A stretch of DNA of 64,000 nucleotides, taken from Candidatus Multivoradales bacterium (GTDB taxonomy: Bacteria > Acidobacteriota > Thermoanaerobaculia > Multivoradales > JAHEKO01). Shown here one piece after another: positions 1 through 64,000 of the stretch; position 1 is the stretch's first letter; the number at the start of each line of letters is the position of its first letter. The notes beneath the pieces were generated by a model, which did not search any database, was not told the DNA's origin, and saw only the letters and a list, made by a program, of their open reading frames with translations. The position numbers were made by a program, and so were the translations under genes. Location of the stretch: NCBI GenBank assembly GCA_965223155.1, contig CBDCVR010000015.1:192001-256000 (forward strand), written 5' to 3'.

Positions 1-2599
1 CGAAGTTGGCGCGCCCGCCACCCCGTCCACCCACGAGCTGGGCGATGCGGCTCACCAGCTTGCCGGCATGAGCGCGTTCCACCAGGTCGTCCGAGACCGC
101 GACCAGGAGGCCGACCTTGGCGTCCGCGCGAGTGCCCAAGACTACGATGCCGCGGCCCAGCTTGGCGCGCAGCACGTCGGCCATCGAGCGCAACTCTTCG
201 GTCGGCGCCGGCGGAACCTCGCGCACCAGAAGCGGCACCCCGGCAACCTCGACGGTTTCGGAGCCGGTACCGTCCGCCACTCCGGTCACCGCCTTGAGCC
301 GCAGGCTCGAGAGCTCTCGCTCCAGCTCTTTGCGGCGGGCGAGAGCGGCGGCCACTTCCTCGGGCAGCGCCTCCGGGGCCACCGACAACGCGCCCGCTGC
401 TCGTTCCAAAAGCCCGTCCCGTTGCCGCACGCGCTCGATCGCTCCCACTCCCGTGCGCGCCTCGATACGGCGCACCCCCGACGCGACACCGCGCTCGGCG
501 ACGACCGTGAACAAACCGATCCGGCCGGTGTTGGCGACGTGGCAGCCGCCGCAGAGCTCGAGACTCTGGAGCTGACCTCCGGCGCCGAGCGCCAATGGAG
601 GCACGCCGACCGTGCGCACGCGGTCACCATACTTCTCGCCGAAGAGCGCCATGGCTCCCGCCTCCCGCGCCTCCTCAAAGGGCCGGTCGGCAACGATCTC
701 GGTGGCGGCCGCGCGCCGGATCCAGAGATTGACGAGATCCTCGACTTCCCGGATCTCACCCTCCTCCAGAGGCCTCCCGAACGTGAAGTCGAAGCGCAAC
801 CGATCGGGCGCAACCAGCGAGCCGGCCTGGCGAACGCCGTCGCCCAGAACGTGCCGCAGAGCCGCGTGCAAGAGGTGGGTGGCCGTGTGATTGGCCTCGG
901 TCGGCTCACGCCAGGCGAGCTCCACGCGCGCGGTCACGGAATCGCCGACCGCCAGCGTCCCCGACACCAGGACGATCCAGTGGAGCGAGACTCGATCCAG
1001 CTGCTGAACGTCTTCGACGCCGGCCTCACCCCCGGGCCAGACCAGGGTCCCTCGATCTCCGAGCTGGCCGCCCGCCTCGGCGTAGAGGGGAGTGCGGTCC
1101 ACGACCGCGATCGCCCGTTGCCCGGGTCTGTCGAGGCGCTCCAGGCTCTCTCCGGATTCCGCTCCGGCCTCGTAGAGGGCCAGTACCTTCGCCCCGTCGA
1201 GCTCCGTGCGGTCGTACCCGACGAAGTCCGTCTCCGGGATCCCGGCCGACGCGATCGCGTCTCGAATCTGGGACAGCTTCTGCCGGCTGTCGCCGGTCGC
1301 GGCACGGGAGCGCGAGCGCTGCTCGTCCAGTTCGCGCTCAAAGCCTTCTTCGTCCAACCCGAGGCTCTCCTCCTCGGCAATCTCGCGCAGGATCTCGAGC
1401 GGCAGGCCATAGGTGTCATAGAGCTTGAAGAGCACCGCTCCGTCGAGCTCTCGATCGCCCCGTGACCTGGCGGCCTCGATCGCGTCCTGAACCCGGCGCG
1501 AGCCCACCGCCAGAGTCCCGAGGAACTTCTCCTCCTCGGCCGCCACCGTGCTCGTCGATGCCGGCGCGGCGCGCTCGAGCTCGGGATACGCGTCTCCCAT
1601 CCCGGCCGAGACCGCGGGCAGAAGCCGGCCGAGGAACGGGTCCTCGAGCCCCAACGACATGCCGTACCGCACCGCCCGGCGCAAGATGCGCCGCAGAACG
1701 TAGCCGCGGCCCTCGTTGCTCGGTATCACCCCGTCGGCAAGCAGAAAGCTCACCGCGCGCAGGTGATCCGCGATGACGCGGAAGGCGACGTCGGTCTGGA
1801 GGTCCTCTCCGTAGCGGTGTCCGGAGAGCTCGGCGGTGGCTTCGAGCAGGGGCCGAAACAGGTCCGAGGCGTAGTTCGACTCCACTTTCTGGAGCACGGC
1901 CGCCACCCGCTCGAGGCCCGCACCGGTGTCGATCGAGGGATCGGGCAGTGGCGTGGTCTCTCCCGAAGCCGCGCGGTCAAACTGCATGAACACCAAGTTC
2001 CAGATCTCGAGATAGCGGCCGTCATCGCAGCCGGCCTCCCAGTCCACCGCCGGCAGCTCCGGATGAAGATCCACGAAGATCTCGCTGCAGGGTCCGCACG
2101 GGCCAGTGTCTCCCATCGCCCAGAAGTTGTCCTTGGCGCCACGGCGCAGGACCCGCTCAGCGGGAAGACTCGAATGCTCGAGCCACAGAGCTTCGGCTTC
2201 GTCGTCCTCCTCGAAGACGGTCGCGAACAACCGATCCTCGGGAATGCCCCACACCTCCGTGACCAGCTCCCAGCCAAACCGAACGGCGTCTTCCTTGAAG
2301 TAGTCGCCAAAGGAAAAGTTGCCGAGCATCTCGAAAAACGTGTGGTGCCGGTGACTGGGCCCGACGTTCTCGAGATCGTTGTGCTTGCCCGAGACCCGCA
2401 TGCACTTCTGCACGCTCGCCGCTCGCCTCGCAGGCGGCTCTTCGGCGCCCAGGAAGTAATTCTTGAAGGGCACCATGCCGGCATTGACGAAGAGCAGGGT
2501 GGCATCGCCGTGGGGCACCAGCGGCGCGCTGGGCGTGACTCGATGCCCCCTCTCCTCGAAGAACTCGAGGAAGGACCGGCGAATCGCGGCGCTTCGCAT
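1..2599 (-). CDS. alaS: Alanine--tRNA ligase (3' end runs off the window)
   Basis: ATG at 2599 overlaps the recX stop. The frame, read by hand at the start, at about 1400-1800 and at the end, gives FVNAGMVPFK, RHHTFFEMLGNFSFGDYFK, IADHLRAVSF, PSNEGRGYVLRRILRRA, KLYDTYGLP and ends GGRGGGRANF. It is absent from the ORF track because there is no stop in the window. Confidence 0.97.
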   Translation of the reverse strand, partial: MRSAAIRRSFLEFFEERGHRVTPSAPLVPHGDATLLFVNAGMVPFKNYFLGAEEPPARRAASVQKCMRVSGKHNDLENVGPSHRHHTFFEMLGNFSFGDYFKEDAVRFGWELVTEVWGIPEDRLFATVFEEDDEAEALWLEHSSLPAERVLRRGAKDNFWAMGDTGPCGPCSEIFVDLHPELPAVDWEAGCDDGRYLEIWNLVFMQFDRAASGETTPLPDPSIDTGAGLERVAAVLQKVESNYASDLFRPLLEATAELSGHRYGEDLQTDVAFRVIADHLRAVSFLLADGVIPSNEGRGYVLRRILRRAVRYGMSLGLEDPFLGRLLPAVSAGMGDAYPELERAAPASTSTVAAEEEKFLGTLAVGSRRVQDAIEAARSRGDRELDGAVLFKLYDTYGLPLEILREIAEEESLGLDEEGFERELDEQRSRSRAATGDSRQKLSQIRDAIASAGIPETDFVGYDRTELDGAKVLALYEAGAESGESLERLDRPGQRAIAVVDRTPLYAEAGGQLGDRGTLVWPGGEAGVEDVQQLDRVSLHWIVLVSGTLAVGDSVTARVELAWREPTEANHTATHLLHAALRHVLGDGVRQAGSLVAPDRLRFDFTFGRPLEEGEIREVEDLVNLWIRRAAATEIVADRPFEEAREAGAMALFGEKYGDRVRTVGVPPLALGAGGQLQSLELCGGCHVANTGRIGLFTVVAERGVASGVRRIEARTGVGAIERVRQRDGLLERAAGALSVAPEALPEEVAAALARRKELERELSSLRLKAVTGVADGTGSETVEVAGVPLLVREVPPAPTEELRSMADVLRAKLGRGIVVLGTRADAKVGLLVAVSDDLVERAHAGKLVSRIAQLVGGRGGGRANF

Positions 2600-3120
2600 C
2601 AGAGACCGACCTCGCTTCCGCTCGGGTTCCGGGGCCGCGAGCTCGAGGCCTCGCCGAGCTCGGCCAGCGCCGCCAGGATGGCGCCGTGCGAGAACCCTCG
2701 CCCATGGAGATGCCGGGCCAGCCGTTCTCGATTCCACGCTCGCCGGGCGAGCCAAGCGTCCGCGGCCTGCCTGACCAGAGCCGACTCGCCGCCTTCGAAG
2801 CTCTCGCGCACGACCTTGTCGATGGTGTCGCCAGCGGCGCCGCGGGCCCGCAGCTTGGCGCGCACCATCGCCGGACCGCTCGGCCTACGGCTCAGAAGCT
2901 CGCGGGCGAAGCGGCGCCCGCACTCCAGATCGTCGAGATAGCCCAGCTCGCCGACCCGGTCCAGAGCCGCGCCGACCTCGTCCCGCGCGAAACCGCGCTG
3001 GAGCAGCTTGCGCTCGAGCTCGGCGCGAAAGTGCGAGCGCCGGGCCAGCAAGTCCAGAGCCTTGTCGAGACACTTGGCGGGCGCCGGCCCGCGGGCGCCG
3101 CCGTGTGACGGATCCGTCAT
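2599..3120 (-). CDS. recX: Regulatory protein RecX
   Basis: ALDLLARRSHFRAELERKL, GYLDD, LRARG and HLHGRGFS motifs; coupled to alaS. Confidence 0.9.
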   Translation of the reverse strand: MTDPSHGGARGPAPAKCLDKALDLLARRSHFRAELERKLLQRGFARDEVGAALDRVGELGYLDDLECGRRFARELLSRRPSGPAMVRAKLRARGAAGDTIDKVVRESFEGGESALVRQAADAWLARRAWNRERLARHLHGRGFSHGAILAALAELGEASSSRPRNPSGSEVGL

Positions 3121-3127
3121 TCGGAGC

Positions 3128-3296
3128 CTAGGAGTCCGGGCCCGAAGTCAAGAGGGTCGGGGGAGACGGTGTTGCGGCGCCCCCGCGGTGTCGCTCGCCG
3201 TCCACGATGGCACCGCATCGCCTCCTCCTGGCATCTTGCCTCTGCATCTCAAGCCCTTGCCGCACGACCGTCTTTGCCACCACCACGCGCTCCTAA
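3128..3296. repeat. MITE-like intergenic element, copy 1
   Basis: Termini CTAGGAG...CTCCTAA form an inverted repeat; internal hairpin CGATG-GCACCG-CATCG at 3205-3220; the reverse complement aligns by eye with 12777-12919. Confidence 0.65.
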
Positions 3297-4462
3297 GGCT
3301 CGATCTCGAAGGGCGAATCGCCCTCCGCCTGATCGCCGTCGGCCGCCAGCTCCAGCGACGACTCCATCTGCTCGCGGGAGATATCGGCGGTGAACTGAAC
3401 GCCCTGGATCTTGAGCCGGAACTCATCGGGGTTGGATGCCCGCCGTAGCGCTTCGTCGAGGGTGATCAGGCCGCCCTTGTAGAGCTGGTACAGCGATTGG
3501 TCGAAGGTCTGCATCCCGTACTGGCTGGTGCCGAGAGCGATCTGCTCGCGGATGTACTTGGTCTTTTCCTTCTGCTCGATACATTCGCGAATGTACGAGG
3601 TCGCGATCATGACTTCGGCCGCCGGCACCCGGCCGGTGCCATCCGCGCGCGGAACCAGGCGCAAGGAGACCACCGCACGCAAGACCTGGGCGAGCTGGAT
3701 CCGGATCTGCTTCTGCTGGTGCGGAGGAAAGACCGAGATCACACGGTTGACCGTCTCGGTGGCGTCCAGGGTGTGCAGGGTCGAGAAGACCAGGTGCCCG
3801 GTCTCAGCCGCCAGCAGAGCGGTCTCGATGGTCTCGTAGTCCCGCATCTCACCGACCAGGACGACATCGGGATCCTGCCGCAGCGCCGAACGCAATGCGT
3901 GGGCGAAACTCCGCGTATCGACGTCGACCTCGCGCTGGTTGACGATCGCCTTCTTGTCGCGATGCAAGAACTCGATCGGGTCTTCGATGGTGATGATGTG
4001 TTCGGTGCGATTGGCGTTGATGTGGTCGATCATCGAGGCCAGCGTCGTGGACTTACCCGAGCCCGTGGTGCCGGTACACAGCACCAGGCCGCGCCGCTGG
4101 TCGCAGATCTTCTCCAGCACCCGCGGCAGCATCAACTCGCGAATGGTCGACACGCCGGCGGGGATGACCCGAAGAACCAGTCCCGCCGAGCCCCGCTGCT
4201 GGAACACGTTGCAGCGAAACCGGCCCAGTCCTGGCACCGAGTAGGCGATGTCCAGCTCCAGCTCGTCCTTGAACCGCTGCTTCTGGCGCGAGTTCATCAT
4301 CGAAAACGCCATGGCCACGGTGTCTTCCTGCATCAGCCGCTTGACTTCCACCAAAGGCTGCAGATCCCCGTCCACACGCACGACGGGATGACTGCCTACT
4401 TTGAGGTGCAGGTCGGAGGCACGGCGCTCGACGGCTAGCTTGAGCAGGTCATTGATATTCAT
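3293..4462 (-). CDS. pilT: PilT/PilU-family type IV pilus retraction ATPase
   Basis: ASDLHL, Walker A GTTGSGKST, TIEDPIEF, ALRQDPDVVLVGEMRD, AETGHLVFSTLHT, GMQTFDQSL. Confidence 0.93.
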   Translation of the reverse strand: MNINDLLKLAVERRASDLHLKVGSHPVVRVDGDLQPLVEVKRLMQEDTVAMAFSMMNSRQKQRFKDELELDIAYSVPGLGRFRCNVFQQRGSAGLVLRVIPAGVSTIRELMLPRVLEKICDQRRGLVLCTGTTGSGKSTTLASMIDHINANRTEHIITIEDPIEFLHRDKKAIVNQREVDVDTRSFAHALRSALRQDPDVVLVGEMRDYETIETALLAAETGHLVFSTLHTLDATETVNRVISVFPPHQQKQIRIQLAQVLRAVVSLRLVPRADGTGRVPAAEVMIATSYIRECIEQKEKTKYIREQIALGTSQYGMQTFDQSLYQLYKGGLITLDEALRRASNPDEFRLKIQGVQFTADISREQMESSLELAADGDQAEGDSPFEIEP

Positions 4463-4529
4463 CGCAACTCCCGATCTCGGAGCTGGAACAACCGGAAACC
4501 CTTATGGTACTTGGCGTTTCAGTCCGCGG

Positions 4530-5252
4530 TTAGCCTACCGGCCCGCTCTCGAAAGTGTCAATGCAGGCGGCGACAAGGCCGGCTCCGACGACCGCGGCGG
4601 TCTCGACCCGCAGAACCCGGGCACCCAGCGAGACGAGATCCACGCCGAGCTCCTCGATGCGCTCGACCTCGGCTTCGATAAAGCCCCCTTCCGGACCCAC
4701 GACCAGGGCGCAGCTTCGATCGATCGACCTCGAGCGCCACGGCCGGCCCCGCCGGTCCAGGCCGATGCGCACGGCGCTGCCAGCCAGAAGGGCCTCGAGC
4801 TCGTCCCAATCATGCACACCGCTCACTTCCGGAAGGGCGGCCCTGTCGGCCTGCTCCGCCGCGGCGCGGGCCACCCGGCGCAGCCGCCCCAGGGTGCCGT
4901 CGCCATAGGAGCGAGGGCCCCGCTTGCAGCGCAGGAAGCGAATGGCGGTGGCGCCGCACTCGGTCACCTTCTCCACCAACCACTCGGCGCGGGGCTTCCT
5001 GGGAGCGGCCACCAGCACTTCGATCGCGCAGCCGGGCTCGTTCGACGGTACGCGCGCACCCAGCTCTAGCCGGACACGAGATGAGGTCACCTCGATCACC
5101 TGCCCTTCCCGGGCGCCACCCCGGCCGTCGGCGCAGCGCAGAACCTCGCCCACCTGGAGCCGGCGCACACGGACATGATGATGGTGCTCGGCCCCGCGAA
5201 CGGTTGCCACGTCCCCCGCCCAAGCCTCCGGCGGCAAGAAGAGCGTGGTCAC
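4530..5252 (-). CDS. rsmE: 16S rRNA m3U1498 methyltransferase
   Basis: HVRVRRL, LVEKVTECG, AAAEQ, VGPEGGF, SLGARVLRVETA; GTG start overlaps the prmA stop. Confidence 0.92.
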   Translation of the reverse strand: MTTLFLPPEAWAGDVATVRGAEHHHHVRVRRLQVGEVLRCADGRGGAREGQVIEVTSSRVRLELGARVPSNEPGCAIEVLVAAPRKPRAEWLVEKVTECGATAIRFLRCKRGPRSYGDGTLGRLRRVARAAAEQADRAALPEVSGVHDWDELEALLAGSAVRIGLDRRGRPWRSRSIDRSCALVVGPEGGFIEAEVERIEELGVDLVSLGARVLRVETAAVVGAGLVAACIDTFESGPVG

Positions 5253-6112
5253 GACCGACGCTCCGCGGTCAGTCCCACCCATCCATCGAGCTCCTTCGCG
5301 CCTCCGATCTCGAGGCCGGTGGCCCGGAGACGGGCCTCGAAGGCCGATCTCCGTTCGGCCAGGATGCCGGAAAAGACGCCCAAACCGCCGGGCACCAGCA
5401 GCCCGACCAGGAGGTCCAAATGCGGCTCGATCCTTTCAGGCAGCATGTTGACCAGAGCAACGTCAAACCGGGCCCAAGGCGCCAGCGCCTCGAGGCCGCC
5501 GGCCACTAGCCCGAACGTGCGGCTGTTGAGAGTCTGGTTGTCCCGGGCCACACACGCTGCAGCCGGATCGATCTCGAGACCCACGACCCGAGCACCGGGC
5601 TCGAGGCCAGCCCGAAAAGCCAGGACACCGGTGCCGGTGCCCACGTCGAGCACTGTCTTACCGGCCAGCTCGAGCTCGTCCACCAGCTCCACGGCCAGGC
5701 GGGTCGACTCGTGCGTTCCCACCCCGAAGGCCCGGCGCACGGGCAGTCGCAGCCGTACCCGGCCCGACTCGCGGGAAGCCCTCGCCCCGGCCGGCAGGGC
5801 ATCGGAGGCTTCGTCCAGCGGCTCGATCCAGAGCCGCCGCCCGAGCCCAAACGGACGAGCTCTTTGCCGGAACCCGGCGAGCCAGTCTCGCTCCCGAAGC
5901 CCCTCGCAACCGAGCCAGACGCCGCTCCGAAGATCCGCCACCACGTCAGGGCCGGGGGTCTCCACCGCCGCGTCGAAATAGGCCACCAGGGTCGGCTCCC
6001 CGGCACCCGGCCGCGTCTCGATCCCAAGGGTGCCCGCCTCCCACAGGCGCGCGATCAGCGCGTCCTCTTCTTCGGAGGCCACGCGCAGGGTGAGCACTTG
6101 GTACGCGCTCAT
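5249..6112 (-). CDS. prmA: Ribosomal protein L11 methyltransferase
   Basis: AFGVGTHESTRL and VLDVGTGTGVLA; directly after dnaJ; start MSAYQV at 6112. Confidence 0.9.
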   Translation of the reverse strand: MSAYQVLTLRVASEEEDALIARLWEAGTLGIETRPGAGEPTLVAYFDAAVETPGPDVVADLRSGVWLGCEGLRERDWLAGFRQRARPFGLGRRLWIEPLDEASDALPAGARASRESGRVRLRLPVRRAFGVGTHESTRLAVELVDELELAGKTVLDVGTGTGVLAFRAGLEPGARVVGLEIDPAAACVARDNQTLNSRTFGLVAGGLEALAPWARFDVALVNMLPERIEPHLDLLVGLLVPGGLGVFSGILAERRSAFEARLRATGLEIGGAKELDGWVGLTAERRS

Positions 6113-6123
6113 CGCGCCGCCGG

Positions 6124-7248
6124 TCAACCGAAAAGATCGCGAACGCGATCCAGAACCCGGCGCTCTTCCTTGACCTCGTCGCCGGCCAGCTCGGCCAGGT
6201 CGCGCAGAGCCTCGAGCTCGGCGTCCTCGAGCTCCTTCGGATGGGGAACCCGTAACCGGGCAACCACGATGTGATCGCCCTGCCCGAAGCCGTTGAGCTG
6301 TTCGATGCCCTTGCCACGCAGCCGAAACTGGGTGCCGTCGCCGGTTCCGGCGGGCACGTCCACGATCTCGTCGCCGTGCAGGGTCGCGGCGGTAACTCGG
6401 GTTCCGAGCACGGCCTGCGGGTAGCTCAGCTGGATCTCGCTCACCACGTGCGGGCCTTGCCGGTCGAAGCGCTCGTGGGGCTCGACCGCGATGTCGACGT
6501 AAAGATCTCCGGTCGGACCGCCACGACGACCGTGCTCGCCTTCGCCGCTCAGGCGCAGGCGCGTGCCGGTATCCACGCCGGCCGGAATCTTGACCTGGAT
6601 CGTCCGGGTCGCTTCCGCCCGGCCCTCTCCCCGACAGGCGCGGCAGGGATTGACGATGACCCGTCCCTCGCCACGGCACTGCGGGCAGGTTCGCGCCACG
6701 GTAAAGAAGCCCTGAGTGAATCGAACCTGGCCCTGACCGGCGCAGCCCTGACACACGTCGGCCTCGGTCCCACCTTCGCTGCCGGAGCCTGAGCACTCGG
6801 CACAGGTCTCGAGGCGGGGAATGTCGAGTTCTTCTTCGGTTCCGAAGGCCGCCTTTTCCAGGGTCAGGTGCAGCTCGTAGCGAAGGTCGGCTCCAGGCTG
6901 ACCGGCGCCGGGCCGGCGTGCCCGGCCGAAGAGATCTCCAAAGCCGAACCCGAAGAAATCTCCAAGAATGTCCGAAAAGTCTCCGAAGACCGTTGGATCG
7001 AAGCCGCCGAAGCCGCCGCCGCCGACGCCGCTATGGCCGAAGCGGTCGTAACGAGCGCGTTTCTCGGCGTCGGAGAGCACCGCGTAGGCTTCGGCCGCCC
7101 GCTTGAAACTCTCTTCCGCCGCCGCATCCCCGGGGTTGCGGTCGGGATGGAACTTGACCGCCAGCTTGCGATACGCGGCCTTGATCTCTTGCTGCGACGC
7201 CCCCCGGTCCACCCCGAGAACGTCGTAGTAATCCTGCCTGCCCGACAC
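6124..7248 (-). CDS. dnaJ: Chaperone DnaJ
   Basis: J domain with HPD, G/F-rich region and four CxxCxGxG repeats. Confidence 0.97.
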
Positions 7249-7251
7249 CGG

Positions 7252-9075
7252 CTACCCGCTCGGTTCCTCGATGTTCTCGAGCATGAGCTCTGAGAGCTGC
7301 CGGGAGACGCTGTTCAAATCGAACATGGCCGCTTCGAGATCGGCCCGGTCGTCGTTGGCGAGCGCCATGCGCCCCTGAATCAGGGTGTCGCGCACGCGCC
7401 GGCTCTCTTCTTTCGAGAGCATCTTCTTGAACTGCTCGAAGACCCGTTCGTTGGTATAGATCAGGCCTTCGAGGCGGTTCTTGAGGCGCCGGATCTCGCG
7501 CCGCTGGCTGTCTTCCCGGCCGTGTTCCTCGGCTTCCTGAACGAGCCGCTCGATCTCGTCCTTGGTCAGGCCGCCGGCCGGATTGATCTGGAGTCCCTGG
7601 GACTTGTTGGTCGCCATGTCCCGCGCCGACACGTTGACGATGCCGTTCGAATCGATCGCGAAGTTGACCTCGATCTGAGGCACGCCGCGCGGCGCCGACG
7701 GAATCCCCACCAGCTCGAACCGGCCGAGCGACTTGTTCTCGGACGAGATCTCGCGCTCGCCCTGGAGGACGTGAATCTCTACCGTGTCCTGGTTGTCCAC
7801 GACCGTGGTGAAGATCTGGGTCGCTTTGGTCGGAATCGTCGAGTTACGCTCGATGAGCGCGGCAAAGAGTCCGCCGTGGGTCTCGACACCGAGCGACAGC
7901 GGCGTGACGTCCAGCAGGACGATGTCCTTGATGTCGCCGCGCAAGATCCCGCCCTGAATCGCGGCGCCCATGGCCACGACCTCATCAGGATTGATCTCGC
8001 GGTTCGGCTCGCGCCCGAAGATCTCTTCGACGGCCCGGTTCACCATCGGCGTCCGGGTCTGGCCGCCGATCAGCAGCACCTCCCCGATGTCCGAAGCCTT
8101 GAGGCCCGCCGCCTCCAGAGCCTCGAAACAGGGTGCCTCGGTCCGCTTGACGAGATCCGCGACAAGGCTCTCGAAGTGCTCCCGGGTCAAGGTGCGCGAA
8201 AGATGCCGCGGACCGCTCTCGTCGGCCGAGATGAACGGCAGATTGATCGGCGCCTCTTCGGCGGTCGACAGCTCACACTTGGCCCGCTCGGCGCTCTCCT
8301 TGAGACGCTGCAACGCCATCCGGTCCCGGCGCAGGTCGATCGACGTCTCGGCTTGAAACTCGTCGATCAGCCAGTTCATGATCTCCTGATCGAAATCCTC
8401 GCCGCCCAGAAACGTGTCGCCGGCCGTGGACTTCACCTCGAAGATGCCTTGAGCGAGCTCCAGGATGGAGATGTCGAAGGTGCCGCCGCCCAAGTCGTAG
8501 ACCGCGATGATATCGGCGGACTCGTCCTGATCGAGCCCATAGGAAAGGGCCGCGGCTGTGGGCTCGTTGATGATCCGCATGACCTCCAGGCCGGCGATCT
8601 CGCCGGCATCACGGGTGGCCTGGCGCTGGGCGTCGTTGAAGTAGGCCGGGACAGTGATGATGGCCTCGTCGATCTCCTCGCCCACCGCTTCTTCGGCGAA
8701 CGTCTTGATCTCGCGCAGAATAAACGCCGAGATCTCCTCCGGACTGTACTGCCGATCGCGCACTTGAATCTTGACGTCGCCGTTCGAGGCTTCGACAAGC
8801 GGGTAGGGCAGGATCTCGCGGGCGCGCTGCACCTCAGGGTCCTCGAACTTCCGACCGATCAGGCGCTTGACTGCAAAGACGGTGTTCTGCGGATTGGTGA
8901 TCGCCTGACGTTTCGCGATCTGCCCAACCAGGCGGTCGCCGTCTTCGGTGAAGGCCACGATCGAGGCCGTCGTGCGACTGCCTTCGCGATTGGCGAGGAC
9001 ACGCGGAGCGGCGACGTCGACGATAGCGACGCAGCTATTGGTGGTACCGAGGTCGATGCCCAGAATCTTGGACAC
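7252..9075 (-). CDS. dnaK: Chaperone DnaK (Hsp70)
   Basis: [44 protein letters not shown]. Confidence 0.97.
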
Positions 9076-9756
9076 CTAGCCGGTTCCTCCCTGGTCCTCA
9101 TCGTCGTCGGCTTGCGGGCCGCTCGGCGCCTCGGGCATCGCCACCTCGACCATCGAAGGCCGCAACAGCCGGTCGCCGATCCAGTACCCGGCCTGCATCT
9201 CCCGGACGATGGTGGGCTCGGACACGTCGCCGCGCTCGACCTTCGCCACCGCCTCGTGCACGAGCGGATCGAACGGATGGCCCGTGGACGGAACGCGCTC
9301 GACCTGATGCCGCTTGAGCAGATCCAGTACCTGGCGATGGATTAGATCCACCCCTTCCTTGAGATCGTTCAGGGAGCCTTCCGCCTCAAGAGCCCGCTCC
9401 AGGTTGTCGACCACCGACAGCACGTCGCGTAGGACGTCGGCCCCGGCGTACCGACGCTCGTCCTGCCGTTCCCGCTCGGTGCGCTTGCGGAAGTTCTCGA
9501 AGTCCGCCAGCGTTCTGATGGCTCGATCCCGGTGCTCCTCGACCTCGCGGCGGAGCCCCATCAACTCGTCGGCTCCCTCGGGCACCGGCGACGCTGGAGC
9601 ATCGCCGCCCCCTTCGCCCCCAACCGGGTCCTCGCCCTCCGGAGCCGCGTTCTTCTCGATCGCCTCCAGCGCTTCGCGCATGACCTCGTCGATCACGCTC
9701 GGCTCTTCGGAGCGAATCTCGATCTCCTCGGTATCGATCAGTTCGTCGTCATTCAC
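9076..9756 (-). CDS. grpE: Nucleotide exchange factor GrpE
   Basis: ADFENFRKR, DNLERAL, FDPLVHEAV, GY...RLLRPSMVEV. Confidence 0.96.
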   Translation of the reverse strand: MNDDELIDTEEIEIRSEEPSVIDEVMREALEAIEKNAAPEGEDPVGGEGGGDAPASPVPEGADELMGLRREVEEHRDRAIRTLADFENFRKRTERERQDERRYAGADVLRDVLSVVDNLERALEAEGSLNDLKEGVDLIHRQVLDLLKRHQVERVPSTGHPFDPLVHEAVAKVERGDVSEPTIVREMQAGYWIGDRLLRPSMVEVAMPEAPSGPQADDDEDQGGTG

Positions 9757-9794
9757 GGTTACATACCTTCAGCTGGCTCGACTCCGGCGCGAGC

Positions 9795-10961
9795 TCAACG
9801 CTCCTCGAATGCCTCCTCGAGTGCCTGACCGAGGCGCTCTCCGAAATACTCCACCAGCGGAATTACTGTCTCGTAGTCCATGCGCGAGGGCCCAAAGATC
9901 CCTAGCTTACCCATCTGCCGGTCGCCGACGCCGTAGGTCGTCGCTACCAAGCTGAAATCCAACTCCGAGGTCAGGTCGCTGTCCCGGCCGATCAGGACCC
10001 GGACCCCGGGGCCTTCGATCAAGCGGTTCAGAACCTGAACCATCGTAGCCCGATCCGAGAACGTGTCCAGAAGCCGGCGCACGCGCTCGAGATCGGACAG
10101 CTCCGGTTGGTGCAAGAGGACCTCGGTGCCTTCCACGACCAACTCCGGAGCTCTGCCGCCCGACAAGGCGGCCTGAGCCAGCGCGATCGCGTTAGCGAGC
10201 AACCGGTCTACCTTGGCCCGCTCCTTCGCCATCAGGGCGATGAGCTCATCGCGAATCTCGCGGAGCCCCTTGCCCGCGAACTGGTCGTTCAGATAGTTCG
10301 AGATGCGAATCAGCTCGGCTCGCGGAACCGGCTCCGAGGTCTCGATCACCTTGTTCTCGATCGTGCCGGCGGCCCCCACCAGAACGCACAGGATCTTGTT
10401 GCCGGAAAGGTTGACGAAGTCCACGGCCCGCAGCACGGTCTGGCCGAAGGTGGGCGTCACCACGATTCCGATCTGCCGGGTCAGCTCCGACAAGAGCTGT
10501 CCGGCCGTCGCCATCAAGCGCTCGGCCCCACCGGGACGCTCGCCCAGGGTGTCGTCGATATGACGGCGCGCCCCGTCCGGGACCCGGCGGGTGTTCATGA
10601 GGCTCTCGATGTAGAGGTGGTAGGCGGCGCGGGTCGGGACCCGGCCGGCCGACGTGTGCGGCTGGCTGAGCAAGCCCAGATCCACCAGATCGGCCATGAC
10701 GTTCCGAATCGACGCCGCCGACAGGGAGTGCCGGCCGTGCTTGGCCACGGCTCGGGAGCTCACCGGCTCACCGCTGACGATGAAGGTGTGGATGATGTCC
10801 TTCAAGATGTCGCGGTCGCGCTGGTTGAGCCGCGTTCCAAGATGGGCTCGAGTTCCGCTCCGAGCCTCGGCGGCCTCGGGAGCGCTCGGCGAACCTTCTG
10901 GCAGGGTCTGGTGCATGATCGACGTCGAGGGCCCGGAACCCGGCGGCGGCTGACCGTGCAT
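9795..10961 (-). CDS. hrcA: Heat-inducible transcription repressor HrcA (start may be 10916)
   Basis: GEPVSS, SAASIRNVMADL, QPHTSAGRVPT, GPSRMDY. Confidence 0.95.
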   Translation of the reverse strand: MHGQPPPGSGPSTSIMHQTLPEGSPSAPEAAEARSGTRAHLGTRLNQRDRDILKDIIHTFIVSGEPVSSRAVAKHGRHSLSAASIRNVMADLVDLGLLSQPHTSAGRVPTRAAYHLYIESLMNTRRVPDGARRHIDDTLGERPGGAERLMATAGQLLSELTRQIGIVVTPTFGQTVLRAVDFVNLSGNKILCVLVGAAGTIENKVIETSEPVPRAELIRISNYLNDQFAGKGLREIRDELIALMAKERAKVDRLLANAIALAQAALSGGRAPELVVEGTEVLLHQPELSDLERVRRLLDTFSDRATMVQVLNRLIEGPGVRVLIGRDSDLTSELDFSLVATTYGVGDRQMGKLGIFGPSRMDYETVIPLVEYFGERLGQALEEAFEER

Positions 10962-11010
10962 AGACCAACCCTTGACCGCCGGAGGCGTCCGGAACCGGTG
11001 AATCCAGTCT

Positions 11011-11035
11011 ATTTTACCCTAGCCGGTGGTACTAT
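11011..11035. promoter_or_regulatory. Putative divergent sigma70 -10 elements (hrcA operon and MglA-like gene)
   Basis: TAAAAT on the minus strand (11016-11011) and extended TG-n-TACTAT on the plus strand (11027-11035); no clear -35. Confidence 0.5.
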
Positions 11036-11061
11036 GGCTCGCTCTCGGAGCCCCTTCGGCA

Positions 11062-12297
11062 ATGGCCTTTTTCAACTACTCGACCATGCAGATGACCGCC
11101 AAGGTCGTCTACTACGGCCCCGGCTTGTGCGGCAAGACGACCAACTTGCAGTACATCTACGGCCAAACCGAGGAAGAGTCGCGCGGCGAGATGGTGTCGC
11201 TCGAGACCCAGACCGACCGAACCCTGTTCTTCGACCTGCTGCCTCTGGACGTCGGCACGGTGGCCGGTTTCCGCACCAAGATCCAGCTCTACACGGTGCC
11301 GGGACAGGTGTTCTACAACACCACCAGAAAGCTGGTTCTGAAAGGGGTGGATGGGGTCGTGTTCGTGGCCGATTCCCAGGAGCCCATGCTCCAGTCCAAC
11401 ATCGAGTCCCTGGCGAACCTGGGAGAGAACCTGGCCGAGTTGGGAGTGACCCTGGACGCAATCCCTCTGGTACTCCAATACAACAAACGCGATCTGCCCT
11501 CGGTGTGCTCGGTCGCGACCCTGGACGAAGCCCTCAACCGCCACGGCTGGGAAAGCTATGAAGCTTCGGCTCTGACCGGTCAGGGTGTCTTCGAAACACT
11601 TCGTGGCATCTCGAGGCTGACCCTGCTTTCGCTCCGCGAACAGCTCGAGCTGACCCCCGGCGCGAGCGACCGCGTCCGCACCGATGCCGCCGCAGTCGAC
11701 GCCCCGACCGAGGGTCCGGCCGAGGGTCAGGCCGATCCCCTGGAAGAGCCTGCGGCCGAAGCAACCGCGGCCAGCGCCGAGGACGAGACCGCAGCCGACG
11801 CCGTCGACGAAGCCGGCTCGGAGGAGTCGCTTGCCGCGGAGGCCGCCGACGCCGAGGGCAAGGAGGGCTCTGAGCCTCTCCCGGACGCCGAGCCAGAGCC
11901 AACCCCCAGGGTATCCTCCGAGTCCGAGGTCGCGACGGCAGCCGGCACCCAAGCCACAGCGCCTGCGCCGGTGCGCTCGGACGATCGCCAGCCGATCCCC
12001 CAGGCCGCACCGAACGCGGCGGCGAGCGCGGCCGCAGGTGGAAACGGCGAGCCGGTCCCGGCTCCGGAGCCGGAGGCTCTCGAAACGTTGCCGCCGCCTC
12101 AGGCCGTTCGCAAGGACCTCCTCCTGCGCCTCAACCGGCAGGACTTCCAGCGCACGCGCCAGGTCGCTATCAAGCTGTCGTTACAAGAAGCGGATGGAAC
12201 CGTGGTCCGCGTCACCCGGGATCTCCAGATTCCGGTCGACACCGCCACCGACGAAGCCATCCTGCGGCTCAATCTGGCGCTCAGGTCCGAGACCTGA
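11062..12297 (+). CDS. MglA-like small GTPase with a long acidic linker and C-terminal domain
   Basis: KVVYYGPGLCGKTTNL, DRTLFFD, YTVPGQ, NKRD and EASA G-boxes in the first ~195 aa; ATG at 11062. Confidence 0.88.
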   Translation: MAFFNYSTMQMTAKVVYYGPGLCGKTTNLQYIYGQTEEESRGEMVSLETQTDRTLFFDLLPLDVGTVAGFRTKIQLYTVPGQVFYNTTRKLVLKGVDGVVFVADSQEPMLQSNIESLANLGENLAELGVTLDAIPLVLQYNKRDLPSVCSVATLDEALNRHGWESYEASALTGQGVFETLRGISRLTLLSLREQLELTPGASDRVRTDAAAVDAPTEGPAEGQADPLEEPAAEATAASAEDETAADAVDEAGSEESLAAEAADAEGKEGSEPLPDAEPEPTPRVSSESEVATAAGTQATAPAPVRSDDRQPIPQAAPNAAASAAAGGNGEPVPAPEPEALETLPPPQAVRKDLLLRLNRQDFQRTRQVAIKLSLQEADGTVVRVTRDLQIPVDTATDEAILRLNLALRSET

Positions 12298-12324
12298 GGA
12301 AAGCCGGTACCCGGTGGCGTAGCG

Positions 12325-12780
12325 GTGAAGTGTCCCTATTGCGGCGATCTCAAAGACCGGGTCGTCGACTCGCGTGAGAGCAAGGACGGCTTGACGATCC
12401 GGAGGCGGCGCGAGTGCCTTGGCTGCAACCGCCGGTTCACCTCGTACGAGCAGATCGAGGACATCCCCTACATGGTGGTGAAGACCGACGGCTCGAGGCA
12501 GGACTTCGACCGCCAGAAGCTGGCGGCCGGGCTCCACAAGGCCTGCGAGAAGCGGCCGGTCTCGTCCACCGATCTCGAGGGCATCGTAGACGCGGTCGAG
12601 CGCCGGCTCCACCAGCAGGAAGACCGCGAGATCACCACCAAGGAAATCGGCACGATCATCATGCGACGGCTGAAGAAGCTCGACCAGGTGGCGTACGTTC
12701 GATTCGCTTCCGTCTACCGGAAGTTCGAAGACGTCGACGAGTTCATGGAAGAGCTCAAGAAGCTGGTCGGGCGCAGCTAG
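12325..12780 (+). CDS. nrdR: Transcriptional repressor NrdR
   Basis: MKCPYC..VVDSR..IRRRREC..C..RFTSYE, ATP-cone, LDQVAYVRFASVY. Confidence 0.97.
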   Translation: MKCPYCGDLKDRVVDSRESKDGLTIRRRRECLGCNRRFTSYEQIEDIPYMVVKTDGSRQDFDRQKLAAGLHKACEKRPVSSTDLEGIVDAVERRLHQQEDREITTKEIGTIIMRRLKKLDQVAYVRFASVYRKFEDVDEFMEELKKLVGRS

Positions 12781-12919
12781 CAGCGCGTGGTGGCTTGTGC
12801 CGCAGATGCAGGAAGTGAGGAGAAGGCGATGCGGGGGTATCGTTGAGGTACGGCAACGCCGCTTCCTCCTCCGCGCCGCCTCGAACGCAATCGTCTTGAC
12901 CACAACCACGGGTTCTTAA
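12777..12919. repeat. MITE-like intergenic element, copy 2
   Basis: Starts CTAGCAGCGCGTGGTGG (copy 1 reverse complement: TTAGGAGCGCGTGGTGG); shares AGATGCAG..AGGAG.AGGCGATGCGG..ATCGT.GA and TCTTGAC; hairpin CGATG-N6-TATCG at 12827-12842. Confidence 0.65.
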
Positions 12920-12920
12920 G

Positions 12921-13445
12921 GTGGCGGTGCGTATCAAGACCGTTCGCGTCCTGAGGCGTCTGGACCGACCCGGCGGCTCGATGGCGTTGGGCTCGCTTCC
13001 GGATGGCGCAGCCGCACCCACGGCACCCGGCACGGTCCAGCTGGACCTCTATCGAACCGCCGACAGCCTGGTCATCCTGGCCGAGCTACCTGGCGCCGAG
13101 CCGGACCAGGTCGAGATCACCATCCAGGATCGGCGCCTGACCCTTCGCGGCACGCGCAAACTCGCCGACGCCGAGCCCGGCGACCGTTTCCTGTGCCTGG
13201 AGCGAGCCTGGGGCGCCTTCGAGCGCTCGCTCGATCTGCCCGCTCCGGTGGATAGCTCGGCCGCTACCGCTCGGCTCGAAGACGGTGTCCTGCGCGTCCG
13301 GTTGCCCGTCATCACCGATCGCCGTGGCGGCCGCCAGATTCCGATTCAGACCCGATCGGCCAAGGCCCAGCCGATCGAACCGGGCCGATCGAACCGGGCC
13401 GATCAAGCCCTCCCCAACGACCCGACCCACGAGAGCTCCCCGTGA
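12921..13445 (+). CDS. Hsp20/alpha-crystallin small heat shock protein (start uncertain)
   Basis: LDLY..AELPG..LTLRG.R..ERAWGAFERSLDLP..ARLEDGVLRVRLP; stop overlaps the lon start. Confidence 0.88.
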   Translation: MAVRIKTVRVLRRLDRPGGSMALGSLPDGAAAPTAPGTVQLDLYRTADSLVILAELPGAEPDQVEITIQDRRLTLRGTRKLADAEPGDRFLCLERAWGAFERSLDLPAPVDSSAATARLEDGVLRVRLPVITDRRGGRQIPIQTRSAKAQPIEPGRSNRADQALPNDPTHESSP

Positions 13446-15874
13446 ACCAGCAAGCCAACGAACCTCACGACGAAACCCTGGTGCTGCCGGACGTCGCGCC
13501 CGTCCTCCCGCTCAAGGACGTGGTGGTCTTTCCCTACATCATCGTGCCGCTTTCGATCGGCCGCGACAAGAGCGTTCAGGCCATCGACCAGGCCCTGACC
13601 GCCAACCGCATTCTGGTACTGGCAGCGCAGCGCGAACCTTCGGTCGAGGACCCCAAGGAAGAGGACATCCACAAGCTGGGAACGGCGGCGGTCATCATGC
13701 GCATGCTGAAGCTCCCAGATGGTCGCATCCGCATCCTGGTACAGGGCCTTTCGCGCGTGCGCATTCGGCACTTCAGCCAGACCGAGCCCTTCCTGCAAGC
13801 TCGCATCGAGTCGCTCGAAGACGGACAGGGAAATCGGCCTCGCCTCGAAGTCGAAGCCCTTGTGCGCAGCGTCAAGGACGGACTCGACCGGGTGTTGGAG
13901 TTGGGCAAGGAGATCTCCGCCGAGGTGGCGGTCATCGCCGCCAACCTGGACGATCCCGGCCGCCTGGCGGACCTCGTCGCCTCGAACCTGGATCTCAAGA
14001 CGGCCGAGGCGCAGAGCATCCTGGCCACGGTCGATCCCATCGACCGCCTGAAGCTGGTCAACGCGTCCCTGGCGCGGGAGATCCAGGTGCTCTCAATGCA
14101 GCAGCGAATCTCCACCCAGGCCCGCGGCGAGATGGACAAGAGCCAGCGCGACTACTACCTGCGCCAGCAACTGAAGGCGATCCGGCAGGAGCTGGGCGAG
14201 GACGAAGACCTGGCCGAGGACGTGCGCACCTATCGCGAGGCGGTCGCGGACAAGGACCTTCCGGAGGAGGCCGTCGAAGAGCTCGAGCGGCAGCTCAAGA
14301 AGCTCGAGCGCGGACACCCGGAGAGCGCGGAGACCGCGATCATCCGCAACTTTCTGGATTGGCTCACCGCTCTGCCCTGGGGCCAGGTCAGCGTTGACAA
14401 GCTGAACCTCAAACGGGCGCGGCGCATCCTGGACGAAGACCACTACGACTTGGACGAGGTCAAGACCCGGATCCTGGAGTACCTGGCGGTGCGCAAACTC
14501 AACCCCGAGGTCAAGGGTCCGATTCTGTGCTTCGTGGGGCCGCCGGGCGTGGGCAAGACCTCTTTGGGCAGGTCCATCGCCCGCGCCATGGACCGGCAGT
14601 TCGTGGGTATCTCCCTGGGCGGCGTGCGGGACGAAGCCGAGATCCGCGGCCACCGGCGCACCTACGTCGGGGCCATGCCCGGCCGCATCCTGCAGGGCCT
14701 GAGACAGGCGGGTACGAGCAACCCCATCTTCATGCTCGACGAGATCGACAAGCTGGGCTCGGACTTCCGCGGGGATCCCTCCTCGGCCCTGCTCGAGGTT
14801 CTGGACCCCGAACAGAACTTCAACTTTCGCGACCACTATCTGGGAGTCGCCTACGACCTGAGCCGGGTCATGTTCATCACCACCGCCAACCAGATGCATC
14901 CGATTCAGCCCGCCTTCCGGGACCGCATGGAGGTCATCCGCATCTCCGGCTACGTCGAGGAAGAAAAGGTCCAGATCGCCAAGCGCCACCTGATCCCCAA
15001 GCAGGTGGTCGAGCATGGACTGCAAGCGGGCCGGATCTCGTTCACCGACGCCGGCATCCGCCGCATCATCACCGGCTACACCAAGGAGGCCGGTCTGCGG
15101 AACCTAGAGCGCGAGATCGCGAAGATCTGCCGCAAGGTCGCGGTCAAGGCCGCCGAGGGCAAGCTGCGCTCCAAGGCCTCCGTCTCGGTACGCTCGGTCG
15201 AGAACTATCTGGGGCCCGCCAAGCACTTCAGCGAAGAGCTCTTGAGCCGGGACCGGATCGGGGTGGCCACCGGCCTGGCCTGGACCCCGGCGGGTGGCGA
15301 TCTGCTCTTCATCGAGACCGTGGCCGTTCCCGGATCCGGGAAGCTGTTGATGACCGGCCAGCTAGGCAAGGTCATGAAGGAGTCGGCCCAGGCCGCGATC
15401 ACCTACGCGCGCAGCTCGAATCTCCTGTCGAAAGCGCCCGCCGACTTCTTCTCCACTCGCGACATCCACGTCCACGTGCCGGCCGGCTCGATTCCCAAGG
15501 ACGGCCCCTCGGCCGGGATCACCGTGGCAACCGCCATCGTTTCGCTCTTGACCGGCCGGCCGGTCGACCGGCGCGTCGCAATGACTGGCGAGATCACGCT
15601 GCGCGGCGACGTGCTCCCCATCGGCGGGCTCAAGGAGAAGATCCTGGCCGCGCGCAACGCTGGCGTACGGACCGTGGTGATCCCGAAGCTCAATGAGCGC
15701 GATCTCGCCGAGATCGGCGACGAGCTCAAGGCGGGGCTGACGGTCCACCTCGTCGACCACGCCGACCAGGCGGTGGAGTTGGCCCTGGGCACGAGCCCGG
15801 CCGGACGGGCGCGCCGGACCGCCAGGGCAAAAGCGGCCAAGCCGGCGAGGGCGGCCCATGGGCGGCTCGGCTGA
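13442..15874 (+). CDS. lon: ATP-dependent protease La
   Basis: GPPGVGKTS, RGHRRTYVGAMPG, LDEIDK, PKDGPSAG (catalytic Ser), GGLKEK. Confidence 0.98.
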   Translation: MNQQANEPHDETLVLPDVAPVLPLKDVVVFPYIIVPLSIGRDKSVQAIDQALTANRILVLAAQREPSVEDPKEEDIHKLGTAAVIMRMLKLPDGRIRILVQGLSRVRIRHFSQTEPFLQARIESLEDGQGNRPRLEVEALVRSVKDGLDRVLELGKEISAEVAVIAANLDDPGRLADLVASNLDLKTAEAQSILATVDPIDRLKLVNASLAREIQVLSMQQRISTQARGEMDKSQRDYYLRQQLKAIRQELGEDEDLAEDVRTYREAVADKDLPEEAVEELERQLKKLERGHPESAETAIIRNFLDWLTALPWGQVSVDKLNLKRARRILDEDHYDLDEVKTRILEYLAVRKLNPEVKGPILCFVGPPGVGKTSLGRSIARAMDRQFVGISLGGVRDEAEIRGHRRTYVGAMPGRILQGLRQAGTSNPIFMLDEIDKLGSDFRGDPSSALLEVLDPEQNFNFRDHYLGVAYDLSRVMFITTANQMHPIQPAFRDRMEVIRISGYVEEEKVQIAKRHLIPKQVVEHGLQAGRISFTDAGIRRIITGYTKEAGLRNLEREIAKICRKVAVKAAEGKLRSKASVSVRSVENYLGPAKHFSEELLSRDRIGVATGLAWTPAGGDLLFIETVAVPGSGKLLMTGQLGKVMKESAQAAITYARSSNLLSKAPADFFSTRDIHVHVPAGSIPKDGPSAGITVATAIVSLLTGRPVDRRVAMTGEITLRGDVLPIGGLKEKILAARNAGVRTVVIPKLNERDLAEIGDELKAGLTVHLVDHADQAVELALGTSPAGRARRTARAKAAKPARAAHGRLG

Positions 15875-16868
15875 AGATCGGCTGATCCACTGGCTTCGCG
15901 GGCGGCTCGCCGGCGGTTCCGGAACCGCGGCGGGAAGCGGCCCGGGCGACGACGTAGCGTTTCTCGGCCTCACCGGCGACTGGGCCGCCACCTCGGACCA
16001 GCAGATCCCTGGCGTCCACGTTCCGCCCGGTCTGGACGAAGCCCTGATTGCCCGCAGGCTGCTCGCCGTCAATCTGTCCGATCTGGCCGCCGCCGGAGCC
16101 AGGCCCCGCTTCGCTCTGTCCCAGATCGCGGCCGCTCCGTCCTTCGACGTCAAGCGCTTCCTGGGCGCGCTGGTCTCCGCCTGCCGCTCGGCCGGCGTCG
16201 AGCTCGTGGGTGGAGACGTCGCGCGCTCGAGCGCCACCGTCACCAGCCTCACGCTTCTCGGCCGCCGCGCCGCGCGGGGCCGCTGGCTCGCGCGGGGCGA
16301 CCTTCGGGCGGGAGACCGCATCTGGCTCGGCGGCCCGGTGGGCGAATCGCGGCTGGGCCGGGCCGTCTTGGAACGGACTGCCGTTCCCGCCCGCGGCCGT
16401 CCCCGGCTGCCGGCGGCGGGTATTCCCCAGGGTCTGCGCCGAGCGGCCGCGGCCGCCCTGAACCGTCATCTGGAGCCGTTGCCCCAACTGGACTTGGGCG
16501 GCTGGCTGGCGCGCCGCCGGCGCTGCGGCGCCATCGACGTCTCGGACGGCCTGCTCTTGGATCTCACGCGCCTCGCCAGCGCCGGCGAAGTGGCACTGAC
16601 GATCGAGGCCGGCAGGCTGCCGCTGGCTCCCGGACACGACTCTCTAGCAGACCACCTCGGCCTCGACCCGCTCGACGCGAGCCTGACCGGGGGCGAGGAC
16701 TACGTCCTGGCGTTCGGGTTGCCCCCGGCGATCCGCCCGCCGGCCGAATTCGGCGCCACCGCCATCGGCCGCGCCCTCGAACGGCGGCCCGGCAGGCGCC
16801 GCCTAGCCGTCACCGGCCTTGGCGGCCGCCAGCTTCCGGAAACCTCGGGCTGGGATCATCTGGCCTGA
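15858..16868 (+). CDS. thiL: Thiamine-monophosphate kinase
   Basis: GDD, NLSDLAAAGARP, GGD, DVSDGL, GGEDY. Confidence 0.9.
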   Translation: MGGSAEDRLIHWLRGRLAGGSGTAAGSGPGDDVAFLGLTGDWAATSDQQIPGVHVPPGLDEALIARRLLAVNLSDLAAAGARPRFALSQIAAAPSFDVKRFLGALVSACRSAGVELVGGDVARSSATVTSLTLLGRRAARGRWLARGDLRAGDRIWLGGPVGESRLGRAVLERTAVPARGRPRLPAAGIPQGLRRAAAAALNRHLEPLPQLDLGGWLARRRRCGAIDVSDGLLLDLTRLASAGEVALTIEAGRLPLAPGHDSLADHLGLDPLDASLTGGEDYVLAFGLPPAIRPPAEFGATAIGRALERRPGRRRLAVTGLGGRQLPETSGWDHLA

Positions 16869-17050
16869 TCGCTTCGCCGGAGGCCTAGCGGGCGGCGGCC
16901 GGGCCCAGGAGCGGCGCAAGACGGACCGTCCGGGACGCCCGGTGCGCCTCGGCAGGTGTAGAGCGCGGCAGGCTCCGCGGGCACCCGGCTCGTACGACGT
17001 TCACGGTTCCGGTACGCGCGATCCGGATCGCCGCCGACTGATCCGTCCGG

Positions 17051-17923
17051 TCAGGTACGTAGCGCCGCCTCGGCACCGGTAGAAGCGGCCCGGCGCGGAT
17101 CCAGCGAATCGACCAGTCCGTCGCCAACGAAGTTCAGGCCCATGACGGTCAGAAAGATGGCGATTCCGGGAAACAGGGCCAGATGCGGGGCGTCCAGCAG
17201 GTGCCCCCGTCCGGCGTTGATCATCGCCCCCCAAGACGGCGTCGGCGGCTGGATTCCCAGACCCAGAAACGACAGTCCCGCCTCAGCCAGGATGGCGCCG
17301 GCCATGCCCAGGCTGGCCTGCACCAGCAGCGTCGGCAGGACGTTGGGCAAGATATGGCGAAGCAGGAGCCTCGAGGTTCCGACTCCAGCGACTCGCGCGG
17401 CATCGACGAACTCCTGCTCCCGAATCTGGAGCACCTGCGCCCGCACCAGGCGCGCATATCCCACCCAGCCGATCGTCACCAGGGCCAGAACCAGATGTTC
17501 CAGCGCCGGACCCAGAACGGCCACCAGAGCGATAGCCAGGAGGATCCCTGGAAAGGCCAGGAAGACGTCGGCGGTGCGCATGATGGCGGCGTCGACGCGC
17601 CCACCCACGAGGCCCGAGATGGACCCAATGAGGGTCCCCACCGAGCCCGCCAGAAGCACCACCGCCAACCCCACCCCGATCGATACGCGAGCGCCGAAAA
17701 GCAGTCGCGACAGAACGTCCCGGCCCAGCTCGTCAAGGCCCAGCCAGTGATCGGCACTGGGACCGGCCAGGCGAGCTTCGAGGTTCTGGGCGGCGGGATC
17801 CATCGGAGCCAGCCAGGGCGCGGCCAGAGCAGCGGTCAAGACGGCCACCAGGCAGAAGCCGCCGATGAGAAGACCCACCGGGCGCGAAGCCTCCGGGACG
17901 GATGCCGGACTCGCCGCGCTCAT
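17051..17923 (-). CDS. Peptide/nickel ABC transporter permease (DppC/OppC type)
   Basis: HWLGLDELGRDVLSR, EFVDAAR, RHILPN, EAGLSFLGLG..PP.PSWG. Confidence 0.92.
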   Translation of the reverse strand: MSAASPASVPEASRPVGLLIGGFCLVAVLTAALAAPWLAPMDPAAQNLEARLAGPSADHWLGLDELGRDVLSRLLFGARVSIGVGLAVVLLAGSVGTLIGSISGLVGGRVDAAIMRTADVFLAFPGILLAIALVAVLGPALEHLVLALVTIGWVGYARLVRAQVLQIREQEFVDAARVAGVGTSRLLLRHILPNVLPTLLVQASLGMAGAILAEAGLSFLGLGIQPPTPSWGAMINAGRGHLLDAPHLALFPGIAIFLTVMGLNFVGDGLVDSLDPRRAASTGAEAALRT

Positions 17924-18063
17924 CGGCCCATGCAGCCTTCCGGTCGCCGCGGCGCTTCGAGCAGTCGATGAGTGGCGGAGGCGAGGCCAGGCAGCGAGCT
18001 CTTCGAGTGCGGACCGGAGGAGCTCCTAGCCGTGTGCGCGGCGCCTCGACGCATAACGCCGGC

Positions 18064-18072
18064 TGCTAGACT
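18064..18072 (+). promoter_or_regulatory. Putative extended -10 element upstream of the GAF gene
   Basis: TG-c-TAGACT about 120 nt upstream of ATG 18196. Confidence 0.4.
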
Positions 18073-18195
18073 CATGCGTTCCAAGAGGCTGCCCGAAAGG
18101 CCGGCCCGGAGGCCGCCAAGAAGACCGAGAGCAGTGTTCCCCGGCGCACGGTCCCCGACGCCGGGGCCACCGTCGGCTCCAGCCGGGATCGACCT

Positions 18196-18666
18196 ATGAA
18201 CGAACTCACCAAGACCGAGCGCTATGCCGCCGTCCGGAGTCAGCTGGGCGCGGTGCTCGAAGGCTTGAAGGATCCGGTCGCGATTCTCGCCACGGTGGCG
18301 GCGGTTCTCCACGAAGCGCTTCCGGCGGCGAGCTGGACCGGCTTTTACCGGGTCGTCGCTCCCGGCTTGCTGCGCGTCGGTCCCTACCAGGGTCCGGTCG
18401 GGTGCTTGGAGATTCCGTTCGATCGAGGCGTCTGCGGCGCCGCGGCGCGCGAGCGCAGGAGCCAAGTGGTGCCCGACGTCCACGCCTTCGCCGGCCACAT
18501 CGCGTGCGACGCCCGCGCCCGGTCGGAGATCGTGGTGCCCGTCCTCGATCGCGATGGCGAGCTCGTCGCCGTGCTCGACATCGACTCGCACGGCCCGGCG
18601 GCCTTCGACGACGGCGACCGCACCGGCCTGGAGGCCATTGCGGACGACTTGAGCCGGATGCTCTGA
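18196..18666 (+). CDS. msrC: GAF-domain free methionine-(R)-sulfoxide reductase
   Basis: WTGFY, GPYQG.VGC, GVCG, VPDVHAFAGHIACD, SEIVVP, VLDIDS. Confidence 0.88.
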   Translation: MNELTKTERYAAVRSQLGAVLEGLKDPVAILATVAAVLHEALPAASWTGFYRVVAPGLLRVGPYQGPVGCLEIPFDRGVCGAAARERRSQVVPDVHAFAGHIACDARARSEIVVPVLDRDGELVAVLDIDSHGPAAFDDGDRTGLEAIADDLSRML

Positions 18667-18700
18667 GACTCGCTCGGACGCGCCGTTCATCCCCACTCCG

Positions 18701-19627
18701 TCAGCTCCGCACCACCCGCATCCTGGGATCCAGAGCCGCATAGACGACGTCGGTGGCGAGATTCAGCAGCACATAGGTCAGCGCGATGGCCAGAATGCCG
18801 CCCTGCACCAACGGATAGTCCCGCAAGCGAATCGCCTGAATGACGAGCCGGCCCAGCCCGGGCCAGGAGAAGATCGTCTCGGTAATGATGGCTCCGGTCA
18901 GAAGCGCGCCGAATTGAAGACCCACGATGGTGACCACGGGAATCGAGGCGTTCTTGAGCGCGTGCCGCGCCACCGCCGAGGCCCGACTCAAGCCCCGGGC
19001 CTGGACCGCTCGCAAGTAGGGCTTGCCCAACTCTTCGGTTACGGAGCTTCGCACCATCCGGGTGAGGAGGCCGGCTAGCGCCGTACCCAGGGTCAGCGCC
19101 GGCAAGATCAAGTGAGCCGGGCCGCCCCGCCCGGAAACCGGCAGCCAGTCGAGCTGGATGGCGAACACCAGAATCAACATGGGCCCGAGCCAGAAGTTGG
19201 GAATCGACACTCCCATGAGCGCCAGGAAGCGCGAGCCGTGATCCACCGCTCCGTCCCGGCGGCTGGCGGCCACCAGGCCCAAGGGCACGGCGATGGCGAG
19301 GGCCACGATCATGCTCGCCAGGGCCAATTGAATGGTGGCCGGATAATGCTGGAGCAGGAGCTCGGCGACCGGCTTGCGGAAATGAAGAGACCGGCCCAAA
19401 TCGCCCCGGACAAGCCCGCCCAGGAAGCCCGCGTACTGCGCTCCCAGCGGCCGGTTGAGTCCCAAGTCCTCGCGTAGAGCGTCGATCTCGGAGCGTTGCG
19501 CGCCGTCGCCGAGCATCATCTCGACGGGATCGCCCGGGATCAGATGAATGAGCGAGAAGACCAGGGTCGCCACCAGCAGAGCGATCGGCACCGTCTGCAG
19601 CAGACGCCGGACGACGTAGCCGGTCAC
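18701..19627 (-). CDS. Peptide/nickel ABC transporter permease (DppB/OppB type)
   Basis: PGDP, GDLGRS, SIPNFWLG, HALKNA, ETIFSWPGLG, RDYP; start overlaps the upstream regulator's stop. Confidence 0.92.
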   Translation of the reverse strand: MTGYVVRRLLQTVPIALLVATLVFSLIHLIPGDPVEMMLGDGAQRSEIDALREDLGLNRPLGAQYAGFLGGLVRGDLGRSLHFRKPVAELLLQHYPATIQLALASMIVALAIAVPLGLVAASRRDGAVDHGSRFLALMGVSIPNFWLGPMLILVFAIQLDWLPVSGRGGPAHLILPALTLGTALAGLLTRMVRSSVTEELGKPYLRAVQARGLSRASAVARHALKNASIPVVTIVGLQFGALLTGAIITETIFSWPGLGRLVIQAIRLRDYPLVQGGILAIALTYVLLNLATDVVYAALDPRMRVVRS

Positions 19628-22600
19628 GCGTCGAGGTCCAGCTTGGCCGCCAGATAGGACAGCGCTTGCCGGGTTAGTCCGAGCCGGCGGGCGGCGGCGG
19701 CTCGATTCCCTCCCTCGGCCCGCAAGGCCTCCTCGACCAGGCTTCGGCGGTAGCGCTGCACCTTCTCATGGTAGCCGATCCGGGCGGCACCGGTTTGGTA
19801 CGGAAGATCCAGATGCTCGGGCAGAATCTCCCCGTTCCGGGCGTAGGCCACGGCAACGTCCAGGACGTTCTTGAGCTCGCGAACGTTTCCCGGCCAGGAG
19901 TAGGCCGCGAGCTGGCGCCGGGCCGCGTCGGACAACCGCGCCGGACGGCCGCGGCCGTCCGCCAGGAAGTGCTCCGCCAGCAGCAGGACATCGTCGCCCC
20001 GTTCCTTGAGCGGCGCCAGCCGCAGGCGCCCGACCCGGAGCCGGTAGTAGAGATCGGCCCGGAACTCTCCGGACTTGACCATCGACTCGAGGTCGCGGTG
20101 GGTAGCCGCGACCACTCGAACGTCGGTCTTTCGAGGCAGGGTCTCGCCGACCCGACGTACCTCCCCTTCCTGCAAGACCCGCAGCAGAAACCCCTGGGCC
20201 CGGAGCGGCAGGTCCCCGATCTCGTCCAGAAACACGGTTCCGCCCCGGGCGGTCTCGAACACGCCGGCGCGGTCGCGGGCAGCGCCCGTGAAAGCGCCCT
20301 TGACGTGCCCAAAGAGATCCGACATCAGGAGATCCTCCGCCACGGCGGCGCAGTTCATCGCCACGAAGGCCTCTTGCTGACGCGGGCTGACGGCGTGGAC
20401 GTACCGGGCCAGGAGTTCCTTGCCGGTGCCGGTCTCGCCGTGAATCAGGATCGGAACTTCGGCCGGCGCCAGGGTTTGGGCGCGCTCGAGCGCTTCCCGG
20501 AGCGCCGGACTCGAGCCCACCAGCGGCGCACGCGGCCGGCCCGCAGGCTCCGGAGCGCGGTCGGCGCTATAGCCGTCAGTCACCAGCGCGAACAGCGCCT
20601 CCTGGGTCGGGTCCAGAAACGGAGTCTCCAGCAGGTACTCGGCGCCGCCGACGCGGCGCCTACTCCTGGCCGGCCCTCCCCTGCCATCCACGAGAATCCG
20701 GCTACCGCGATCGGTCTCTACCGTCAGACGAACCTGCGGGTAGCCGGCCCCGGAGAACAGCTCCGTCACGTCCCGGCCGGCTTCGCCCGGCTCCAGCAGG
20801 AAGTCCCGCAAGGCCTTCCAGGACGAGCTGTCCCGCCGGTCCAGGCGCTCGGCCAGCGGGCCGGCGCCGGCCTCGCGCAGAGCCACGACGGCCGCGCGCA
20901 AGACATGGGGTGGACTGATCCCCGGCTCCAGAAGCTCGAGGTCGAAAACCAGCCGCCCCGCCCGGTACGCCTCGGCTCCCGCCAGCGCTTCCCAGTCCTG
21001 GGCTGCCAGAGCCTCGCCCGAGAGAACTTTCGTCCACAGGGGCCGGGCGAAGCCAGCCGGCGCCTCGGCCAGGGCCCGCTCTCGGTCCCCCGCCAGCGCC
21101 CACAGTGCCGGAACCTCTTCGGCTTCGAGCTCGAAGATCGCTTCCGCGTTCGCCCCGGCCAGCTCCTCGGCGGCCGCCTCGGGTCGCTCCAACCAGCCGA
21201 GAGCGCGGGCCGCCACCACCCGCAAGACGCCCGAGCGCCAAGCGACCTGCCGGTGCTCGAGCTCCTCGGCCGCCGCCCGAGCCTTGAGCAGTGCCGCGTG
21301 CGGCCGACCCCGGGCCAGCTCGTACCGGGCCAGCATCTCGAGGTCACAGGCGTAACTGCGCCAGTTCCGCGCCCGCCGATCCGCCTTGGCCGCGGCTTCC
21401 AGCACCGCGCGCACGCCCGCGGTCCGGCCCCGCCGTAACCGCACCTCGGCCAGATTGAAGCGCAGGAACGTGGCATTCCGGCTTCCCTGCGCGTCCCGAT
21501 GGAGCCGCAGCGCGTGCAGCATCGCGCGCTCGGCTCCGCTCAGATCGCCCGTCTCTACGCGAGCCATGGCCAGCTCGTTCCACAGCGCCCCCGCCTCGAA
21601 CGGCGTCAGGGACCGTCGCCAGCCGCCCAGTGCCCGGGCGAAGCTCGCCGCCGCCGCATCGCCATCGCCCCGAGCCAGCGCGCCCAAGCCCTCGGCTTTG
21701 AGCCAGCGCCAGCCCAAGCGCTGGGACTCGAGGGCGGCGCGCGAGGCCTCGAGATGCCCGTCGATCTGGTCGAGCCGGCCGCGGTCCCAGGCTCGTAGAG
21801 CGGCGAAGATGCGCGCCCGCAGGCGAGCCTCGGGTGCTTCATCGGCCAGCGCCCTTTCCAGCCAGCGATCCGCGTCCCGCTCCCGGCCCAAGTTGGCGAA
21901 CACCCGGATCGCCGCCGAGACCAGCTGCATCCGCTGGCGGCTCGTCAACCCGGCGTCCTCCAACCGGTCGATCTCCCGCACCGCCCGGCCCAACTTGTTG
22001 AGACGAACCAACGTCCACAGGCGCAGCAGGCGCGCCTCCGGCGAGCGCCGCCCCTTGAGGTTCGCCAGCGCGTCCTGGAACCGCCCGACCGCGTACAGGC
22101 AGCGGGCGAAACTCAAGCGCGCGGCCGCGTCCTCGGGCGGTTCGATCTCCCACAGGCGCACCGCCTGACGCCAGCGTCCCTGCTCGATGAGGCTCCCGGC
22201 GTCTCCCCGCCTCGGATCGCGCGCCCAGAGCCTACCGCCGTCGAGCGATGCCAACCGATGCTCGACCTCGGCGAGATCGCTCTCGTCACCCGCGAGCAGG
22301 CTTCTCCGGAACCAAGTCGGTCCCAGGACGGTCACCCTCAAGCCACCGGGTGAGGTCGGGTGCCCGGCCGCCAGAGCCTTGCGATACTCGCCGAGCTCGG
22401 CGCGCCAGAGGAAGCCCGCCCGGCGGGCCAGATCGTCGACGATCTCGGTGGGCTTGAGCTCCGAAAGCTCCGAGCGCCAGCGCTCGAAGAGCTCGCGCGC
22501 AATCCGGCGGCCCTCGCCACGGCCAGCCGGCGCTTCTTCCGAGCGAAACGCAGCCGCCAGCAGAGCGGCCAACCCGTCCTGCGGCCGGCCCCGGCTGGGG

Positions 22601-22815
22601 ACCACGCGGCCCCGCAGCCCAGCCAGCCGGCCGTCGCTCAAGATCGGCCCCGACCAGTCATCGACACCGTAGCCGGAGCCCTCCAGATGGGCCAGCAGGC
22701 AGGCTCCCTCGAAGACGATCGCGATGCGCTGCCGGTCGGTCAGGCGGGCGTCGGAGAGAGACTCCTCGCCTCGTCCCGATAGACAACAATGCTCCAGCGG
22801 TACGTCCATTGCCAC
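19624..22815 (-). CDS. Sigma54-dependent activator with a long TPR-like N-terminal region, AAA+ domain and Fis HTH
   Basis: GETGTGKE, HVKGAFTGA, FLDEIG, FRADLYYRL, WPGNVREL, GNRAAAARRLG; GGAGG RBS before the GTG. Confidence 0.9.
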   Translation of the reverse strand: MAMDVPLEHCCLSGRGEESLSDARLTDRQRIAIVFEGACLLAHLEGSGYGVDDWSGPILSDGRLAGLRGRVVPSRGRPQDGLAALLAAAFRSEEAPAGRGEGRRIARELFERWRSELSELKPTEIVDDLARRAGFLWRAELGEYRKALAAGHPTSPGGLRVTVLGPTWFRRSLLAGDESDLAEVEHRLASLDGGRLWARDPRRGDAGSLIEQGRWRQAVRLWEIEPPEDAAARLSFARCLYAVGRFQDALANLKGRRSPEARLLRLWTLVRLNKLGRAVREIDRLEDAGLTSRQRMQLVSAAIRVFANLGRERDADRWLERALADEAPEARLRARIFAALRAWDRGRLDQIDGHLEASRAALESQRLGWRWLKAEGLGALARGDGDAAAASFARALGGWRRSLTPFEAGALWNELAMARVETGDLSGAERAMLHALRLHRDAQGSRNATFLRFNLAEVRLRRGRTAGVRAVLEAAAKADRRARNWRSYACDLEMLARYELARGRPHAALLKARAAAEELEHRQVAWRSGVLRVVAARALGWLERPEAAAEELAGANAEAIFELEAEEVPALWALAGDRERALAEAPAGFARPLWTKVLSGEALAAQDWEALAGAEAYRAGRLVFDLELLEPGISPPHVLRAAVVALREAGAGPLAERLDRRDSSSWKALRDFLLEPGEAGRDVTELFSGAGYPQVRLTVETDRGSRILVDGRGGPARSRRRVGGAEYLLETPFLDPTQEALFALVTDGYSADRAPEPAGRPRAPLVGSSPALREALERAQTLAPAEVPILIHGETGTGKELLARYVHAVSPRQQEAFVAMNCAAVAEDLLMSDLFGHVKGAFTGAARDRAGVFETARGGTVFLDEIGDLPLRAQGFLLRVLQEGEVRRVGETLPRKTDVRVVAATHRDLESMVKSGEFRADLYYRLRVGRLRLAPLKERGDDVLLLAEHFLADGRGRPARLSDAARRQLAAYSWPGNVRELKNVLDVAVAYARNGEILPEHLDLPYQTGAARIGYHEKVQRYRRSLVEEALRAEGGNRAAAARRLGLTRQALSYLAAKLDLDA

Positions 22816-23018
22816 TATCCTCCAAGCTTCGCCCCGCGACCCGCCGCGTCAGCGACGTTCCGCGGGAGTCCCTCGACCCCTCTCGACTCCCCAACCAAGT
22901 ACTCGGCTCGGCGCGAGTCTATACCGCTAGGGCGAGAACCGGCGGCGGCCCGGCCCGGCCCGGAACCACTAGCCGCAACCTACCGGCCGAGACTGCCCAC
23001 TGGGAACCCAGCGCCGGC

Positions 23019-24323
23019 CTACGCCGGGCCGCTTTCGCAGACGCGTTCGAAATCCCGCCAGAAACTGGGGTAGGACTTGGCGACGACTTCGGGCCCATCG
23101 ATCACCGTGCCGGGGCGGCGCAGACCGGCCACCGCGAAGCTCATCGCCAGCCGGTGATCGTCGGCGGTATCGACCTGCGCGGGATCCTCAGGTGGACCGC
23201 CGGAAGCCCAGACGCCTGGCACGATCAGTCCGTCCCTCTCGACTTCGGCCGCCGCGCCCAGGGCGGCGAGGCCGGCCGCCGTGGCGGTCAAGCGATCGCT
23301 TTCCTTGGCCGCGACGAACCCGACGCCGGCGATCGAGGTCTCGCCTGCCGCAAACGGGGCGATCGCTGCCAGGGTGGGAACCTGATCGGGCATGTCCGCC
23401 AGGTTCGCGGTCACCGCCCGGAGCTTGCCCGTACCGGTCACCCGCAGCCGGTCGTCCAGCCAGCGGTGCCGGGCTCCCATGGCCCCAAGGATCTCGAGGA
23501 ACCGCCGATCGCCCTGCCGGGAGTCCCGGCGGAGGCCGGCGAGCTCGATCCAGCCGCCGGTCAGAGCCGCCGCGGCGGCGAAATAGCAAGCGCTCGAGTC
23601 GTCGCCCTCGAGCACGAGCTCCGCGTCTTGCGGAAGCTCCGGCTTGACCCGGTACCGGCCTGGGCCGGCCGTCACGGCGGCGCCAAAATCCCGGATCGCC
23701 TGGACGGTCAGATCCACGTAGGGCGCGGAGACCAGTCCGTCGACCTCGAGCTCGAGCCCCCGTGGCGCCCGCAGACACGCCATCAGTAGCGCCGAGACGA
23801 ACTGACTCGAGCCGGTGGCGTCGACGCGGGCCCGGCCGCCTTGGAGAGTCCCTCCTCGAAGACGCACCGGCGCGTGCCCCTCGGCGGCCAGGCACTCAAT
23901 CTCGGCGCCCAGATCACGGAGGGCGTCGAGGAGAGGTGCCAGCGGTCTCTCCCGGAGGCGCGGGGTGCCGTCCAGGATCCAGAGTCCGGGACGGGTCGCC
24001 AGGCTCGCGGTCAAGAAGCGGAGCATCGTGCCCGAGGCGCCGCAGTCGATCGCCACCGGCTCGGCGACGGCAGCAACCTGCCGAACCGCCGGCACGGCTA
24101 CGTCCCAACAGTCGCCCGCGCGCCGCGCCGTACCGCCGATCCGTGCGATCGCCATCAGCAGCGCGTGGATGTCCTCGGCATCGAGCAGGCCCCGCAGGCG
24201 CGTCCGTCCCCCCGCCAGGAGAGCCAGATTTAGATAGCGGTTCGAAACGCTCTTCGAAGGCGGTACGGTGACGCGGCCCGCAACCCGCCGGCCGGCACGA
24301 ATCGGACGAGCCGGGACGGTCAC
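23019..24323 (-). CDS. aroA: EPSP synthase
   Basis: PPSKS, GASGTMLRFL, LRERP, SSQFVSALLM, KESDRL, DHRLAM, KSYPSFW; GTG at 24323. Confidence 0.95.
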   Translation of the reverse strand: MTVPARPIRAGRRVAGRVTVPPSKSVSNRYLNLALLAGGRTRLRGLLDAEDIHALLMAIARIGGTARRAGDCWDVAVPAVRQVAAVAEPVAIDCGASGTMLRFLTASLATRPGLWILDGTPRLRERPLAPLLDALRDLGAEIECLAAEGHAPVRLRGGTLQGGRARVDATGSSQFVSALLMACLRAPRGLELEVDGLVSAPYVDLTVQAIRDFGAAVTAGPGRYRVKPELPQDAELVLEGDDSSACYFAAAAALTGGWIELAGLRRDSRQGDRRFLEILGAMGARHRWLDDRLRVTGTGKLRAVTANLADMPDQVPTLAAIAPFAAGETSIAGVGFVAAKESDRLTATAAGLAALGAAAEVERDGLIVPGVWASGGPPEDPAQVDTADDHRLAMSFAVAGLRRPGTVIDGPEVVAKSYPSFWRDFERVCESGPA

Positions 24324-24333
24324 GAGCCCGGCC

Positions 24334-25014
24334 CTAGCCCAGCCATTCGATTCGACGAGTCTCGAACCAGGCATCCAAGATCCGCACCTCGCCACCGGCA
24401 ACCCGCCAGTTCCGGGCCTCGTGAAAGTGTCCCAGGAGCAGGACGTCATGGCCCTCCGCCAGGCGCCGCTCGCCGTAGCGCTTGAGCACGTCCTCCGGAA
24501 TCTCGGACTTGTGCTTGAAGTTGGTCTTGGACAGGCTCCGCTCCATGCGGTCCACGAGATATTGAGCCAGGGCTCGCGGCAGACCGAACATCGCCCAGCG
24601 GGTGACCGGATTCTTGGAGATTCGGCGCCAGAAGCGGTAGAGGTAGTCGCGGGCGTTGAGGCCGTCCCCATGGACGACCAGATAGCGCACACCGGCGTGG
24701 TCGAAGGCGAGCTCGGTCCCCACCGAGCGCAGACTCTTCGAGTAGACGCTCCCGGCCAGGAAGAAGTCCCGGTTCCCTTCGATGTAGTCAACCGGCACGC
24801 CACGCTCTCCGAGGCGCTCGAGGGCGGCCACGATCTCGCGGATGTCCAGGGTCTCGAACCTGGGCGATCCGATCCAGGCCTGAAACAGGTCTCCGAGGAG
24901 CACCAAGCGCTCGCACGAGGCCGGCTCCAGCCGGTCGAGCTGCGCCACCAACTCGCCGGCGGCGCCGCCGGGACCGCCCAGGTGGGCGTCGGCCACAACC
25001 GCCACCCCGGTCAT
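24334..25014 (-). CDS. lpxH: UDP-2,3-diacylglucosamine diphosphatase-like metallophosphoesterase
   Basis: DAHL, LGDLF..W, GNRD, HGD, GHFH. Confidence 0.8.
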   Translation of the reverse strand: MTGVAVVADAHLGGPGGAAGELVAQLDRLEPASCERLVLLGDLFQAWIGSPRFETLDIREIVAALERLGERGVPVDYIEGNRDFFLAGSVYSKSLRSVGTELAFDHAGVRYLVVHGDGLNARDYLYRFWRRISKNPVTRWAMFGLPRALAQYLVDRMERSLSKTNFKHKSEIPEDVLKRYGERRLAEGHDVLLLGHFHEARNWRVAGGEVRILDAWFETRRIEWLG

Positions 25015-25099
25015 CGCGATCCTGGAACGCGGCGGCGGCCCAAGCCGCGCGAAGCGGTGGCTCCGGCGCGCCGGAGTGCCAGGGGCGGCATCAACCGGC

Positions 25100-26176
25100 T
25101 CAAAAAATCGACAGCCTCGGAGGCGCGTTCGCGGCCACCGCCGAGACCACGGCGTCGGCCAGGGTCGAGAAGGCTTCCGCATGCGGTCCGTCCGGTTCGG
25201 ACACCACCACCGGAACCCCGTCGTCGCCGCCCCGCATGATCACCGGATCCAGCGGCACCCGGCCCAAGAACTCCCGATCCAAGCTCTCGGCGGTGGCTTG
25301 GCCGCCGCCCTTCTTGAAGATATCCGTGACCTCGCCGCAATGAGGACACGCAAAGCCGGACATGTTCTCGATGATGCCGACCACGGGAACGTTGACCTTG
25401 TCGAACATGGTCAGGCCCTTGCGGGCGTCGATCAAGGCGATGTCCTGGGGAGTGGTCACGACGACGGCGCCCGAAAGCGGCACCTTTTGGCTGATGGTGA
25501 GTTGCGCATCGCCGGTGCCCGGCGGCAGGTCCACGATCATGTAGTCGAGCGCGCCCCAGACCACGTCGCCCAGCATCTGCTCGATGGCGCGCATCACCAT
25601 CGGCCCCCGCCAGATCACCGCCGTGTCGGTATCGACCACGAAGCCGAGCGACATCAGCTTGACGCCGTGGCGCTCGAACGGCAGCAGGCGGTTGCCCTCG
25701 ACCCGGGGCCGCTCGTTGATGCCGAACATCATCGGCAGAGACGGGCCGTAGATGTCGGCGTCCAAAACGCCGACCCGGAAGCCCTTGGCAGCGAGAGCCA
25801 CGGCCAGGTTGACGGCCACCGTGGACTTGCCCACCCCGCCCTTGCCGCTGGCGACCGCGACCACGTTCTGAACCTCCGGGATGAGCTGAGGATCGCGGGC
25901 CACGGCATCCTGCGCCGGCGCCGGCGGTTGCTCGACCCGGAGCTCGACGCGGACGTCGCCGAGCCCTTCGATGCGCCCGAGAGCCTCCTCGACCGCGGCG
26001 GCGACCTGTTCGGCGCGCTCGGGCTGCCCGGTCGAGATCTGCAGACGGACGCTTGCTCGCCTACCGTTGATCTCGACTCCATCCACGAAGCCGAAGGACA
26101 CGATGTCGCGGCTCATGCCGGGAAACCGAATCTTCCGCAACTCGTCCCAAACCAGCTGTTCCAAGGGTGCGCTCAC
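25100..26176 (-). CDS. apbC: Mrp/ApbC Fe-S cluster carrier ATPase
   Basis: SGKGGVGKST, DADIYGPS, WRGPM, DLPPGTGD, ENMS.F.CPHC. Confidence 0.93.
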   Translation of the reverse strand: MSAPLEQLVWDELRKIRFPGMSRDIVSFGFVDGVEINGRRASVRLQISTGQPERAEQVAAAVEEALGRIEGLGDVRVELRVEQPPAPAQDAVARDPQLIPEVQNVVAVASGKGGVGKSTVAVNLAVALAAKGFRVGVLDADIYGPSLPMMFGINERPRVEGNRLLPFERHGVKLMSLGFVVDTDTAVIWRGPMVMRAIEQMLGDVVWGALDYMIVDLPPGTGDAQLTISQKVPLSGAVVVTTPQDIALIDARKGLTMFDKVNVPVVGIIENMSGFACPHCGEVTDIFKKGGGQATAESLDREFLGRVPLDPVIMRGGDDGVPVVVSEPDGPHAEAFSTLADAVVSAVAANAPPRLSIF

Positions 26177-26949
26177 TTCGTCGTCTCCTCCAAGTTCCGT
26201 TGGGGCCGCGGCTGCCGGAGCCGCTCGATCTCGTGCCGGATCCGGTCGGTCAGCCGGCGGCGCCCAGCGACGCCGTAGTCCTCCACCGCGATCGGCGAGC
26301 CGTAGTGTAGCCGGAGAGGCCGCGGCCGGATCCACAGACTGCGCTTCTTCTGGATGGACGCACTCTCGACGAGACCGACCGGCACGATGGGCAAGCCGCT
26401 CTTGAGCGCCAAGAGAAAGCCGCCGCGCTTGAACGGCAGTAGCCGGTCACCGGGCGAGCGCGTGCCTTCCGGGAAGATCAGCACCGACACGCCGCCGTCC
26501 AGCTGCGCGATGGCCGAGGAGAAGCTGTCACGGGCCGTGCTCAGGTCCTTCCGGTCGATCGTGATAAATCCGCCCATCTTGAGCGCCCAGCCGAAGATCG
26601 GAATCTGGAACAGGCTCTTCTTGGCCAGAAACCGGGTTTGTCCCGGCAGGGTCGCCAGGAGACCGGGAATGTCGAACAGGCTGCTGTGATTGGCCATGAA
26701 CACGTACTGGCCGCATGGGTCGAGCGGCGTCTCGAATTGCGGCCGAGCGGAGACCCAGCTAGCCGCGAGCACCCCCTTCGCCCAGAGCCTGGCGATCCCG
26801 TAGATCAAGCGGCCACGAGGCGGGATCCAGCCCAGGAGAACCGCCGCCGAGGCCAGGACGAAGGTCCCGGCGAGCAGAAACAGATTGCCCGTCAGAGTCG
26901 CCACGGCCACCGCCAGGGGCGATGGGTCATGCGTTGGGCGATGGGCCAA
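26173..26949 (-). CDS. plsC: 1-acyl-sn-glycerol-3-phosphate acyltransferase
   Basis: NHSSLFD, FLAKKSLF, FPEGTRS. Confidence 0.9.
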   Translation of the reverse strand: MAHRPTHDPSPLAVAVATLTGNLFLLAGTFVLASAAVLLGWIPPRGRLIYGIARLWAKGVLAASWVSARPQFETPLDPCGQYVFMANHSSLFDIPGLLATLPGQTRFLAKKSLFQIPIFGWALKMGGFITIDRKDLSTARDSFSSAIAQLDGGVSVLIFPEGTRSPGDRLLPFKRGGFLLALKSGLPIVPVGLVESASIQKKRSLWIRPRPLRLHYGSPIAVEDYGVAGRRRLTDRIRHEIERLRQPRPQRNLEETTK

Positions 26950-26974
26950 GGGTCGGCGCTCCGCGCTGAGTGCT

Positions 26975-26983
26975 TGCTACAAT
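26975..26983 (+). promoter_or_regulatory. Putative extended -10 element for the mla operon
   Basis: TG-c-TACAAT in the divergent intergenic region. Confidence 0.5.
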
Positions 26984-27101
26984 CCTTGCGAATGTCGGTC
27001 GAGACCGCTTCGCCGCCCTCCGCCGGAGTTCGCGACGAAGAGCCCGCTTCGGGCTCGCGATTGTACCGCTCCGGGCCTCCGGCCCCGCCGAATGGGCGCC
27101 G

Positions 27102-27860
27102 ATGATCGCTAGGCTGTACGAAGCACTCGCGCTCGTCGGGGGCTTGAGCGCGCTGGCGGCGCGCAGCTTCGTGGCCCTGGTCAAGCCGCCCTATGAGCCG
27201 CGGGCCTGGATCCGGGAGATGGAACAGATCGGCGTGCGCTCGCTTCTGGTGGCCGCGATCACGACGGTCTTTACCGGGATGGTGCTGGCGCTTCAGACCG
27301 CCTACAGCCTGCCATCTCTAGGCGTGAAGTACTACATCGGCACGGTGGTCTCGAAGTCGATCGTGCGCGAGCTCGGTCCGGTGCTCACCGCGCTCATCGT
27401 GGGCGGGCGCATCGGCTCGGGAATGACCGCCGAGCTGGGCACCATGCAGGTCACCGAGCAGATCGACGCCATGCGCTCGATGGCCGCCGACCCGGTCAAG
27501 AAGCTGGTGGCACCGAAGCTGGCCGCGAGCCTCCTCATGCTCCCGGTCCTGACCACCATCGGAGATCTCCTGGGAGTCCTGGGCGGACTCATCATTGCGA
27601 CCTTACAGCTTCAGCTAACCGCAGGCTTCTACATCAACGACGTCTTGGGCTCGCTCACGATCGACGACGTTTCGAGCGGCCTCGGCAAGTCGGTCTTCTT
27701 TGCCTTCTTCATCACGGTGATCGCCTGCTACAACGGCCTCACGGCTCGTGGTGGGGCCGACGGCGTCGGACGCGCCACCACCAACACCGTGGTCATGGCC
27801 TCGATCATGGTGCTGGTGTCGGACTTCTTCCTGACCAAGCTCTTCTACCTGCTGTTCTGA
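27102..27860 (+). CDS. mlaE: MlaE-family ABC permease
   Basis: RELGPVLTA, GRIGSGMTAELGTMQVTEQIDA, GGADGVGRATT. Confidence 0.93.
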   Translation: MIARLYEALALVGGLSALAARSFVALVKPPYEPRAWIREMEQIGVRSLLVAAITTVFTGMVLALQTAYSLPSLGVKYYIGTVVSKSIVRELGPVLTALIVGGRIGSGMTAELGTMQVTEQIDAMRSMAADPVKKLVAPKLAASLLMLPVLTTIGDLLGVLGGLIIATLQLQLTAGFYINDVLGSLTIDDVSSGLGKSVFFAFFITVIACYNGLTARGGADGVGRATTNTVVMASIMVLVSDFFLTKLFYLLF

Positions 27861-27862
27861 CG

Positions 27863-28618
27863 ATGACGGGGCCACTGTTCGAAATCCGCGACCTGCACAA
27901 GGCGTACGGTAGCCGGAGCGTGCTCGCCGGGGTTTCTTTCGACATCTTTCCCGGCGAATGCCTGGTGATTCTGGGCCGCTCGGGCACTGGCAAGAGCGTG
28001 ACGCTGCGTCAGCTCAACGGCCTCGAGAAGCCCGACCGCGGCCGGGTCGTCTTCGACGGCATCGACATCTCGGCGCTGGACGAAGACGATCTCATCCCGA
28101 TCCGCCAGCGGGTCGCCATGCTCTTCCAGGGCGGCGCGCTCTTCGACTCGATGACCGTCTTCGACAACGTCGCCTTCCCGCTCCAGGAGCACACCGACCT
28201 GTCGGAGTCCGGGATCGCGGACAAGGTCGCGGACAAGCTCGCCAGCGTGCAGCTTCCGGGAGTCGAGACCAAGCTGCCGGCGGCTCTCTCGGGCGGCATG
28301 AAGAAGCGAGTCGCGCTGGCACGGTCCCTGGCGCTGGACCCGGAGGTCGTCCTCTTCGACGAGCCCACGACGGGGCTGGACCCGATGACGTCGGCGACCA
28401 TCGCCGGGCTGATTCAAAAGACACGAGAATCCCACGAGGTAACTTCGGTCGTGGTGACCCACGACCTGCCCCTGGCCCACCGCGTTGCCGATCGCGTGGC
28501 CTTCCTGGATGAGGGGAGGTTCCGCTTTGTCGGCACTTGGGACGAAGCGGAAGCTTCGGACGACGTTCTCCTGCGCAAGTTCCTGGCGGGAGAGGAGGAA
28601 AACGGCTATGACGCGTGA
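27863..28618 (+). CDS. mlaF: MlaF-family ABC ATPase
   Basis: GRSGTGKS, FQGGALFDS, LSGGMKKRVALAR, DEPTTGLDP. Confidence 0.92.
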   Translation: MTGPLFEIRDLHKAYGSRSVLAGVSFDIFPGECLVILGRSGTGKSVTLRQLNGLEKPDRGRVVFDGIDISALDEDDLIPIRQRVAMLFQGGALFDSMTVFDNVAFPLQEHTDLSESGIADKVADKLASVQLPGVETKLPAALSGGMKKRVALARSLALDPEVVLFDEPTTGLDPMTSATIAGLIQKTRESHEVTSVVVTHDLPLAHRVADRVAFLDEGRFRFVGTWDEAEASDDVLLRKFLAGEEENGYDA

Positions 28619-29729
28619 AGTGAAGGTCGGTGCTCTGGTGCTGACGGCCGCCGTCGTTCTGGCGGCCGGCGTCTTCCTGATCGGCGAGCGCAACAACCTG
28701 TTCGCCCGCAAGAATCACTACTACGTGCGGTTCGAGAACGTTGCCGGCCTGGCGCCGGGAAGCCCCGTGCAATTGAACGGCGTCACCGTCGGCAACGTGG
28801 ACCGCGTGGTCCTGCCCGAGCGGGTCGACGAGAGCCTGCTGACCGTCTGGATCTCGATGGAGCACAAGTACGGGGGCAGGGTGCGCTCGGACTCCCTCGC
28901 CCGGATCAAGACCTTGGGGCTCCTGGGGGACAAGTACATCGAGATCTCCTCGGGATCGGCCGACGCCGAAATCGTGCCGGTGGAGGGACAGATCCAGGCC
29001 GCGCCGGCCACCGACGTGGACCACCTCCTGGCCTCGGGCGAGGACGCGGTCGACAACGTGGTGGCGATCTCGTACTCGCTGCGCAGTATTCTCGGGCGCC
29101 TGGAGCAGGGTCAGGGGTTTCTGGGCGAGCTCCTCTCTGAGAGTGAGACCGGCGATCAAGTCAAGGGATCTCTGGTCCAGACGGCCGCCAACCTGGAACG
29201 CATCACCTCGCGCATCGAGGGCGGCCAGGGCACGCTGGGCGCCCTTCTGCGCGACGACCGACTGGCCCGCCGGCTCGAAAGCGCCACCGCGCACCTGGAC
29301 CAGATTCTTACCCAGGTGGACTCGGGAGGCGGAACGCTGGGAGCGCTTCTGTCCGACGAGAAGCTGCTCGAGGACTTCAAGAGCGCGGTCTCCGGCCTGC
29401 GGGAAACGGCCGCGAGCCTGCAAGGCTTCGTGGACGACCTCCAGACCCAGGAAGGGCTGCTCCAGAAGTTCCTGCACGACGAGGACTACGCCCGCGAGGT
29501 TTCCGAGGACCTGCGGCGGCTTGTCGAGAATCTGTCACTGGTTTCTGACAAAATCGAGCGCGGCGAAGGCTCGCTCGGCGAGATCATCAATGACCCCCAT
29601 CTCTACCAAGCCCTCGACGACATCCTGGTCGGGATCGACGAATCGAAGCTGCTGCGCTGGCTGATTCGCAACCGGCAGAAGGCGGGCATTCAGAAACGGT
29701 ATCGAGACGAGGTCGAAAGCGCCGACTGA
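28608..29729 (+). CDS. MlaD/MCE-domain protein with a long helical extension
   Basis: REVKVG TM anchor, GLAPGSPVQLNGV.VG.V, GLLGDKYIEI, repeated G.GTLG.LL.D units. Confidence 0.9.
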   Translation: MTREVKVGALVLTAAVVLAAGVFLIGERNNLFARKNHYYVRFENVAGLAPGSPVQLNGVTVGNVDRVVLPERVDESLLTVWISMEHKYGGRVRSDSLARIKTLGLLGDKYIEISSGSADAEIVPVEGQIQAAPATDVDHLLASGEDAVDNVVAISYSLRSILGRLEQGQGFLGELLSESETGDQVKGSLVQTAANLERITSRIEGGQGTLGALLRDDRLARRLESATAHLDQILTQVDSGGGTLGALLSDEKLLEDFKSAVSGLRETAASLQGFVDDLQTQEGLLQKFLHDEDYAREVSEDLRRLVENLSLVSDKIERGEGSLGEIINDPHLYQALDDILVGIDESKLLRWLIRNRQKAGIQKRYRDEVESAD

Positions 29730-29783
29730 GGCGGCGCGAGGCCTTCGCACCAAGCACGGAATTCGTCGGAAGGGAGCGCGTCA

Positions 29784-30749
29784 GTGGGGCAGCACATCTT
29801 GGTTACCGGCGGCGCCGGCTTCATCGGCTCCCATGTCACCGAGCGGCTCCTGGACCGCGGGGATCGTGTGACGATCCTGGATGACTTCAACGACTACTAC
29901 GACCCGGCCCGCAAGCGGCAGAACCTCGAGGTCGTCCGGCGCTCCGGCCAGGTCGAGTTGGTCGAAGGCGACATCCGGGACGCCGCACTGGTGGACGGGC
30001 TCTTCGCCCGCGCCGGCCTCGACGGGGTGATCCATCTGGCCGCCCGCGCCGGCGTCCGGCCGAGCCTGGCCGAGCCCATCCTGTACGAGGACGTCAACTG
30101 CATCGGGACCCTGCGCCTTCTCGAGGCGGCCCGTCACCACGGGCCCGCCAACTTCGTGTTCGGCTCCTCGTCCTCGGTCTACGGCATCAACAAGAAGGTG
30201 CCATTTGCCGAGACCGACCCGGTGGACCTGCCGATCAGCCCCTACGCCACGACCAAGCGTACCGGCGAGCTCTTGTGCTTCAACTACCACCACCTGTACG
30301 GCCTCAAGACCTCGTGCCTGCGTTTCTTCACGGTCTACGGGCCGCGCCAGCGGCCGGAGATGGCGATTCACAAGTTCACCGACCTCATCGCCCGCGGCCA
30401 GCCGATCCCGATGTACGGAGACGGCTCCAGCCGGCGCGACTACACCTTCATCGACGACATCGTGGACGGCGTTCTGGCGGCTCTGGATCTGGCTCCAGGG
30501 TTCGAGATCTTCAACCTCGGGGGCAGCGAGACCACTGGCCTGGCGGATCTGGTCTCCTGGATCGGAGCCGCGCTTGAAGTCGAACCGCGGATCGAGTATC
30601 TTGCCGACCAGCCCGGCGACGTCCCGATCACATTCGCGAACGTCGCCAAGGCCAACCGCCTCCTCGGCTATTCCCCGAAAGTACCGATTCGAGAAGGGCT
30701 CAAGCGTTTTGTCGCTTGGTACCGTGAGGACGCCGAAGCCCGCGCTTAG
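29784..30749 (+). CDS. NAD-dependent epimerase, probably UDP-glucuronate 4-epimerase
   Basis: TGGAGFIG, HLAARAGVR, SSSSVYG, YATTK, RFFTVYGP..RPEMA, QPGDV. Confidence 0.85.
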   Translation: MGQHILVTGGAGFIGSHVTERLLDRGDRVTILDDFNDYYDPARKRQNLEVVRRSGQVELVEGDIRDAALVDGLFARAGLDGVIHLAARAGVRPSLAEPILYEDVNCIGTLRLLEAARHHGPANFVFGSSSSVYGINKKVPFAETDPVDLPISPYATTKRTGELLCFNYHHLYGLKTSCLRFFTVYGPRQRPEMAIHKFTDLIARGQPIPMYGDGSSRRDYTFIDDIVDGVLAALDLAPGFEIFNLGGSETTGLADLVSWIGAALEVEPRIEYLADQPGDVPITFANVAKANRLLGYSPKVPIREGLKRFVAWYREDAEARA

Positions 30750-30770
30750 ACCCACGAGCGAGACCCCATC

Positions 30771-32099
30771 ATGAAGATCTGCATCGCCGGCAGCGGCTAC
30801 GTCGGCCTGGTCACCGGAACGTGTCTGGCCGACTTCGGGATGCACGTCGTGTGCGTCGACAAGGATCAGAACAAGATCGCGGCGCTCGAGCGAGGCGAGA
30901 TTCCGATCTACGAGCCCGGTCTCAGCGGCATGGTGCGCAAGAACACCGCCGCCGGCCGGCTGGAGTTCTCGACCGACCTGCCGGCGGCCATCCAGGAAGC
31001 CTCGGTCGTATTCATCGCCGTCGGCACGCCGTCGCGACCGGACGGCTCGGCCGACCTCGTCTACGTCCGGCAGGTGGCACGCACGATCGCCGAGAATCTG
31101 AACGGCTACAAGGTCGTCGTCACCAAGAGCACGGTCCCGGTGGGTACCGGACGGCTTGTCGAGAGCATCATCCGCGAGGCCCGTAACGAAGAAACGCCCT
31201 TCTCGGTGGCCAGCAACCCCGAGTTCCTCCGCGAGGGCTCGGCGATCGAAGACTTTCTCCAGCCCGACCGCGTGGTTATCGGCGCCTCGGACCAGCGGGC
31301 CATCGACGTCATGGCGGACATCTACTCTCCGCTCCGCGTGGCGGACGTGCCTTTCGTCGTCACGACTCTGGAGACGGCCGAGCTCGTCAAGTACGCGTCG
31401 AACGCGTTTCTGGCCACCAAGATCTCGTTTATCAACGAGGTCGCCCACCTGTGCGAGTTCTTGAACGCGGACGTCGAGACCGTCGCTCAAGGGATGGGCC
31501 TCGACGACCGCATCGGCCCGAAGTTCCTGCATCCGGGTCCGGGCTTCGGCGGCTCGTGCTTTCCCAAGGACAGCCGCGCCATCGTGGATATCGCCAACTC
31601 CCAGGGACTGCGCTTTCAGATCATGGAGTCGGTGCTCGAAGTCAACCGCGCGACCACCGAGCGCATGGTGGACAAGATCGCCGAGGCCGTCGGCGGCCTC
31701 GATGGCAAGACCCTGGCGGTCCTGGGTCTGGCCTTCAAGCCCGAGACGGACGACATTCGCGAGTCGCCGGCGTTGACCATCGTGGACGGCCTGCTGGCCC
31801 AGGGAGCCTCGCTTCGCGTCTTCGATCCCGAGGCGATGGAGGGCTGCCGCGACCGGTGGGCCACCGGCGTCGAGTTCTGCTCGGATGTGTACGACGCCGC
31901 CACCGGTGCCGACGGGCTCGTCATCGTCACCGAGTGGAACCAGTTCCGGGCGCTCGAGCTAGACCAACTCGAAAAGCGCATGAACGCGCCGGTCATCGTG
32001 GATCTGCGCAACATCTACGACCTCGACCGGATGTCCACCACCGGGTTCACCTACATCTCGGTCGGCCGCCCGGACATCGGTCGCGACGCCACCAACTAG
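30771..32099 (+). CDS. ugd: UDP-glucose 6-dehydrogenase
   Basis: [42 protein letters not shown]. Confidence 0.93.
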
Positions 32100-32106
32100 C
32101 TTTCGG

Positions 32107-33047
<941 letters not shown>

Positions 33048-33051
<4 letters not shown>

Positions 33052-33329
33052 CCGGCACCGCCTGGACCTGTGTGCGTTGCGCGGCCCAAGCCGAGCCGCT
33101 TGCCCGGCCCCCGGTACCCGGCAAGGTGGGCGACGAGATCGCCGCCAAGGTCTGTCCGAGCTGCTGGAGGGAGTGGGAACAGGCCGAGGTCATGGTCATC
33201 AACGAGCTTCGGCTAAACTTCATGGATCCCGGAGCCCAGGAAGTCCTGGAGCGCCACATGCGTGACTTTCTGATGCTGGACGGCGGCACCCCGTCCGCGC
33301 TGCCGATGGACGCAACTCCGAACCACTAG
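33048..33329 (+). CDS. YggX-like Fe(II)-trafficking/oxidative damage protection protein
   Basis: C..C, PP.PG..G.EI, CW.EW, INELRLN. Confidence 0.8.
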
Positions 33330-33342
33330 CGCCCCAAGGTTC

Positions 33343-34053
33343 TTGTCAGCCTCCTCGGATCCGGCCGCTTCCGTTCCGTCGCTGCGCCGCACCATCCTGC
33401 GTGGCGCTCTGCTGGCGGGTGTGCTGGCAGCCTCGGTCTTGATCGCGCGGCTGACGCCGGTCGGCGACTGGCTGCAAGGCGAGACCCTGACACGCTGGCT
33501 TACGACCTACCGCTCGCACCCCCTGGCCCCGCCGCTGTTCATCGCCGCGTTCACTGTGTTCGGAGTCGTCGGTTTTCCGGTCAGCCCGCTGATGGTCGCC
33601 GGCGCGGTGGTCTTCGGATTCCTGCGCGGCTGGGCCCTCAACTTCACCGGCGCACTCGCGGGAGCGCTCGCGGCCTTCTTCGTCGGGCGCTGGTTGGGCG
33701 GCGACACCATCCGCGCTCTGCTGGGCCCCCGCCGTACCGAGCGCTTGACGGAGATCTGGGAACGGCACGGCTTCGGAACCCTGTTCCGAGCCCGGCTGCT
33801 GCCGATCCCGTTCCCGATGATCAACTACGGCGCGGCCCTCGTTGGCACCCGACCCAGGACCTACGTGGTGGCCTCCGCGCTCGGCCTCGCGGTCGGAGTC
33901 GGTATCTACACCTATCTCTTCGACGCCATGTTCCGCGCCGCCCTGGGCGAGGGCCGGCAGCCGATCCTGCGTGCCGGCACGGCAATCATGCTGATGATGG
34001 CGTTGAGCTTTCTGCCGGGGCTCTTGCGGCGGCGGCGGAGCGCTTCAGGATGA
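33343..34053 (+). CDS. TVP38/TMEM64 (DedA-superfamily) membrane protein
   Basis: P.SP...AG..FG, GA..AF..GR.LG, RLLP.PF..INY..A. Confidence 0.85.
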   Translation: MSASSDPAASVPSLRRTILRGALLAGVLAASVLIARLTPVGDWLQGETLTRWLTTYRSHPLAPPLFIAAFTVFGVVGFPVSPLMVAGAVVFGFLRGWALNFTGALAGALAAFFVGRWLGGDTIRALLGPRRTERLTEIWERHGFGTLFRARLLPIPFPMINYGAALVGTRPRTYVVASALGLAVGVGIYTYLFDAMFRAALGEGRQPILRAGTAIMLMMALSFLPGLLRRRRSASG

Positions 34054-35048
34054 TCAGGATCTCGCTACCGGATGTTCTCGTCACGTTGGCTCTGGTCGCA
34101 CCGGCGACCGCTGCCGCCCAAGCGCCCGCGGAGCTCGAGCGCGCCGAGGCCCTGCTCGCGGGGGATGCTGTGGAGGAAGCGCTGACGATCCTGAACCGCT
34201 GGGTGAAGAAGCGTCCGAAGGACGCCCACGGCCTCTTCCTGCAGAGCACGGCTCTCTTCATGAGCGGCGAGGTCGAGCGCGGGCGGAAGGCCTTGGAACG
34301 CTCGCTCGAGCTTGACCCTGAGCGCCGCCAAGGCTGGCTCAACCTGGCCGCGGTAGCCATGTCCGAGGCCGACCACCGATCGGCCTTGTCCCACTTCGAG
34401 CGCGCCGAGATCCTCGATCCGCAAGCCAACGACAACGACCTCAACATCGGCACGGTGTTGCTGCTCTTGGATCGGGACGACGCCGCTCGAGCGCGTTTCC
34501 AGCGCTTCTTGGACCGCCATCCAGGCGACGCCGAGGCGCTCTACCGAGTGAGCTCCAACCATGCAGTCGCCAACAAGGCCAGTGGCGCTCTCCAGCTCCT
34601 GCGCCATGCGATCTCGGTCGACGAGCGCATGCGGGCGCGAGCGCGACGCGACCCCAGCTATGCCTCGCTCGAGGCTGTGCCGGCCTTCCAGCACCTGCTG
34701 GCGACCGACACCTTCGTGCCGCCGCCCGGTTCCTCGCGCTCGTCCCACGTCTTCGAAGCCCCCTACCAGGCCGGCCGGGGCAGCATGCTCAATGCCGTGA
34801 TCGGAGCGCTCCAGATCTCAGCCGAACCCTTCGATCCCCAAGTCGAGGTCACCGAGGCCTGGGCCCTCTTGTGGGGGCGCGTCCGAATCAAGGTGAGCGC
34901 CGCGGACTCCGCTCGCAGCCGGGTCGAGCTGAGCGCGCCGCCGGGACGCTTCCCGCCCCCCGAGTGGACCCAGCTCACCGACCGGTTGTTCCGCGAGATC
35001 ACGGTCCTGCTCCATACCCGCCAGAAGACCTCTCCCGGCGACGGCTGA
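34050..35048 (+). CDS. Secreted TPR-repeat protein
   Basis: Signal peptide ending AAA-Q and several TPR units (LELDP, EILDP, HPGD). Confidence 0.8.
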   Translation: MIRISLPDVLVTLALVAPATAAAQAPAELERAEALLAGDAVEEALTILNRWVKKRPKDAHGLFLQSTALFMSGEVERGRKALERSLELDPERRQGWLNLAAVAMSEADHRSALSHFERAEILDPQANDNDLNIGTVLLLLDRDDAARARFQRFLDRHPGDAEALYRVSSNHAVANKASGALQLLRHAISVDERMRARARRDPSYASLEAVPAFQHLLATDTFVPPPGSSRSSHVFEAPYQAGRGSMLNAVIGALQISAEPFDPQVEVTEAWALLWGRVRIKVSAADSARSRVELSAPPGRFPPPEWTQLTDRLFREITVLLHTRQKTSPGDG

Positions 35049-35181
35049 CCGGCTCCGCGGACCGCCGCCACCGCAAAGGGGCTGACGCACCCAGCGCACC
35101 TATACGCGACGGTTCGCGGGCGTCACCATCGCTACGTCGAAGGCTCCGACGGACCGGCCGAACCTCGGTCAGACGTGCAGG

Positions 35182-36315
35182 CTAGAGACGGAGCAGCGCC
35201 GCCCCCCAGTGCAGCCCGGCACCGAGCGCGGAGAACGCTACCAGCGATCCGGGTTCCGCCTTGCCCGCCGCCCGCGCCTCGTGAAAGCAGATGGGCAAGG
35301 TTGCCGAGGTCGTGTTGCCATATTTCTGGATGTTGTTGTGCACGCGCTCGTCCGGCAGCTTGAGCGCCCGCTGTGCGGCCTCGTTGATCCGCAGGTTCGC
35401 CTGGTGCATGACCAGGAGATCCACGTCGGCGAGCTCCAGGCCCTGCTCGTCGAGAAGCTCGGACGTGACTCGCGGCATGCGGGTCACCGCCAGCTTGAAG
35501 ACCTTGCGGCCGTCCATCACCGGCACGGAATCGCCCGCAGCGATCATGGCGGCGTCCACCCAGGGCCGGGAGGCGGAGCCGGCGCCGGGCACGTACAGAA
35601 TGTCCTTTTCCGCTCCCTCGCCGCGCAGCCGGGTGCCCAGAATCCCCCGCTCGGTATCGGCCTCGGCCTGAAACACCATCGCGCCGGCGCCATCGCCGAA
35701 CAGAACGATCAGGTGCCGGTACCCGGAGTTCCAAGCGAACTCGTCCTCGGACAGTGGCACGGGACGCTCGCCGAGCAGCGTTTCCCACGTCGCCTCACTG
35801 AAGGGCAAGAGCGCCGAGTGGACGTCGGTTCCGACCAGGAGCACGGTACGGGCGATGCCGCTCCGAATGAGGCCGTCCACGACTTGCAGGCCGTAGGCGA
35901 AGCCGGCGCACTGCTGCCGGATGTCGAGCGCCGGCAGGGCGTCGAGGCCCAGGCCGTGCTGGATGAGCGTGCCCGCGCCCGGGAAGTAATGATCCGGTGT
36001 CATGGTCGCGCAGACGAGGTAGTCGACCTCTCCGGCCTCGAGATCGGCGTCGGCCAGCGCCGCTCGTGCGGCCCGCACCCCCAACTCCGACGAGCCCGTA
36101 CCCGGTTCGACGTAGTAGCGGGTCACGATGCCGCTCCGTTCGCGAATCCACGCGTCGTTCGTATCCATGACCCGGGCCAGCATGTCGTTGGTGACCTCGA
36201 CCTCCGGGATCGCCATCCCCGAACCACGCAACACCGCCCGGGGCAATCCGTCACCTGGCCTCATAGCGTTCGGCACGGACGCACGGTCCCCCTCGTTCCC
36301 AAGGCTCCCCCGCAT
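35182..36315 (-). CDS. fabH: Beta-ketoacyl-ACP synthase III family protein (start 36315 or 36264)
   Basis: WIRERSGI..R, QQCAGF, LFGDGAGA, HQAN.RI, YGNTTSA. Confidence 0.88.
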   Translation of the reverse strand: MRGSLGNEGDRASVPNAMRPGDGLPRAVLRGSGMAIPEVEVTNDMLARVMDTNDAWIRERSGIVTRYYVEPGTGSSELGVRAARAALADADLEAGEVDYLVCATMTPDHYFPGAGTLIQHGLGLDALPALDIRQQCAGFAYGLQVVDGLIRSGIARTVLLVGTDVHSALLPFSEATWETLLGERPVPLSEDEFAWNSGYRHLIVLFGDGAGAMVFQAEADTERGILGTRLRGEGAEKDILYVPGAGSASRPWVDAAMIAAGDSVPVMDGRKVFKLAVTRMPRVTSELLDEQGLELADVDLLVMHQANLRINEAAQRALKLPDERVHNNIQKYGNTTSATLPICFHEARAAGKAEPGSLVAFSALGAGLHWGAALLRL

Positions 36316-36321
36316 CGCCGC

Positions 36322-36975
36322 CTACCTGGGCTCGTCCACGCCGCGCCGGCGCAGTAGCCGGGAATCGCGCCGCCTTTGGTGCCGAACCGTCAGATCGCCT
36401 CGCCGCGAGAACGCATACTCCGTGGCGGGTCGCTCGCCGTGCAAGCCCACGACCTCCTTGCGGTCGTACTTCCAGATCTCGACGGTCGCTCCCAGGGGGC
36501 CGTCCTCGCGCTCATAGGACTGCGACTCGGGAGGCCCGAACAGGACGTGGAGCACCCCGCGCGGTGTCCGCCTGCCAAGGTGGAGGCCCTCGGTGTAGAG
36601 GCGGTCGGCCTCGGCCGCGCGGACTTCGAAGACGTCGCGCGGCTGCTCGCCCGGCCAGGGCCGCTCGGGATCCTTGCGCCGCTGCCAGAACTCGTCGATG
36701 AAAGCCCGGGCCTCGTCGTCGTCGACCAGCGTCAGATAGGCGCGGCGCTCCTCGGCCGAGGCGATCTCGCCGACCGCCCCCACCAGCCACTTGGCAAGAT
36801 CGGGAGCCAGGAGAACGTTCACAAGCGCCTCGTCGCGCTCCTTCTTGCCCCGCCCTTCGGCCGCGAAAGACACGGCCAGAGCCAAGAACACCGCCAAGGC
36901 TGGAGCCCAGACGTTCCTACCGCTTGAGCAGGTCAAGAAACTCCTCGCGCACCGGTTTCTGCAAGAAGGCTCCAC
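36322..36975 (-). CDS. GWxTD-domain-like exported protein (true start probably near 36900)
   Basis: EE..AYL.L, FIDEFWQRR.DP, F..R..EADRLY, GRRTPRG..HVLFGPP, EIWKY. Confidence 0.75.
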   Translation of the reverse strand: MEPSCRNRCARSFLTCSSGRNVWAPALAVFLALAVSFAAEGRGKKERDEALVNVLLAPDLAKWLVGAVGEIASAEERRAYLTLVDDDEARAFIDEFWQRRKDPERPWPGEQPRDVFEVRAAEADRLYTEGLHLGRRTPRGVLHVLFGPPESQSYEREDGPLGATVEIWKYDRKEVVGLHGERPATEYAFSRRGDLTVRHQRRRDSRLLRRRGVDEPR

Positions 36976-37546
36976 GCAGCGCCGAGGTCACGGTCAGCAC
37001 TCCGGGCTTCTTGACTCCACGCATCTCCACGCACAGGTGGCGCGCCTCGATCACCACCATCGCGCCCCGCGGCTCGAGCCGTTCCTCCAAGTACCCAACC
37101 ACCTGTTCGGTAAGCCGCTCTTGCAGCTGCGGCCGCCGGGCATAGAAATCCAAGATCCTGGCGAACTTGGACAGTCCGATGATCTGGCCTCTCGGTATGT
37201 AGGCGATGTGCGCCTTGCCGTAGAACGGCACCAGATGGTGGGCACACATGGAGTAGAACGGAATGTCCTTCTCCATCACCATATGCTGGTAGTTCTCTTC
37301 GTTGGGAAACGTCGTCACCGCCGGCTCGCTGGCGCTGTCAAGGCCCCGGAACATCTCCAGATACATCCGCGCCACGCGCTCGTCGGTGCGCCGCAAATTG
37401 GGGTCCGCCGGGTCCAGGCCCAGCTCTTCGATGAGCGCACGCACGTGCTTGGCGATGCGCTGGACGCGAGCCTCGTCGGCTGCCCCGCCCCCGGCCACGA
37501 CAAGAGAAGGAGCGGGCGCTACGGCGTCGGATGGGTCGGCTGGCAT
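36917..37546 (-). CDS. folE: GTP cyclohydrolase I
   Basis: SMCAHHLVPF.G, GLSKFAR, RRPQLQERLT, HLCVEMRGV. Confidence 0.95.
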   Translation of the reverse strand: MPADPSDAVAPAPSLVVAGGGAADEARVQRIAKHVRALIEELGLDPADPNLRRTDERVARMYLEMFRGLDSASEPAVTTFPNEENYQHMVMEKDIPFYSMCAHHLVPFYGKAHIAYIPRGQIIGLSKFARILDFYARRPQLQERLTEQVVGYLEERLEPRGAMVVIEARHLCVEMRGVKKPGVLTVTSALRGAFLQKPVREEFLDLLKR

Positions 37547-37618
37547 GATCGATCCTCTAGGTCCGTGATTCGAAGGGGCAAAGCGTATCGCATCGTAGGT
37601 GGCGCGGCGCCCTGCCGG

Positions 37619-37637
37619 TATACTCGGGCGCGGGAGG
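37619..37637 (+). promoter_or_regulatory. Putative -10 element and RBS of the selenoprotein gene
   Basis: TATACT at 37619-37624 and GGGAGG at 37632-37637 before ATG 37643. Confidence 0.55.
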
Positions 37638-37642
37638 CAGAG

Positions 37643-37873
37643 ATGGACATCAAGATCGAATACTGCGTCGTCTGAAACTACTATCCGCGTGCCGCCGGTC
37701 TGGCGGATTCCATTGAGAGTCGTTTTGGCATCCGGCCCGAGCTCATCAAGGGCAGAAACGGAGTCTTCGAGGTGTCGGTGGACGGCGCCAACGTCTATTC
37801 CAAGAAGGCCACCGGCCGCTTCCCCGAGGATGGCGAGGTGGAAGAGGCCGTAGCCGACCACGTCGGCGGCTAG
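37643..37873 (+). CDS. Rdx/SelW-SelT-SelH family selenoprotein, 76 aa, CxxU, in-frame TGA at 37673
   Basis: Read-through gives MDIKIEYCVV-U-NYYPRAAGLADSIESRFGIRPELIKGRNGVFEVSVDGANVYSKKATGRFPEDGEVEEAVADHVGG, with the family motifs IEYCxxU, GxFEV.VDG and SK...GRFP. Confidence 0.93.
37692..37706 (+). promoter_or_regulatory. Bacterial SECIS-like hairpin
   Basis: CCGCC-GGTCT-GGCGG stem-loop 16 nt after the TGA; its GGUCU loop resembles the E. coli fdhF SECIS apical loop. Confidence 0.8.
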
Positions 37874-37933
37874 AAGCCGAGCTCGATCCGACGCCAGACG
37901 AGGCCCGTCTGGCCAAGTCGTCCCTTCCGACCT

Positions 37934-39166
37934 TCAGCCGCGAGGCTCGCGAGCCCGCATTTGAGCCACGACCTCGATGTGCCCCGTCTGCGGGAACATG
38001 TCGATGAAGACGAGCTCTTCGAGCTCGAACGACGGCGACAGCCGGCGCAGGTCGCGCGCCAGGGTGGCGGCATGACAGGACACGTAGGTTAGGCGCGCCG
38101 GCTGGACCAAGCCCAAGCGCGAGACGACCCGAATCGAGAGGCCCGTCCGCGGGGGATCGACCAGGACCCGATCACAGGGCTTGAGGTCGCCGACCCAGGA
38201 GTCCACCGCCGAGCCGACCACGTCGACCGGCAGCTTGCCGCGACGGGCGTTCCCGCGAGCGTAGCGAACCGCGATCTTGTCGGACTCGACGGCGGTCACC
38301 CGCTCATAGCGCACCGCCAGCGGCAGCGAGAACAGGCCGACGCCGGCGTAGAGATCGACTGCGCTCTTCCCCGACCACGTCCCGACCGCGGCCTCGACCA
38401 GCCGCTCGGTCAGCGTGTCATGTGCCTGGAAGAAGCAGCGGGCATCGTACCGATACTCGAAATCCCCGATCCGGCGGCGAACGGCACCGGTGGGCAGTCC
38501 ATCGAGAGCCGGTGCGGTCGTTACGCGCTGGCTGCCGATGGCGACGTCCAGCCGGTTCGGCACCCGCTCCATCTCCTGCCGGGCGAGACCCAGTGCGAAC
38601 CGTTCAAGCCGCGGCTCCAGCACCGGACACGCGGAGACCGGCACCAACTGGTTGGAGCCGCGGGCGAAGTAGCCAACCCGGGGAGCTTCCGGGCTCGGCT
38701 CGAGATGCAACTGGGCACGTAGACGATATCCCTGGGGCTTGCCGCGAACCACGCGAACGGGCACGTCCGCGTCAATCCGTCCCAACCGCACCAAAGCCTC
38801 GTGCGCGGCGCGCACGCGCCACTCCGTCTGGAGCGTGTCCTCCAGGTGCTGCAGATCGCAGCCCCCACACGATCCAAAGTGCTCGCACGGCGGCTTGCGC
38901 CGCCCCGGACCCGGACGCAGGATCTCCAGGATCCGACCTCGAGCGTAGCGCGGACGCCGATCCACGACTTCGACAAGCAGCCGGTCACCCGGAGCCGCCA
39001 GCGGCACGAACACCGGGATCCCGTCCGCTCTGCCCAAACCGTCGCCGCCGGCCACGATCTTCTCGATCTCGAGCTCGAGACGATCTACCTCGGCCAATGC
39101 CTTGGCGACTCGCTTGCCGCTCGGGGCGCGGCAGCCGTCACGCGTGGAGCCCGGCCCGTAGGTCAA
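37934..39166 (-). CDS. TRAM-domain RNA m5U methyltransferase (RlmD/TrmA family)
   Basis: CEHFGSCGGC, FFQ, DLYAGVG, DPPRTG, YVSC...TLARD, DMFPQT.HIE. Confidence 0.9.
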   Translation of the reverse strand: MTYGPGSTRDGCRAPSGKRVAKALAEVDRLELEIEKIVAGGDGLGRADGIPVFVPLAAPGDRLLVEVVDRRPRYARGRILEILRPGPGRRKPPCEHFGSCGGCDLQHLEDTLQTEWRVRAAHEALVRLGRIDADVPVRVVRGKPQGYRLRAQLHLEPSPEAPRVGYFARGSNQLVPVSACPVLEPRLERFALGLARQEMERVPNRLDVAIGSQRVTTAPALDGLPTGAVRRRIGDFEYRYDARCFFQAHDTLTERLVEAAVGTWSGKSAVDLYAGVGLFSLPLAVRYERVTAVESDKIAVRYARGNARRGKLPVDVVGSAVDSWVGDLKPCDRVLVDPPRTGLSIRVVSRLGLVQPARLTYVSCHAATLARDLRRLSPSFELEELVFIDMFPQTGHIEVVAQMRAREPRG

Positions 39167-39981
39167 ACCAGGAGCTCCAGGCGTGGCCGCAGGTCGGAGA
39201 GCCTAGCCGCAAGCAGATCGCGAAACTCGGATTCGCGATGGCGGCGGCTGAGATGGCACAGCACTAGCACTTCGTTGTCGAAAAACTCCTGGCGTTCGAC
39301 AAGGTCGTCCAGGTGTAGGTGGCCGAACTGGCGAGCACTCTCGCGGGTCGCGTCGGAAGCGAACGTGCACTCCAAGAGCAAGTACCGGCTGCGGTACACC
39401 CGCGGCTCGGTGTCGAAGACCGCCGCTCCGGTGTCGCCGCAATAGGTGAGCCAGAGCTCGTGCTCCACCTCGTCGACGGACTCGCCTCGGGCACGCCGGG
39501 CGGCGATCTCGGGCCCGGACAACGCGCGGAGATCCTCGCGGAGACGGCGCCGCTCGCGGAGCAGGTGGCAGCCGAGAGCCGAGGTTCCGTGATCGACAGC
39601 GAACGCCTCGAGCTCGAACCCCTTGCCGAGCGCGACCGTCTCGCCCGGGAGGATCGGAACGATCTCCACTTCCAGCTCGCGGCCCTCGAGCCGGCCGGCG
39701 GCGGCGACCAGCTCGGCCAGCGGACCGGCAACCTCGGGGTGCGTGTAGACGGTCAGCGTGGACAGGCCCTGGCCGCGCCGCTGTGAGGCGATCCAGGGCA
39801 ACCCGCCGGCGTGATCCAGATGTCCGTGGGACAGGAAGACTCGGGGCACGCCAACGAGCTCGGGCGCACCACGGCCGGCGTCCAGCCCCAGAGCGGGAGG
39901 GTCGATGCGGAACCAGGTTTGCTGGCCTGCCCGGGATCGTCCGCGGACCCGGAGGCTATCGAGCTCGAGCGAGCGTGCCAT
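39163..39981 (-). CDS. MBL-fold hydrolase, short RNase Z-like
   Basis: SHGHLDH, GDT, ECTF, GHLH, HLSRR. Confidence 0.8.
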   Translation of the reverse strand: MARSLELDSLRVRGRSRAGQQTWFRIDPPALGLDAGRGAPELVGVPRVFLSHGHLDHAGGLPWIASQRRGQGLSTLTVYTHPEVAGPLAELVAAAGRLEGRELEVEIVPILPGETVALGKGFELEAFAVDHGTSALGCHLLRERRRLREDLRALSGPEIAARRARGESVDEVEHELWLTYCGDTGAAVFDTEPRVYRSRYLLLECTFASDATRESARQFGHLHLDDLVERQEFFDNEVLVLCHLSRRHRESEFRDLLAARLSDLRPRLELLV

Positions 39982-40003
39982 CGTGCCCGATTCCGCGAGC
40001 CGG

Positions 40004-41065
40004 CTAGATCTCCTGATAGAGCCACCTGCCCAGCGGCTCCAGTCGCTTCTTGACGCTCGCCGGGTCCGGATCGATCAGCCACAACGCGGCGGCCACCGAG
40101 GACAGAAGGGAGTTGCCGTCCTGAGGAGTAAAGCAGAATCCGTAGAGCTCCCGCCCGTGGCGGACGGTGAGGGTGGGCAATACCACGACGGTCTGGGAGA
40201 GGATCCGCCCGTAGTAGCCGTGGTCCCGGCCAAAGCTGAAGACGACGTTGGCCTGCTGCTTGTCGGTCACCGCGACGCGACGGTTGTCGTTCAGACGCTT
40301 GGTGATCTCTTCCAGGGTCACGTCCCGCGAGAACAGCATCCGGAACCAGATCGAGTGCATGTACTGCGTATTCAGCTTGGCAGCGCTCGAGAACAGGTTG
40401 AAGTCGAGGTTCAGCGTCTTGAACAGCGAATGGGCATCCCGAGCGTGGTGCGTGCCGAACTCGGAGTCCCCGTGGCTCCCCAAGAACGGGGCCGGGATGA
40501 ACTTGGACGCCTGGGTCACGTCATTGGCCCGGCGCATACAGACAAAGGTTCCCTGGTCCAGGCAGTAGCCCGACTCGTCCTCGCACAGGGTGCGGATCAG
40601 GGTTGTGATGTTGTGGGTGTTGCAGGACACGATCTGCAGAAAGCGGTCCTGTCCCGGTTCCAGCGCCTCGTCGTTCACGCCGCGAGCGTAGGGTTTGCCA
40701 AAGCCGAACTCGCTGCCTTGGGCAAGGTACCCTTTGGGACCTTGAATGTCCTGGTAGAAGGCCTCCTTGTTGGCGTTTCCCGCAGGGGTGCAATCGATGA
40801 CCACCGTCGCCCGCTCGATCGCGTCACGGGCCTCGAGCGAGACCTCGTGGCCCAACTCCTCGAAATCGGCCCGGCGATCGGCATCGACCGCGAGCCGCGC
40901 TCCCCGATCCATCAGGTGCTGGATCCGGGAGCGGTCCGACCGCAAGGGCGTCCGCTTGTGAAAGGTGACCTCGTCGATTCCCATCTTGTCTCCAAGGTCA
41001 GCGAACAACCCGATCAACGGCTCGCCGATCGTTCCGGTACCGACAATGTGCACAGTCGTCGTCAT
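40004..41065 (-). CDS. Archaeal-type (class II) glyceraldehyde-3-phosphate dehydrogenase homolog
   Basis: GTGTIG, VIDCTP.G..NK..Y, QGSE, IVSCNT (catalytic Cys), RRAND, THHARD, YMH. Confidence 0.75.
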   Translation of the reverse strand: MTTTVHIVGTGTIGEPLIGLFADLGDKMGIDEVTFHKRTPLRSDRSRIQHLMDRGARLAVDADRRADFEELGHEVSLEARDAIERATVVIDCTPAGNANKEAFYQDIQGPKGYLAQGSEFGFGKPYARGVNDEALEPGQDRFLQIVSCNTHNITTLIRTLCEDESGYCLDQGTFVCMRRANDVTQASKFIPAPFLGSHGDSEFGTHHARDAHSLFKTLNLDFNLFSSAAKLNTQYMHSIWFRMLFSRDVTLEEITKRLNDNRRVAVTDKQQANVVFSFGRDHGYYGRILSQTVVVLPTLTVRHGRELYGFCFTPQDGNSLLSSVAAALWLIDPDPASVKKRLEPLGRWLYQEI

Positions 41066-41080
41066 GGCATCCTCGCGAGG

Positions 41081-41311
41081 CTAGCCGCCACCTGCGTGCC
41101 TCGCTCCTCCTCTCCATTCTGGATCCCGGCGCGCGAACTCGTCGAGCTCGGCCGGTACCTCGAGCAGCGTGCGGGTGACGGCCGGCTCGCAGGTGTCGTT
41201 TTCACATTCATAGGTATAGACGTTGAACTCATCGCCGCGCTCGAAGCCCAGCAGCGTCTGGTAGGTATCGCACTGTCCGCACTTCACCGAAAAACTGCGG
41301 ATGTTGACCAT
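41081..41311 (-). CDS. Small putative Zn-ribbon protein
   Basis: 76 aa with CGQC and CENDTC; fills the gap between two same-strand genes. Confidence 0.7.
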   Translation of the reverse strand: MVNIRSFSVKCGQCDTYQTLLGFERGDEFNVYTYECENDTCEPAVTRTLLEVPAELDEFARRDPEWRGGARHAGGG

Positions 41312-41351
41312 CGTCTGCGTCACCGCACCTGGCCCGAACGCCGCCGGAGCG

Positions 41352-41885
41352 TCAGAGACTCCCCGCCGCCGGCGCCTCGGACAGGATTTCGGTAAGGCTA
41401 TTCCTCAAGATCGACGCTGGGGTCACCCCTTCTCGCCGAAACACGACGCGCCCCTCGGGATCCAGCACCACGATTGTGGGCAGAATCAAGATTCCGTGCT
41501 GAGCGGCCATCGTTTCCTGCGCATCGAGCAGGACGGGGAACGGGAACTCTTCCTTGTCCTCCAAGAACTCTCGCACGGTCTCCTCCGGCTCTCCGACGTC
41601 GATCGCCAGAAAGGTGACGCCGTCATCTGGCCCCAGACCGGCGGCTACCTCCTCGAGAGCCTGATGCTGCACCACACAGGGCAGGCACCAGGTCGCCCAG
41701 AAGTCCAGCACCAGGAACTGGTCCGGGAAATTCGCTCGACTCACCTGCTCGCCGTTGAGCGAAGTCAGCTCGAAGTCGTAGGCCTGGCCGCGCTCCGCGG
41801 TCGAGCCCGCCGGGGAGCAGCCGCTTACCGCAACGCCCACCGCCACCAGAACAAGGCACCATGCCGGTTTCCTGAATCGCATCAT
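41352..41885 (-). CDS. TlpA/ResA-family thiol-disulfide oxidoreductase lipoprotein
   Basis: Lipobox VSGC, LDFWATWCLPC, cis-Pro motif LPT. Confidence 0.88.
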   Translation of the reverse strand: MMRFRKPAWCLVLVAVGVAVSGCSPAGSTAERGQAYDFELTSLNGEQVSRANFPDQFLVLDFWATWCLPCVVQHQALEEVAAGLGPDDGVTFLAIDVGEPEETVREFLEDKEEFPFPVLLDAQETMAAQHGILILPTIVVLDPEGRVVFRREGVTPASILRNSLTEILSEAPAAGSL

Positions 41886-41971
41886 CTGGAGAGATTGACC
41901 TGGAGTCCTTGGAACGCCGATCCGGCTGCGACACCCGTCACCCGCGGACGCCAAGTGTAGACGATTCCGAG

Positions 41972-42020
41972 AAAAAAGACCGCAGGCCGCTCCCGAACTC
42001 GGACGGGGCGGCCTGCGGTC
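41972..42020 (-). terminator. Rho-independent terminator of the histone-like gene
   Basis: GACCGCAGGCCGC / GCGGCCTGCGGTC stem followed by T6 on the minus strand, about 25 nt after the stop. Confidence 0.88.
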
Positions 42021-42044
42021 GAAATCGAACCGTGCGGGCGGAGG

Positions 42045-42683
42045 CTACCGCCTCTTGGTCTTCCGCTTCGCGGCTTTCTTCTTGGTCTTGCGCTTCGGAG
42101 CGGCCTTCCGCTTAGTCTTCCGCTTCGCTGCCTTCTTTTTCGTCTTGCGCTTGGTGGCCTTCCTCTTGGCTGCCTTCTTCTTCGTCTTACGCTTCGGAGC
42201 GGCCTTCCGCTTGGTCTTCCGCTTCGCTGCCTTCTTTTTCGTCTTGCGCTTCGTGGCCTTTTTCTTGGCCGCCTTCTTCTTCGTCTTGCGCTTCGGAGCG
42301 GCCTTCCGCTTGGTCTTCCGCTTGGCTGCCTTCTTTTTCGTCTTGCGCTTGGTAGCCTTCTTCTTGGCTGCCTTCTTCTTCGTCTTACGCTTCGTGGCCT
42401 TCTTCTTGGCCGCCTTCTTCTTCGTCTTGCGCTTCGGAGCAGCCTTCCGCTTGGTCTTCCGCTTCGCTGCCTTCTTTTTCGTCTTGCGCTTGGTAGCCTT
42501 CTTCTTGGCTGCCTTCTTCTTCGTCTTGCGCTTGGTGGCCTTCTTCTTGGCCGCCTTCTTCTTCGTCTTGCGCTTGGTGGCCTTCTTCTTGACCGCCTTC
42601 TTTTTCGTCCTGCGTTTCGGAGCGGCCTTCTTTGCGACTTTGCGCTTAGTCTTGCGTTTTGTCGCCTTCTTCTTCCTCGCCAT
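42045..42683 (-). CDS. Histone-H1-like Lys/Arg/Ala-rich repeat protein, 212 aa
   Basis: GGGAGG RBS (42697-42692), own terminator, sequence limited to M/A/R/K/T/V/P, with differences between repeats mostly at third codon positions. Confidence 0.88.
   Translation of the reverse strand: MARKKKATKRKTKRKVAKKAAPKRRTKKKAVKKKATKRKTKKKAAKKKATKRKTKKKAAKKKATKRKTKKKAAKRKTKRKAAPKRKTKKKAAKKKATKRKTKKKAAKKKATKRKTKKKAAKRKTKRKAAPKRKTKKKAAKKKATKRKTKKKAAKRKTKRKAAPKRKTKKKAAKRKATKRKTKKKAAKRKTKRKAAPKRKTKKKAAKRKTKRR
42069..42590 (-). repeat. Coding tandem repeat made of 42-bp (A) and 57-bp (B) units, order AAAB-AAB-AB-AB
   Basis: A = KKKATKRKTKKKAA x7 (one K>R variant) and B = KRKTKRKAAPKRKTKKKAA x4; 31+98+76+7 = 212 aa. 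Confidence 0.9.
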
Positions 42684-43226
42684 CGGTACTGCCTCCCGCC
42701 CGGCTACGGGCTCAAGGACCTACCCGGTCCAAATCTACGCACGAGAGCGACATTGCTCTCAGCGCCTCCCCCCACATTGGCCAAATTCGCCAAACTCAAA
42801 GGGCCCGCGCTCCCACCGGAAGGCCTGCCCTATCCTCCAAGGAATCACTCGTTTCGCACTCCGACGGCCGGCGCAGAGCAAGAGCGTCTTGTGACTCCGG
42901 TCGACTCCAGCATCTCAGTGCCTAGAACCGATCTCGTTCGTCGGAGCCCACGCTACGCGCCGAGTCAACCGCGCCAGATGTCCTGGCCGCGGTGGCAAAG
43001 CGCGACGAGATGCGTTCGCGCTGCAACCGCGTTTCGACCGTGCGACGGCGTGCTCCACCATCGACCGCGAACAGCTCGAGCTTCGACGAAGCCGGCACCT
43101 CGAAAATCGGCGGCAGCAGCAATCCAGCCCGAACCTCGTAGACGCGGCGACGCACCACCCGGCCGGTCTGCTCGCAGCGTGCATCGAATTCCCAAGTCAT
43201 CGAACAAGGATCGCGGAACGAGTCGA

Positions 43227-43256
43227 AGAATGAACGATATATAGAGTCGTTGTCAA
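43227..43256 (-). promoter_or_regulatory. Putative sigma70 promoter pointing toward the histone-like gene
   Basis: Perfect TTGACA (43256-43251), 18-bp spacer, CATTCT (43232-43227). Confidence 0.6.
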
Positions 43257-43279
43257 GTAGAGACCACAACATATTGTGG
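43232..43279. promoter_or_regulatory. Tandem NrdR-box-like operators
   Basis: GAACGATATATAGAGT (43232-43247) and CCACAACATATTGTGG (43264-43279), centres 32 bp apart; both fit the acaCwAtATaTwGtg consensus, the second more closely. Confidence 0.8.
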
Positions 43280-43335
43280 TCCAAAGACAAATCGCAAGAA
43301 GCTCGCCGGCGGCGGCGCTTCTCCGTCTACGGCCC

Positions 43336-43341
43336 TATAAT
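43336..43341 (+). promoter_or_regulatory. -10 element of the mutase gene
   Basis: Perfect TATAAT 9 nt before ATG 43351, with no SD. Confidence 0.6.
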
Positions 43342-43350
43342 CACTGCGCC

Positions 43351-44928
43351 ATGGCCCAACGATTTCGAGACGATGCCGCTGCCGAGCGGCCGGCCTTTTA
43401 CGGCGCCGACGACCTGGCGGGAGAACCCACGCCCGCGGACCCGGGCAGCTTCCCGTTTACCCGGGGTTTGTACCCGGAGATGTACCGGCAGCGAGTCTGG
43501 ACGATGCGTCAGTACGCCGGCTTTTCCGATGCCGAGGAAACCAACCGGCGCTACAAGTTTCTACTCGAACAGGGAATCACCGGGCTCTCGGTCGCCTTCG
43601 ACCTGCCGACTCAGATCGGCTACGACTCCGACGGCCGCCTCGCCCGCGGCGAAGTCGGCCGCGTCGGAGTCGCCATCGACTCGATCGGCGACATGGAGCA
43701 GCTTTTCGATGGGATCCCGCTCGATCGCGTCACGACCTCGATGACCATCAACGCCACCGCGCCCATCTTGCTGGCCCTCTATCTCGCGGTGGCCGAGAAG
43801 CAAGGCGCCGACTGGGAACGGCTCGGCGGCACCGTGCAGAACGACATCCTCAAGGAATACGCCGCCCGGGGTACCTACATCTTCCCGCCCGAACCGTCGC
43901 TCAAGCTGGTTACCGACGTCATCGTGTTTTGCGCCGATCGGGTGCCGCGCTGGAACCCGATCTCGGTCTCCGGCTACCACATGCGGGAGGCCGGCAGCAC
44001 GGCCATCCAGGAGGTCGCCTTTACTCTGGCCAACGGACTGGCCTACGTCGAAGCCGCGGTAGCTCGCGGCCTCGACATTGACAGCTTCGCGCCGCGCGTC
44101 TCGTTCTTCTTCAACGCGCACAACAACTTCCTGGAAGAGGTCGCCAAGTTCCGCGCGGCCCGCCAGCTTTGGGCCGAGCTCGTCCGCGAGCGTTTCGCGC
44201 CCGCCAACGAACGGTCCTGCTGGCTGCGATTCCATACCCAGACCGCGGGCTCGACCCTCACCGCCCAGCAGCCGGACAACAACGTGGTCAGGGTCGCAGT
44301 CCAAGCGCTGGCGGCGATCTGCGGCGGAACCCAGTCACTTCATACCAACGCCCGCGACGAAGCCCTCGGACTGCCGACCCGGGAAGCAGCGCAGCTCGCG
44401 CTACGTACGCAGCAAGTCCTGGCTGAGGAGAGCGGCATCGTCGAGGTCGCCGATCCTCTCGGCGGTTCCTGGGCGGTGGAACGCCTGACGGGCGACATCG
44501 TCGCCGGCGCTCGCGAGTACCTGACCCGCCTGGAAGAGCTGGGCGGCCCGCTCAAGGCCTTGGACCAGGGGTTTCAGCAACGCGAGATTGCCGACGCCGC
44601 CTACGCGACTCAGCTTGCCATTGAGGCGGGCTCCGAGCGAGTGGTCGGAGTCAACGTCCACCGCACCGAAGATTCCGCCTCGCCCGAGGTGCTCCGTGTC
44701 GATCCGGCCAGTGAAGCCCGGCAGGTCGCCCGGCTACACGCCTTTCGCGAGCAACGCGACGCCGGTGCCGTCCAACGGGCACTCGCGGAGCTTGGCACGG
44801 CGGCCGGCGAGAACCGCAACCTCATGCCAGCGATCCTGGAAGCGGTACGAGCCGGTTGCACGGTCGGCGAAATCTCCGACGCGCTGCGCGCGGTCTTCGG
44901 CGAGCACCGCGAAACGTCGTTCGGCTAG
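43351..44928 (+). CDS. Methylmalonyl-CoA mutase, substrate-binding (large) subunit without a B12 domain
   Basis: FPFTRGLY, WTMRQYAGF, GLSVAFDLPTQ.GYDSD, QNDILKEY.ARG, SGYHMREAG, TQSLHTN; no DxHxxG. Confidence 0.93.
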   Translation: MAQRFRDDAAAERPAFYGADDLAGEPTPADPGSFPFTRGLYPEMYRQRVWTMRQYAGFSDAEETNRRYKFLLEQGITGLSVAFDLPTQIGYDSDGRLARGEVGRVGVAIDSIGDMEQLFDGIPLDRVTTSMTINATAPILLALYLAVAEKQGADWERLGGTVQNDILKEYAARGTYIFPPEPSLKLVTDVIVFCADRVPRWNPISVSGYHMREAGSTAIQEVAFTLANGLAYVEAAVARGLDIDSFAPRVSFFFNAHNNFLEEVAKFRAARQLWAELVRERFAPANERSCWLRFHTQTAGSTLTAQQPDNNVVRVAVQALAAICGGTQSLHTNARDEALGLPTREAAQLALRTQQVLAEESGIVEVADPLGGSWAVERLTGDIVAGAREYLTRLEELGGPLKALDQGFQQREIADAAYATQLAIEAGSERVVGVNVHRTEDSASPEVLRVDPASEARQVARLHAFREQRDAGAVQRALAELGTAAGENRNLMPAILEAVRAGCTVGEISDALRAVFGEHRETSFG

Positions 44929-44950
44929 GGCCGTCGTCCCCACAACCAGC

Positions 44951-45001
44951 GAGGGCGCTACCGGGCACGCGGCCGAGCGGCCGCACCGTGTCGGCGCCCT
45001 C
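44951..45001. other. Long GC-rich hairpin between convergent genes
   Basis: GAGGGCGC / GCGCCCTC outer stem and GCGGCCG / CGGCCGC inner stem; no U-tract. Confidence 0.5.
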
Positions 45002-45087
45002 AGGAGTCCCCCGGCGACTCCCGCTGGCCGCTGGCACGCAAGGGCGCCAGTCAACCGCAGGCGTCACTTCGAGGCGAAAAGGCCCGG

Positions 45088-46482
45088 CTACTGAACGGGA
45101 TCGTCGCCGCCGGCGCCGCCGTCATCCACCAGCGCCTGCGCCGAGCGAAGGGCCGCCACCTTGGCCTCGACGTCGGCCACGCCGTCGGCCGGCACCACCA
45201 CGCCAAACTCGCGTCCGCCTCCGACCGCCAAGTAGTCCTGGTTCCAGGCATGAAGCGACAGCGTCTCGGACGAGTCCCCATCCAGGGTCAGGCGGATCCG
45301 CAGGGCAGCGGGCTCTTCAGGCTCGACCAGCGCCAAGGATACGAGATCCTCTCCTCTGGCTCCGGTAACGCCCGTCAAGGCGTAGAGCAGATCGCTGGCG
45401 AGAGAGTAGTCGATCTCGGCACCGTCACGCCGCCAGGAACCCTCGCTCCTCGCGAGTGACAAGGCCTCGCCGTCCTCTTCGGTGGCAAGGACTTCGATAC
45501 CGGTGACGTCGATCGGACGCGTTTCGGTCCACGCTCGCGATTGCCAACCGGCGGCGGGCCCGCTCAGGAGCTCCAGAAAGTCGATCGTCGCCAGATACGT
45601 CCCTTCGTCGGTCGCCACGTAGTGAAGCGGCGTCTGCCCGTCCTCATTCGTCGGCTCCGACTGATCCGGAGCACCCACACGCACCTCGAGCGGAGCCTCC
45701 CTGCCTTCGACGGCGAGACTCAGAACCAAGGGCGATGCCATGGCGTCTCCGGGCACGACGTCCACAAAGCGCTCCACCGTCAGGCCGGCAAGACCGTCGA
45801 AGACCTCGCGGGCGGCGTCCCGGTCGGCCCGATCGGCAAACGGCGCCACCAACTCGAAACCGTCTCCCGCGCGGCGAAGGCGCACCCCGGTCGAATCGAC
45901 CGCGAGCTCGAGAAGGGCATCGCTCGCGACGGGCAGTAGCTCGCGGCTACGCCAGTCTTCGACCGCCTTTTCGAAGTCGCTCGAGAGCGAATCGGGCACC
46001 ACCCGGAACTCGGTTCCGGGCCCCAGGTCGGCGATCGTGTTGGCCGAGGCCGGAACCGGCGCCCCGAGGCGAATCGTGATCTCGGTTTCGGCGGCGGTCA
46101 CCGTAACCCGAGCCCGCGGTTCCTCCAGACCCAACTGGGCGGGGTCGCCGTCGGCAAAGGAGCGGCTGACCTCGAGTCCGGTCAGCGCCTCCAGAAATGA
46201 CTCCACCTCATCGCCATCGGCGCGGGCGTCCACTGGAGCCTCCAGCCGCCAGCGGCGGGCCTCCGTGTCCGCCGGCTCCTCGGTCGCTTCCCGCACCAAG
46301 ACCAGCCGGCCGGCGGAAGATTCCAGGACCACCCGCTCCACGTCCCCGGCCTCTATTGCGACCAGCTTCTTGGCGTCGGCGGAACGCTCGTCGGTCGACG
46401 GCGCCTTCCGATCCACGAGCCACAAAAACGCGGCCAGGGCAGCGACGAGAGCGGCAAGGATCAAGACCGACCGGGGCTTCAT
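45088..46482 (-). CDS. DUF4340-like membrane-anchored protein
   Basis: N-terminal TM, repeated W.L.AP...AD...V...L..L..L units; follows a GldG-like gene. Confidence 0.8.
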   Translation of the reverse strand: MKPRSVLILAALVAALAAFLWLVDRKAPSTDERSADAKKLVAIEAGDVERVVLESSAGRLVLVREATEEPADTEARRWRLEAPVDARADGDEVESFLEALTGLEVSRSFADGDPAQLGLEEPRARVTVTAAETEITIRLGAPVPASANTIADLGPGTEFRVVPDSLSSDFEKAVEDWRSRELLPVASDALLELAVDSTGVRLRRAGDGFELVAPFADRADRDAAREVFDGLAGLTVERFVDVVPGDAMASPLVLSLAVEGREAPLEVRVGAPDQSEPTNEDGQTPLHYVATDEGTYLATIDFLELLSGPAAGWQSRAWTETRPIDVTGIEVLATEEDGEALSLARSEGSWRRDGAEIDYSLASDLLYALTGVTGARGEDLVSLALVEPEEPAALRIRLTLDGDSSETLSLHAWNQDYLAVGGGREFGVVVPADGVADVEAKVAALRSAQALVDDGGAGGDDPVQ

Positions 46483-46484
46483 GG

Positions 46485-48014
46485 CTATCTCCTGCGTCTC
46501 AAGAAGATCCAGACACCGGCCAGGATGGCCAGGCCCGGAAGCACCAGAAAGACCAGTAGCGCCACGGTGCGAAGCTCGGCCGCGCTCAGGCTGAGCTTGG
46601 TCTGCTCGGGCGTCTTGGGAGGAATTCCGATCAATCCGTCCCGAGCCACCAGCCAGTTGAAGACGTTGGCGGCGAACTCGGCATTACCGACGTTCCGAAG
46701 TTGGTTGTTGCCGAGGAAATCCGAATCCCCGGCGACGACCAGACGCGGCCCCGCTTCCGCGGCGGCCGTCACGGCGTCGGCCGCGCCTTCGGCCTGCACA
46801 TCCGCCAGAGCGTCAGGCGATGCGTCGGCCAAGGTGTCGTCCGCTTCGTCCTCTTCCAGCTCGACAGCGACCGCGATCGCCACCGGCCCGGCCAGGTCGG
46901 ACTCGCCGCGCTCCACCGCTCCGAGAGCCTCCAGGTCGCGCTCGCCCCAGGCTTCGGCACTGGTCGTCAAGAGCTCGACCCCCGTGGCGCCGTCCGCGGG
47001 CACCACTTCGATCGAGCGCGCCAGGGGCACGATCACCGGCACGTCCGCCTGGGCCAGCGTGCGCGTGATCTCATGCTCGCCGAAGCCGTTCACGAAAAAG
47101 GTCTCGGCACCGTAGAACGGCAACTGCCGGGCCGGGTCCACGACGATGTCGGTTCCCGGCCGCACCCCGTAGCCGGCCAGGAGCTCCTCCAAGCCCGACG
47201 GCTCGACCGTACCGCGATCGGACACCATTGGATCCAACAACACCAGCAGCCGGCCTCCGCCGGCAAGGTAGCCGCGCAGTAACTCGACCTCGGGTTCCAC
47301 GAACGCCGCGGTCGGACTCGCCACGACCACGAGATCCGTGCCTGCCGGTACCGCTGCCGCGCCCAGCGGCGCCCATTCTTCCAACTCGAGATTGTCGCGT
47401 CGCAGGAGATCCGCGAGCTGACTCAAGCCCCGAGCCGAAGTGTCGTCCAGCTTGAGCTCGCCGTGACCGGTGGTAAACGCGATGCGTGACTTGGAGTCTT
47501 CGGAGAGCTCCAGCATCGCCTGCGTGAAGGCTTGCTCGCCCTTGAAAGCGGTCATCTCCGGATCCTGTCCGAACTGGAGTCCCGAGAAATCGTAGTCGGC
47601 CAGATCGGCGGCCTCGATCATGCGGCGATCGTCGCCCCGGTCCAGGATCACCACGTCCAGGCTCGCCAGCTCGTACCGGTCGACGAGCTGCTGGGCTTCG
47701 GCCAGGTTCTTCTCGGGATCCACCACCCGGACGCTGAAGCGGTCGCTGGCAGCGGCGTAGCGGGACAGGAGCTCGCGCACCGGCCCGAACAGCGGTTCGC
47801 CCGGGCTCAGGAAGACGAGCGCCTCGATCGGCCGTTCCAATCCTTCGACCACGGCCAGGCTCTTTTCCGAGAGGGTATAGAGCTCCTCGGCGGTCCAGTC
47901 CGCCCGCTTGTAGTACTTGGCCCCAACATAGTTGAGCATGACCACGAGCGCCACCACCAGCAGCACGCCGACGCTCAACAGGGAAGAATCCACCCAGGCT
48001 CGATTGCGGCTCAT
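46485..48014 (-). CDS. GldG-like ABC transporter auxiliary protein
   Basis: D.T....YTLSEKS, GEQAFT, FTTGHGE, GGRLLVLLDP, RLVVAGDSDF, C-terminal TM plus RRRR. Confidence 0.85.
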   Translation of the reverse strand: MSRNRAWVDSSLLSVGVLLVVALVVMLNYVGAKYYKRADWTAEELYTLSEKSLAVVEGLERPIEALVFLSPGEPLFGPVRELLSRYAAASDRFSVRVVDPEKNLAEAQQLVDRYELASLDVVILDRGDDRRMIEAADLADYDFSGLQFGQDPEMTAFKGEQAFTQAMLELSEDSKSRIAFTTGHGELKLDDTSARGLSQLADLLRRDNLELEEWAPLGAAAVPAGTDLVVVASPTAAFVEPEVELLRGYLAGGGRLLVLLDPMVSDRGTVEPSGLEELLAGYGVRPGTDIVVDPARQLPFYGAETFFVNGFGEHEITRTLAQADVPVIVPLARSIEVVPADGATGVELLTTSAEAWGERDLEALGAVERGESDLAGPVAIAVAVELEEDEADDTLADASPDALADVQAEGAADAVTAAAEAGPRLVVAGDSDFLGNNQLRNVGNAEFAANVFNWLVARDGLIGIPPKTPEQTKLSLSAAELRTVALLVFLVLPGLAILAGVWIFLRRRR

Positions 48015-48018
48015 GACC

Positions 48019-48759
48019 CTACCTCCACTTCTTCAGCGCCAGCGACCGGGTCGCCAGGAACAGAAATAGCCCGGTCGCGCTGGCGTAGTAGACCAGCCTG
48101 CGGGTGTCCACGATGCCGCGGCTGAAGTCTTCCATATGCTGCCACAGGTTGAGGTACTGGAAGACCTTCTGCACGTTCTCCCCATGGACCAGATTCTCGA
48201 GCAAGCCGAAGGTAAAGAGCGGCACGAGTAGGACGAAGGTGATGAGCGCGGCGACCAGCTGGCTCTTGGTGAGCGACGAGGCCAGGAGTCCAGCCGACAG
48301 GAAGACCGCTCCAATCCCCAGGATGCCGAGGTAGCCGGATGCCACGGGGCCCCAATGGACGGTGCTGTACCGGGCCAGAATCCCCGCGTAGACCAGGGTC
48401 GGAAGCCACAACAAGACGTACAGAACGAGCGCCGCGACGAATTTGCCCAAGACCACCTGGGCTTCGGTCACCGGAGCGGTCATCAGCACCTCCACCGTGC
48501 CGCTCCGCCGTTCCTCGCTCAGCAAGCGCATGGTCAGAACCGGCGTCAAGAACAACAGCACCAGCCAGAAAAAGAAGGTCTGTCCGAAGAAGAGCTCGAG
48601 CGGGGCGCCGAAACCGGCTCGCGGATCGCTCAGGAAGCTGACGATCAACCAGAACACGAAGCCGTTGACCAGCAACAGAACGGTCAAGACGATGTAGGCC
48701 AGCGGTGAAAGGAAATACGAGCGAAGCTCCCGCTCGACGGTCGCCAAGAACGCCTTCAT
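48019..48759 (-). CDS. ABC-2 type permease (GldF-like)
   Basis: RELRSYFLSPLAY, TMRLLSEERRSGT.E.L.T.P, GKF. Confidence 0.88.
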   Translation of the reverse strand: MKAFLATVERELRSYFLSPLAYIVLTVLLLVNGFVFWLIVSFLSDPRAGFGAPLELFFGQTFFFWLVLLFLTPVLTMRLLSEERRSGTVEVLMTAPVTEAQVVLGKFVAALVLYVLLWLPTLVYAGILARYSTVHWGPVASGYLGILGIGAVFLSAGLLASSLTKSQLVAALITFVLLVPLFTFGLLENLVHGENVQKVFQYLNLWQHMEDFSRGIVDTRRLVYYASATGLFLFLATRSLALKKWR

Positions 48760-49733
48760 GACACCACCTCCTCAGGCTCCCCGACGGCGGCGGGCGAACC
48801 CGGCTGCTCGCGCGTAGTGAGGCGCACGAAGACGTCTTCGAGCGACGCCCGGCTCTCCGCCAGCTCGAGCAGCACCCAGCCGGCGTCGACCGCGGCATGA
48901 AAGATCGCCGCTCGCGGATCGGCGCCCTCGTCACAGTCCAGGAGGAAGCGCTGCCCGGCCTCGGAGATCTCGGCGGCCTCGACGCGGGCGACTCCCGGCA
49001 GCGCCGCCAGCACCCGCTCGAACTCACCCTCGCCATAGACAGTCACCGTCAACCGGGAGGCGCTCGCCCAGCGCTCGCGCAGACTGTCGGGAGTCCCCTC
49101 GGCCACGATGCGGCCTCCGTCCACGATGATCACTCGATCGCAAAGAAGCTCCACCTCGGGCAGGATGTGGGTCGAGAGAAGCAGGGTCGACTCCTCGGCC
49201 AGCTCCCGGATGAGCGAGCGGATCGCCACGATCTGCTTCGGATCCAGCCCCACCGTCGGTTCGTCCAGTACCAGCACCCGCGGCCGGTGCAGGATCGCCG
49301 TCGCCAAGCCCACTCGCTGCCGGTAGCCCTTCGACAGCGTGCCGATGATCTGATGCTCGACATCTTCGAGCAAGGTCCGGCGCAGGACCTCGGGCAAGCG
49401 CGACTTGGCCTCGGCGGCGCCCAGGCCTTCCAGCCGGGCGCGGTACGCGAGGTACTCGCTGACCCGCATCTCCGGATAGAGCGCGACGTGCTCCGGCAGG
49501 TAGCCCAAGTCCCGGCGCGCGGCGATGGGAGCCTCGGCCAGGTCCTTGCCGTTAATCGTGATTCGGCCGCTGGTCGGGGGCAAAAAGCCGGTGACCATCC
49601 GGATCGTGGTGGTCTTGCCGGCTCCGTTGGGACCCAGAATCCCGACGATCTCTCCGTCGGCGACGGAGAACGAGACGCCGTCCACCGCGGTGAACTCGCC
49701 ATACCGCCTGGTCAGGTTGTGCGCTTCGATCAT
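48756..49733 (-). CDS. ABC transporter ATPase (GldA-like)
   Basis: GPNGAGKTT, LSKGYRQRVGLA, LDEPTVGLDP.Q, STHIL.EV. Confidence 0.9.
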   Translation of the reverse strand: MIEAHNLTRRYGEFTAVDGVSFSVADGEIVGILGPNGAGKTTTIRMVTGFLPPTSGRITINGKDLAEAPIAARRDLGYLPEHVALYPEMRVSEYLAYRARLEGLGAAEAKSRLPEVLRRTLLEDVEHQIIGTLSKGYRQRVGLATAILHRPRVLVLDEPTVGLDPKQIVAIRSLIRELAEESTLLLSTHILPEVELLCDRVIIVDGGRIVAEGTPDSLRERWASASRLTVTVYGEGEFERVLAALPGVARVEAAEISEAGQRFLLDCDEGADPRAAIFHAAVDAGWVLLELAESRASLEDVFVRLTTREQPGSPAAVGEPEEVVS

Positions 49734-49998
49734 CTCGTGTCTCCCTCGTGTCGGCGTCCTCGCGGCCCAGAGACGCTCCAAGTGCGTCCTGGGCACCGCC
49801 CCGGCGGAGCAAGATGGATGCCTGTTGGGCCGGTCGCTCGACGCCGTTTCGGTACATCCCGGAGCGCCGACGGAGCGCATTTTGGCATGATGTGGCGCTC
49901 GATCGAAATGCCATCCTGACATCCCGGCACGGCACCCGAACGGACACGGTCGAGCAAGGGCCCGCCGCTACGAGTACGATACGCTGAGGAGTCCCACC

Positions 49999-50286
49999 AT
50001 GAAGTCCGCCTACGAAGCAGCGCTCGAACGGCTCGAGACTCAGGGTATCGAGCGTCCGCGCGAAGACGCGCTGCCCGAAGCCGTGCGGGCCGAGATGGAG
50101 GCCGTGCGCCAGAAGGCCCAGGCGTCCCTGGCCGAGCTCGAGATTCTGGCCCGGGACCGGATGCTCAAGGCCGGCCTCGAACCCTCGGTTTCGGAAGACG
50201 GCGACTACCTGGCCGAGCGCCAACGCATTCTGGATCGCCGCGACCGGAAGCTCGAAGCCTTGCGTTCGAAATCGCGATCCGTCTAG
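49999..50286 (+). CDS. Small helical hypothetical protein (MKSAYE start)
   Basis: TACGAT -10 at 49975-49980, GAGGAG RBS, charged helical composition. Confidence 0.75.
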   Translation: MKSAYEAALERLETQGIERPREDALPEAVRAEMEAVRQKAQASLAELEILARDRMLKAGLEPSVSEDGDYLAERQRILDRRDRKLEALRSKSRSV

Positions 50287-51917
50287 GCGGATCCGGCGAA
50301 GACGCGCTCGAACTCTTCGATCGCGAGCACGTTGCCGCACACGTAGACGTCGTCGCCTTCTTCGAACTGGAACTCTTCGCCGAACTCGACGATCAACTGG
50401 TCGGCGCGCTCGACGGCGACCACCGAGACTCCCGTACGCTCCCGGATCCGCAGCCCCGCCGGGCTGCTGCCGGCGAGCCCGTCGGCGGTGAGGCGCACCA
50501 CCTGGACCTTGGGATCCAGCGAGACCGCCTGCTTGCCGAGAAGCCGGGCCGCCAGAATCTGGCCCGATACCTGACTAATCGACAAGGCGAAGTCGGCTCC
50601 GGCGCGGTGAATCCGGGCCACGTTCTGCGCCTCGTTGACGCGCGCGATAACCGGAATCTTAGGAGCGAAGTCCTTCAGAATCACCGTTCCGAAGAGGGTC
50701 GCGGCGTCGCTGTCCACCGCCAAGATCACTCCCTGGGCATCCCGGATCCCCGCCCGGCCCAGGACTTCGTACTCCAAGATGTCCGCCACCAGGTCCACGC
50801 CCTCTCCCTCCTGTCGATCGATCACCAAGATCTCTTCATCGGCGTCCCGCAAGAGTTCGGCGACCTTGCGGCCCACCTCGCCGTAGCCGGCCAGGATGAA
50901 CGGACCGGTTCGCTCCAGGGGCGTCGCTCCCGAGCAGAACTCGCCAAATCGCTGGACGCCCTCGGCGCTGCCCGCCACGATCAGGATCGCCCCGGGCACC
51001 AGCACGGTCTCGGCGGTGGGCGGCGCGATCAGCCGTCCCTCGACCCACTGGCCGAGGACCGAGATGCCGGTGCGCCGGCCAACCTCGGACTCCCCCAGCG
51101 TCTTGTCCGCCAGGGCACTGTGCGAACCGATCCGAGCCTCGCTCACGATCAACTTCCGGCCTAGCACCTGAGCGCCCTCGACCCGGGGACTGATGCGCTC
51201 GCTGGCCCGCGCGGCCAGCGCCGCTCCCAGAATGTGGCGCGGGGTAAAGACCGCCGTCGCTCCCGCGAGCAACATCGGCTTGCGGTGGAAGGGCTCTTCG
51301 ACGACCGCCAGAACGTCGCCCTCGAAACCGGCCTGACGGCTGGCAAGAATCACGGCCGCGTTCTCGTCGTCGCCGCCGTTGGCTACCAGGGCCCGCGCCC
51401 GGGAAAGACCGCTTCGCTCGAGAGAGCCGTCATCCAGATGCCCCAGCACCACGGTCCGGCCGCGCTCGACTAGACGGCGCGCCACGCGCTCGTCGCGCTC
51501 GACCACCACCGTCGAGACGCCGGCCCGATCCAGCTCGTCCAAGAGGGTGGCGACGGCGGCCCCGTACCGGTAGACGAGAACGTGATCCTCGGCTTCCGGC
51601 GCAGCCTTCGGCAGTCTTGATTCGAAACGCTCTTCGAGAAACGGAATCATGTAGATCGGAAAGATCAAGAAGACCAGGAACACGCCCAAGAACTGCAACA
51701 CGACGACGAAGGCCACCATCAACGGATGCGACCAGTCCGCATCCCCGCCGTAGCCCGTGGTCGAGAGCGTTTCGGCGGCGAAGCCGACGCTGCGCCAGAA
51801 GCCGCGCGACTCGCCTTCGAGCACCGCCATGCCAGCCATGTAGAGGAGCGCCGACACCAGGATCAAGATGGGCAGCGCGCCCAGGAGCATCGCGAGCCGG
51901 CGCCTGGAACGAAGCAT
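50283..51917 (-). CDS. Potassium channel with two TM helices, a pore loop and tandem TrkA-N/TrkA-C (RCK) domains
   Basis: Filter-like ETLSTTGYG, two Rossmann RCK domains (GYGEVG), two TrkA-C units (RTG.SV). Confidence 0.87.
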   Translation of the reverse strand: MLRSRRRLAMLLGALPILILVSALLYMAGMAVLEGESRGFWRSVGFAAETLSTTGYGGDADWSHPLMVAFVVVLQFLGVFLVFLIFPIYMIPFLEERFESRLPKAAPEAEDHVLVYRYGAAVATLLDELDRAGVSTVVVERDERVARRLVERGRTVVLGHLDDGSLERSGLSRARALVANGGDDENAAVILASRQAGFEGDVLAVVEEPFHRKPMLLAGATAVFTPRHILGAALAARASERISPRVEGAQVLGRKLIVSEARIGSHSALADKTLGESEVGRRTGISVLGQWVEGRLIAPPTAETVLVPGAILIVAGSAEGVQRFGEFCSGATPLERTGPFILAGYGEVGRKVAELLRDADEEILVIDRQEGEGVDLVADILEYEVLGRAGIRDAQGVILAVDSDAATLFGTVILKDFAPKIPVIARVNEAQNVARIHRAGADFALSISQVSGQILAARLLGKQAVSLDPKVQVVRLTADGLAGSSPAGLRIRERTGVSVVAVERADQLIVEFGEEFQFEEGDDVYVCGNVLAIEEFERVFAGSA

Positions 51918-52041
51918 GGCTCGATTCTACGGTGAATCGGCGCGGACCCGGCGGGCAGACGCAACGCTACGCCGCGAAAGCGGCAACCTGTGCGTCGAGG
52001 CCCAACGCCGCCGAAGAACACAGGCTAGACTTCCAGAGGTC

Positions 52042-52428
52042 ATGAGCGTCCGTCTCGACAAGTGGCTTCAGGTCGCGCGCGTGTTCAAAACGCGTAGCCA
52101 GGCCACCCGCGCCTGCACAGCCGGCCGGGTCCGGGTCGATGGCAGGCCGGCCAAGGCGCATCACAGCGTGCGGCCGGGCGAGCGCATCGACGTCGCCGCC
52201 GGCCGCGTCCGGAGGACCCTCGTCATCGTCGCCCTGGCCGAGAGGCCGCTGCCCAAAGCCGAAGCGGCCACGCTCTTCGAAGAACAAACCGAAGCCCGTC
52301 GAGTCCCGGACCGGGACACCACGGATGAAGTCGTCCCGGGATCGTTGCCGTCTGTCGGGCGCGAGCGTGGAACCGGGCGGCCGTCCAAGCGAGAACGGCG
52401 GCAGCTCGACCGGCTACGGCGCCGCTGA
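52042..52428 (+). CDS. hslR: S4-domain heat shock protein Hsp15
   Basis: VRLDKWL..AR.FKTRS.A, G.V.V.G..AK, GRPSKRERR. Confidence 0.9.
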   Translation: MSVRLDKWLQVARVFKTRSQATRACTAGRVRVDGRPAKAHHSVRPGERIDVAAGRVRRTLVIVALAERPLPKAEAATLFEEQTEARRVPDRDTTDEVVPGSLPSVGRERGTGRPSKRERRQLDRLRRR

Positions 52429-53499
52429 TTCGCCCTCGCTCGCCCGGAACAAGCCTAGCTGTTCGGAGCCTCCGGGGACCAGGTTCGAGCCTCCAACCCC
52501 CAGCAGGCGGACCGGACGCCGCCCGGCCTCGGTACGCTCCAGGAGCTCGCGGGCCGTCCGCCGCAGGCGGGTCTCGTCGCGAGTGGGAACCGTCAGAGTG
52601 CGCGACCGGGTCACGGTGGTGAAGTCCGAATACCGCACCTTGATGGTCACCGTCGCTGCCGACAGCTCGCGCCGCTCGAGCCCTCCGGCAAGCTGACCGG
52701 CGAGGCGGCCGAGAACCGCTTCGATCTCGTCAAGGCGGGAAAGGTCGGCGGCGAAGGTCGTCTCCGAGCTGATGCTCTTGCGCGTGCGATCGATCCGAAC
52801 CGGACGCTCGTCCCGGCCGCGGGCATACTCGTAGAGCACGGCGCCGTAGCGGCCGAAAAGCGCTTTGAGCTCCTCCACCGTTCGTGCCCGCAGCTCGCGG
52901 ATGGTCTCGAGCCCCGCCTTCTTGAGCCGCTTCTCCCCCACCGGACCGACTCCAGGAAGTGCTCGAACGGGAAGCGGATCCAGGAACACCTGGAGCTTCT
53001 TCGGGCTCACCACGGTCAGGCCGTTGGGCTTGTCGGCGTCAGAGGCAATCTTGGCCAGGAGCTTGTTGGGAGCCACGCCGACGCTGACCGTCAGGCCCCG
53101 CTCCTCGAGGACCCGGCGGCGCAGAGCCTGAGCCAGGCGCGTGGCACTGCCAAAGTGCCGCCAGGCCTCAGAAACGTCCAGATAGGCCTCGTCGATCGAG
53201 ACCGGCTGGACCACGTCGCCAAAGCCCCGAAAGATCTCGAAGATCTTCTGCGACTCGGCCCGGTAGCGCTGGAAGTCGGGCTTGAGAAAAACAGCGTCCG
53301 GACAGAGGCGGCGCGCCCGCGCCGACGGCATCGCCGAGCGCACGCCGAACGCCCGCGCCTCGTAGCTCGCCGCGGCCACCACGCCCCGGCTCTCGGGCTT
53401 GCCGCCGATGACCACCGGCAGCCCCGCGAGCGCGGGATCGTCCCGCATGTGAACCGCCGCGTAAAAGCAGTCCATGTCGCAGTGCAGGACTTTGCGCAC
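52414..53499 (-). CDS. dinB: DNA polymerase IV
   Basis: HCDMDCFYA, SYEARAFGVRSAM, SIDEAYLD, NKLLAKIASD..KP.G. Confidence 0.96.
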   Translation of the reverse strand: MRKVLHCDMDCFYAAVHMRDDPALAGLPVVIGGKPESRGVVAAASYEARAFGVRSAMPSARARRLCPDAVFLKPDFQRYRAESQKIFEIFRGFGDVVQPVSIDEAYLDVSEAWRHFGSATRLAQALRRRVLEERGLTVSVGVAPNKLLAKIASDADKPNGLTVVSPKKLQVFLDPLPVRALPGVGPVGEKRLKKAGLETIRELRARTVEELKALFGRYGAVLYEYARGRDERPVRIDRTRKSISSETTFAADLSRLDEIEAVLGRLAGQLAGGLERRELSAATVTIKVRYSDFTTVTRSRTLTVPTRDETRLRRTARELLERTEAGRRPVRLLGVGGSNLVPGGSEQLGLFRASEGESAAP

Positions 53500-53531
53500 G
53501 TCCGGCTCCGCTTGCGCGTCGAGGTTCCGGG

Positions 53532-54944
<1,413 letters not shown>

Positions 54945-54964
54945 AGCTTCCTCACCTCGAGATT

Positions 54965-58210
<3,246 letters not shown>

Positions 58211-58224
58211 GCCGGGGCGGGAGT

Positions 58225-58452
58225 CTAGCAGCCCTGAGGCGGACGCTCGTCCGAGCCCTCGAAGCCCGTACAGGCCAGAACCGGAAGCCGCGGATACCGG
58301 GGCAACGCGGGATCGGCTGCCGAGCGCCGGCAGAGCCAGAATTCGGTTCCGTCGGCCGCCAGCAGGCGCGCGTGGCGGCAGCGGGCGCAGAGCCCCACCG
58401 GCCCGGGGCCGGACCTCTCGCCCGAACCGCTCCGCCGGCCGGAGTCCACCAC
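58225..58452 (-). CDS. Small four-Cys hypothetical protein
   Basis: GLCARCRH...FWLC...[13 protein letters not shown]; GGAGA RBS before GTG 58452. Confidence 0.7.
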
Positions 58453-58654
58453 TAAACTCTCTCCGGACGCCGTCCGTAGAACCAGTTGTAGGCCGTGTTC
58501 ACGCGGCACCCTCCGGCGCGAAGCAGGCCGTCATTCGCCGGCTGCCAACCGCCACCGACGACTCCGGTACGGCGTCTCTTCTCAAATCCCGCCGACACCT
58601 CCCGGGGGGCCTTTGGGCCCCCTCGCCCCTCCTCGCTCGGCGCGGCCGGGGAGC

Positions 58655-59929
58655 TCACTCGTAGCGCAGGGCCTCGGCGGGGCGGGTCCGACTCCCGGTG
58701 CCGGCCGGGAACCAGCAGGCCACTGCCGTCACGCCCAAGGTAAAGAAGACGATCGCCGCGACGTCCAGAAGCCGCACCCGGAACGGGACCGAGCTGACGA
58801 AATAGATTGCCGCAAGCTCGCTTTCGAAGCGCACCAGCTCGAAACGTGTAAGCGCCCAGGAAAGGCCCCATCCAGTCGCGACGCCGAGTACGAGACCGGC
58901 GGCGCCCAAGCCGCCGCCGTAGAGCAGAAAGAGCGACCGGAGCGCCCGCGGACCAAGCCCGAGGGCGGCCAGGACGCCCACGTCGCGCATGCGCTCGCGC
59001 ACCAGGACCACCAGGTTCGACGCCACGTTGAAGGTCGAGACCAGGACGATGAGCCCCAGGATCAAGAACAGCGCCAGCTTCTGGATGGCCAGGGCCGTGA
59101 AAAGCTCGCTGTTGAGTTCACGCCAGTCCACCACCAGGAAGTTGGGACCCAGGAGCGCGTCCGCGGCCTGGGCCACCTCGGTGGTGCGCGCGAGCTTGGA
59201 GACCGCGACCTCGAAGACGCTCTCGCCGACTCCGGCGCCGGCCAAAGACTCCAGACGCGAACGCTCGAGTACGACCAGCCGGCTGTCGAACTCCGAGAAC
59301 CCGGAGCGGAAGGTGCCCACCGCGGTCACCGTTTCGTAGCCAAAGCGGGGCTTGCCGGCCGCGACCCCCAGCACCATCAGTCGGAAGAGCTCGCCGCCAC
59401 CGGCATCCAACTCCTCGGCCAGCTCGGCGCCCAAGACCACGCCAGGTACTTCCGGTCGGACGCCGGAGGAACCCTCCAGAGGCTCGACCGCTCCCAGGCC
59501 GGCCACCGAATCCAGAGAGTCAACGCCGCGGAGACTGACGTCCACGGCGCGAGCTGCTTCTACACGGGTCGCGGGGGCTGCCGGGCCTGTCGGAGCTGTT
59601 GGAGCCAGGGAGCCCTGTCCGTAGCTCACCCGCCGCACCTCGTCGACGTGCTCGAGCCCGGCGAGGCGCCGCTTGAGCTCGGCGCCGTCGCCGGAGACGT
59701 CCGCAGCGCTCATCGGATAGACGAGAACCGCGGCGCTCCCACGGGTGATCTTGCCCAAGAGGTCCTCCCGGTATCCGGTCATCAAGGCCATCGCGATCAC
59801 CATGGCCGCGGTACCGATTGCGGTTCCCAGAAGAGCGGCGCGAGCGGTACCGTTGAGCAGCCGGGAGCGGCGTCCCCTGAGGAAACGGACCGCGATGCTC
59901 GCCAGGAGACCGAGTTCGTTCGAGCGCAC
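58655..59929 (-). CDS. LolC/E-family lipoprotein-releasing ABC permease
   Basis: A.RFLR, ALMTG, G.F.SG..EFD, DW.ELN..LF.AL..QK, IYF.SS.P. Confidence 0.88.
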   Translation of the reverse strand: MRSNELGLLASIAVRFLRGRRSRLLNGTARAALLGTAIGTAAMVIAMALMTGYREDLLGKITRGSAAVLVYPMSAADVSGDGAELKRRLAGLEHVDEVRRVSYGQGSLAPTAPTGPAAPATRVEAARAVDVSLRGVDSLDSVAGLGAVEPLEGSSGVRPEVPGVVLGAELAEELDAGGGELFRLMVLGVAAGKPRFGYETVTAVGTFRSGFSEFDSRLVVLERSRLESLAGAGVGESVFEVAVSKLARTTEVAQAADALLGPNFLVVDWRELNSELFTALAIQKLALFLILGLIVLVSTFNVASNLVVLVRERMRDVGVLAALGLGPRALRSLFLLYGGGLGAAGLVLGVATGWGLSWALTRFELVRFESELAAIYFVSSVPFRVRLLDVAAIVFFTLGVTAVACWFPAGTGSRTRPAEALRYE

Positions 59930-59936
59930 CGCCGCC

Positions 59937-61046
59937 TCAGGCCGACCGCAAGTCGGTCAAGAACCGATCGAACAGGTCCTCGGCATCCCGGGGTCCCGGC
60001 GCCGCTTCGGGATGGTACTGGGCAGACAGTACCGGCAGATCCTCGACCACAAATGCCTCCACTGTGCCGTCGTGGAGGTTCACTTGGTTCACCCGGCAGT
60101 TAGCCGGCAGGCTCTCGCCATCGACAGCGAAACCATGGTTCTGGCTGGTGATCAGAATCTCGCCGCTATCCAGATCGCGCACCGACTGGTTGCCGCCGTG
60201 GTGCCCGTACTTCAGCTTGAAGGTCTTGCCGCCAACCGCCAACCCGAGAAGCTGATGGCCGAGGCAGATCCCGAAGACCGGCGTCCGGTGCTCCAGAAGC
60301 TTTCGAATTTGCTCGACGATACCGGTCAGCGGTTCCGGATCCCCAGGGCCGTTCGACAGCACGACACCGTCGACCCCAGCCCCAAGCACTTCTTCGGCGG
60401 TAGCGCGGGCCGGGAACACCGTCAGCCTGGCGCCGCGGTCCGAGAGGTTGCGCAGGATGTTGGACTTCACACCGAAGTCCAGGACTCCCAGATGCAGGTC
60501 GGCCGCGATCCCGGCCGAAGGTTCCACCTGGAACGCGGCCTCGCAAGTCACCTCGTCCACCAGCGCCCGTCCCTCCATCGGCGGATGCGCGTCTAAACGG
60601 GCCCGCAGGGCATCCAGATCACCGTCGAAAGCCGAACCGGCCGCCAGCACTCCTCGGAGGGCACCGTGGTCACGCAGCCTGCGGACCACCGCCCGGGTGT
60701 CGAGTCCGTCCAGGGCGGGAATCCCGTGCCGCTCAAGATACTGAAGCAACTCTTCTTCGCTGGCGTGACTCGAGGCGCGGGCGGTGAAGTCCCGGGCCAG
60801 GAATCCCTCCACCCAAGGCCGGGCCGACTCCGCGAGGTCTTCGGCGACGCCGTAGTTGCCGATGTGCGGCATGGTCATGGTCACGATCTGGCCTCGATAG
60901 GAGGGATCGGTGAGGATCTCCTGGTACCCGGTCATCGAAGTGTTGAAGACCACCTCACCGCAGCGGAGGCCGTCGGAAACCGCCCGCCCGAAGAACGCGG
61001 AACCGTCCTCCAGGAGAAGAACGCCGCGCCGGTCGGGGCCGATCAC
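59937..61046 (-). CDS. carA: Carbamoyl-phosphate synthase small subunit
   Basis: GEVVFNTSMTGYQEILTDPSY, SNGPGDP, GICLGHQ, QYHPEAAPGP; GTG overlaps the upstream stop. Confidence 0.97.
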   Translation of the reverse strand: MIGPDRRGVLLLEDGSAFFGRAVSDGLRCGEVVFNTSMTGYQEILTDPSYRGQIVTMTMPHIGNYGVAEDLAESARPWVEGFLARDFTARASSHASEEELLQYLERHGIPALDGLDTRAVVRRLRDHGALRGVLAAGSAFDGDLDALRARLDAHPPMEGRALVDEVTCEAAFQVEPSAGIAADLHLGVLDFGVKSNILRNLSDRGARLTVFPARATAEEVLGAGVDGVVLSNGPGDPEPLTGIVEQIRKLLEHRTPVFGICLGHQLLGLAVGGKTFKLKYGHHGGNQSVRDLDSGEILITSQNHGFAVDGESLPANCRVNQVNLHDGTVEAFVVEDLPVLSAQYHPEAAPGPRDAEDLFDRFLTDLRSA

Positions 61047-62077
61047 TTGGGGGCTGGAACGGTCGGCAGCCCGCGATCGACCGCGGGGGCCAGTTCGTGA
61101 AGCGACCGCATGAGCTCGGTGAACTCTCCCGGAAGGAGGGCCTGATTCCCGTCCGAAAGTGCCGCTTCTGGGGCGTCGTGAACCTCGATCAGCAGGCCGT
61201 CGGCGCCGGCGGCTATCGCCGCCCGGGCCAGGGGCGGGACCTTGTCGCGCCGGCCAGCGGCATGGCTGGGATCGGCGATCATCGGCAGATGACTGATGGC
61301 TTTGACCGCAGGAATAGAGGCCACGTCTAAGGTGTTGCGGGTATGGTCCGCGAAGGTCCGAATCCCGCGCTCGCACAAGATCACCTGCTCGTTGCCCTGG
61401 TCCAGGATGTACTCTGCGGCCAGCAGCAACTCGGTCACGGTGGCGTTGAGCCCGCGCTTGAGCAGGATCGGCCGGCCGCACCTCCCGGCCCTCTTCAGCA
61501 GGGTGAAATTCTGCATGTTGCGGGCACCGATCTGGACCACGTCTGCGAACTCGGCGACCTCGTCCAGGACGTCGATGTCGAGAGCCTCGGTCACCACCGG
61601 CAATCCGGTCTCGTCGCGAACCCGCGCCAGGATGCGCAGTCCTTCGGCGCCCAAGCCCTGAAAACTGTACGGACTCGTCCTGGGCTTGTAGGCGCCGCCG
61701 CGCAAGAGGCGGGCTCCGGCTTTCTGCACGGCCTGGGCGATCCCGAGGGTCTGCTCGTAGCTCTCGACCGAGCACGGCCCGGCCATAATTACGAGGTTGC
61801 CGCCCCCGATCTCGACGTCGCCGACCCGAAACACGGAATCTTCGGCCCGGAACTCGCGCGAGACCAACTTGTACGGATGGCTGACCTGGATGACTTCCAG
61901 AACGCCCGGAAGATCCTGGAACAAGGCCGGCTCGACGACGCCGATGTTGCCCGTAATGCCGATCGCGGTTCGTTGCGCGCCGGAGATCGGATGCGCCTTG
62001 AGGCCGCGCTTCTCGACGGCGTCGACCACCGTCCGGATCTCGCCGGCGCCGGCATCCATCTTCATGACAATCAGCAT
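61043..62077 (-). CDS. aroF: Type I-beta DAHP synthase with N-terminal regulatory domain
   Basis: AGPCSVE, RGGAYKPRTSPYSFQG, QIGARNMQN, CERGIR, DPSH. Confidence 0.93.
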   Translation of the reverse strand: MLIVMKMDAGAGEIRTVVDAVEKRGLKAHPISGAQRTAIGITGNIGVVEPALFQDLPGVLEVIQVSHPYKLVSREFRAEDSVFRVGDVEIGGGNLVIMAGPCSVESYEQTLGIAQAVQKAGARLLRGGAYKPRTSPYSFQGLGAEGLRILARVRDETGLPVVTEALDIDVLDEVAEFADVVQIGARNMQNFTLLKRAGRCGRPILLKRGLNATVTELLLAAEYILDQGNEQVILCERGIRTFADHTRNTLDVASIPAVKAISHLPMIADPSHAAGRRDKVPPLARAAIAAGADGLLIEVHDAPEAALSDGNQALLPGEFTELMRSLHELAPAVDRGLPTVPAPK

Positions 62078-62119
62078 GACTCTGGCCTTTCGAGCGGCCG
62101 GCTGGTACCGGCGGCGCGA

Positions 62120-62129
62120 TATGATACCA
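62120..62129. promoter_or_regulatory. Overlapping bidirectional -10 elements
   Basis: TATGAT on plus (62120-62125) and TG-n-TATCAT on minus (62129-62121). Confidence 0.5.
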
Positions 62130-62236
62130 ACTGCGGCCGGCACCGCCGAGCCACGGCAGAACCACTACCGAACGGCCACGCAACCACAACCCGACCGCCA
62201 CCCGGCGAATCGTTCCGGCCGAACAGGAGACCTAGA

Positions 62237-63058
62237 ATGAGCATCCCACACCGCTTCGCGGCCCGAACTCGCCGGTTTCGCCGGCTCCGAGTCGCCTGGC
62301 TCGCTCTGGCGGTAGCCGCGCTCCTGGCCGGAGCCTCGCCCGCCACGGCCTACACCGTCTACCTCAAGGACGGCAGCCAGCTCATCACCCGCGGCGCGCC
62401 CAGCCTGGAAGGCGATCAGGCCATCATCATCCTGCAGAACGGGACCCGTACTTCGATCTCGGCGGCCGAGATCGATTTCGCCCGCACCCGCGAGGCCAAC
62501 AAGACCGATCTGGGCTCGGCCCTGGTGCTGGAAGACGGGGAGTTCACCACGCAAACCAAGGACGAGCCGATCGGAGTCCGGCAGGAGACCCTGTCCGAAG
62601 TTGCCGGCCGCACCCGCCGGACCCGCGCCACCAACCGCGCACCAGTTGAGCGTCCGGAACCCCAGGCTACGGCGCCAAGCGTGGGCGTCGTGGATCTCTT
62701 CACCACGCCACGCGCCCAGTTTCGAAACCTGGCGGTGCTCGAGCCGATCCAGAGTGCCTTCTCGAGCCAGGGTGCCGGACAGGTCAAGGTCTACCAGGGA
62801 ACCGCACCGAACCGGGTCCTCCTGGAAGTCACGACCAATTCCGAGGCGGCGGTCTTCCGGAGCATCCGGGTCGCGGCCGGTGCGCTGACTCATCTTCGGT
62901 CGAACGGCGGTGCCTCGATCGCAGCCTTTGAGCTGGCACTCCAGACTGAGAGCCGGCACCGGGCCGGACAGTTCCTGCTCGAGCCCGGCGTCGCCCGGGC
63001 AATCGTCGCCGGCGATCTCGAGATCTCCGAGTTCTTCGTCCGCTACGTCCGCTTCTAG
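62237..63058 (+). CDS. Exported hypothetical protein
   Basis: AGGAG RBS, Arg-rich signal peptide ending ATA-Y, N-terminal VYLKDGS beta domain. Confidence 0.78.
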   Translation: MSIPHRFAARTRRFRRLRVAWLALAVAALLAGASPATAYTVYLKDGSQLITRGAPSLEGDQAIIILQNGTRTSISAAEIDFARTREANKTDLGSALVLEDGEFTTQTKDEPIGVRQETLSEVAGRTRRTRATNRAPVERPEPQATAPSVGVVDLFTTPRAQFRNLAVLEPIQSAFSSQGAGQVKVYQGTAPNRVLLEVTTNSEAAVFRSIRVAAGALTHLRSNGGASIAAFELALQTESRHRAGQFLLEPGVARAIVAGDLEISEFFVRYVRF

Positions 63059-63113
63059 CTATCCCGCCGGCTCGGCGCGGGTGGCCCGGACGGGGCCGGT
63101 TCCCACGACCAGC

Positions 63114-63446
63114 CTAGTTGGGTGGCGGCCCCGCATCTTCGACGCCGGTCAGGAAATCGCTCACCGAAGCTCCCACGGTCCGCTCGAAGCGCTGGCTGTA
63201 GCTCTCGACCTCGCCGACCTGCTCGTCCAGAAAGATCCGTTCGACCCGGAACATCGGGACGAAGGTCGTGGTCAGACCCAGGCTGGGCTTCTCGCCACCC
63301 GAAACCTCGAGCATCCAGTCGTCGAAGGCGGCCAGATTGATGCCCCGCAGGACGACACCTGAGCCGTCGATCCGCGCGAGGAGACCCCAAGCCTTTTCCG
63401 TGGGGTTGACCATGTGCACCACGACGACCGAGCCGGCGGAGATCAT
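63114..63446 (-). CDS. Hypothetical protein, 110 aa
   Basis: GAGGAG RBS; begins 3 nt after mce; globular beta-rich composition. Confidence 0.78.
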   Translation of the reverse strand: MISAGSVVVVHMVNPTEKAWGLLARIDGSGVVLRGINLAAFDDWMLEVSGGEKPSLGLTTTFVPMFRVERIFLDEQVGEVESYSQRFERTVGASVSDFLTGVEDAGPPPN

Positions 63447-63449
63447 TCT

Positions 63450-63881
63450 CTACTCCTCTTCTCCACCGGTCTCGCCCTTGGCCTCGCCGCGCTGAGAAAG
63501 CTCGATCAAGACCCCTGAGGCGCTGCGCGGATGCACAAACTGGATCCAGCACCCGCCGGCGCCGCGGGTCGGCTCGGGCCGCAACACCGAGAAATCCCGG
63601 GCGCGCAGAGCCGAGTCGGCGCCGGCTACGTCGGTCGTGGCCAAGCAAAGGTGATGCAGGCCGGGGCCCCGGCGATCCAAGAAGCGCCGGATGGGAGAGT
63701 CCTCGGTCGTCGCCTCGAGCAGTTCGATCTTGCTCTCCCCGACCGGGATCATCGCCACGCGCACGCCTTCGGCTTCGACCTCTTCGATCTCGGCCACCGT
63801 CAGGCCCAGGGCCTCATAGAAAACCCTGGCCTCATCAATCGATTCGACCGCGATGCCGACGTGGTCGACGCACTCGATCAT
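63450..63881 (-). CDS. mce: Methylmalonyl-CoA epimerase
   Basis: DHVGIAV, KIELLE, GLHHLC, FVHP...GVLIEL. Confidence 0.92.
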   Translation of the reverse strand: MIECVDHVGIAVESIDEARVFYEALGLTVAEIEEVEAEGVRVAMIPVGESKIELLEATTEDSPIRRFLDRRGPGLHHLCLATTDVAGADSALRARDFSVLRPEPTRGAGGCWIQFVHPRSASGVLIELSQRGEAKGETGGEEE

Positions 63882-64000
63882 GAGCCGCCTTCCCCTCGGT
63901 TCACGACACCCTCGAACAGGCGCTCGGCGATGGCATAGGGGTCGCGGCCGGCGGCGAAGCCCTCCGCGACCTCCACGTCCAGACCCAGGGCGCGGTCGGC
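63878..64000 (-). CDS. C-terminus of a probable MeaB GTPase (partial)
   Basis: Frame reads ...AAGRDPYAIAERLFEG...GS-stop, overlapping the mce ATG; DPY.AE and the context suggest MeaB. Confidence 0.55.
   Translation of the reverse strand, partial: ADRALGLDVEVAEGFAAGRDPYAIAERLFEGVVNRGEGGS

Follow-up and report, generated by a model that had tools for sequence, protein, structure and literature searches.

The bacterial repressor NrdR senses the building blocks of DNA and acts through short palindromic sites, the NrdR boxes, for which the consensus acaCwAtATaTwGtg has been given (PMC4009431). Two boxes are needed for binding, which is best when the spacer between them is 15–17 bp (PMC12051234), and paired operators of this kind are known at nrdAB, nrdHIEF and nrdDG of E. 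coli and at nrdRJ of S. coelicolor (PMC12051234, PMC12176259, PMC4009431). Outside the ribonucleotide reductase (RNR) operons, boxes have been described for topA in Pseudomonas and dnaA in Shewanella; these are single boxes, a single box is considered insufficient, and topA is unresponsive to loss of nrdR (bioRxiv 10.1101/2025.03.28.645925; PMC12051234). Recent work restricts functional pairs to reductase operons and regards the single boxes of other genes as doubtful (bioRxiv 10.1101/2025.03.28.645925; PMC12051234). In E. coli and P. aeruginosa, boxes and clear regulation coincide only at RNR operons (bioRxiv 10.1101/2025.03.28.645925), and a regulon spanning the Proteobacteria comprises nrd genes, trxA, yfaE, topA and a few locus tags (PMC5343134). 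These statements, and the comparisons made below, draw on the accessible portions of the papers cited. The literature searched showed no NrdR control of bacterial histone-H1-like genes and, with the accessible portion of PMC4989314 included, no paired NrdR boxes at smc or at a histone-like gene; an earlier mention is possible, subscription papers lying mostly outside the scope of the search.

Here we describe a bacterial locus at which a pair of NrdR-type boxes precedes a gene for a histone-H1-like protein. Its features are collected in Table 1, with positions counted in the window, that is, the whole stretch of 64,000 nucleotides that was analysed. The locus has in common with the known paired RNR operators two 16-bp palindromic boxes, three helical turns apart over a predicted promoter, and an nrdR gene in the genome. 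It differs from them in that no reductase gene follows, the unit apparently ending after the histone-H1-like gene, and in that the original reductase now stands elsewhere without boxes or has been lost. As with the topA and dnaA boxes, a DNA-transaction gene outside the reductase operons is concerned; unlike those single boxes, however, the ones found here at the H1-like gene, at smc and at a gene for a small membrane protein are in each case a conserved pair at 31–32 bp. Our preferred reading, to which we assign a probability of about 0.65, is that NrdR represses the histone-like gene and smc along with the reductase, and that the operator of the histone-like gene was inherited from nrdJ.

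Table 1. Positions of the features discussed, in window coordinates
Feature	Position	Strand	Remarks
Terminator-like hairpin with U6	41972..42020	-	Resembles an intrinsic terminator; -39.5 kcal/mol, then TTTTTT; after the H1-like gene
Histone-H1-like gene	42045..42683	-	212 aa of Lys/Ala/Arg/Thr repeats
Candidate structured leader RNA	42681..42768	-	Three hairpins, two of them well supported and the third less variable, followed by GGGAGG; immediately ahead of the H1-like start
Small leader ORF	42922..43200	-	Open over 92 aa here; its unnamed family has a length of about 75 aa; likely in decay in this genome
Predicted -10, CATTCT	43227..43232	-	CAnnCT in relatives; predicted start near 43220
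NrdR box 2	43232..43247		GAACGATATATAGAGT; occupies the -35/-10 spacer
Predicted -35, TTGACA	43251..43256	-	Inherited from the nrdJ promoter
NrdR box 1, promoter-distal	43264..43279		CCACAACATATTGTGG; near-perfect palindrome immediately 5' of the -35
Methylmalonyl-CoA mutase-family gene, divergent	43336..44928	+	ATG 43351; TATAAT 43336-43341; PF01642, 718.5 bits
nrdR, cognate repressor gene	12325..12780	+	TIGR00244, 201.8 bits against a cut-off of 124.65

RESULTS

Boxes and promoter

The two boxes start 32 bp apart and leave a spacer of 16 bp, which falls within the 15–17 bp optimum given in the accessible portion of PMC12051234. Box 1 departs from the generic 16-mer consensus at three positions and box 2 at four, with the core intact in both, and by their sequence the paired sites are an NrdR-type operator. 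A predicted minus-strand promoter, TTGACA-N18-CATTCT, lies between the boxes and overlaps them; this arrangement, with the boxes 32 bp apart, is the one reported in a first-pass annotation of the window, and it was recovered in full, position by position. A generic promoter scan did not list the minus-strand promoter and gave instead a single plus-strand match at 43250–43277, so that the promoter call rests on conservation. In the eight genomes compared that lack nrdJ at this place, TTGACA is invariant (8/8), 6–8 bp past box 1 and 2–3 bp ahead of box 2, and CAnnCT is found at the end of box 2, 17–18 bp past TTGACA (8/8).

The same annotation had placed nrdR within the window, which is borne out by a TIGR00244 match over the cut-off; among the 45 genomes of the family, nrdR is matched in 43, in 40 of them above the cut-off. 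Elsewhere in the genome, G000:C14:135199–136551 (plus strand) encodes a protein of ~450 aa whose N-terminal part is an ATP-cone and which is distinct both from NrdR and from reductase large subunits.

The mutase gene on the other side of the boxes begins with an ATG only ~10 nt past a perfect TATAAT. The layout is similar in relatives, and the mRNA is likely leaderless or nearly so.

The histone-H1-like protein

The H1-like protein is made of K, A, R, T, P, V and M only (107 K, 43 A, 28 R and 26 T), with no D or E and a net charge of +135. No Pfam or NCBIfam family matched it at E<=0.1, a test weakened by the low complexity of the sequence; for the proteins of two relatives, NCBIfam gave no match and Pfam gave only coiled-coil-like matches below the cut-off. 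Judging by the composition and the lack of a Pfam match, the winged-helix globular domain of eukaryotic linker histone H1 is absent. Among relatives the length of the protein ranges from 21 to 245 aa. From composition alone, we infer that the protein compacts DNA. Other bacterial histone-H1-like proteins are Hc1, BpH1 of Bordetella and AlgP of Pseudomonas. Very basic, short Lys/Ala-rich repeats whose number varies between relatives are shared with Chlamydia Hc2/HctB, as described in the accessible portion of PMC2848022; the present protein differs in having no profile match, and homology is undemonstrable for sequence of such low complexity.

An open reading frame on the plus strand (42055–42894) was set aside as an antisense shadow cast by the H1-like gene. 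A second Lys-rich ORF, of 102 aa and with an H1-like tail, lies at G000:C14:1131403–1131711 (plus strand), and no NrdR pair was found on that contig.

Genome-wide occurrence of paired boxes

The genome is 4.0 Mb in size and 98.66% complete. A consensus scan of these 4.0 Mb returned 18 matches. The boxes described here formed the only pair among them, and no other site combined an intact core with four or fewer mismatches. Because this generic scan missed the pair at nrdA, a lineage matrix was built. The matrix is palindromic, and its 97 training sites came from relatives, out of 54 nrdJ promoter regions, with no locus included that holds the H1-like gene only; spacings of 18–55 bp were scanned, and a pair was called strong when its scores summed to at least 25, with at least 5 for each box.

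Five pairs scored above 17 bits. The fifth (17.7) lies inside a gene, and the four strong ones (29.9–37.9) belong to nrdAB, the H1-like gene, smc and a 68-aa hydrophobic ORF. Strong pairs occurred only at spacings of 31 (one pair) and 32 bp (three pairs), and 30 column-permuted matrices yielded one strong pair in total. Scoring of both sites across the genome, a check named in the first-pass annotation, thus ranked box 1 first and put the pair among the strong four: box 1 is the best single site of the genome, at 24.1 of 25.3 bits, and outscores the nrdA boxes, and box 2 is the weaker box, at 6.9 bits.

The sole RNR of the genome is the class Ia enzyme encoded by nrdAB (C15:643439–647235), ~410 kb from the boxes; neither nrdD nor a second PF02867 match was found in the genome at its 98.66% completeness. 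The box–TTGACA–box layout is repeated at the nrdA promoter of the same genome, at 31 bp, and nrdA carries a pair in 10 of 10 relatives.

Origin of the promoter

Orthologs of the mutase gene were located in 21 relatives. In 12 of them the class II reductase gene nrdJ stands head-to-head with the mutase at this place (in one case with an intervening gene); the remaining nine loci have the H1-like gene without nrdJ (seven), neither gene (one) or another context (one). The nrdJ of the relatives stands behind the same boxes and promoter, so that relatives keeping nrdJ have an RNR gene downstream of the promoter, whereas there is none at this position in the present genome. In a wider set the usual order is nrdJ followed by tlpA, and the H1-like gene lies between them in 19 loci, mostly of this family, after 13 duplicate loci had been dropped and one doubtful 38-aa call omitted. 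Because nrdJ sits at this place in relatives, with the H1-like gene between it and tlpA, the promoter is that of nrdJ and the H1-like gene its former downstream neighbour; the promoter was inherited, and was not built for the histone-like gene. The mutase and nrdJ products, ancestrally encoded head-to-head, are both B12 enzymes.

Displaced copies of nrdJ in G001–G004, G007 and G013 (L056, L057, L058, L059, L061 and L062) have no pair (<=3.9 bits), and those of G001–G004 and G007 form one clade (0.956) in an nrdJ tree made with FastTree. These displaced genes look intact; they have lost their boxes, while nrdAB is boxed in the same genomes. For five other displaced nrdJ genes the result is mixed: the distant copy in G005 has a pair (30.4), that of G017 has one good box (19.1), that of G016 scores 14.1, and two have none.

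Retention of the boxes after the departure of nrdJ

The first-pass annotation had proposed looking for the paired boxes upstream of orthologous H1-like genes, and they are indeed kept in nine of the ten readable genomes that have the H1-like gene without nrdJ at this place (the eight first found, plus G053). Pair scores in the nine are 27.8–40.8 bits, compared with at most 16.2 for 2000 random 750-bp windows, the box spacer is 15–16 bp throughout, and the genomes represent four genera and span 0.39–0.66 amino-acid substitutions per site. Mean identity across eight genomes without nrdJ here is 0.84 for box 1 and 0.77 for box 2, and 0.28–0.30 for the flanks. Box 2, a weak site in this genome, overlaps the promoter spacer, so that its conservation may in part be on behalf of RNA polymerase. 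The nine retaining genomes are not independent. In a two-gene tree of 32 genomes, eight of them (genera g1, g19 and g4) form one clade with support of 99, and G005 is unplaced (support 25); the pattern therefore rests on one or two events.

Some genomes depart from this pattern. G016 has a 21-aa H1-like ORF with its ribosome site kept (L162:5570–5640), and upstream of it there is no nrdJ, no mutase and no boxes (best pair -0.8 over 3 kb), so the H1-like gene can exist without the operator. In G013, nrdJ, the H1-like gene and the boxes were lost together. At 14 loci with neither nrdJ nor a detected H1-like gene, no pair was found before tlpA (maximum 7.7); three of these loci did hold H1-like sequence, two of them cut by the contig end.

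To the reading of the boxes as a dead relic, left over from the nrdJ promoter, we give very little credence. The annotation, which had the promoter pointing at the H1-like gene, would have taken it for a relic if relatives carried an RNR gene here, and nrdJ was in fact ancestrally at this place, as the 12 of 21 loci attest. The origin from nrdJ is thus upheld, but the boxes have been preserved far above their flanks since nrdJ left, over at least 0.4 amino-acid substitutions per site, and this conservation contradicts a dead relic. It is also hard to reconcile with that reading that box 1 outscores the boxes of nrdA, and that its palindrome is G+C-ended, unlike an A/T-tract promoter element.

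The boxes might instead have been kept for the divergent B12-dependent mutase gene, which the annotation offered as an alternative target, putting its -10 about 57 bp from the nearer box (56 bp as measured from box 1). We regard this as distinctly improbable. All nine retaining genomes do keep the mutase there, its product shares the use of B12 with nrdJ, and box 1 stands 56–57 bp from the mutase -10 throughout the five genomes of the genus and as close as 14 bp in G022. However, the mutase genes that have parted from the nrdJ/H1 side lack a pair in three cases out of three (G013, G034 and G040), and where nrdJ has no adjacent mutase the boxes stay with nrdJ (e.g., G008, G014, G018, G019, G023 and G024). 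Over the set, anything from 14 to 67 bp separates box 1 from the mutase -10, whereas the box-to-TTGACA distance is constant to within 2 bp. We judge the H1-like gene, the target named in the annotation, to be the likeliest one.

smc and further members of the putative regulon

The smc pair of this genome lies at G000:C13:611625–611672 (L196/L198), ahead of a gene that starts at 611728 and matches TIGR02168 with 935 bits; no RNR gene was seen adjoining it. In the family, smc was matched in 38 of 45 genomes, and all of the best 30 loci, which were scored, have a pair. These pairs are spaced 31–32 bp, start 60–160 bp ahead of the start codon and score 20.9–40.6 bits, the second box being weak in G014, G045 and G013. 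In a class-wide sample, the smc pair was present in 11 of 11 genomes drawn from the order's other families, as well as in G017, where the second box is weak. Outside the order it was present in 1 of 15, and there on the strength of a single box; the matrix does find pairs at four of the five outside-order nrdJ promoters tested. A -10-like hexamer follows the end of the second smc box (TTGTGG) at a distance of ~18 nt, and that end may also act as a -35.

An explanation that also has NrdR binding at the H1-like promoter is that the operator acts as an inherited brake: the dose of the H1-like protein would have been tuned under repression, loss of the operator would mean overproduction of a very basic protein, and coupling to dNTPs would be a by-product. 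The operator did come from nrdJ and was not newly gained, the -35 is a perfect TTGACA, the mini-ORF of G016 has no operator, and one or two events underlie the retention pattern, all of which such a brake would accommodate. Yet a separate pair stands at smc in all of the 41 genomes that were counted within the order, and in G017 with its weak second box, and no RNR gene was seen beside smc in this genome; moreover, a weaker promoter would presumably have been an easier route to a lower dose. We consider the brake unlikely, although less so than any other alternative treated here.

The top NrdR pair of the genome (37.9 bits) precedes the gene for the 68-aa protein (G000:C13:416095–416363; L228:1697–1965), a small membrane protein that has a hydrophobic stretch at its N-terminus and matches no family. 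Homologs gave seven matches, and a pair was present in each of the five loci scored. On sequence grounds, this gene is a possible further member of the NrdR regulon.

The leader of the histone-like gene

The annotation had also suggested that a small ORF or an RNA might lie in the long leader. Both exist, but the ORF looks decayed here and is confined to one genus, being found in 5 of the 45 family genomes. By codon position, identity in its core is 0.77/0.89/0.37, a pattern by which the ORF is coding-constrained in the genus. The family has nine further clusters at E<1e-10; a tenth match, to a RING-finger protein with repeats (P0010), was dropped as chance. In the present genome AGG-TTC (at 43136) stands where the family has its Met-Phe start, and is not in frame with the conserved core; the conserved middle residues, too, are gone. 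Because of these two losses the ORF is likely decaying here, while box 1 is near-perfect. Atlas look-ups of the small ORF and of the small membrane protein above returned only 'hypothetical protein' clusters, at 0.86–0.90 and with low recognition.

Derivation of the small ORF from the 5' end of nrdJ, suggested by an RFxRR/GxDP likeness, was not supported: one of five sequences beat its shuffles (1 of 300 as high), and for the others 19–221 of 300 shuffles scored as high. Comparison of the genus ORF with small ORFs of G022, G053 and G007 detected no homology (33–164 of 300 shuffles as high). G022 (L047) and G053 (L284) have a small ORF in common, apparently unrelated to that of the genus, at the same leader position between the boxes and the H1-like gene.

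The 88 nt ahead of the H1-like ATG are conserved and form hairpins with two-sided changes. In a two-helix model 92% of cells are paired, and 8 of 10 pairs show two-sided changes; 0–3 of 500 shuffles were as high, and slid controls reached at most 46%, figures to be read with the alignment having been fitted to the model and the sequences being related. The model occurs in one copy per genome, with 23 strong matches in 45 genomes, the training set included. The leader may act in stability, processing or autoregulation. As to the four weak matches, those in G006 and G016 (C44) are false, that in G041 lies before an H1-like gene, and that in G018 is the H1-like locus. An Rfam search over 41900–43500 gave nothing at gathering level, only four chance-level matches (best 18.4 bits against a cut-off of 50). 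A three-helix extension fitted less well (79% paired, outer helix 1 pairing out of register) and was not adopted, and some genera have a fourth hairpin upstream of the structured leader. A sigma-54 reading of the element GGCAAT...TTGC was likewise discarded; GG and GC are 15 apart, where 10 would be expected, and the element itself folds into a hairpin.

The hairpin at 41972–42020 likely ends the transcript ahead of the TlpA-like gene, and a strong terminator 3' of the H1-like gene is present here and in four of seven such genomes scanned. Within the leader, three of eight loci without nrdJ, this genome included, have a loose terminator-like stretch, and 4 of 13 nrdJ–H1 spacers scanned have a hairpin with T4–5 ahead of the leader; read-through to the H1-like gene is for this reason not certain. 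It is conceivable that transcription from the NrdR promoter yields no more than the small leader ORF or a short RNA, and that the H1-like gene uses a promoter of its own near the structured leader. The terminator-like stretches would fit such an arrangement, as would the coding constraint on the small ORF, which is the first reading frame past the promoter, and the different small ORF that G022 and G053 have in its place. Against this, the ORF family is found in few family genomes whereas the boxes are kept in four genera, and the ORF looks decayed here although box 1 is the best of the genome. In addition, a search of the 210 nt before the leader in 25 loci, which covered sigma-70 patterns only, found no conserved separate promoter. 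In G005 the small ORF is absent, the H1-like ATG is 198 bp from box 1, the promoter stands ~50 nt from the leader, and the next gene is on the other strand. We think this arrangement improbable, a shade more so than the brake considered above.

DISCUSSION

Under our preferred reading, gene order and trees together suggest the following history of the locus. The H1-like gene would first have settled behind nrdJ, probably as a second cistron. Subsequently nrdJ would have moved off, leaving its operator behind, and the present genome would have lost it afterwards, the promoter and both boxes staying under selection.

The regulation can be envisaged from the known biochemistry of NrdR. Loaded with dATP and ATP, the repressor would bind both boxes and cover the -35 and the spacer. 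As replication drains dATP, NrdR would release the H1-like gene, smc and nrdAB. At the H1-like locus, transcription would then start near 43220, pass the decayed small ORF and the structured leader and end at the 41972–42020 terminator, giving an RNA of ~1.2 kb, and the supply of DNA-packing protein might in this way be matched to the DNA made.

It is likely, as far as sequence comparison can tell, that NrdR ties chromosome packing to DNA synthesis in this lineage. A broader proposal, which we put forward tentatively and at somewhat less than even odds, is that across this acidobacterial order NrdR serves as a sensor of replication load for chromosome architecture besides the reductases, the histone-like gene having captured the nrdJ operator firmly enough for it to stay when the reductase departed, so that the supply of condensin and the histone-like protein would keep pace with the use of dNTPs. 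With conserved pairs at smc and the histone-like gene, the NrdR regulon would widen from DNA precursors to DNA packing, and would directly connect nucleotide pools with the structure of the nucleoid. The locus also preserves a clean record of how a regulon is rewired in nature, in which the regulated gene left and lost its control while a neighbour kept it, and the structured leader is a candidate for a new RNA motif.

Finally, we note a conserved gene of 353 aa in the window (40004–41065, minus strand), distantly like archaeal type II glyceraldehyde-3-phosphate dehydrogenase. It scores 80.5 bits, under the cut-off of 185, has no Pfam match, and adjoins a gene for a conserved 80-aa protein with two Cys pairs.
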